Positions 1-37,260 of a stretch of 37,260 nt of DNA are shown piece by piece. The stretch lies in the IMG/VR virus record IMGVR_UViG_3300012949_000009, positions 1-37,260 of that record. One strand, given 5' to 3'. Position 1 is the first letter of the stretch. Every line of letters begins with the position of its first letter. This stretch comes from a virus. The position numbers and the translations under genes were made by a program. The notes below the pieces were generated by a model, which did no database searches, was not told the origin of the DNA, and saw nothing but the letters and a program-made list of their open reading frames with translations.

Positions 1-6765: not shown

Positions 6766-7581
6766 TCAATCATCTTTCTCCCCTCCTATCGCCCTGTCTA
6801 TTTCGGCAAGAGCTTCCTGCGCTTGCGTCATATTGTCATAAGGCTTTAGACCTGATTTATTTTTAAAATAGTTTAGGGTGTATCGTAAGTCATAAATTGC
6901 TTTCCAAGCTTGTTTCAACGCTTCTCTCATCCTCGCCACCTGCGCCCTTAGTTGCTCTATTTGCTTTTCCCTTGCGATTACCTCATCCATATGGCATTTA
7001 GCCTCATATTTCCACTCATCAAGTTTTGCCCGTAGCTGCTCATTTTCCTGCTGCAAGGCTTTATTCTGAACTGTTGAAACTGTTGAAGCTTCGTCTATAA
7101 GCATATAAATTAAGTCAAGCATAAGAGATACTTTTGTTTCTTGCTTCCACGGTTGCTCTCTTATTTTGCTTTTGAGGACATCAGCATCCATTAATCTCAT
7201 GGCACAACCTCGCTTTCCTTCTCTGTTTCCTTTGGTGGTTTCCCCGTCTGCCACAGTTGTTGCAAAATTTGCAATAACTGATTTTTCGTCTAACTCATCT
7301 TCCTTCCCTCCGCTTTCTACTTTTTCATAAGTCATTTCAAAAATATCAGGCTTGCAAGGATAAAAATCACCTTTAACACCTTTTATTATCATGTCACCTG
7401 GACATACAATGTGGTATCCTTCTAATGTTGGACAATTACCGTGTTCATGTGCTAAATGGCCACATTCTTTGCATGTCCAGTTAAAATCGGAATCTATCAT
7501 GCTTATTTTAGCTTCTGGCACTTCGTTTTCAGGCCACTTCCATGCCTCAATTACAATAGGTTTTTTACGATATTTAGCCAT
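6766..7581 (-). CDS. Hypothetical two-part protein: a Cys/His-containing N-terminal phage domain plus a C-terminal coiled coil. Its GC content is atypically high.
   Basis: 271-aa ORF. Hand-counted GC is about 52% for 6781-6840 and 35-43% for 7381-7560, against about 17% for 6121-6180. Confidence 0.6.
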   Translation of the reverse strand: MAKYRKKPIVIEAWKWPENEVPEAKISMIDSDFNWTCKECGHLAHEHGNCPTLEGYHIVCPGDMIIKGVKGDFYPCKPDIFEMTYEKVESGGKEDELDEKSVIANFATTVADGETTKGNREGKRGCAMRLMDADVLKSKIREQPWKQETKVSLMLDLIYMLIDEASTVSTVQNKALQQENEQLRAKLDEWKYEAKCHMDEVIAREKQIEQLRAQVARMREALKQAWKAIYDLRYTLNYFKNKSGLKPYDNMTQAQEALAEIDRAIGGEKDD

Positions 7582-7678
7582 TTAATCATCCTCACTTTCT
7601 AATCAGTTTTCAATATTTCATCTAACCAAATTAATTAAATATTCATCTTGTGTTTTTGATATTTGTTCACATGCTTTT

Positions 7679-8041
7679 TTAGTGTTTATTTATACCACCT
7701 TTATAATATTTTTCTAATACTTCTAATAGTTCCTGTTTTGTTTTTCTTGGTATTTCTTCTAATTTTGCTAAACCTTTTTTAGGCAACCAAATTACGTACA
7801 ATTTTTCAAACGTTTCGCCTTTGGCTAATTCGTAAAAACTTAATTGCCAGCTTAAATATTCGATATCTAATTCAGCGGTAGTTTTTATATCAATTAGCGA
7901 CTTTTTATTATTAACATTAGCAATCATATCAAAAGTTCCACAATATAAATCTTTGTATGCAACTATTTGTTCTTGTTCGATTACTTCTAAATTGTATTTT
8001 TCTTTAATTTTTAGATATTGTTTGAACGATAATTCAATCAA
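7679..8041 (-). CDS. PD-(D/E)XK (Cas4/exonuclease-like) nuclease, C-terminal part. It has a TTG start only.
   Basis: GTFDMI...SLIDIKTT fits a D...(D/E)xK core. It continues from ORF 8046..8276 after a 1-nt frame change. Confidence 0.55.
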   Translation of the reverse strand: MIELSFKQYLKIKEKYNLEVIEQEQIVAYKDLYCGTFDMIANVNNKKSLIDIKTTAELDIEYLSWQLSFYELAKGETFEKLYVIWLPKKGLAKLEEIPRKTKQELLEVLEKYYKGGINKH

Positions 8042-8045
8042 ATAA

Positions 8046-8276
8046 TTAATACCTTCTATTTTTTTGTTTTAAAACATCAATTTCGAACGTTTGTTCTTGT
8101 TCGGCTATTTCTATTACCTTATGTAGAATTGAGCCGTATTCGGCTTTATTTGCTAGAATTTCAGGGGGAACATCTTTGTACTTATCTGGGAATAAGAATT
8201 GTAGTATTTGTGTAACACTTGGTGTTATTATTCCATCAACAAGATAAAGATGTTCCTCTTTTAGAAATTCAATCAT
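8046..8276 (-). CDS. PD-(D/E)XK nuclease, N-terminal part.
   Basis: The HLY..G...PSVTQIL ... YGSILHKVIE pattern is typical of the N-terminus of phage Cas4-like exonucleases. The ORF ends just after an A7 run. Confidence 0.55.
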   Translation of the reverse strand: MIEFLKEEHLYLVDGIITPSVTQILQFLFPDKYKDVPPEILANKAEYGSILHKVIEIAEQEQTFEIDVLKQKNRRY

Positions 8277-8590
8277 TTTATTGTGATTGTAACCGAACTT
8301 GCAACTTCACTGACTTTTGAATATTCCTCGTAAATGTCAGGAAGTTCTTCTTTTAGTCTTTTGCTATCTAATATTGTTCTTGTAGAAGGTTTACGATATG
8401 TTACTTCCAATTCTTCATTCGGACTTGTCCATTTCACAATCCCGTATTTTTCCATCGCCTCTAATAAAGACTCTTTTAATTCTTTTTCTTTAAGTTCGAT
8501 TTCTAATGCTTTTTTCTTAAATTCAACTATTTCTCTTACTACCTCTTCTGCTACAATTATTTCGTTGTTTTCTACTTTTACTAATTCCAT
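8273..8590 (-). CDS. Hypothetical protein, possibly Gp157-like.
   Basis: 105-aa ORF between the annealing protein and the nuclease. Assignment is by position only. Confidence 0.3.
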   Translation of the reverse strand: MELVKVENNEIIVAEEVVREIVEFKKKALEIELKEKELKESLLEAMEKYGIVKWTSPNEELEVTYRKPSTRTILDSKRLKEELPDIYEEYSKVSEVASSVTITIK

Positions 8591-9246
8591 TATTTGCTAC
8601 CACCTTTCTTTATTCTTCCAATCACTTCGCTGGCTTGAACTACTGTCAATTCTTCAAGTGTTGTAACATTGTATTGTGCATATATTTTTTGTTTATCTTC
8701 TTCAGTCAATTTGTTTAAAATTGCAAGTTGGTTTGGTGTTGCTTTAGATGTTACTTTTTTTGTTGTTTGTTTTTGTTCGTCTTCTTGATTATTTGTTTGA
8801 TATTTACTATCTCCCCAATAGACGTCTGCTCCCATTCCTAGAGCCTTACAAGCCACTGATAAAGCGTCAGTATAAGCCATCTTAAAACATTCATCGCTTG
8901 TATATAATCCGTTCTTCTCGTTAGAAATAAAACTGCTCCCACCACTACCTTCAATCGCTTTGCTCCATAAATCTTCTTCTAATCCTAAAGGTTGTTTGTA
9001 ATTAACATATAGTTCAATATCTACCACTGCTATTTTTTCATTATTCGCCCCATCAATAATTTCTTTGTTTATTGTTTTGGTGTACCAACCTAAACCTGCA
9101 GGACCAAATATTTCAGTTAATTTTTCGATTCTCCACATAGGCTTAATATCAGTCATTCCTTTAAGTCTTCCACCTGTAATTTGTTTTTTTGCTTCTTCAG
9201 GAACAGTTTTTACTTTTTCATAAATAGTTAGATTTTTATTTTCCAT
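8590..9246 (-). CDS. Single-strand annealing protein, Rad52-like (Sak/DUF1071-type).
   Basis: The motif GGRLKGMTDIKPMWRIEKLTEIFGPAGLGW recalls DUF1071-type phage recombinases. It is adjacent to the nuclease, SSB and NinB genes. Confidence 0.5.
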   Translation of the reverse strand: MENKNLTIYEKVKTVPEEAKKQITGGRLKGMTDIKPMWRIEKLTEIFGPAGLGWYTKTINKEIIDGANNEKIAVVDIELYVNYKQPLGLEEDLWSKAIEGSGGSSFISNEKNGLYTSDECFKMAYTDALSVACKALGMGADVYWGDSKYQTNNQEDEQKQTTKKVTSKATPNQLAILNKLTEEDKQKIYAQYNVTTLEELTVVQASEVIGRIKKGGSK

Positions 9247-9267
9247 AATTATTTCTCCCTTCTTTTT

Positions 9268-9816
9268 TTAAATCCCTATTTGATAAAGTTTTGGATTAAA
9301 TTCAATCATTCCTTTTTTGCTAAAAAAGTAATTTTCAATTCTTTTTCGTTCTATTTTATCTGTAGTTTTCTGTAAGACTACATTCAACATTTTTTTGTAT
9401 ATTTCTATAAATTTATCTTCTTCCATTTTTCTTAATTCTTCTTTATTTACTTCTTTTCCAAAATATTTAAGTCGTATTTTGTTTATGTATTCTACAGATA
9501 AGCATCTATCATAATGTTTTTGGAAATCATTTAAGTTAACTGCTTGTCCACAAATTCCACAACTAACGTAATATTCTTGTGATTTTAGTTTTTCTTCTTT
9601 GGTTTTAAGATACCTTGTTAGAAATGTAATTTTCGGCTCATATTGTGAATAATCACCTTTAAGATGTTGTTCGAATTTTTTGTGTATATCTTCCTTTTCG
9701 TATGGCTCGACATATCTAAACCACTCTTTAATAACATAATCATCATCATTAAAATTTGGATAATGTGCTTTTATTCTTTTAAATAGTTCTTTTGTTTCAT
9801 TTAAAGTCATTACCAC
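9268..9816 (-). CDS. Replicative helicase loader, G39P-like (loader and inhibitor of G40P).
   Basis: N-terminus FKRIKAHYPNFNDDDYVIKEWFRYVEPYEKEDIHKKFEQHL, and position immediately after the initiator gene. Confidence 0.5.
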   Translation of the reverse strand: MVMTLNETKELFKRIKAHYPNFNDDDYVIKEWFRYVEPYEKEDIHKKFEQHLKGDYSQYEPKITFLTRYLKTKEEKLKSQEYYVSCGICGQAVNLNDFQKHYDRCLSVEYINKIRLKYFGKEVNKEELRKMEEDKFIEIYKKMLNVVLQKTTDKIERKRIENYFFSKKGMIEFNPKLYQIGI

Positions 9817-10544
9817 TCACCCCTTTTCTTCGCTTCTTCTATTTCTTTTTCTAATCTTTTTAATCTTTCTTCTTCTGTTTCTTCAATTTCTACTTCATCA
9901 TTCCAACGTTCACCATTTAACCATGTAGTTGGATAAGGTATGTATTGTTTATTTTTCCATTGTTTGCTTTTTAAATGTTTTTCTAAACCTTCAATTATGC
10001 TATTAAATAATTCTTCATCTGGTTTATTTTTTAAAAACCATTTTTCTGTATCTTTCTTTTTTACCTTTTTTGGATATAGTTCATAAAATTTCAAAAATCT
10101 TTCTTTATATATTTCTTTTAATTCATATGTATTATTAATTGTATTATTAATATATGTATTATTCTCTATCAAATTTTTTTGTATAGGGGTATTCAAAATT
10201 TTTTGTATAGGGTATTCAAAATTTTTTGTATAGGTATTCAAATTTTTTTGTATAGGGTTTGTTTCTATTTTTATATATCTTTGTTTTATTTTTTTTGTTC
10301 CTTCCTCATATAAAATTTCTCTAGTTATATACCCTTTTTCTTCTAATATTTTTAACCAATTTTGTATTGAAGCTTTGCTTACTTTATATAATTCTGTAAA
10401 GTACGTATCGCTGGCCCAGCAATACCCTTTTTCGTTGCATAAAGCGGTAATTTCACCATATAGCAACTTTGCGTTTGCTGTTAATTCTTCATCATATCTT
10501 ACATTTGCAGGTATAATGGCATAATAGTTTTTTTTCTCTTCCAT
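9810..10544 (-). CDS. Replication initiator / replisome organiser with an N-terminal wHTH and a DnaD-like C-terminus.
   Basis: N-terminus [44 protein letters not shown]-terminus IPYPTTWLNGERWNDE, and an internal iteron array. Confidence 0.7.
   Translation of the reverse strand: MEEKKNYYAIIPANVRYDEELTANAKLLYGEITALCNEKGYCWASDTYFTELYKVSKASIQNWLKILEEKGYITREILYEEGTKKIKQRYIKIETNPIQKNLNTYTKNFEYPIQKILNTPIQKNLIENNTYINNTINNTYELKEIYKERFLKFYELYPKKVKKKDTEKWFLKNKPDEELFNSIIEGLEKHLKSKQWKNKQYIPYPTTWLNGERWNDEVEIEETEEERLKRLEKEIEEAKKRGEW
10171..10262. repeat. Four tandem iterons, TTTTTGTATAGG(G)(G)TATTCAAAA, with 22-24 bp periodicity. This is a candidate phage origin of replication.
   Basis: GTATAGG starts at 10181, 10205, 10228 and 10250, inside the initiator gene. 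Confidence 0.65.
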
Positions 10545-10559
10545 AATTTCACCTCTAAT

Positions 10560-10588
10560 TTGACTTTTTCTACTTTTTGTGTTATAAT
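10560..10588 (+). promoter_or_regulatory. Near-consensus promoter (TTGACT, 17 nt, TATAAT, TGt extended -10) pointing antisense to the early operon.
   Basis: TTGACT at 10560-10565, TATAAT at 10583-10588, TG at 10580-10581. Confidence 0.5.
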
Positions 10589-10626
10589 TAGATAGTTTTT
10601 TTAAAAAGTTTATGGACTGTTACTTG

Positions 10627-10842
10627 TTAGCAGTTCTTTTTTAATGTGTATTTTTTGAATGATATTGTCTTTCCATATCTATTTTTCTTGCTTATCCATT
10701 CTTCTTCAAATTCGTATCCCATTTGTTTTAAATCCCATATTCTACTTGGTAGCCTTGTAATGCCCAGTTCTGTATAACTTTCAAATGTTGTAATACTTCC
10801 AAAATCTTTTAGATACTTTAATATCATTTCACATTGATTCAT
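10627..10842 (-). CDS. Winged-helix DNA-binding protein (HTH_39-like).
   Basis: ILKYLKDFGSITTFESYTELGITRLPSRIWDLKQMGYEF...KYTL. Confidence 0.55.
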   Translation of the reverse strand: MNQCEMILKYLKDFGSITTFESYTELGITRLPSRIWDLKQMGYEFEEEWISKKNRYGKTISFKKYTLKKNC

Positions 10843-10908
10843 TTAATCACCTCCTAATAAAATAATCTATTTCATCATCAAGCGTTTCAAAGTTTTTAAA
10901 TTCCCCAT

Positions 10909-11103
10909 TTACATATCCCCCTTACATTGTTCACATATTTTATTAATGCTTAAATCTTCCGTTAATCCATAAGTCCCACATATACTACATTCTTCAATAT
11001 CAAATTCACTTAATAATTCATCTAATGCTAATTCACCATTTAAATAATCTCTGATTTTTTCCCTTTCTTTTCGATATAACATATCTAAAAACATTTCTCT
11101 CAT
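10909..11103 (-). CDS. Hypothetical small zinc-ribbon protein
   Basis: CSICG...CEQC motif, 64 aa. Confidence 0.45.
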   Translation of the reverse strand: MREMFLDMLYRKEREKIRDYLNGELALDELLSEFDIEECSICGTYGLTEDLSINKICEQCKGDM

Positions 11104-11279
11104 TTAAATAAATACCCTTTCAAAGCTTCTACTATTTTTTCTGCTGGTTGATTAGCATTAAGATATAGTTTTATAATCTCTAATTCTTCTTCTAATTTTT
11201 CCGCCTTATGTTTAAAATAATTTATTGCTAACTGTGTTAATTCTTTATCTTCAATAATTTCTACTTTTTCTTTTTTCAT
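11100..11279 (-). CDS. Hypothetical 59-aa protein, below the ORF-track cutoff.
   Basis: RBS AAGGGGGAAAC precedes the ATG at 11279. ATGA stop/start overlap with the next gene. Confidence 0.5.
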   Translation of the reverse strand: MKKEKVEIIEDKELTQLAINYFKHKAEKLEEELEIIKLYLNANQPAEKIVEALKGYLFK

Positions 11280-11328
11280 GTTTCCCCCTTAATTAAATAT
11301 TTTTAATATTTCATCTATTTCTTTGCTC

Positions 11329-11490
11329 TATATAATTCGGTAAAGTACGTATCGCTAGCCCAACAATACCCTTTTTCGTTCACTAGGGCTGTTATCTCTG
11401 CATACAGTAATTTAGCATTCGGAGTTAGTTCTTCATCATATCTTAATTTAATTTTTTGTTTGTAAGGAAATCATTTAATAGTTCTATCAT
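11329..11490 (-). pseudogene. Truncated, frameshifted paralogue of the N-terminal domain of the replication initiator.
   Basis: 11329-11446 aligns with 10385-10500, with only 3 mismatches in the first 55 nt or so. It encodes [38 protein letters not shown]. The ATG at 11490 has RBS AGGTGGTGA but is 1 nt out of frame at an A6 run. Confidence 0.6.
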
Positions 11491-11509
11491 TCAATCACCA
11501 CCTTTCTTA

Positions 11510-11734
11510 TTAATTTTCAACTTCACAAGTTACAACACTTAAACTGCAAAAACGTAACATAGCCTCTTTTTCGCTTTTTTCGGTGTTTTTAGCGTTTTTT
11601 TCTTCAAGTTGATAATTTATATTAACCATAGTTATTTGTTCGTTATTTGTTCGGTTTTTGCTAAAAATTGCCATAATCTGTAATGTTATTAGTGCAATCA
11701 TCGCTAAACATAAAAATTTATCTATTTTTTTCAT
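11510..11734 (-). CDS. Small membrane or secreted protein. The start is taken at MKKIDKF.
   Basis: Hydrophobic N-terminus FLCLAMIALITLQIMAIF. RBS AAAGGTGA precedes the ATG at 11734. Confidence 0.5.
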   Translation of the reverse strand: MKKIDKFLCLAMIALITLQIMAIFSKNRTNNEQITMVNINYQLEEKNAKNTEKSEKEAMLRFCSLSVVTCEVEN

Positions 11735-11815
11735 TTTTATCACCTTTCAAATTTATGTATGTTATTGACCCAAATAATACTATGAATATTAGTGTTATTA
11801 ATAATTCCATTTAAT

Positions 11816-11947
11816 TTATGTAACCCCCTTGATTTTATAAGTAATTTTCACATTTTCACGTTTTTCAATAATTTTGACTAATGTTTCAAAAAAATTTTTA
11901 ATTTGTAAATCTGTTAATTTAATATTTTGTTTGGTAGACTTATTCAT
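11816..11947 (-). CDS. Hypothetical 43-aa protein downstream of cro.
   Basis: RBS GAGGTGAAAGAA precedes the ATG at 11947. Confidence 0.4.
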   Translation of the reverse strand: MNKSTKQNIKLTDLQIKNFFETLVKIIEKRENVKITYKIKGVT

Positions 11948-11985
11948 TTCTTTCACCTCAATAAATTTTATTCATTTTACTTGTC

Positions 11986-12180
11986 CTATTTTTCAAATAA
12001 ATAATCAATTGTTAAGTTTGGGAAAATTTCTTTTTGTATAGTTTGCATCTCTGATAATGTGAATTCTCTTTTCCCATTGATTTTTGCTGAAATAGTAGAA
12101 CGATGAATTTTTAAAATATTTGCTATATCTTGGGTTGTTAAACCACTTCTTGCCATTTCAGCTTTTAAATTACGAAACAT
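11986..12180 (-). CDS. cro: Cro-like XRE-family HTH regulator. The start is taken at MFRNLKAEMAR.
   Basis: HTH GLTTQDIANILKIHRSTISAKINGKR. A perfect RBS AGGAGGTGA precedes the ATG at 12180. It is divergent from the repressor gene. Confidence 0.75.
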   Translation of the reverse strand: MFRNLKAEMARSGLTTQDIANILKIHRSTISAKINGKREFTLSEMQTIQKEIFPNLTIDYLFEK

Positions 12181-12204
12181 ACTCTCACCTCCTATTCCAA
12201 AATA

Positions 12205-12218
12205 TACGATGTATCGTA
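12205..12218. promoter_or_regulatory. Operator 1, TACGATGTATCGTA.
   Basis: One of three copies of TACGAT-NN-(A/G)TCGT(A/G) in the cro-repressor intergenic region. Confidence 0.6.
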
Positions 12219-12229
12219 CATTCAACTTA

Positions 12230-12258
12230 ATTATATACGATATATCGTGCATTGTCAA
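12230..12258 (-). promoter_or_regulatory. Early (cro) promoter: TTGACA, 17 nt, TATAAT. Operator 2 (12236-12249) fills the spacer.
   Basis: The minus strand reads TTGACAATGCACGATATATCGTATATAAT. Confidence 0.75.
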
Positions 12259-12277
12259 CACCAAAAAACAAAAAAAA

Positions 12278-12291
12278 TACGATTTGTCGTA
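12278..12291. promoter_or_regulatory. Operator 3, TACGATTTGTCGTA.
   Basis: Third copy of the operator motif, just upstream of the weak repressor-gene promoter region (TATAAT at 12322-12327). Confidence 0.55.
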
Positions 12292-12352
12292 TTTTTTGTC
12301 TTTACTTTTTGTTTTTTTTCATATAATATATATATAAGAAAGGAGGAAAATC

Positions 12353-12745
12353 ATGTCTTTCTTAGAAAAAATAGAATTGTTAATGAAAGAAAATAACATT
12401 AAAAACTTAAACCAATTAGCTGAAAAAACAGGAGTACCATATACAACAATCAGAAGTTTTTATGAACATGGTGGAGAAAATATAAAATTATCTACTTTAA
12501 AAAAGTTATCTGATTTCTTTAAATGTTCTTTAGATTATTTGGTTAACGAATACTCAACAGAAGAAAAAGAAAACAATTGCCCAGATAGAATAATACCAGA
12601 TTGTGAATTAACAAGAAGATTGCAACAATTAAACGAAAACGAAGGTATTAGAATTTTGTTTAACAAGGTTGGGGAATTAACAGAAAAAGAATTGCAACAA
12701 GTTTTAGACATCGTAGAAATAATTAAAAGAGAACGTAATAATTAA
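12353..12745 (+). CDS. CI-like / ImmR-like XRE-family repressor
   Basis: HTH NLNQLAEKTGVPYTTIRSFYEHG with RBS AAAGGAGGA. It is divergent from cro and upstream of an ImmA-like gene. Confidence 0.75.
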   Translation: MSFLEKIELLMKENNIKNLNQLAEKTGVPYTTIRSFYEHGGENIKLSTLKKLSDFFKCSLDYLVNEYSTEEKENNCPDRIIPDCELTRRLQQLNENEGIRILFNKVGELTEKELQQVLDIVEIIKRERNN

Positions 12746-12765
12746 TCTGCGAGGTGTGTAGTAAT

Positions 12766-13053
12766 ATGGATATAGAAAAAATAACAGAAGATAATTTATT
12801 AACAAGCTATATTTACAAAAAAATATATCCTTTATCTAATAAAATAAAAGCATTTATTATAGAGGCAGGATTAGATAAATATATTATAATTAATAGTAAT
12901 ATTTCTATTAATAGTCAAAAAAAAGCACTATTCCACGAAATAGCGCATATAGAACTACAACATTTTAAAAATTATACAGCTATGAATTTGAAAGATGCTG
13001 ATTTAGAAGTTGAACAATTATTAAAATTTTTAAACGATGAGTGTTTATTTTAA
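12766..13053 (+). CDS. ImmA/IrrE-family zinc metallopeptidase, short form. It is a putative anti-repressor protease.
   Basis: HEXXH motif in FHEIAHIELQH. It lies directly downstream of the XRE repressor gene. Confidence 0.6.
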   Translation: MDIEKITEDNLLTSYIYKKIYPLSNKIKAFIIEAGLDKYIIINSNISINSQKKALFHEIAHIELQHFKNYTAMNLKDADLEVEQLLKFLNDECLF

Positions 13054-13071
13054 TAAAAAAAGGAGGTAAAT

Positions 13072-13449
13072 ATGAAAAAAATGTTTATGGTTTTATTAAT
13101 TGCTAGTTTTTTATTTATAATAGGTTGTGAAAATCAAGAGAACACCAATTTAGATAAAGATTATATCGAAGTTGACGCTGCACAATTTTTATTTTTAGTT
13201 ACACAAGATGCTTTATTTAGAATCACAGAAGGAAAGGATAGTTTAAATTGTTATAATATCATCGATTTAACACCAGAAAAATTATATTATAGAAACGCTA
13301 AAAATTATACAGGGTCAATATATAAAAAATTTGGGGAATGGCAGTTGGAAATGTCAGACGGAATATATTTTATTACTTCAAGTTTAGATGAAGATACAAA
13401 AATAATTACAAGTAATAAAACAGCTAAAACATGCAACGAAAGATATTAA
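13072..13449 (+). CDS. Lipoprotein expressed from the prophage.
   Basis: Signal peptide plus lipobox MKKMFMVLLIASFLFIIGC, with RBS AAGGAGGT. Confidence 0.7.
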   Translation: MKKMFMVLLIASFLFIIGCENQENTNLDKDYIEVDAAQFLFLVTQDALFRITEGKDSLNCYNIIDLTPEKLYYRNAKNYTGSIYKKFGEWQLEMSDGIYFITSSLDEDTKIITSNKTAKTCNERY

Positions 13450-13461
13450 GGAAGTGATATA

Positions 13462-14835
13462 GTGGCAGAACAAATTATTAGAGTAGCATTGTATATAAGA
13501 GTTTCTACTGATAGACAAGCAAAAGAGGGAGATTCCTTAGAAGCACAAGAAGAAGCACTTAGAAAATATGCTAAAGAAAAAGGTTATATAATAGTTGATA
13601 CATATATAGATGGTGGGGAGTCAGGACAAAAATTAAATCGTACTAATTTAACAAGATTACTTGAAGATGTGAAACAAAACAAAATTGATTTAATTTTATT
13701 CACAAAGCTTGATCGTTGGTTTCGTTCTGTCTCAGATTTTTATAAAGTACAATCTATTCTTGATAAACATAAGGTAAAATGGAAAACTATATGGGAAGAT
13801 TACGATACAACAACAGCTAGTGGTGAATTTTGGCTAAATATGAGTTTGGCATTAGCCAGAATGGAAGCTAAACGAACAAGTGAAAGAATAAAAAATGTTT
13901 TTGATTATAAATATAGAGTACAAAAAACGGTATGCAGTGGTGCTGTTCCATATGGATACAAAATATCAGAAGATAAAAAAATAATAATCGATGAAGAAAA
14001 GGCTCAACATATACGAGATTTATATAATTATTATATTGAAACTAATAATTTATTAGCAACAGTTAGATGGTTTCAAAATACAATTGCAAAAAAAAGTTTC
14101 TCATCAATTAAATTATATTTAAAAAACAAAAAATATATTGGTATATACGAACGAAAAAAAACGGGTGAAATATTTTATGATTATATACCAAGAATACTGG
14201 ATGATGAAACATTTTATAAGGTGCAAGAAATGTTAGAAAAAAACATAAAAAATTATACATCAAAAAACACAGAAAAACATTGCTATATATTTTCAAGTTT
14301 ATTAGTTTGCGGTGAATGTGGTGGCCGTTTTACTGGAAATCATCCACATAGAGAAGACCGAAATTATTACAGATGTAAAAAAGCAATCGAGAGTATTTAT
14401 TGTAAGAACAAAGTTACGATACCAGAAACGAGAATTGAAAAATATTTAATAGATAACATATTAGAATCTATAAAAACCAAAAAGATAGAAATAGAAAATA
14501 TAAGCAAAATAGAAAAAGAAAAACAATCTATTTTACCATCATTAAAAAATAAATTGAATAAATTAACCGAATTATATATAAATGATATGATTGATTTAGA
14601 TTATTACAAAAAGGAATATAATATTTTAAAATCACAAATTGATGAATTAGAAAATAAAAGTTTACTTGAAAATAGTCCGGGAATTGATTATAATAAAATT
14701 GAAAATTTCTTTCAAAATGATTTTGAAACAATGTATTATGCATTGACAAGTTTAGAAAAACGAAAACTTTGGATGAGTATAATAGATAATATTGAAATAA
14801 GAGGGAAATATGATTTCCTTATTAATTTGAAATAA
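13462..14835 (+). CDS. int: Large serine recombinase (integrase)
   Basis: Resolvase catalytic motif VALYIRVSTDRQ, a recombinase domain, a zinc ribbon CGECGGRF...YYRC, and a C-terminal coiled coil. Confidence 0.9.
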   Translation: MAEQIIRVALYIRVSTDRQAKEGDSLEAQEEALRKYAKEKGYIIVDTYIDGGESGQKLNRTNLTRLLEDVKQNKIDLILFTKLDRWFRSVSDFYKVQSILDKHKVKWKTIWEDYDTTTASGEFWLNMSLALARMEAKRTSERIKNVFDYKYRVQKTVCSGAVPYGYKISEDKKIIIDEEKAQHIRDLYNYYIETNNLLATVRWFQNTIAKKSFSSIKLYLKNKKYIGIYERKKTGEIFYDYIPRILDDETFYKVQEMLEKNIKNYTSKNTEKHCYIFSSLLVCGECGGRFTGNHPHREDRNYYRCKKAIESIYCKNKVTIPETRIEKYLIDNILESIKTKKIEIENISKIEKEKQSILPSLKNKLNKLTELYINDMIDLDYYKKEYNILKSQIDELENKSLLENSPGIDYNKIENFFQNDFETMYYALTSLEKRKLWMSIIDNIEIRGKYDFLINLK

Positions 14836-14885
14836 TGTGGTACTAAATGATAATACCCTGGAGGTTATTGTTAGTTAGTACCACA
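14836..14885. other. Candidate attP for the serine integrase.
   Basis: Perfect 11-bp inverted arms TGTGGTACTAA (14836-14846) and TTAGTACCACA (14875-14885) span 50 bp, centred on CCCTG|GAGG. It starts 1 nt after the int stop codon. Confidence 0.55.
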
Positions 14886-14903
14886 ACAGAAAGGTGGTAC
14901 TAT

Positions 14904-15371
14904 ATGAATAAATGTAAATACTTGAAAAAACGTACAAAAGGGATATACTGTTCCCACTGTAAAGATTATATCACTTTTAATAACTGTAAAAACTGTGACT
15001 CTAAAGAATATAAAATCAAACTATACAAATCTTTAAAGGCGAAAACAAAATTAAAAAATGTATCTAAAAAACAAGCCAAAAAAGAAAGAAATAGAAAAAG
15101 TGTTTTTGTTGATAATTTTGACGGATGTATTGAGTGTGGAAAAAGTAAAGATATTACTAGAATAGATAAACATGAGATATTTGGTGGTTCGCGTAGACAA
15201 ATAAGTATTAAATGGGATATGGTAATTCCTTTATGTAGGACGTGCCATAACACACCTGAAATAGTCAGAAAATGGCAAATTATAGGACAACAAGAATTTG
15301 TAAAAAAATATGGTTATGATTTATTTATGAAAGAATTTAAGTTAGATTATATTTTTAAGCATAATAATTAA
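14904..15371 (+). CDS. Cys-rich zinc-ribbon / HNH-like protein, possibly NinG-like.
   Basis: CSHC...CKNC, CIECG, HEIFGGSRR...LCRTCH. The start is taken at the ATG at 14904 (RBS AAAGGTGG), because the longer ORF would begin inside the attP candidate. Confidence 0.4.
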   Translation: MNKCKYLKKRTKGIYCSHCKDYITFNNCKNCDSKEYKIKLYKSLKAKTKLKNVSKKQAKKERNRKSVFVDNFDGCIECGKSKDITRIDKHEIFGGSRRQISIKWDMVIPLCRTCHNTPEIVRKWQIIGQQEFVKKYGYDLFMKEFKLDYIFKHNN

Positions 15372-15380
15372 TTTTATATC

Positions 15381-15409
15381 TTGTATGACCGACCGACTTA
15401 TGATATAAT
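15381..15409 (+). promoter_or_regulatory. Promoter: TTGTAT, 17 nt, TATAAT, with a TGa extended -10.
   Basis: TTGTAT at 15381-15386 and TATAAT at 15404-15409. The spacer contains GACCGACCGAC. Confidence 0.5.
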
Positions 15410-15434
15410 CAAAATATCAGAAAGGGGAAAAAAT

Positions 15435-15863
15435 ATGTTTAATAATGAATGGCTAAAAAAAATGAGAATTAAAAAAGGACTAACTCAACAAGAATTAGCA
15501 GAAAAAACGGGATTATCTAAATTTACTATTGAAAATATCGAACAAGGAAAAAGAAAAGGCTCACAATTAACTTGGGAAAAACTATATAATTTCTTTAATA
15601 ACGACTCTAATTTTATGATATCAGAAGATAATGATGAATTAATAAGAGAATTAAAACAAGATATAGAAGAATTTGGCGAAGATTGTCCATGTTATGTTTT
15701 TTATGAAATTATTAATGGTACGTTGAAATTTACAAATTATGATTTTGATACAGAGGAAAAGCCAATTACTGATGATGAATTATATAGAGACGAAGAATTA
15801 TTATCTACCACCTTAGGAGATGCATTAAAATTATTTGAAAGACAAAACAGTATTATAAAATAA
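15435..15863 (+). CDS. XRE-family HTH protein with an unknown C-terminal domain.
   Basis: MRIKKGLTQQELAEKTGLSKFTIENIEQGKR. RBS AAAGGGGA precedes the ATG at 15435. Confidence 0.65.
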   Translation: MFNNEWLKKMRIKKGLTQQELAEKTGLSKFTIENIEQGKRKGSQLTWEKLYNFFNNDSNFMISEDNDELIRELKQDIEEFGEDCPCYVFYEIINGTLKFTNYDFDTEEKPITDDELYRDEELLSTTLGDALKLFERQNSIIK

Positions 15864-15869
15864 AAAAAC

Positions 15870-15889
15870 ACCGAGGATTAAACCTCGGT
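15870..15889. terminator. Bidirectional hairpin terminator.
   Basis: ACCGAGG (15870-15876) pairs with CCTCGGT (15883-15889). An A-run lies on one side and a T-rich tract on the other. Confidence 0.6.
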
Positions 15890-15946
15890 TTCTTCATATA
15901 ATAGCATAAATAACATAATTTCTTCAATTGTAATTAATTCAAACAT
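15878..15946 (-). CDS. Possible 22-aa peptide MFELITIEEIMLFMLLYEETEV with a sequestered SD.
   Basis: RBS AAGGAGGGA lies 5 nt before the ATG at 15946. An 8-nt anti-SD sits 21 nt upstream in the mRNA. Confidence 0.25.
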   Translation of the reverse strand: MFELITIEEIMLFMLLYEETEV

Positions 15947-16012
15947 TTTATTCCCTCCTTGATATTATCTTACTGCATATAGGAGGGATTTCCTTTTTTA
16001 AGGCACAAAAAA

Positions 16013-16035
16013 AGACCGAGAATTAATCTCGGTTT
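16013..16035. terminator. Bidirectional hairpin terminator.
   Basis: ACCGAGA (16015-16021) pairs with TCTCGGT (16027-16033), flanked by A-runs and T-runs. The sequence is related to the 15870 hairpin. Confidence 0.6.
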
Positions 16036-16046
16036 TATTTTTATTC

Positions 16047-16475
16047 TTAACTTCCGTGGTTATATGCATTGAATCTAAAATCAAAACCTATAACATGAAA
16101 TATTGGTGCAACATCTGAAAACATACATATCATCCTATAATCTGAAGTAATTCTAAATACAAAAACAACGCTTTCATTTGAATATTTAATATTACTAGGT
16201 TTGAAATACAAATTTTCTATTGTAACTTTTTCAAAAACATTATCTTTTCTTAAATTAAACAAACTTCTTATAGTATATTCTTTTTCAAATTTTGATATTT
16301 TTTCAATTAGTTTTTTACAAAAATCTTTGAGTTCGTTGTCTGGAATTGCTTCAAAATTATATTTTTTATTATTTACTAAATATTTAAATGAAAATATTGG
16401 TGAATCATACATTATACCAAATTTTGATTCTAGATTTTCAAGTTTGTTCTTCTTACATTGACTGCAATTTGTCAT
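16047..16475 (-). CDS. Uncharacterised 142-aa partner of the Panacea-domain protein. It is a candidate toxin (PanT-like).
   Basis: It overlaps the upstream DUF4065 gene by 23 nt. The C-terminal VFVFRITSDYRMICMFSDVAPIFHVIGFDFRFNAYNH is loosely reminiscent of RelE/YoeB-type C-termini. Confidence 0.4.
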   Translation of the reverse strand: MTNCSQCKKNKLENLESKFGIMYDSPIFSFKYLVNNKKYNFEAIPDNELKDFCKKLIEKISKFEKEYTIRSLFNLRKDNVFEKVTIENLYFKPSNIKYSNESVVFVFRITSDYRMICMFSDVAPIFHVIGFDFRFNAYNHGS

Positions 16476-16980
16476 TTTCTCTAAAATAATTTATCATTTT
16501 TTGATGTTTTATCTCACAGTTTATAGGGGTACTTTTCCACGGTGTTTCAGAATGTGTCATATTTCTTAATTTCCATGCACTATATTGACCATATAATTCA
16601 TATATTTTTAACAAAAATTGTTCAATTTCCGGTGAAAAATTAATTACTTCCCCAGTATAGATTATTCCATTACCACCAAATTTTTTGTATTCATCATAAA
16701 CCTCTTTAACAACTGGGCCATGCTCCCAAGCCAATATTTTTTCTCTAAATAATGGTTTATTATATTTTGCCAAATAATATGCTTGTGCATAATAAAGCAA
16801 TTTTTGTAATTTCATATTAGTTATAAATTCTGTGTCGGTTACTGTTTGCATATAATCATTGGTGTTTAAAAACCATTTTGCAACATCATTTGCTCTCACT
16901 TTTTTCCACCCCCAAGAATTAATTTCTACTACAACAGTATTATATACACAGTTTATTTTATTTGTCAAATATTTCCACAT
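16453..16980 (-). CDS. Panacea-domain (DUF4065, SocA/GepA-like) protein, a PanA-type antitoxin. The true start is probably the GTG at 16899.
   Basis: NMKLQKLLYYAQAYYLAKYNKPLFREKILAWEHGPVVKEVYDEYKKFG and YGQYSAWKLRNMTHSETPWKST match the DUF4065 pattern. RBS GGGTGG lies 6 nt before the GTG at 16899. Confidence 0.8.
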   Translation of the reverse strand: MWKYLTNKINCVYNTVVVEINSWGWKKVRANDVAKWFLNTNDYMQTVTDTEFITNMKLQKLLYYAQAYYLAKYNKPLFREKILAWEHGPVVKEVYDEYKKFGGNGIIYTGEVINFSPEIEQFLLKIYELYGQYSAWKLRNMTHSETPWKSTPINCEIKHQKMINYFRENDKLQSM

Positions 16981-17022
16981 TTACAATAATATCTCCAATT
17001 TTACACATAAAATTCCCTTATA

Positions 17023-17187
17023 TTAATTATTTTTAGGCAATTTTATTAAGACCTTCTTTTTCCCTTCTAATACTTCTTTAGACCATTTAATCGGGATAAC
17101 AATGTTGTCAGTTTGTTGTGCTATATTTTTGTTTTCTCTAACATTTGGTCGAGTTTTTTCAAAAAAACTTTTTGGCAAACTTTTCAT
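17023..17187 (-). CDS. Hypothetical 54-aa protein upstream of the Panacea gene.
   Basis: RBS GGTGAGTGG precedes the ATG at 17187. The frame MKSLPKSFFEKTRPNVRENKNIAQQTDNIVIPIKW... is open. Confidence 0.4.
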   Translation of the reverse strand: MKSLPKSFFEKTRPNVRENKNIAQQTDNIVIPIKWSKEVLEGKKKVLIKLPKNN

Positions 17188-17230
17188 ATTCCACTCACCC
17201 ACCTATTTTATTTCAAAACTATTATTCATC

Positions 17231-17298
17231 TTGCAAAAAAAAAGAACTAGGGATGGTGTTCGCAAAGCATAATGTGGAGCAACACTTAACATCCTAGT
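17231..17298 (-). terminator. Long imperfect hairpin plus T9 run. It is the likely terminator of the late/lysis operon.
   Basis: 17246-17255 pairs with 17290-17298 and 17256-17260 with 17281-17285. On the minus strand the hairpin is followed by TTCTTTTTTTTT. Confidence 0.55.
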
Positions 17299-17508
17299 AT
17301 TAAATGTGTCTCCTATTTTTTATTATACACAATGCATAACAAATTATGTATAATATTAACAATATAACACAACACAAAGCAATTAAATACAACTTTGTAA
17401 TACAATTATATTACTTTATACACTTTTGTGCAATATCTTTTTTTAATATTTTTAACATTTTTTATTTTTTTATTATTTACATTTTTATAGAGAAGAGCTA
17501 GTTTTACC

Positions 17509-18147
17509 CTAGCCTTTTATAATTATCTTTTGCCCTACATAAATTAAATTAACATTTTTTATATTATTATCCTTTGCTAATTTATCTACTGTAGTTTTAT
17601 ATTCTTTTGCTATTTTAGATAATGTGTCTCCTTTTTTTACTATATATACTGTTTCTTCTGTTTTTTTTGTTGGTTGTTCTATTATTGGTTTATTATTTTC
17701 TAATGCATTTACTCTTTTTTCTAAATTATCTATTCTATTTTTTAATTCTTCAATCATTTTTAATTCCTCCTCTTGTGTTTTTAATCTTAAATAAGCAATT
17801 GGTTTTGTTTTAATCCCTGCTCTATTATAACCAGCAGTAACACCTACGTATTGATCATAATATCTATTTTCATCTATATATATTGCAACGTGCCCATAAC
17901 CACTTTTAGTAGCATTAGCCCCCCATACGATTATATCTCCATATTGTGGCTTGTCCGTTTTTGTTGCTATATCGTAGCAAGATTCCGCCCAATCTTTAGC
18001 ATTCCCTCTAGCCTTAAATGGTATCCCGTGGCACAATCTAATATATTCTTGAACTAAAGTTACGCATTCACCTTTTAATTTATCGCTGTGTTCAAAACCG
18101 ACAACAGTATTTATTGTTTTATCTATAAAATGTTTTAGTGTTAACAT
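17509..18147 (-). CDS. Endolysin: an N-terminal CHAP amidase/peptidase plus a C-terminal LysM domain.
   Basis: The Cys in [10 protein letters not shown] and the His in GYGHVAIY fit a CHAP domain. [43 protein letters not shown] fits LysM. Confidence 0.8.
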
Positions 18148-18148
18148 A

Positions 18149-18430
18149 TTATTCCCCCTCTTTCTTTTTTACAGCAAAATCATATATTCCGTTTGCATTC
18201 ATACTCGCTAAAACGCTTGAAATTATATATAAAACTAGGTCTACAATTTTAAAACTATTAGCTTCAAGATTTGATATCACCATTAATATTAAAGCAATTA
18301 TAAAAGACCAATATTTAGTAGGTATTTTTTTTATAATTTTTATATCTTTGGTGAATTGTGTTAACATTAACACAATTGATACAAATGAAGCCCACTCGAA
18401 TAGCATATCCCAATTTACAAAATTATTCAT
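18149..18430 (-). CDS. Holin
   Basis: 93 aa with about 3 hydrophobic segments and a charged C-terminus KKKEGE. It lies immediately upstream of the endolysin gene. Confidence 0.65.
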
Positions 18431-18729
18431 TATTCTACCCCTTTCACCAATCTTGAGCAGTATTCTTTAGTATAAGAATTATAACCAAGACTTAAATAAT
18501 CATCGCATGCTGAAGCTCTTTCCATAAGTGGTACTTTATCATTCCATATCACTGATTTAAGTGCCATTCGTTGGGTGATTTTAAGGTTTTCAGTTATTTT
18601 ATCTTGATTGACTTTATATTCATTAAAATAGGCATATACACCTATAAATAAACCTAATATAACGCCTAGTGAAGAAATTAATGATGAAATATCTTTTATT
18701 TTTGTTATTAGTGCATTACCATTTTTCAC
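18430..18729 (-). CDS. Membrane-anchored protein of the lysis region.
   Basis: Single N-terminal TM segment ISSLISSLGVILGLFIGVYAYF. Confidence 0.45.
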   Translation of the reverse strand: MKNGNALITKIKDISSLISSLGVILGLFIGVYAYFNEYKVNQDKITENLKITQRMALKSVIWNDKVPLMERASACDDYLSLGYNSYTKEYCSRLVKGVE

Positions 18730-18742
18730 GATTTACTCCTTT

Positions 18743-19030
18743 CTATATATCTTCTGCATCTTTAAATTTATCTAATTCTTTTAATTTTTTGTAATAATCT
18801 TGTATATTATCATTTTCGTTATAATCAAAGTTGTAATAATTAGTATCTATAAAGACATTCATACTCTTCCCATTTTTTATTGCTTCTCTTTCTTCTTCCC
18901 TTTTATCTTCACTTGTATAAGATGCAACCTCTACAATTGTTTGGTTATTTGTAATCTTATTTATACTTACTATTCTATGGTATTTTACAGTAATACCATT
19001 TTCTAATTGTATTTCTTTTAATAATGCCAT
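18743..19030 (-). CDS. Hypothetical protein downstream of the tail tip genes.
   Basis: 95-aa ORF, operon context. Confidence 0.5.
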   Translation of the reverse strand: MALLKEIQLENGITVKYHRIVSINKITNNQTIVEVASYTSEDKREEEREAIKNGKSMNVFIDTNYYNFDYNENDNIQDYYKKLKELDKFKDAEDI

Positions 19031-19041
19031 ATCTATTCCTC

Positions 19042-21189
19042 CTATCTATAACCTATTACTCTATGAATCCAGATTCTATCGGCGGTAACAATAGTATTTG
19101 TATTACCATTAATATAAATTCCCTCTGCTATTTGCACACTTGACGGTGATATAATTGTCCCGGAAATATTAACTGTTTTCGTTTGATTATATATAACACT
19201 ATCGTAATAATTACCCGTAAATAAATTGACACTTTTACCATCTGGATTATATATTTTTGCACTATCATAACTGTTATTAGATGTCCTATAAATTATTTCA
19301 ATATAAATAAAATTAGCCGCACTATCAGCTAATGTGACAGTTCCAGTTGTACCACTTGGGTTATCATATAATATATATTCTTTATAAATTCTTTCCCAAA
19401 CTGTCCAAGAATTAGCATTTATTTTTCTTCTTTGATATATTTCGCCACCTGTTTTATAAAATGTCTGCCATATCCAATTATTGGTATTATTATGAGTTGT
19501 ATTATCATTTATTTCTACAAATAGTTTTCCATATATCTCTCCAGAAGTTGGGGCGTTAGGAATATTATTTCCAGCCACCTCATGTGTACCTTGTGTTAAA
19601 CAATTATTAAAATCTCCACTAGCAGTTAAAGCTTCTCTTCTTCTACTTATATATCCGCCATCAGCACCAATTATTTCGCCATTAAATCTTGAGTTTCCAT
19701 AAAAGGTGTGGTTATACTCTTCAGTAGGCATACCATTGTATCCAATATGATATTCACCATTTTCATCTTTAAAATGGGCGTCTAATACCTTTCCATCAGT
19801 TATTCCTGCAGAACCGTAAATTGAATTAAATGTTTGAGTTGATATTCCATCGCTTAGTTTAATTTGTATGTCGTATGCTTGACCTAATGTGAATCCCACA
19901 CTTGTTCCATCAAAATACAATTTAAAATCATCTGATACATCTAAACTGATGTCCCCAGCATAATAATTCATTTTTAAATTAAATTCACTGGTTTTTTCAT
20001 ACCACGGTTGGCTATCCCACTCATCATTTCTATTTTTAACTCGATAAGCAAAATAGGTTATTTTATTTTCGCCATTGCCGAAGTCACCATCATATATTTT
20101 TGCGTTTAATATTAAGAATACATTTGTACCAACACCATTTTCACGTTGAGTTTCTAATGAAATAATACTAGGTGGAAAATAATCAATTAAATTAATTACT
20201 TTTGATACACTAGTTTTTAGTCCTCTACTATCGACTACAGTAACATTTGTTGAAGAACCATCTACGGAATTAATTATTTTTTCAATTGTCCCTGAACTAT
20301 CTAATTCCTCTGCTGTTTTTGTTCCTACTGTGAATATGTATTTACTAATACTAGCACTCTTTTTTGGTACTGCTTTATTTTCACTGTCTATGGTAAATTT
20401 GATATTAGAAAACACCTTAATAAAGTTATTTCCACCTGTTAAGTTATAAACAATTGGATTCATTTCAGCAATAGCAAAGTTGCTAAATTCTGGTGATACT
20501 AAAGAACCATTTATGATTGCTCTTCGTGATGTTTCAGTTATTCCTAAACTTGTTTCGTTATAAAATGTCTCACAGGTTATTTTTGCTGTTCCTTCAGTAG
20601 AATAAGGTATTGTTGCATATACAGTATCTGCGTCGTATGTTATTGTAGTTTCAGTATCTACATTTGATACTGTTTGAATTAATGTACCATTAATATATAA
20701 TCTTAAAGTGTGTTTGAAATTGGCACTCGCTCTAGAAATTGTTACTGGTATATTATTTCCTACAATAAAATCTTCAAAGTTACAATAAGATTTTCTCGGA
20801 ATAAAAGGTAAGTCAAAAGTTGCACTTGCTTCTGCTGTTGTTAAATATGGCGAGTTATCCATATTCCAAATTGCACTTATAGTAATCTTTTTTGTTCCAT
20901 CATCGTTGTGTGGAATTTCTATATTATTTCTTGTAACGAGTACCTTACGAGTATATTTACGGAAATCATAACCACTAACAACTGCACCGTAATCTACTCC
21001 ATCGATGTTTAGTGATACAGTAGTGTTACCTAGATTATAATAACCAGTACCTTTTATCTTTTCAGCGATTACACTTATGCTAGTAATTATTGTTTTGTTT
21101 TCTGCTATATTTGAACTTGTTTCGTATTCTATCCAAAATCTATAACTACTACCTGCACTACCATTTACTTTTCCATTTATTACTGCCAT
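19042..21189 (-). CDS. Tail tip / receptor-binding protein candidate with a DUF859-like N-terminus.
   Basis: 715 aa. N-terminus NGSAGSSYRFWIEYETSSNIAENKTIITSISV resembles siphovirus DUF859. It lies after Tal. Confidence 0.5.
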   Translation of the reverse strand: MAVINGKVNGSAGSSYRFWIEYETSSNIAENKTIITSISVIAEKIKGTGYYNLGNTTVSLNIDGVDYGAVVSGYDFRKYTRKVLVTRNNIEIPHNDDGTKKITISAIWNMDNSPYLTTAEASATFDLPFIPRKSYCNFEDFIVGNNIPVTISRASANFKHTLRLYINGTLIQTVSNVDTETTITYDADTVYATIPYSTEGTAKITCETFYNETSLGITETSRRAIINGSLVSPEFSNFAIAEMNPIVYNLTGGNNFIKVFSNIKFTIDSENKAVPKKSASISKYIFTVGTKTAEELDSSGTIEKIINSVDGSSTNVTVVDSRGLKTSVSKVINLIDYFPPSIISLETQRENGVGTNVFLILNAKIYDGDFGNGENKITYFAYRVKNRNDEWDSQPWYEKTSEFNLKMNYYAGDISLDVSDDFKLYFDGTSVGFTLGQAYDIQIKLSDGISTQTFNSIYGSAGITDGKVLDAHFKDENGEYHIGYNGMPTEEYNHTFYGNSRFNGEIIGADGGYISRRREALTASGDFNNCLTQGTHEVAGNNIPNAPTSGEIYGKLFVEINDNTTHNNTNNWIWQTFYKTGGEIYQRRKINANSWTVWERIYKEYILYDNPSGTTGTVTLADSAANFIYIEIIYRTSNNSYDSAKIYNPDGKSVNLFTGNYYDSVIYNQTKTVNISGTIISPSSVQIAEGIYINGNTNTIVTADRIWIHRVIGYR

Positions 21190-21191
21190 AA

Positions 21192-23996
21192 CTACACCTC
21201 ATACCTTATCGTTATTTTTCTTGTACCCGTATTAATTCGTTTTTCAACAACACCGTTTAATTCAAACTCTTCAGTTCTAAATTTTTTGCCATAAATTTCA
21301 TCTTGATTTATATCAAATACGGTTGTGTCTTTATATGTCGCTTTAATCTCGTCCTCATCAATGAACATTTTGTTATTATCTTTTGTGATTTCTAAACCTC
21401 TTGAACCAAAATAAGCATTTCTACCATATACTTCGTTTTGGTTTGGACTCCATGCAGTATAATCGCCATATTCAAGTTTTAAATCCCCAAAATCAATTGT
21501 TCCTTTTGGAAATAAACAAGGATTGCTTGTATATATACTCTCTGCATTCGCTAAAGCAACATCATTTGGTACATCAATCAATTCCCAACGAACAAATGTA
21601 TCTTCATCAAAGATTGGTCTTTTTATTTCATTAGTTGCTGGATTTCCCCAATAGGTATATTTATTTGGTATTGGTTCTGTTTCGCTTTGTTCAACATTCA
21701 CAGCTCGTGCACGTATTTCAAAATATGCATATTTAGTCGTATAATTATTCTTATTTAAACCAAAATCAATAAATGTATTTTGGGCATATCGTATATATAA
21801 AGTATCAGTTGTTATATCAACAAATCCTGTTTGTTCATCAATTTCTTCCCATTGTTGTGTCTCATGATTGTATTTATGCAAAAAACCAAATATATCGCCT
21901 TCAAATTGTAATTTTAACCAGTATTTATCTTTATCCTCAGGCTCTAAATGTGAAGCATTACCATAAATCAACGTACTTTGATTTTGATTTTTTATTTTAA
22001 TTTTTTCTAATGTCAGATTTCTAACATCATCAATAAAATAATCCTTTCCTTCATTAAAAATGATTTTATCATTCACTAAAACGGTTTTTGTGTTATCGTA
22101 TAATAGTGATAGATATGCCTCTATCCATCCATATTCCAAATTATTTTTGATTTTATAAGATAATGTCATGTATTCTTCATCCTGATTAATTGGAATAATT
22201 TTTGTAACTAATGGACAACCCAAACCACCTTGTTCACCTGTTCCATCTAAGAAAAACTGTACCTTTCTGCCACTTAAATAGTTGATTTGTGTTTCTTGAT
22301 TTTCTACAATTTGTAGGTATTGTTTAAGAGCTTCTTCATGATTATAAAAACTTGTTTTTGACAATTCAGTTTCATGCCATATACCATCAATATATTGATA
22401 AATAACACCTGCTTTATAATTTTCAAAATTCTGTGTACAACACCAAAAATCATAATCTACAACATTTTCTGTTGGAGGAATAGGAGCTTCGTATATTTCA
22501 AAATTTGGTAATGTACTCCAATCTTTAAAATCGTAAAACATTGTGTTGGAAAATAAATTGTTCCCTGATTTATCTAAAACACCAGTAGATATTTGATTAG
22601 CTTTAATAGTGCCAGCTTTTATTAATTCACCATTTAAAGTACCAAATGTTATCTTACTTGCGTTAATTTCGCCATCTGCTGTAATAGTTGTTTCATATAA
22701 ACCGTTATAACCATTCTTACTAAAACCTAAACCGTTTATATTCCATCTTGCTACTCTTTCAGCTGTTTCAATATCTCCTGTATCTAAAATCAAATATTCA
22801 TTTTCGGTTTTAGTAGCATATCCACCCATAGCATTTTTTATTTTTTCGCTAGCTTCAAGTTGTGCTTTATTTAAAATACTAGGTATGTTTACGATTTCTT
22901 CAATTTCCCTTTTTGCTGTTGTTTTTTGAATTTGTAATAAATTTGTCTTGACGTTCCCTAATTCAAAAGCAATATATTTTTTTTGTACACAATCCCAAAC
23001 AGTTTTAATAACTCGTGATGTTAAATTCATACCCATAAATTTGATATTGACTATATCGCCCAATTTAATACTTTCAAAATATTGATAATCTTTATATTCT
23101 TCAGTTTTTGACACATCTTGCCAATTAACTTTAATGTTGATGTTAGGCAAATCTGCACCGTTTGCATATAACTCATTAACTTTATCTCTGAGTATTTGTT
23201 GTGCTTCTTCTTCGGTTGTTTCTTCATCTACCTCTACGTCATCAAAATTTATATGTTGGTAATAAATTATCGGATAACTATTTATTAAAGGACTATCAAT
23301 ATATTTTTCTGGCAATAGTAATTCATTTGCTCCTTGTGGCATAATTCGTGTTGCTATATTAGAATAATCAACAGAATATTCAATTCCTAATAAATTCTTC
23401 CCATATTCTATGGTTACGCCTTTATTTTCACCACGTTGGTTCAATAATTTAATTATAAAATTATCTAATTCTAAATCACAATTCCAATTTTTTAGCATTG
23501 AATTATCAGCTGTTATAATAGCCTCAATTAAATTTTTTCTAATATAATAAGCAGTACTCATAATTTCAACATCACTATATGCTTCAAAAACACCATTAAA
23601 TTGAGTATTGCTGATTATATGATCTAAAGCTGTTGTAGCATTTTCATACATTATTCTTGTATCTTCTAAAAAACCATTTTTAGTAAGAAAAAATATATGT
23701 CTTGCATAGACATATATTTTATTTAAAGTCTTTTTAACACTTTCTATATAAAAAATCTGGTCTTTTCCATCATGGTTTACTTTAATATAATTTAATTCTT
23801 GCAAATGTTCTGCATTTAGACCATTTATAGAATACTCGAATTCTAATTTATAATTACCAGTAAAAATTCCTTTTGAATTTAATTCTTCTGTTATTTTTGG
23901 ATTAGATACGAAATCAGTTAGATAACCTAATCCATTATTATTAAAAGAAGATAAATTAAGAGGTGTATTTTTGTCATAAATTAGCATAAATAACAC
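21192..23996 (-). CDS. Tail-associated lysin-like (Tal) / prophage-tail endopeptidase-family baseplate protein.
   Basis: 934 aa, positioned directly after Dit. Confidence 0.6.
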   Translation of the reverse strand: MLFMLIYDKNTPLNLSSFNNNGLGYLTDFVSNPKITEELNSKGIFTGNYKLEFEYSINGLNAEHLQELNYIKVNHDGKDQIFYIESVKKTLNKIYVYARHIFFLTKNGFLEDTRIMYENATTALDHIISNTQFNGVFEAYSDVEIMSTAYYIRKNLIEAIITADNSMLKNWNCDLELDNFIIKLLNQRGENKGVTIEYGKNLLGIEYSVDYSNIATRIMPQGANELLLPEKYIDSPLINSYPIIYYQHINFDDVEVDEETTEEEAQQILRDKVNELYANGADLPNINIKVNWQDVSKTEEYKDYQYFESIKLGDIVNIKFMGMNLTSRVIKTVWDCVQKKYIAFELGNVKTNLLQIQKTTAKREIEEIVNIPSILNKAQLEASEKIKNAMGGYATKTENEYLILDTGDIETAERVARWNINGLGFSKNGYNGLYETTITADGEINASKITFGTLNGELIKAGTIKANQISTGVLDKSGNNLFSNTMFYDFKDWSTLPNFEIYEAPIPPTENVVDYDFWCCTQNFENYKAGVIYQYIDGIWHETELSKTSFYNHEEALKQYLQIVENQETQINYLSGRKVQFFLDGTGEQGGLGCPLVTKIIPINQDEEYMTLSYKIKNNLEYGWIEAYLSLLYDNTKTVLVNDKIIFNEGKDYFIDDVRNLTLEKIKIKNQNQSTLIYGNASHLEPEDKDKYWLKLQFEGDIFGFLHKYNHETQQWEEIDEQTGFVDITTDTLYIRYAQNTFIDFGLNKNNYTTKYAYFEIRARAVNVEQSETEPIPNKYTYWGNPATNEIKRPIFDEDTFVRWELIDVPNDVALANAESIYTSNPCLFPKGTIDFGDLKLEYGDYTAWSPNQNEVYGRNAYFGSRGLEITKDNNKMFIDEDEIKATYKDTTVFDINQDEIYGKKFRTEEFELNGVVEKRINTGTRKITIRYEV

Positions 23997-24676
23997 CTCC
24001 TATATTTTATTTTTAAACTATCATATTCTCCTATTACACTAATATTATTAATTCCAATATTTAATTTAATATTGTCATAATTAACATTTGTTTTTAAAGA
24101 AGCATTTGCATTATCTATCATAGCAATTTTTAAATCTGTATCAATTATTATTTTTTCGTTCTCTAAATCATTAATAATAATATTTTGATTATTGATGGTT
24201 ATAATAAAATTTCCTGTCCCTTCTAATTCAATAATTGGTTTTGTTTCAAAAGTTCCACCTACTGTAAAACTATGATTCCCATCAATTACATTTTCCTCAT
24301 AAATTGTGTAACTTTTAATGATTGGTTGAACCTCAAACACAACTGTAAAATTACGCCAATACTCAGCTATAATTGATAAGTCTATTTGGTTTTTTATTCT
24401 AACAAAATAAACTTTTTCTGGATTATTGCTCAATCTTAATGTTTTTGCATCTCTAAAGAACATTTCAATTTGTTCAATATTTTTATCTTCAGAATAGCAT
24501 TCTAAGGTCCATATATAACTTTCATAGCAATTATCCGTTTCAGTTAAATTACCATGTCTACCATCAATAACAATACTATTAGTTCTTTTTTTAGGAATAA
24601 CAATAGGTGGGAATGTGCCACATTTCACACCTACTGTTCTACTATCAACATCATTTATAAAAAAATAGTTTTCCAT
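23981..24676 (-). CDS. Distal tail protein (Dit)
   Basis: 231 aa immediately after the tape measure, with the pattern IPKKRTNSIVIDGRHG. Confidence 0.65.
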   Translation of the reverse strand: MENYFFINDVDSRTVGVKCGTFPPIVIPKKRTNSIVIDGRHGNLTETDNCYESYIWTLECYSEDKNIEQIEMFFRDAKTLRLSNNPEKVYFVRIKNQIDLSIIAEYWRNFTVVFEVQPIIKSYTIYEENVIDGNHSFTVGGTFETKPIIELEGTGNFIITINNQNIIINDLENEKIIIDTDLKIAMIDNANASLKTNVNYDNIKLNIGINNISVIGEYDSLKIKYRRCYLC

Positions 24677-26941
24677 TTATACCAACTCTTTCTGCCTTAA
24701 TAAAAATGCTAATTCTTCAGCGAATGCTTCAATATCTTGTTCTCTATTATTATTGAATTCTTCTATTGTAATATATAATGGTCTAACACTTCCTAATTCA
24801 ATACCGTTAGCTGTTGCACTTCCAATATTTATACTAGGCTCTATTTCATTCATGGCTGATTGTTGAAGATTTTGCATTGCTTTGTTAACAGCGCTTATGC
24901 TGTCTTCAATACCTTCCGCAACACCAAACCCAAGATTTAAACCTATTTCATCGTGAAATAACGTTGATGGTGATTTTATTCCAAAAAAACCTTTAATCCC
25001 TTTTAAAATATCTCCACCAAATCCTGATATTTTATCTAGAATCCATTTTTTTGCATCATTGATACCATTCCATAATCCTTCAACTAAATTTTTCCCAATA
25101 TCTTTTATTTTGGAAATTCCGTCTAATAATCCTTCTTTTATTTTATCTAATAATTCACCACCAAGTTTAATCATTTTAGAAAAATAATTTTTTATACCAT
25201 CTATAAGAGAATTAATTATTTGAGGAATTTTAGAAACTAATTGTGGTATAGCTTTTATTAATCCTTCTGCTAATTTAACAGATAAAATAAATCCCATCTC
25301 TATTATTTTAGGTAAATTATCAGTTATAGCAATAATTAATTTATCAATTATAACAGGTATTTTATCTATTATAATTGGTAATGCATTAATTAATCCTTCT
25401 GCTAATCCAATTATTAGTTGAATTCCTGCATCAATTATTAAATCAATATTATCAATTACAGTTTCATCAATTAATAATATCGCTTCAATAATTTGTGGTA
25501 TTAATTCTGGTAATGCTTCAGCGATTCCTGTTACTAAAGATACAATTATCGTTATACCCATTTCAATTAATTTAGGTAAATTTTGTATAAAAGTATTTAA
25601 TAATATATTAATTATTTGCATTACTGCACTCATAATCGTTGGCATGTTTTCATTTAAACCATTAATTAAATTAGTTAATAATTTTGAACCTGTATCTAAA
25701 AATCTTGGTAAATATTCAGTTATTTTAGTTAAAATTTGTGGCATCATTGAAATAATACTGTTTGTAACTTGTTCCACAATAGGTAAAACATTATCGGCTG
25801 CCGTCAATGCACTATCAACCACATTTTGAATTAAAAGACTTAAATCACTATTCCCATTAGCTAAACCTGTTATAAGATTTAACCACGCCGATTTCATGGA
25901 TGCAATCGAACCTGAGATTGTTGAACTAGCCTCTTTTGCTGTTGTTCCTGTTATGCCTAATTCTGTTTGAATAACATGTATTGCTTCATATACATCATTT
26001 AAATTTGATATATCATATTTAACACCAGAAATGGCTGTTGCATCTTTTAATAATCTTTCCATTTCTGATTTGGTACCACCATAACCTAATTTTAGATTAT
26101 CAAGCATGGTATAATTTTGTTTAGCAAATCCTTGATATGCATTTTGTATCATCTCAATAGATGTGCCCATCTTATTAGCATTATCTGCCATATCTGTTAT
26201 TGCCATATCAGCAATTTTAGCCGCCTTTTCTGTATCTCCGCCAACACTTTGTAACAAGGAAGCACTAAATGACGTTACTGTTTCCATATATTGATTTGCT
26301 GATAAACCAGCTGTTTTATAAGCATTATTTGCATATTCTAATATTGTTTTTGAACTATCACCAAAAAGTGTTTCAACACCACCAATTAATTGTTCATATT
26401 CAGCATAACTCTGAACGCTTTGTTTTCCTAAATCAATAACAGAAGAAACGGCTTGTTTAATACCATCAGCTATTTTTTTAACACCAATAATAATAGCTTC
26501 ACTCATTAAATTTGCTTTTAAAACATCGCCAAAAATTGATGTTTTTTTAGTAGCTTCTTCTGTTTCTTCACCAAAATCATCAATCGCTTTTGTTGTAGCT
26601 TGAATTTGATTTTCTACTTTTTGTTGTTCCGTTTTAGCTTCATATAATCTTTTTTGCCATTTTTGAACTTCATCGGAGTTGTCCCCATAAACTGATTTTG
26701 CTTTTTCAAGTGCCTTTGATGCTTCTTGAACTTTTTGCGATAATAATTCTTTTTCTCTTTTGAGGATATTAAGTTTATTTTTATAATCATCAATGCTAGC
26801 ATTATCGTTTTTTAACACAGTATTTGTTAAATTAAGTTCTTTATTCATAACAGATATTTGATTTGTTAAATTTCTAATAGCGGATAATGCTTCTCCTTCG
26901 GTTATCGAAAACTCTAAATCAATACCTTTTTTCTTTGCCAT
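24677..26941 (-). CDS. Tape measure protein
   Basis: 754 aa with a coiled-coil N-terminus and a repetitive Ile/Leu-rich hydrophobic centre. It follows the G/GT chaperones. Confidence 0.85.
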   Translation of the reverse strand: MAKKKGIDLEFSITEGEALSAIRNLTNQISVMNKELNLTNTVLKNDNASIDDYKNKLNILKREKELLSQKVQEASKALEKAKSVYGDNSDEVQKWQKRLYEAKTEQQKVENQIQATTKAIDDFGEETEEATKKTSIFGDVLKANLMSEAIIIGVKKIADGIKQAVSSVIDLGKQSVQSYAEYEQLIGGVETLFGDSSKTILEYANNAYKTAGLSANQYMETVTSFSASLLQSVGGDTEKAAKIADMAITDMADNANKMGTSIEMIQNAYQGFAKQNYTMLDNLKLGYGGTKSEMERLLKDATAISGVKYDISNLNDVYEAIHVIQTELGITGTTAKEASSTISGSIASMKSAWLNLITGLANGNSDLSLLIQNVVDSALTAADNVLPIVEQVTNSIISMMPQILTKITEYLPRFLDTGSKLLTNLINGLNENMPTIMSAVMQIINILLNTFIQNLPKLIEMGITIIVSLVTGIAEALPELIPQIIEAILLIDETVIDNIDLIIDAGIQLIIGLAEGLINALPIIIDKIPVIIDKLIIAITDNLPKIIEMGFILSVKLAEGLIKAIPQLVSKIPQIINSLIDGIKNYFSKMIKLGGELLDKIKEGLLDGISKIKDIGKNLVEGLWNGINDAKKWILDKISGFGGDILKGIKGFFGIKSPSTLFHDEIGLNLGFGVAEGIEDSISAVNKAMQNLQQSAMNEIEPSINIGSATANGIELGSVRPLYITIEEFNNNREQDIEAFAEELAFLLRQKELV

Positions 26942-26948
26942 ACTTCAC

Positions 26949-27478
26949 CTACCTTTCTTTTGGATTTTTTAAATAAGAATCCCAAGCTAATTTATTTATA
27001 TAAACTAATTCCAAAAATCTTATATCCAAATTCCAAAAATCTTCTGCTGGTATTCCTGCGTGCAACACATAAAGTGTGTAAATATCTGCTATTGTTGTTA
27101 TCTTTGAAATATAATCAATAGTTGCATATTTAACTTTCGATGTTTTTTTGGTCGCTTTAGATAAAGCATTGGCAAAAATTAGTTTTTTCTATCATTCGCC
27201 CCTACTAAATTAGAAAATAGAATTAAATCACGTTTAAAATCAAAATCAATTGAATCTAAAAACTCTTCATAACTTAAAATAGGTTCTTCATTTTTTCCGC
27301 CCAAATAACCTACGTAGATTATCTGCATAATTGTTTCATGGTCTGTTGTTTGTTTTCTTGTTACTACTTCAATTAAATCTTTTGCAATATCTTTATATTT
27401 TCTTTGAAATTCAAATAATTTTCCATATGTGATTTCTAAATTAACTTCTTTACCGTTTTTTAATTTCAATTTTTCCAT
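26949..27478 (-). CDS. Tail assembly chaperone GT-like fusion, made by a -1 frameshift at A_AAA_AAC (27182-27188).
   Basis: The -1 frame stays open from the heptamer for about 77 codons, to the TAG at 26949-26951 just before the tape measure ATG. Confidence 0.65.
27179..27478 (-). CDS. Tail assembly chaperone (G-like)
   Basis: 99 aa between the major tail and tape measure genes. It ends at a slippery site. Confidence 0.7.
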   Translation of the reverse strand: MEKLKLKNGKEVNLEITYGKLFEFQRKYKDIAKDLIEVVTRKQTTDHETIMQIIYVGYLGGKNEEPILSYEEFLDSIDFDFKRDLILFSNLVGANDRKN

Positions 27479-27513
27479 TACTTACCTCTCCTTTTTATAA
27501 TTTTAATAAAAAT

Positions 27514-27542
27514 AAAAAGCCGATTGTAAAAATCGGCTTTTA
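27514..27542 (-). terminator. Hairpin after the major tail protein gene.
   Basis: AGCCGAT (27518-27524) pairs with ATCGGCT (27532-27538), flanked by A-runs and T-runs. Confidence 0.55.
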
Positions 27543-27543
27543 T

Positions 27544-28122
27544 TTATATTGATGTTACTTTTACCAAATCTGGTGTAAATTCTGTCATCCATTTTGATTT
27601 TACAGTTTCATCTGTCAATTCACTTTCTAATGCTTCATAATAAGCATTATTATTCTTATCAAATAATGCGTTAAATTCTAATTCTACATAAGCCACCTCA
27701 GTAGCTCCATTATCTATATTCTTAACAAAACCGCTAATATTTTGAATTATCGGTAATGCAATATATTTAACTTCGCTACGATCCATATTATAAACCTTAG
27801 CTGTGAAACACATAGGTTTTGAAGTAGAATTAACATTAAATGCTTTAACGCCTGTCACAAGTCCTTCAGAAGTTAAACCAAATAATGCTTCAGCTACACT
27901 TCTATTAATATGACCTGCTATTGATACGTTTAAATAAGCAGTCTTTGTAACAGATTTTAATTGCTTAATTCCACAATTTTTAACAACTTGCTGAAGTTCT
28001 GGTTCAATGCTTAAAGTACCAACACAACCAAAACTTTTAGCAGTTCCAGTTGTTTCATAATTACTGTCTAATTCTTGAACTGAAGCTTCTTCAATATTAA
28101 AATCTTCAAATACTTCTATCAT
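27544..28122 (-). CDS. Major tail protein
   Basis: 192 aa. Assigned by its position between the neck proteins and the chaperone, and by the terminator that follows. Confidence 0.65.
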   Translation of the reverse strand: MIEVFEDFNIEEASVQELDSNYETTGTAKSFGCVGTLSIEPELQQVVKNCGIKQLKSVTKTAYLNVSIAGHINRSVAEALFGLTSEGLVTGVKAFNVNSTSKPMCFTAKVYNMDRSEVKYIALPIIQNISGFVKNIDNGATEVAYVELEFNALFDKNNNAYYEALESELTDETVKSKWMTEFTPDLVKVTSI

Positions 28123-28523
28123 AATTTTTCCTCCATTCCTTTAGATAATTTTTCTTCCAAATCATCAATAATTTGTGGGATAATATTATTTAAACCTCTA
28201 TTCATAAAATCATTAGGTTGGTTTTTTCTAGATGTTCCAGTCCCTAAAGCAGGAAACACTAGATATTGAAATTTCTTTGTAGAAACAATCATAAAACCAA
28301 GATTTCTATCAACGGATTTTAAACTATCTCCCATTTTTGCATGAATACCTTTTTTCTTTTTACTTAAAGGCATTTCTTTTTTTATTTCATTAATAGCTAT
28401 TTTGTTAGCTTTTGTATGAAGATAATTATTGATAATATCTTCTGATATTTTTGGCATTAATTTTATTTTTTCTTCTAATCTTTCAAAACCTTCAACACCT
28501 TTTAATTCAAAAGTTGCTTTCAT
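28119..28523 (-). CDS. HK97 gp10-like neck / tail-completion protein
   Basis: The pattern KATFELKGVEG...YLVFPALGTGTSRKNQPNDFMNRGL resembles the HK97 gp10 family. Confidence 0.5.
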   Translation of the reverse strand: MKATFELKGVEGFERLEEKIKLMPKISEDIINNYLHTKANKIAINEIKKEMPLSKKKKGIHAKMGDSLKSVDRNLGFMIVSTKKFQYLVFPALGTGTSRKNQPNDFMNRGLNNIIPQIIDDLEEKLSKGMEEKL

Positions 28524-28870
28524 TTTTTCTTTTTGATTGGTCTTGTAAATGTTAATGTGATGGTATCAATATAATCATCAGTATTAGCTTTTTTAAAGTG
28601 TTCATATTGACCATCACCATTTAATTTCAAACCAATACTTTCCATTTTTTCGATAATATCAATTTCGAAATAGTTAGGATTAGAAGTTTTTTCACTAACA
28701 AAAACGATTTCAATATCTTGATAATAATTACAGTTAACTTTTCTAATAGTACTTTCGCTATAACTAAAAAAATTCCACGTATCTAATGAAGATATGTGGC
28801 TATCATCAAAATTGTAGAAAACTGGATACCCAAATTCTTCTAGGGCTTGTACTATTTTTTCGTTTGTCAT
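28520..28870 (-). CDS. Neck / head-tail joining protein, uncharacterised.
   Basis: 116-aa ORF. Assigned by synteny only. Confidence 0.4.
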   Translation of the reverse strand: MTNEKIVQALEEFGYPVFYNFDDSHISSLDTWNFFSYSESTIRKVNCNYYQDIEIVFVSEKTSNPNYFEIDIIEKMESIGLKLNGDGQYEHFKKANTDDYIDTITLTFTRPIKKKK

Positions 28871-29193
28871 TTGCTCACCACCTGTAAATATAAATAAGTG
28901 TTGAAATCATCGCTATCAATTCGATAAATATCATATATTTTATTATCAATTTTTATCTTTTTATCAGTTCCTAAATTTCTTAAAGGAACTTTAACTTTTA
29001 AATCTAATGTTTTTCCTAATGAATTTGCTAAAACATAATCTTGTTCACGCATACTCATCTTTTCAAACATTAGCTTTTCTAAAATATTAAAGCTTTCGCC
29101 TATTTTTTTTCTTGCACTATCGTAAATTGTCGTAACTTCACCATATTCCAAAACACCATCTCTATATGCTGGATGCTGTATTTTTATTTGCAT
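28867..29193 (-). CDS. Head closure / head-tail adaptor protein
   Basis: 108 aa. Assigned by synteny after the connector gene. Confidence 0.5.
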   Translation of the reverse strand: MQIKIQHPAYRDGVLEYGEVTTIYDSARKKIGESFNILEKLMFEKMSMREQDYVLANSLGKTLDLKVKVPLRNLGTDKKIKIDNKIYDIYRIDSDDFNTYLYLQVVSK

Positions 29194-29440
29194 ATTCTAA
29201 TTGTAGTCTTATTAAACTACTTCTAAAATTTATTTCAAAATATTCCAGTGAATAGTTACGAACATATCTACAATAATCCTTTAATAATGCTCTAGCTGTT
29301 AAATCAGCATCGAAGTCAATAGAACTACCTACAATTCGCTGTAGGTAGTCCATGCCTTCATTTATGGAATTTTGAACATTACTATTAGTAATTTCATCAT
29401 CCCATGTTATAGCTAGATAGTTTTTTACTTCTTCTAGCAT
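29162..29440 (-). CDS. Head-tail connector (gp6-like) protein
   Basis: MLEEVKNYLAITWDDEITN... is typical of gp6-like connectors. It is the first gene after the capsid gene. Confidence 0.55.
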   Translation of the reverse strand: MLEEVKNYLAITWDDEITNSNVQNSINEGMDYLQRIVGSSIDFDADLTARALLKDYCRYVRNYSLEYFEINFRSSLIRLQLEYANKNTASSI

Positions 29441-29455
29441 TTTTTTATCACCTCA

Positions 29456-30562
29456 TTAAATTTCAATAATTTCGCCCAAACCTGTAATGTCTAAATATAT
29501 AAATGAACTATTATCTTTTGGTTTTCCTGTTCCATAAAGTTTTCCAAGATATACCCTTTCATCTTCTAAGAAACGATATTCATCAGATTTTTCAATTTTT
29601 TGTGTTGAACCTAAACCTAAGAAATATCTGTTTCCAAGTCCTAAAATAGCTTTACCAATTTCAACTTCGGCACTTTGAATAAATTCAATTGGGAATGGTA
29701 AACTAGGTACATATGCACCATATACATTTTGGTATAAAACGTTAGGCATAATTCTTGCATAATAGTCAACAGGATTAACGATCATTATTGCTGATGTTAC
29801 AGTTCTCTTTCCGTTATTTGTTAAATTAGCGATTAAATTACCGATTGTATCAGGTTTGAAATCATTGATAACTAGAGCTGTTTTTTCAGGGTAAACACCA
29901 TCAACTACTGCGCCACTCAAGTTTCTATTCATACCGATTGGCTCATCTTTACCTGTACCTTTTACAATTGCTTTTTCTAATCCTTGTGCTAGAGCTTCAG
30001 TTAAGAATCTACGAACGAAAGCTTCTAACCAAACTGGACCTAAATCAACATGCGCTTTGCAAACTGGTAAAAATGCACTTAATTTGTAAGTTGTAACAGT
30101 TTCTTTATTAAACGCACTTGATAATTCTTTTTCAACTTCATCACAAAGTTTTCCCCACCAAGCAGGTGCAACATCCCCAACTCTTACTAAAAATTCAGTC
30201 ATTCCTGTCACATTAACAAAATCAATTTTGCTAAGTAATGGATGATTATTTTCCAAATCTTCGAATACTTGGTCGATAACAGTTTTAGGCATTACTACAT
30301 CAACATCACTTAATGCTTGTTGTGTTTTTATTGCATATCCTAATTTTTCAAAATAATTTTTCTCTTCTTTAGTTAGAACTCTGAAACCTCTTTGTTTTAA
30401 AACTTTTTCATCAGTTTCATTTTCTAAACCTTCAAATTTTTGTGCTAAATCACTTGCAATGCTGTTAAAATATGCTTCTAATACTTCTGCTTGTTTTTCA
30501 GCATCTCCGTTTTTAATTGCTTCAATAGCTTTTTCTTTTAAATTTACATCTAAATTTTTCAT
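29456..30562 (-). CDS. Major capsid protein, HK97 fold
   Basis: 368 aa, directly after the prohead protease. Confidence 0.8.
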   Translation of the reverse strand: MKNLDVNLKEKAIEAIKNGDAEKQAEVLEAYFNSIASDLAQKFEGLENETDEKVLKQRGFRVLTKEEKNYFEKLGYAIKTQQALSDVDVVMPKTVIDQVFEDLENNHPLLSKIDFVNVTGMTEFLVRVGDVAPAWWGKLCDEVEKELSSAFNKETVTTYKLSAFLPVCKAHVDLGPVWLEAFVRRFLTEALAQGLEKAIVKGTGKDEPIGMNRNLSGAVVDGVYPEKTALVINDFKPDTIGNLIANLTNNGKRTVTSAIMIVNPVDYYARIMPNVLYQNVYGAYVPSLPFPIEFIQSAEVEIGKAILGLGNRYFLGLGSTQKIEKSDEYRFLEDERVYLGKLYGTGKPKDNSSFIYLDITGLGEIIEI

Positions 30563-31368
30563 TATTCATTCCTTCCTTTCCTTTCCATAAACTTAAAAAA
30601 ACCGTTTAAAACGGTTTCTTTTTTTTCTTCAGTCTTTTTGTCATTTTCTTCGATTATTTTCTCTCTTATTTCACTATTCGAAGTTAACTCTTTAGCAATT
30701 TCTTTTGCTATTTCAGAATAATCGATTTTTTGACTAGGCGCTTGATTTCCTTTTATTTTTTGGACTAAATCAAAAAGGACTGCTTTTTGCGATATTCCAT
30801 TCTCTTCATTTAACGGTAATATCTCATCTGCAAATCCCTTTTCAACACATTCCTCAGCTGTTAGCCAAGTTTCATTATCTAATAGTTCTATTAATTCTTC
30901 ACGTGTTATTTTTACTCTTGCCATATAACTTTCAATACTGGCATTCATAATAACGTCCAAATCATCAGCCGTTTTTCTTAAATCTTTGGAATTCCCCATT
31001 GCGATAGTCCAACAGTTGTGAATCATCATAAGAGCATTTTTTGGCATATAGATTTTATCTCCTGCCATTGCTATAACTGACGCAATAGAACAAGCACATC
31101 CATCTATATAAACATTAATTTTAGCTGAATGATTTTTCAGCATATTATAAATTGCTATTCCAGTAAAAACATCACCGCCATAAGAATTAATATGAACATC
31201 AATTTCGCTAACTTGTAAATCTTTTAATTGATTTCTAATTGTATTTGCATCAACATCGTTTTCCCAAAATGCATAGTCAACGATATCTCCATAAATATAC
31301 AACTCTGCTTTATTTTCCTGATTTACAAGTTGCATAAATTTGTTCTTAACCATTACCTTCATCACCAC
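30562..31368 (-). CDS. ClpP-like (S14) prohead protease
   Basis: INSYGGDVFTGIAIYNMLKNH...GCACSIASVIAMAG...MMIHN. Confidence 0.8.
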   Translation of the reverse strand: MVMKVMVKNKFMQLVNQENKAELYIYGDIVDYAFWENDVDANTIRNQLKDLQVSEIDVHINSYGGDVFTGIAIYNMLKNHSAKINVYIDGCACSIASVIAMAGDKIYMPKNALMMIHNCWTIAMGNSKDLRKTADDLDVIMNASIESYMARVKITREELIELLDNETWLTAEECVEKGFADEILPLNEENGISQKAVLFDLVQKIKGNQAPSQKIDYSEIAKEIAKELTSNSEIREKIIEENDKKTEEKKETVLNGFFKFMERKGRNE

Positions 31369-32503
31369 CTTTCAAGATGTCCATATAATTTTTGGTAATA
31401 TAACGCCTATTAGCCCAGTCTTCTTCTTTTCTTGGTTCTTCTAATAAATCCATAAGATCATTGTGTGAATAACCAATTCTAGTTAAAACATCGAGACTAC
31501 CAGCGTTTTCAAATATATCAATTTGCTTAATTCTATTTGTATCAATTTTTAAATAAGAACCTTTGATATATTCTTCCTTACCAAAAATCTTACGATTGAA
31601 TTCTCTCTCAATTAGTTTAGCTATCGGTTTTACAACGAAACTTAAAAAATCATTGCGTTGCTCTTTTACATCTACAACATTACCTCTGAAAAATCCTTCT
31701 GGAAGTCCAAAAGCAGTTGCAATATAATTTAAAGCACCATCAATTCCTTTATTTATTTCATCAACCGATATTTCAATTTGATTTCCCTCTAATTGAGTGA
31801 ATTCAAAACCTTCTTGTAATGGTAAAACTGAATTAACTTCAGTGAAATAAGACTTAAATAAATTCGAAATATATTCTTGCATTCTTGCTTGATTAAAACT
31901 ACCATTTTCATCCTTGAAGTTTTGTGAAAACATAGAACTAATTTTTAATTTTCCTTTAATTCCATTTTTTCGTTTATAATCAATAATTCCTTTTGCAATT
32001 AATTTCCCATATGATTCATATAAACCATCAACGAAAACTTTCATGTTTTCATTATTAAGTTTTAAATAAATAACATCTTGTGCAGAATATCTTTTTTTCA
32101 TTGTTAAGTTGTCAATTGTTACATTATAAAAGACACTATTTTTAAGTGTCTTTTGTTCTATATCAAAATTGTCTGCTATAAAGAATTGATTATTTTCTTG
32201 AATTATTAGACATTCATTATCCTTAATTAATTTTGATATCATTTTATGTCTAAATTCACTTGCATTTTGATTTATATTTGGTTCTATATTAAATAAATAA
32301 TAATTATCTTTTTTAATCGGTTTATTTTCTTTAAAAGTTTTAAATTCACAATTACATAATGCATTAGCAATTAGATTAATAACTTTATTTAAAGCTATTT
32401 CCTTATAAGCAATTTCTGAAGCAATATCGCTGAAACTGCAATTATCTAAAGTGAATTTGTCTTTTTTTGCAAAATTCCATTTAAACCAATCTATTGCTTT
32501 CAT
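31346..32503 (-). CDS. Portal protein, HK97 family
   Basis: 385 aa between terL and the protease. Confidence 0.8.
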   Translation of the reverse strand: MKAIDWFKWNFAKKDKFTLDNCSFSDIASEIAYKEIALNKVINLIANALCNCEFKTFKENKPIKKDNYYLFNIEPNINQNASEFRHKMISKLIKDNECLIIQENNQFFIADNFDIEQKTLKNSVFYNVTIDNLTMKKRYSAQDVIYLKLNNENMKVFVDGLYESYGKLIAKGIIDYKRKNGIKGKLKISSMFSQNFKDENGSFNQARMQEYISNLFKSYFTEVNSVLPLQEGFEFTQLEGNQIEISVDEINKGIDGALNYIATAFGLPEGFFRGNVVDVKEQRNDFLSFVVKPIAKLIEREFNRKIFGKEEYIKGSYLKIDTNRIKQIDIFENAGSLDVLTRIGYSHNDLMDLLEEPRKEEDWANRRYITKNYMDILKGGDEGNG

Positions 32504-32515
32504 TTTTCCTCCAAT

Positions 32516-34219
32516 CTATCCACTTATTGCCTCTGTGAAAAATATCACATTTTCTGTATCGTTAGGCAATTCATCATCTATACTCATAACATGGACTAAC
32601 GCCATAAAACCATCATTTTTTCTTGTTTGATATTCTATTTTTTCATATGTTTTATTACCTTTACCATCTACCTTTACAGCTGTATTATTTGTGTACCAAC
32701 GCATCATCATATCGTCACCATAAACCAAATTATGATTGGCAAAGGCATCATCTATTAAAGGGAATACTTTATTATGAGTAACAGCCCCATTTCTTACTAA
32801 AATTAATTTTCCATCTGGATGGTCTTTATCTCTCGGATAAAAACCGTACTTTTCAAATTCCTCTTTTAATAAATTATATCTAAATGTATCCATAGCAATT
32901 TTTAATATATTATATTTTTTACTCATCTCAACGAACCAATTAACAACAATTTCTGGACTTATAGTTTTAGAATTAACCATTGTTGCTAATCCTTTTTTAA
33001 TTGCTAAATTAATATCAAATTTTATTAATTTTAAATGTGGACTTGAACTACAAATAAACGAATGATGAATCCAATATTTCTTTTTATTTTTTTTGAAATA
33101 TAGCCCCACTGCACAAAAATCTTGCACATCTGCATAATCTAATCCACCTAAACAATTCATACCACTTAAATCTGGTATTTCTTGATTAGTTGCTAATATA
33201 TTCTCCCATGAAGTAACACAAGTCGTTTCTTCTCTTGACGGGATATTCATTCGTTTAGTTAAAAATTCAAATCTTTTTTGTGGTCTTTCTTTCATTTCCA
33301 AATATTGATTTTTAATAACTGTTCTTAAATTCTCCATATATTCAATACTAGGATTTGCTTTAACCCACATCTCTTCATTATCAATTTCATCTTCACTATC
33401 TAATTCACATAAAAAAGGGAAGTAACCTAAATCATTACTTTCCCCATTTAAAACTAAATCACAATAACTTAATTCATCATCAAGAGGTCCGCCTCTAACA
33501 TTCCCTTGAGTAGTAATGATAAATATTCTAAAGTGCGGTATTTTACCTCCAGCACTTTCAAATACTGATATTTGATCGTAATTTTCGTATGCGTGGTATT
33601 CATTAAATACAATTGCACCAATTTTTTTACCATCTTTTGTTTTTGCGTTTGATGTGTTATATTTTAATCTCGACCTAGTGCTTAAATTCATTATTTGTTC
33701 TAAACTTATATAAAACAATTTTTTAAATCTATTTAAGTCATTTTGCATCATATCGTAAACTACCAAAAAAGTATCTTTCGATTGGTCCTCACTTGTAGCG
33801 ACTATATCAATATTATAATTTGGAATACCATACATAGGCGTTTGAAGAAAATTTATTAATGGTGCTATAAATCCATCCTTACCATTACCTCTGCCCATTT
33901 CAATAATGAATTTAAAGAATAAAGGTATATTTTTTTCAAATGGCACATCTTTATATTTAAACATAAATGCAAATGCATAAATAAATTTTTGATAAGGAAA
34001 TAATTGATAATAATTCCTTTCACAATAATTTATACATTTATAATATCTTTCTTCATCAAAAAAAATATCATCCCTTGCTAATGTAGGTTCAACGATATTT
34101 TTAATTAATAACCATCTTTTTTTATTTATTTTTTGCGGATTATCATAACACCACTTTAAGTATTCTTCTACTTCCTTAATAATAATCTTCTTCACTTGGT
34201 GCTGGTTCATTCTTACCAC
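32516..34219 (-). CDS. terL: Terminase large subunit
   Basis: 567 aa with a Walker A-like MGRGNGKDGF. It overlaps terS. Confidence 0.85.
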   Translation of the reverse strand: MVRMNQHQVKKIIIKEVEEYLKWCYDNPQKINKKRWLLIKNIVEPTLARDDIFFDEERYYKCINYCERNYYQLFPYQKFIYAFAFMFKYKDVPFEKNIPLFFKFIIEMGRGNGKDGFIAPLINFLQTPMYGIPNYNIDIVATSEDQSKDTFLVVYDMMQNDLNRFKKLFYISLEQIMNLSTRSRLKYNTSNAKTKDGKKIGAIVFNEYHAYENYDQISVFESAGGKIPHFRIFIITTQGNVRGGPLDDELSYCDLVLNGESNDLGYFPFLCELDSEDEIDNEEMWVKANPSIEYMENLRTVIKNQYLEMKERPQKRFEFLTKRMNIPSREETTCVTSWENILATNQEIPDLSGMNCLGGLDYADVQDFCAVGLYFKKNKKKYWIHHSFICSSSPHLKLIKFDINLAIKKGLATMVNSKTISPEIVVNWFVEMSKKYNILKIAMDTFRYNLLKEEFEKYGFYPRDKDHPDGKLILVRNGAVTHNKVFPLIDDAFANHNLVYGDDMMMRWYTNNTAVKVDGKGNKTYEKIEYQTRKNDGFMALVHVMSIDDELPNDTENVIFFTEAISG

Positions 34220-34532
34220 TTTCCTTTGATGGTTTTAAATTTAATTCAGATAATATCTTTAACATTTGAGCATTTACTTTAACTAATTCAGCAATACTAT
34301 CATTTTTTTTATGTCCCCATTGGTCTTTGCCATTTTGGTATTTTACAGTTACCCCACGTTTTTTAATATCTTCCTGCAATAAATTTTTTGTAACCCAAAA
34401 ATTCATATAATCTTCTATCATATCTTCGTATTGCTTACCTACTGTCCCATTATTTTCTAATTGATCAAGTAAATCTTGCCTAATTTTAAAATAAAGCTCA
34501 TCATTATACATATTTTTTTTAGTTTTTGGCAT
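34176..34532 (-). CDS. terS: Terminase small subunit, P27 family. The start is taken at MPKTKK.
   Basis: RBS GGTGGTGA precedes the ATG at 34532. The pattern QYEDMIEDYMNFWVTKNLLQEDIKKRG...NDSIAELVKVNAQMLKILSELNL fits the family. Confidence 0.7.
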   Translation of the reverse strand: MPKTKKNMYNDELYFKIRQDLLDQLENNGTVGKQYEDMIEDYMNFWVTKNLLQEDIKKRGVTVKYQNGKDQWGHKKNDSIAELVKVNAQMLKILSELNLKPSKESGKNEPAPSEEDYY

Positions 34533-34550
34533 TTTTTCACCACCCATCAC

Positions 34551-34636
34551 GTGAATTATTTTAAATTTATCTGTTTTTAGTACCCCGCCCCCGTTTCCTA
34601 CCCTCCTAAAATAAGGTCGAATTTTTTTAAGGGGGG
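34551..34636. other. Candidate cos / packaging-initiation region.
   Basis: CCCCGCCCCCG (34582-34592) and GGGGGG (30630-34635 corrected: 34630-34635) are isolated GC tracts in very AT-rich DNA, immediately upstream of terS and downstream of an HNH gene. Confidence 0.4.
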
Positions 34637-34933
34637 CTATCTCATTTTGCTTTGCATGATTATATCCATTACAAAGTCTATCAATTCTTTTGTATATCCT
34701 CTTCTATCATATAATAAATTGTAATTCATATTAACTTGTACTTCTTCTTTTGTTACTCCTCTACATGGATTACCACATAAAATACTTCTTATATCTGCAT
34801 AATAATTATATATTCTTTCTTTAATATCTTTTGTTAATTCTATTTCAAAATAGTTTTTATTTTCTTTATTTAATATTTCTTTTATATATTCTGTTGTGTA
34901 TTCTCCATATCTTGTTTTGAACATACCTACCAT
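34637..34933 (-). CDS. Hypothetical protein
   Basis: 98-aa ORF between the HNH gene and the cos candidate. Confidence 0.5.
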   Translation of the reverse strand: MVGMFKTRYGEYTTEYIKEILNKENKNYFEIELTKDIKERIYNYYADIRSILCGNPCRGVTKEEVQVNMNYNLLYDRRGYTKELIDFVMDIIMQSKMR

Positions 34934-35244
34934 CTCTCTTCGTTTATAAATTTTTCTTTCTTTGGTTTTATTCTTCCATCTAATAAATTATGATGATATA
35001 TGCATACTGTTATCAGATTATCATTGTTAAATGCTAATTCTGGATAATCTTTTAATTCCTTTATATGGTGAACATCTAATTTGCTTTGTTGTATTGTTGT
35101 TAGTTTACCTTCTTTTTTGCATTCTTGACATTCATAGTTATCCCTAATTAATATTTCTTTCTTTTTCTTTTGCCACATAGCAGATTTATAAAAATATATT
35201 ATCTTGTTTTCTTTTATTAATTGTTTTATTTTATTTAAGTCCAT
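34927..35244 (-). CDS. Terminase-associated HNH endonuclease
   Basis: CQECKKEG...VHHIKELKDYPELAFNNDNLITVCIYHHN. Confidence 0.8.
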   Translation of the reverse strand: MDLNKIKQLIKENKIIYFYKSAMWQKKKKEILIRDNYECQECKKEGKLTTIQQSKLDVHHIKELKDYPELAFNNDNLITVCIYHHNLLDGRIKPKKEKFINEERW

Positions 35245-35310
35245 TTTTATTTATTGTTGCTATATAGCATATTCCTAATACTATTATTGCTGTGATAATA
35301 ATTCCTTCCA

Positions 35311-35574
35311 TTATTTCACTCCTTTTTTAGTAGTTTTCTTTTTAGTTTCTTGTTGTTCTGTTTTTTCTTTAGATCCTTCTTTAGGTTTTTCTATTGGTTT
35401 TATTTCTTCAATTACTTTAACAAATGCTGTATTGTATGGATTTTTTTCTAATAAAATATCTAATCGTTCTTTATCCACTTCAAATTGTTCTCCAGGTTCT
35501 GGTATTCTCCCTAATTCTTTATCACGAACATTTTTTATTTTATAAATTTCTAACGCTTCTACTAAATATTTCAT
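35311..35574 (-). CDS. Hypothetical protein with a Lys/Glu-rich tail.
   Basis: 87-aa ORF with RBS AAAGGAGGA. Confidence 0.55.
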   Translation of the reverse strand: MKYLVEALEIYKIKNVRDKELGRIPEPGEQFEVDKERLDILLEKNPYNTAFVKVIEEIKPIEKPKEGSKEKTEQQETKKKTTKKGVK

Positions 35575-35684
35575 TTTATTCCTCCTTTTTCATATTAAAA
35601 TATTAATGATATATTTTTTTAGTTAATCTATGATATAATAAAATTACAGTATGTATTTTTTTGAAACGGAAGGGAGGTGAAAAT

Positions 35685-35912
35685 ATGGCTAATTATATGA
35701 CCTTAACAAGCGACAAAAGCAAAAAAACAGCTTTGCTATTATGTGTCTTTGGCGGAATGTTTGGTTTGCACCATTTTTATGTTGGTAGAATTGGAAAAGG
35801 ACTTTTGTATTTATTAACTTTCGGAGTGTTTACAATTGGTTGGTTAGCTGATATTATTAAAATTGCAATCGGTGTATTTAAAGATGGTGCTGGTGCTCCA
35901 TTAAGACAATAA
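35685..35912 (+). CDS. TM2-domain membrane protein. The start is taken at MANYMTL.
   Basis: ALLLCVFGGMFGLHHFYVGRIGKGLLYLLTFGVFTIGWLADII. RBS GGGAGGTGA precedes the ATG at 35685. There is an extended -10 TGATATAAT at 35631-39. Confidence 0.75.
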   Translation: MANYMTLTSDKSKKTALLLCVFGGMFGLHHFYVGRIGKGLLYLLTFGVFTIGWLADIIKIAIGVFKDGAGAPLRQ

Positions 35913-35940
35913 AAAGACTATTTTCTAGTCTTTTTTCTTT
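35912..35940 (+). terminator. Intrinsic terminator of the TM2 gene.
   Basis: AAGACTA (35914-35920) pairs with TAGTCTT (35926-35932), followed by a T-run. Confidence 0.65.
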
Positions 35941-36056
35941 GTTTTTTTACTATTACAAGTTTTCCATATTTTTCTTTTATCTCATTTTCTGTAAAAGTAT
36001 TTTTTATTGCTATATAATCTGCATGTGATACCCTAGTTATCATTTTTTTCTTCCTT

Positions 36057-36848
36057 TCATATTAATATCTTAACTTCTCGTTCTTGCCCATTTAATATCA
36101 ATTCTATTCTGCTTGTACTTACTGGTGTGAATCCAAATTGTTCTGCATAACCACCATATTTTAAAAATGAATTACTAATTGCATATAACATTTCTTTTTT
36201 ATTTAAGGCTTTATTTGAATAATCTGGTAAATATATTACCTTTTTTGTTCCTATTGGTTCATGTACATGGCTCATTAAATAAATGTCTGCAATACATACA
36301 TTACTCATTTCTATTGCTCTATTTATTTTTCCCCCTGTTTTTCTTCCACCACCGCTTCCGTGATAACCATATATTGTATAAACCATTGGAGCTTTTCTTC
36401 CCTGTGTTTTTTCACCAAAATATAAATACAAATAAAAAGAGCCACTAGTATATCTGTGACCTAATCCTAATTGTTTCATTACTAAATTCATTATATCTAC
36501 ACTAGTGTCTTTTTCAATTCTTCTTTCATGATTTCCACATGTCGCAACTAATATTTTATCTTTAATCGGCTCTAATAATTCCAATAACGCATCTATTTGC
36601 TCCATTGGTGTAAGTGTTTCTGAATATATATCACTAACACTATTTTTTAACGCTGTATTCATCAAATCTCCGTTTAAAATAGTGAATACATTATCATTAT
36701 TTTTTATATATTCAATCGTTTGTTTTAATAATTTATGATCTAATAATTCATCTCCTATATGGATATCAGCTAATGGTACTATTCTTATTTCCTTCATTTT
36801 TTCATATTTTTTATCTATTTCATTTAAGTTTATATAAAATACTTTCAT
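36057..36848 (-). CDS. Calcineurin-like metallophosphoesterase
   Basis: Motifs LADIHIGDE, LNGDLMN, CGNHER, GYHGSGGG and SHVHE. Confidence 0.8.
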   Translation of the reverse strand: MKVFYINLNEIDKKYEKMKEIRIVPLADIHIGDELLDHKLLKQTIEYIKNNDNVFTILNGDLMNTALKNSVSDIYSETLTPMEQIDALLELLEPIKDKILVATCGNHERRIEKDTSVDIMNLVMKQLGLGHRYTSGSFYLYLYFGEKTQGRKAPMVYTIYGYHGSGGGRKTGGKINRAIEMSNVCIADIYLMSHVHEPIGTKKVIYLPDYSNKALNKKEMLYAISNSFLKYGGYAEQFGFTPVSTSRIELILNGQEREVKILI

Positions 36849-36898
36849 TTAATCACCTATTTTTTTACAAATAAACTGAAAATAACTAAATTATCAGT

Positions 36899-37260
36899 TT
36901 ATATGTCAAGTAATAATTTCTTCACATTAAAACCATTGTTTACTCTTTTTTTAATAACCTCTATTTCTATACCCTTTTCTTTAAAATAATCAAGCGGTAT
37001 TGATTTTCTATCACTCGCTCTAATAAAATCTGTTATATCGTTTATATGCATAAAAAAAGCACGATCTAATGTGCTAAACTCTATAATTATTCCTGCTACT
37101 ATATTTTTAAAATATGTTGTTAATAATAATTCTTCTAATCTTTTATCTTTATTGTTTCGTTTTAAATTGCTAAATGGTATAGATTTACCTTTAATGCTTT
37201 TTAATTCTAATAAGTATAATCTATTGCCATCAAATAGCATACAATCACAAATATTAGATG
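36899..37260 (-). CDS. recU: RecU-like Holliday junction resolvase, 3' part. The upstream part continues at 244..124 after circularisation.
   Basis: NICDCMLFDGNRLYLLELKSIKGKSIPFSNL fits a D...ExK core. The ORF runs off the window end and resumes in frame at the other end. Confidence 0.65.
   Translation of the reverse strand, partial: SNICDCMLFDGNRLYLLELKSIKGKSIPFSNLKRNNKDKRLEELLLTTYFKNIVAGIIIEFSTLDRAFFMHINDITDFIRASDRKSIPLDYFKEKGIEIEVIKKRVNNGFNVKKLLLDI

Follow-up and report, generated by a model that had tools for sequence, protein, structure and literature searches.

The window analysed here is a 37,260-nt stretch of viral DNA, positions 1 to 37,260 of IMG/VR record IMGVR_UViG_3300012949_000009. 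Three open reading frames that an earlier note on this sequence had singled out were all present, on the minus strand and at the coordinates given for them: an ORF of 175 aa (16453-16980), which encodes the Panacea-domain protein named here PanA; panT (16047..16475), which encodes a 142-aa toxin candidate of the PanT cluster T1 of Kurata et al.; and, upstream of both, a small ORF of 54 aa. The 23-nt overlap between panA and panT (16453-16475) also agreed with the previous description.

The 175-aa ORF, which was called mechanically from ATG 16980, has probably been extended too far at its 5' end. Relatives start 9-17 residues before a conserved WFL motif, a position that corresponds to GTG 16899 in the window. 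Because of these N-termini, we place the probable start of panA at this GTG, from which it would encode 148 aa (16453..16899, minus strand). A Shine-Dalgarno-like sequence, GGGGGTGG (16906..16913, minus strand), could be read 6 nt upstream of this codon. A perfect match to the sigma-70 consensus promoter, TTGACA-N18-TATAAT (16939..16968, minus strand), with its -10 hexamer at 16944-16939, is present ~40 nt before the GTG and thus within the nominal 175-aa ORF; it probably drives the panA-panT operon. It is one of three perfect matches seen in the 37-kb window, for 0.09 expected from shuffled sequences, and promoter-like hexamers were read by eye at the equivalent relative place in the relatives. 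At its other end, the operon is closed by an intrinsic-terminator-like hairpin (16015..16033, minus strand) that has 4 G-C among its 7 pairs and runs into a T tract, CTTTTTTTGT. The locus is a self-contained two-gene PanAT cassette, with its promoter, panA, panT, and terminator.

The small ORF (17023-17187, minus strand) starts at an ATG and encodes 54 aa, or 59 aa if read from GTG 17202. Situated upstream of the nominal panA ORF and on its strand, at a distance of 42 nt, it is preceded by a G-rich Shine-Dalgarno-like sequence and has been retained in four contigs that are near-identical, all of which would be in keeping with the suggestion made in the earlier note that the locus is a three-component variant. 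The 54/59-aa protein (17023-17202) would then be a regulator, a chaperone, or a second antitoxin. When searched by tblastn in all 55 loci, however, it gave matches in copies of this one phage and in no other locus. Among the near relatives, the upstream flank was inspected in four (L001, L005, L046, and L050), and none had an equivalent ORF; a further locus (L048) carried unrelated ORFs at this place. Furthermore, the small ORF had no family match in Pfam, PADLOC, NCBIfam, and PHROG scans, and the perfect promoter of the pair is situated between it and the probable start of panA. Because of its restriction to copies of one phage and its position upstream of the promoter of the pair, we consider a role for the small ORF as third component to be most improbable.

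The carrier is a temperate phage of low-GC Firmicute type, in which the cassette is accessory cargo between the endolysin gene and the serine-recombinase module. Upstream of the cassette, a domain scan identified an endolysin with CHAP and LysM domains (17509-18147). Beyond the cassette there is a plus-strand block, convergent to it, which includes the serine recombinase (13462-14835, plus strand) and ends in an HTH gene (15381-15863, plus strand). The slot had been described as lying between the endolysin gene and attP; this was correct as far as the endolysin upstream is concerned, but no attP was located beyond the cassette, where the convergent block follows. Similarly, the late-operon terminator that had been postulated does correspond to a hairpin (17514-17496), but a weak one, with 6 pairs, 3 of them G-C, and a poor T tract. 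The idea that the genes are cargo of a temperate phage, placed at the junction of the lysis and integration functions, was supported.

The cassette was not marked by any compositional anomaly: the GC content amounted to 20-34% in every 400-nt interval from 13 to 20 kb, without a step. No match was obtained in GenBank phages and PLSDB plasmids, either by megablast of the 2.9-kb region or by tblastn of the 142-aa toxin, and the phage relatives were found only via PanA, not via the toxin or the 2.9-kb nucleotide search. Two other phage contigs carried the cassette, like the window, in a slot between endolysin and serine recombinase. In several phage contigs it came directly after the lysin gene, with lysins as different as CHAP-LysM, M23, M15, and amidase, while in a contig with a CHAP-CW_7 lysin two ORFs separated the lysin gene from the cassette. 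A place after the endolysin gene is typical of cargo expressed in the lysogen, and the cassette possesses a strong promoter of its own.

PanA matched the Pfam family PF13274 (SocA_Panacea) with a score of 82.6 bits for a cut-off of 25.7 (E 5e-23; residues 58-149 of the 175-aa ORF), which bears out the DUF4065/Panacea signature previously noted in ORF 16453-16980. It also matched phrog_1281 (E 9e-45), while its match to NCBIfam SocA_antitoxin was partial (E 6e-18) and, with 65 bits, far below the cut-off of 190. PanA is a stand-alone Panacea-domain protein.

A survey of the gene neighbourhood of PanT homologues, which had been proposed as a check, covered 31 distinct loci besides that of the window; 30 of them had a Panacea gene immediately upstream and on the same strand. 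Loci with the pair were from Clostridia, Negativicutes, Fusobacterium, Gemella, Peptoniphilus, and others. A Pfam scan recognised a Panacea protein in each of 30 aligned upstream partners, one being the PanA of the window and 29 coming from other loci. The flanks of the pair varied from one locus to the other and comprised prophage lysis modules, ADP-ribosylglycohydrolase neighbours, and ABC-transporter neighbours. Kurata et al. (2022) defined PanAT pairs as co-oriented genes separated by no more than 100 nt, kept in at least two species, and with flanks that are not conserved. The genes of the window correspond to this definition by their overlap and by the recurrence of their architecture in many genera with differing flanks. 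We also looked at a Helicobacter cinaedi prophage and at the Blautia phage Montmirail; the genes downstream of PanA were in both cases unrelated to PanT. These loci are examples of the swapping of partners by Panacea proteins and not relatives.

PanT, with its 142 aa, matched no Pfam family (E up to 1) and no PADLOC family. It gave a weak match to phrog_8366 (E 5.5e-5) and a sub-threshold one to NCBIfam MAG6450_fam (E 0.11), for which 3 out of 123 relatives reached 4e-6. When clustered at 50% identity, the family comprises at least 240 clusters. An hmmsearch with the family profile A2 (Z=1.84e9) retrieved proteins from Spirosoma fluviale (WP_097125245.1, E 3.9e-8), Pseudomonas knackmussii (WP_043255446.1, E 1.2e-6), and Salmonella phage Emek (YP_006560566.1, E 2.7e-6), and hhalign of A2 with the last of these (gp16) indicated a probability of 97.5% (E 5e-12) over 111 columns. 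This link needs one profile iteration, as the narrow 12-sequence profile A1 missed the T1 proteins (E above 70). Kurata et al. (2022, PNAS, PMC8832971) list all three proteins under PanT cluster T1 in their Dataset S1, where T1 appears to be the largest toxin cluster.

The earlier note had left the 142-aa ORF without an assignable family and had suggested that it might represent a new family of PanT toxins. The former statement holds for Pfam and PADLOC, but the protein is not an orphan, as the profile joins it to T1. Because profile A2 matches three T1-listed proteins, the latter suggestion has to be abandoned in favour of the alternative that the same note had mentioned, namely that the partner belongs to an already described PanT family. 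Profile comparison thus makes PanT a member of cluster T1. In an alignment of 31 sequences with both Firmicute and Proteobacterial members of the family, F28, E82, R108, D132, Y138, and H140 were invariant. We also considered the N-terminal C-x-x-C of PanT (C4, C7) as a zinc site; this was rejected, because these cysteines already vary within the set of the 12 closest homologues.

Two AlphaFold models were obtained (pLDDT 80 and 89). In both, a strand is followed by two helices and then by an antiparallel sheet at the C-terminus, which is the order of elements in RelE-type toxins. In the model of PanT, residues 1 to ~25 had low confidence, while residues ~26-142 made up one predicted RelE/ParE-like domain. 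As the predicted fold covers this whole region, most of the N-terminal 90 residues or so, which had been described as unassigned, would belong to the same domain as the C-terminus. The loose likeness of the C-terminus to RelE/YoeB that had been pointed out would hold at the level of the predicted fold: in the Foldseek search of the PDB, the check that had been proposed with AlphaFold for this protein, the matches were almost only RelE, YoeB, YafQ, HigB, and ParE-type chains. The best probability was 0.99 and the scores were modest (best E ~1e-2, target-normalised TM-score 0.54-0.60, RMSD 5-6 A). Foldseek against the BFVD viral predicted structures gave nothing significant.

At the sequence level, none of 123 family members matched ParE_toxin, YoeB_toxin, YafQ_toxin, HigB-like, or similar Pfam families (E up to 0.01), and searches of PDB sequences with PanT alone and with two profiles yielded only chance matches (Csm3, Mx1, and TFIIE-beta). 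When aligned by hhalign with the sequences of E. coli YoeB and RelE, the family profile gave a probability of less than 2%; the link between PanT and RelE is therefore one of predicted fold. By eye, the segment RITSDYRMI of PanT resembles RRITEEHRLV of YoeB, and the invariant Glu, Arg, and C-terminal Tyr/His resemble the catalytic set of YoeB.

Because the RelE/ParE fold includes gyrase poisons (ParE), the fold alone leaves the target of PanT unfixed. PanT might be ParE-like, that is to say, poison DNA gyrase or another non-RNA target by means of a RelE/ParE fold devoid of nuclease chemistry. The Foldseek matches did include YoeB/ParE and ParE2 chains, and neither Pfam nor hhalign assigned PanT to an RNase subfamily. 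Yet we find such a mode of action very unlikely, because the best structural matches were to the RNases RelE, YoeB, and YafQ rather than to ParE, and because the family keeps its invariant Glu, Arg, and C-terminal Tyr-x-His. The YoeB/YafQ/RelE branch of RNases possesses sets of acid-base residues, which the PanT set resembles, and ParE proteins are not known to have such a set. An RNase would also agree with the classification of T1 by Kurata et al., who labelled the T1 toxins that they tested as 'mRNase' (Table S1; PMC8832971).

We consider it likely that the locus is a PanAT cassette with a T1 toxin and that PanT is a translation-blocking endoribonuclease of RelE/YoeB type, held in check by PanA. 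The RNase activity, which we infer to be ribosome dependent, would involve E82, R108, and the C-terminal Y138-x-H140, as putative equivalents of the Glu/Arg/His-Tyr set that YoeB uses in catalysis. PanA would be made first, from a transcript that it has in common with panT, and its Panacea domain would bind PanT directly and keep it inactive. Such neutralisation by direct contact has been described for stand-alone Panacea antitoxins (Ernits et al. 2023, PMC10440598). PanT set free in the lysogen would lead to an arrest of translation, which could serve in the defence against other phages or in the retention of the prophage. In PADLOC-DB v2, neither the two proteins of the pair nor the product of the small ORF had a match (E up to 1) and, since none of its models matched PanA or PanT, it is the position of the cassette that would suggest a role in defence.

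Kurata et al. (PMC8832971) reported that the T1 toxin of Clostridium cadaveris was toxic in E. coli and was not neutralised by its own PanA, while those of E. coli MOD1 and of phage Emek were not toxic; no T1 pair has yet passed the toxicity-neutralisation test. The pair might then be a sensor-effector defence module of the prophage rather than an addiction system, with an inert PanT that is activated or licensed by the Panacea protein when phage is sensed. A sensory role for Panacea is indeed favoured by Ernits et al. (2023, PMC10440598), and the strong promoter of the cassette and its location after endolysin genes of differing type, with a convergent serine recombinase following in two, are compatible with such a module. 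It remains that no defence phenotype has been obtained experimentally for any T1 pair, that PADLOC models do not match, that two loci (L002 and L003) carry the pair without visible phage genes nearby, and that the absence of toxicity in E. coli may simply reflect the heterologous host. For these reasons, we think that a sensor-effector module of this kind is rather unlikely.

We tentatively put forward, as a possibility that is on the whole unlikely, that T1 PanAT pairs are not classical addiction modules but prophage devices for abortive infection or superinfection exclusion, in which the stand-alone Panacea protein senses an incoming phage and unleashes the RelE-fold RNase. The failure of every T1 pair to act like an ordinary toxin-antitoxin system in E. 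coli would then be understandable. So would the recurrence of the cassette and its strong promoter directly behind the endolysin gene of Firmicute phages that are unrelated to each other and, in three of them (this window included), before a serine recombinase.

Taken alone, the locus adds one more phage-borne PanAT pair to what appears to be the largest toxin cluster of the 2022 catalogue and changes little. The cluster, for its part, gains a testable picture, with region 26-142 predicted to form one RelE-like domain and E82, R108, D132, Y138, and H140 as candidates for mutagenesis. Its Firmicute sub-branch, found repeatedly after the endolysin gene of temperate phages with a consensus promoter of its own, would be a convenient system in which to ask if T1 PanAT pairs are defence cargo, and it could explain the failure of the T1 tests that have been published for E. 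coli.

Several known systems can be compared with this pair. SocAB of Caulobacter, which contains the founding Panacea/DUF4065 antitoxin, has the Panacea domain in common with PanA, but its toxin is unrelated to PanT. In this type VI system, the toxin SocB blocks the replication clamp, and SocA serves it as an adaptor to ClpXP. The ribosome-dependent mRNA endonucleases RelE, YoeB, YafQ, and HigB are like the PanT model in the predicted order of its elements, but PanT is ~50 residues longer than RelE-type toxins. The additional length is made up of an N-terminal tail modelled with low confidence, a first helix of 21 residues, and a loop (86-102). At the level of sequence, PanT matched none of the RelE/ParE families of Pfam and no chain of the PDB. 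These endonucleases also differ by their antitoxins, which are RelB, YefM, DinJ, or HigA and not a Panacea protein. AarT of Acinetobacter guerrae (NetFlax node D3, WP_152878172.1) is an RNase-like toxin that, in the description given by Ernits et al. (2023, PMC10440598), has no HHpred match, adopts an mRNA-interferase fold, and inhibits translation. As far as this description goes, its profile is like that of the T1 toxins, but its partner is an AAA ATPase, whereas that of PanT is a Panacea protein; no protein from A. guerrae appeared in the last profile search with the PanT family.

The closest likeness is with the T1 PanAT pairs, e.g. those of Salmonella phage vB_SemP_Emek (YP_006560565.1/YP_006560566.1) and Clostridium cadaveris (WP_074844973.1/WP_074844970.1), which have the same gene order, with a stand-alone ('noNTD') Panacea antitoxin first and, after a small gap or overlap, a toxin of ~135-160 aa without Pfam family. 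They also have in common with PanT the motifs P-x-FSF, G-x-E, F-R, and a C-terminal D-x-x-F-x-x-Y-x-H, and they are often phage-borne as well. The pair in the window is thus one more phage-borne PanAT with a T1 toxin, and neither a new toxin family nor a three-gene system. It differs from the Proteobacterial phage members of T1 in that its toxin belongs to a divergent, low-GC Firmicute sub-branch, with only ~20% identity to them.

The two genes lie on the minus strand, panA (16453-16980, 175 aa when taken as a mechanical ORF) followed by panT (16047-16475, 142 aa), with an overlap of 23 nt. Together with a small upstream ORF (17023-17202, also minus strand), which encodes 59 aa from a GTG or 54 aa from the ATG at 17187, they were found where the earlier note had placed them, with small corrections. 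The terminator that had been described upstream of the cassette is also present, though weak. The 175-aa ORF matched the Pfam family SocA_Panacea (PF13274) with 82.6 bits, for a cut-off of 25.7, and phrog_1281 with an E-value of 9e-45. The match with the NCBIfam SocA equivalog was only partial and far under the cut-off of the model, indicating that PanA is a Panacea protein and not a SocA orthologue. Its Panacea identity thus held, but the proposed 5' end probably did not: in relatives the start codon lies 9-17 residues ahead of a conserved WFL motif, and every one of these starts has a Shine-Dalgarno sequence. The equivalent start in the window is GTG 16899, with GGGGGTGG just 5' of it, giving a protein of 148 aa. 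Judging from this comparison of sequences, PanA probably starts there rather than at the 5' end of the ORF. A perfect TTGACA-N18-TATAAT promoter is found at 16968-16939 (-), within the nominal 175-aa ORF; perfect TTGACA-N16-18-TATAAT sites occur three times in the window, compared with 0.09 expected by chance. A hairpin with a T tract (16033-16015, minus strand) lies 3' of panT. From the start, the promoter and the gene order, the transcription unit therefore consists of promoter, panA, panT and terminator. The other two perfect promoters are at 697-725 (+) and 12230-12258 (-); the latter is directed away from the plus-strand recombinase block, whose first position is 12353, and could be part of the lysis-lysogeny switch region.

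The small upstream ORF had been suggested to be part of a three-component variant, a reading that we now hold to be most improbable. When its 59-aa product was compared by tblastn with all fetched loci, it matched only the four near-identical copies of the window's phage (L042-L045), and family scans gave no match. The ORF lies between the endolysin gene and the panAT promoter, upstream of the latter. No equivalent ORF was called 5' of panA in the closest other cassettes with an inspected upstream flank; panA begins within ~90-165 nt of the preceding gene in loci L005, L046 and L050, and unrelated ORFs occupy the space upstream of the pair in L048. Because it is found only in copies of the same phage, belongs to no family and lies upstream of the promoter, we rejected it as a third component; it is a phage-specific ORFan. 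Its product is lysine-rich, and the ORF has a G-rich Shine-Dalgarno-like sequence as well as a promoter-like TGCACA-N16-TATAAT ~200 nt upstream, at 17432-17405.

Scans of Pfam and PADLOC assigned PanT to no family of either collection. A word-indexed search returned only 12 close relatives (50-100% identity), and an exhaustive search with a profile, run on 1.84 billion representative sequences, gave at least 240 clusters at E <= 1e-3, nearly all of 130-160 aa. A genome scan yielded 32 loci with PanT homologues, in Clostridia, Negativicutes, Fusobacterium, Gemella, Peptoniphilus, Sedimentibacter and others. The ORF immediately 5' of the PanT homologue, on the same strand, has Panacea motifs in 30 of the 31 distinct loci, and PF13274 was matched by all 30 aligned sequences (window PanA and 29 upstream proteins) in a Pfam scan. 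This survey of gene neighbourhoods, like the PF13274 score of PanA itself, supports the PanAT reading. The flanks vary from locus to locus (prophage lysis modules, a nearby ADP-ribosylglycohydrolase gene or an ABC-transporter gene), which indicates that the pair itself is the conserved, mobile unit. One 3,053-aa protein (P0161) matched positions 26-70 of the toxin profile, the N-terminal helix region, in eight separate stretches, probably a low-complexity or repeat artefact. In a Helicobacter cinaedi prophage (L041, 2012-2293) a PanA homologue (46% identity) is followed by a 93-aa coiled-coil-like protein, and in Blautia phage Montmirail (L054, 1524-1856) another (37% identity) is followed by a 110-aa protein whose C-terminal end is hydrophobic. 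Both downstream proteins are unrelated to PanT, a case of Panacea partner swapping among phages.

The window, with a GC content near 20-30%, is as long (37,260 bases) as the longest recorded contig that encodes PanT, and therefore looks like a whole temperate-phage contig. Upstream of the cassette are a CHAP+LysM endolysin gene (17509-18147, identified by domain scan), two small ORFs that are holin-like by position alone, this being where holins usually occur, and a long run of large minus-strand ORFs that are structural-gene-like by position alone. Downstream is a convergent plus-strand block with a serine-recombinase-like ORF (13462-14835), a 174-aa ORF directly 3' of it (14847-15371) and an HTH_3/HTH_19 protein (15381-15863) convergent with panT; the near-identical 457-aa recombinase of a sister contig has Resolvase, Recombinase and Zn_ribbon_recom domains. 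In a number of phage contigs such a pair comes immediately behind an endolysin gene, and the lysins differ: CHAP-LysM in this window, Peptidase_M23 in L046, Peptidase_M15 in L005 and an amidase in a Latilactobacillus phage. In L048 two unrelated ORFs separate it from a CHAP-CW_7 lysin. In L046, L048 and the window's own phage it is followed by a convergent ORF of ~150 aa and then a serine recombinase, while in L002 and L003 it is present without visible phage genes. This recurrent place after lysins and before serine recombinases makes the previous description of a lysis-attP 'moron slot' apt, although attP itself was not located.

The 174-aa protein is Cys-rich, with several C-x-x-C pairs, and matched phrog_7566 (E 2e-11) and, weakly, DUF968 and HNH-like profiles; the same place in L042, L046 and L048 is taken by an ORF of ~150-160 aa without a Pfam family. 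The HTH ORF starts mechanically at a TTG (160 aa), while sister contigs call a 142-aa product, and its PADLOC matches (HTH_VI, RmrA N-terminus, CapH) span only the HTH. In the convergent gap between panT and this gene, a 22-codon ORF (MFELITIEEIMLFMLLYEETEV, ~15878-15946, minus strand) is placed behind a strong AAGGAGGG Shine-Dalgarno, between bidirectional terminator-like hairpins at 16012-16036 and 15870-15889. It may encode a small hydrophobic peptide or be a chance ORF, and the gap may also hold an attachment site.

Kurata et al. 2022 (PMC8832971) catalogued 1,268 PanAT loci with 88 toxin clusters, of which T1 appears to be the largest in their Dataset S1. The toxins listed in it are termed 'hypothetical', the antitoxin gene comes first and the PanA is of the 'noNTD' kind; the hosts include Firmicutes, Proteobacteria, Cyanobacteria, Bacteroidetes and Mollicutes; further RelE-like clusters in the same catalogue are T14, T28, T58 and T59. 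When PanA was used as a tblastn query, a PanA with 46% identity was recovered from Salmonella phage vB_SemP_Emek; the product of the gene 3' of it, YP_006560566.1, is listed as T1. Aligned with hhalign, our broader, one-iteration profile of the PanT family (A2) matched this protein with a probability of 97.5% (E 5e-12, 111 columns). By hmmsearch, with E-values scaled to a library of 1.84e9 sequences, A2 recovered WP_097125245.1 of Spirosoma fluviale (E 3.9e-8), WP_043255446.1 of Pseudomonas knackmussii (E 1.2e-6) and YP_006560566.1 (E 2.7e-6), all contained in the T1 list, while the narrow profile of 12 sequences failed to reach these three proteins (E > 70). This places the window PanT in a divergent Firmicute sub-branch, joined to T1 after one iteration. 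The new PanT family that had been proposed is thus not borne out; by profile comparison, the locus is a further member of an already described cluster. A2 also matched the PanA-adjacent gene, and only this gene, in the loci of Escherichia phage EC.P3, Pseudomonas phage CF60a and Latilactobacillus phage TMW 1.706 P2. In the last of these (L055, OQ240254.1, region 1048-1947), WCZ54921.1 is annotated as 'Cro/CI family transcriptional regulator' and shares 35% identity with the C-terminal half of the window PanA (tblastn, residues 77-167, E 3e-10); the next protein, WCZ54922.1 ('hypothetical protein'), is a T1-type PanT, scoring 64 bits against the family profile, and here too the endolysin immediately precedes the pair. 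The annotation as deposited seems to be incorrect or incomplete.

The tested T1 toxins are labelled 'mRNase' in Table S1 of PMC8832971. In E. coli, the one from Clostridium cadaveris was toxic and its own PanA failed to neutralise it, while those from E. coli MOD1 and phage Emek were not toxic. For T1, apparently the largest cluster, no published test validates a functional system of TA or of defence. That none of the three tests showed classical TA behaviour lends some encouragement to the alternative of a sensor-effector defence module, which we think rather unlikely. The annotated Emek PanT (L040, NC_018275.1, 1868-2353) has 161 aa and overlaps PanA by 62 nt. Its deposited start is probably too far upstream, since roughly the first 50 residues precede the part that aligns with the family, and the construct that Kurata et al. 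found not toxic may thus have an N-terminal extension that is not native.

We consider it probable that the pair is a type II-like PanAT module, in which PanT would be a RelE-fold RNase that blocks translation, the Panacea domain of PanA would neutralise it through direct binding, and the module would serve prophage defence or retention. Ernits et al. 2023 (PMC10440598) show that stand-alone Panacea neutralises directly.

AlphaFold2 models of PanT had a pLDDT of 80 and a pTM of 0.75 with the 12-sequence alignment, and of 89 and 0.80 with a 123-sequence alignment. Both comprise, after a low-confidence stretch (residues 1 to ~25), a strand (27-29), a long helix (46-66), a short helix (69-74), a strand (81-85) followed by a loop, and three strands (~103-132) before the C-terminal tail. 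Compared with the PDB by Foldseek, both models returned almost only RelE, YoeB, YafQ, HigB and ParE-type toxins, Txp40 being the sole outsider; the best probability was 0.99, but the best E-value was ~1e-2, with target-normalised TM-scores of 0.54-0.60 and an RMSD of 5-6 Å. As predicted from these models, PanT likely has a RelE/ParE-type fold, in support of the earlier loose likening to RelE. ParE-type toxins are among the matches, and a ParE-like, non-RNase target of PanT is decidedly unlikely in our estimate.

Profile methods confirmed no sequence link between PanT and the RelE/ParE families. F28, E82, R108, D132, Y138 and H140 are invariant in an alignment of Firmicute and Proteobacterial members. 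YoeB-type RNases employ a Glu and an Arg together with a His/Tyr at the C-terminus, and the segment FRITSDYRMI of PanT looks, by eye, like RRITEEHRLV of YoeB.
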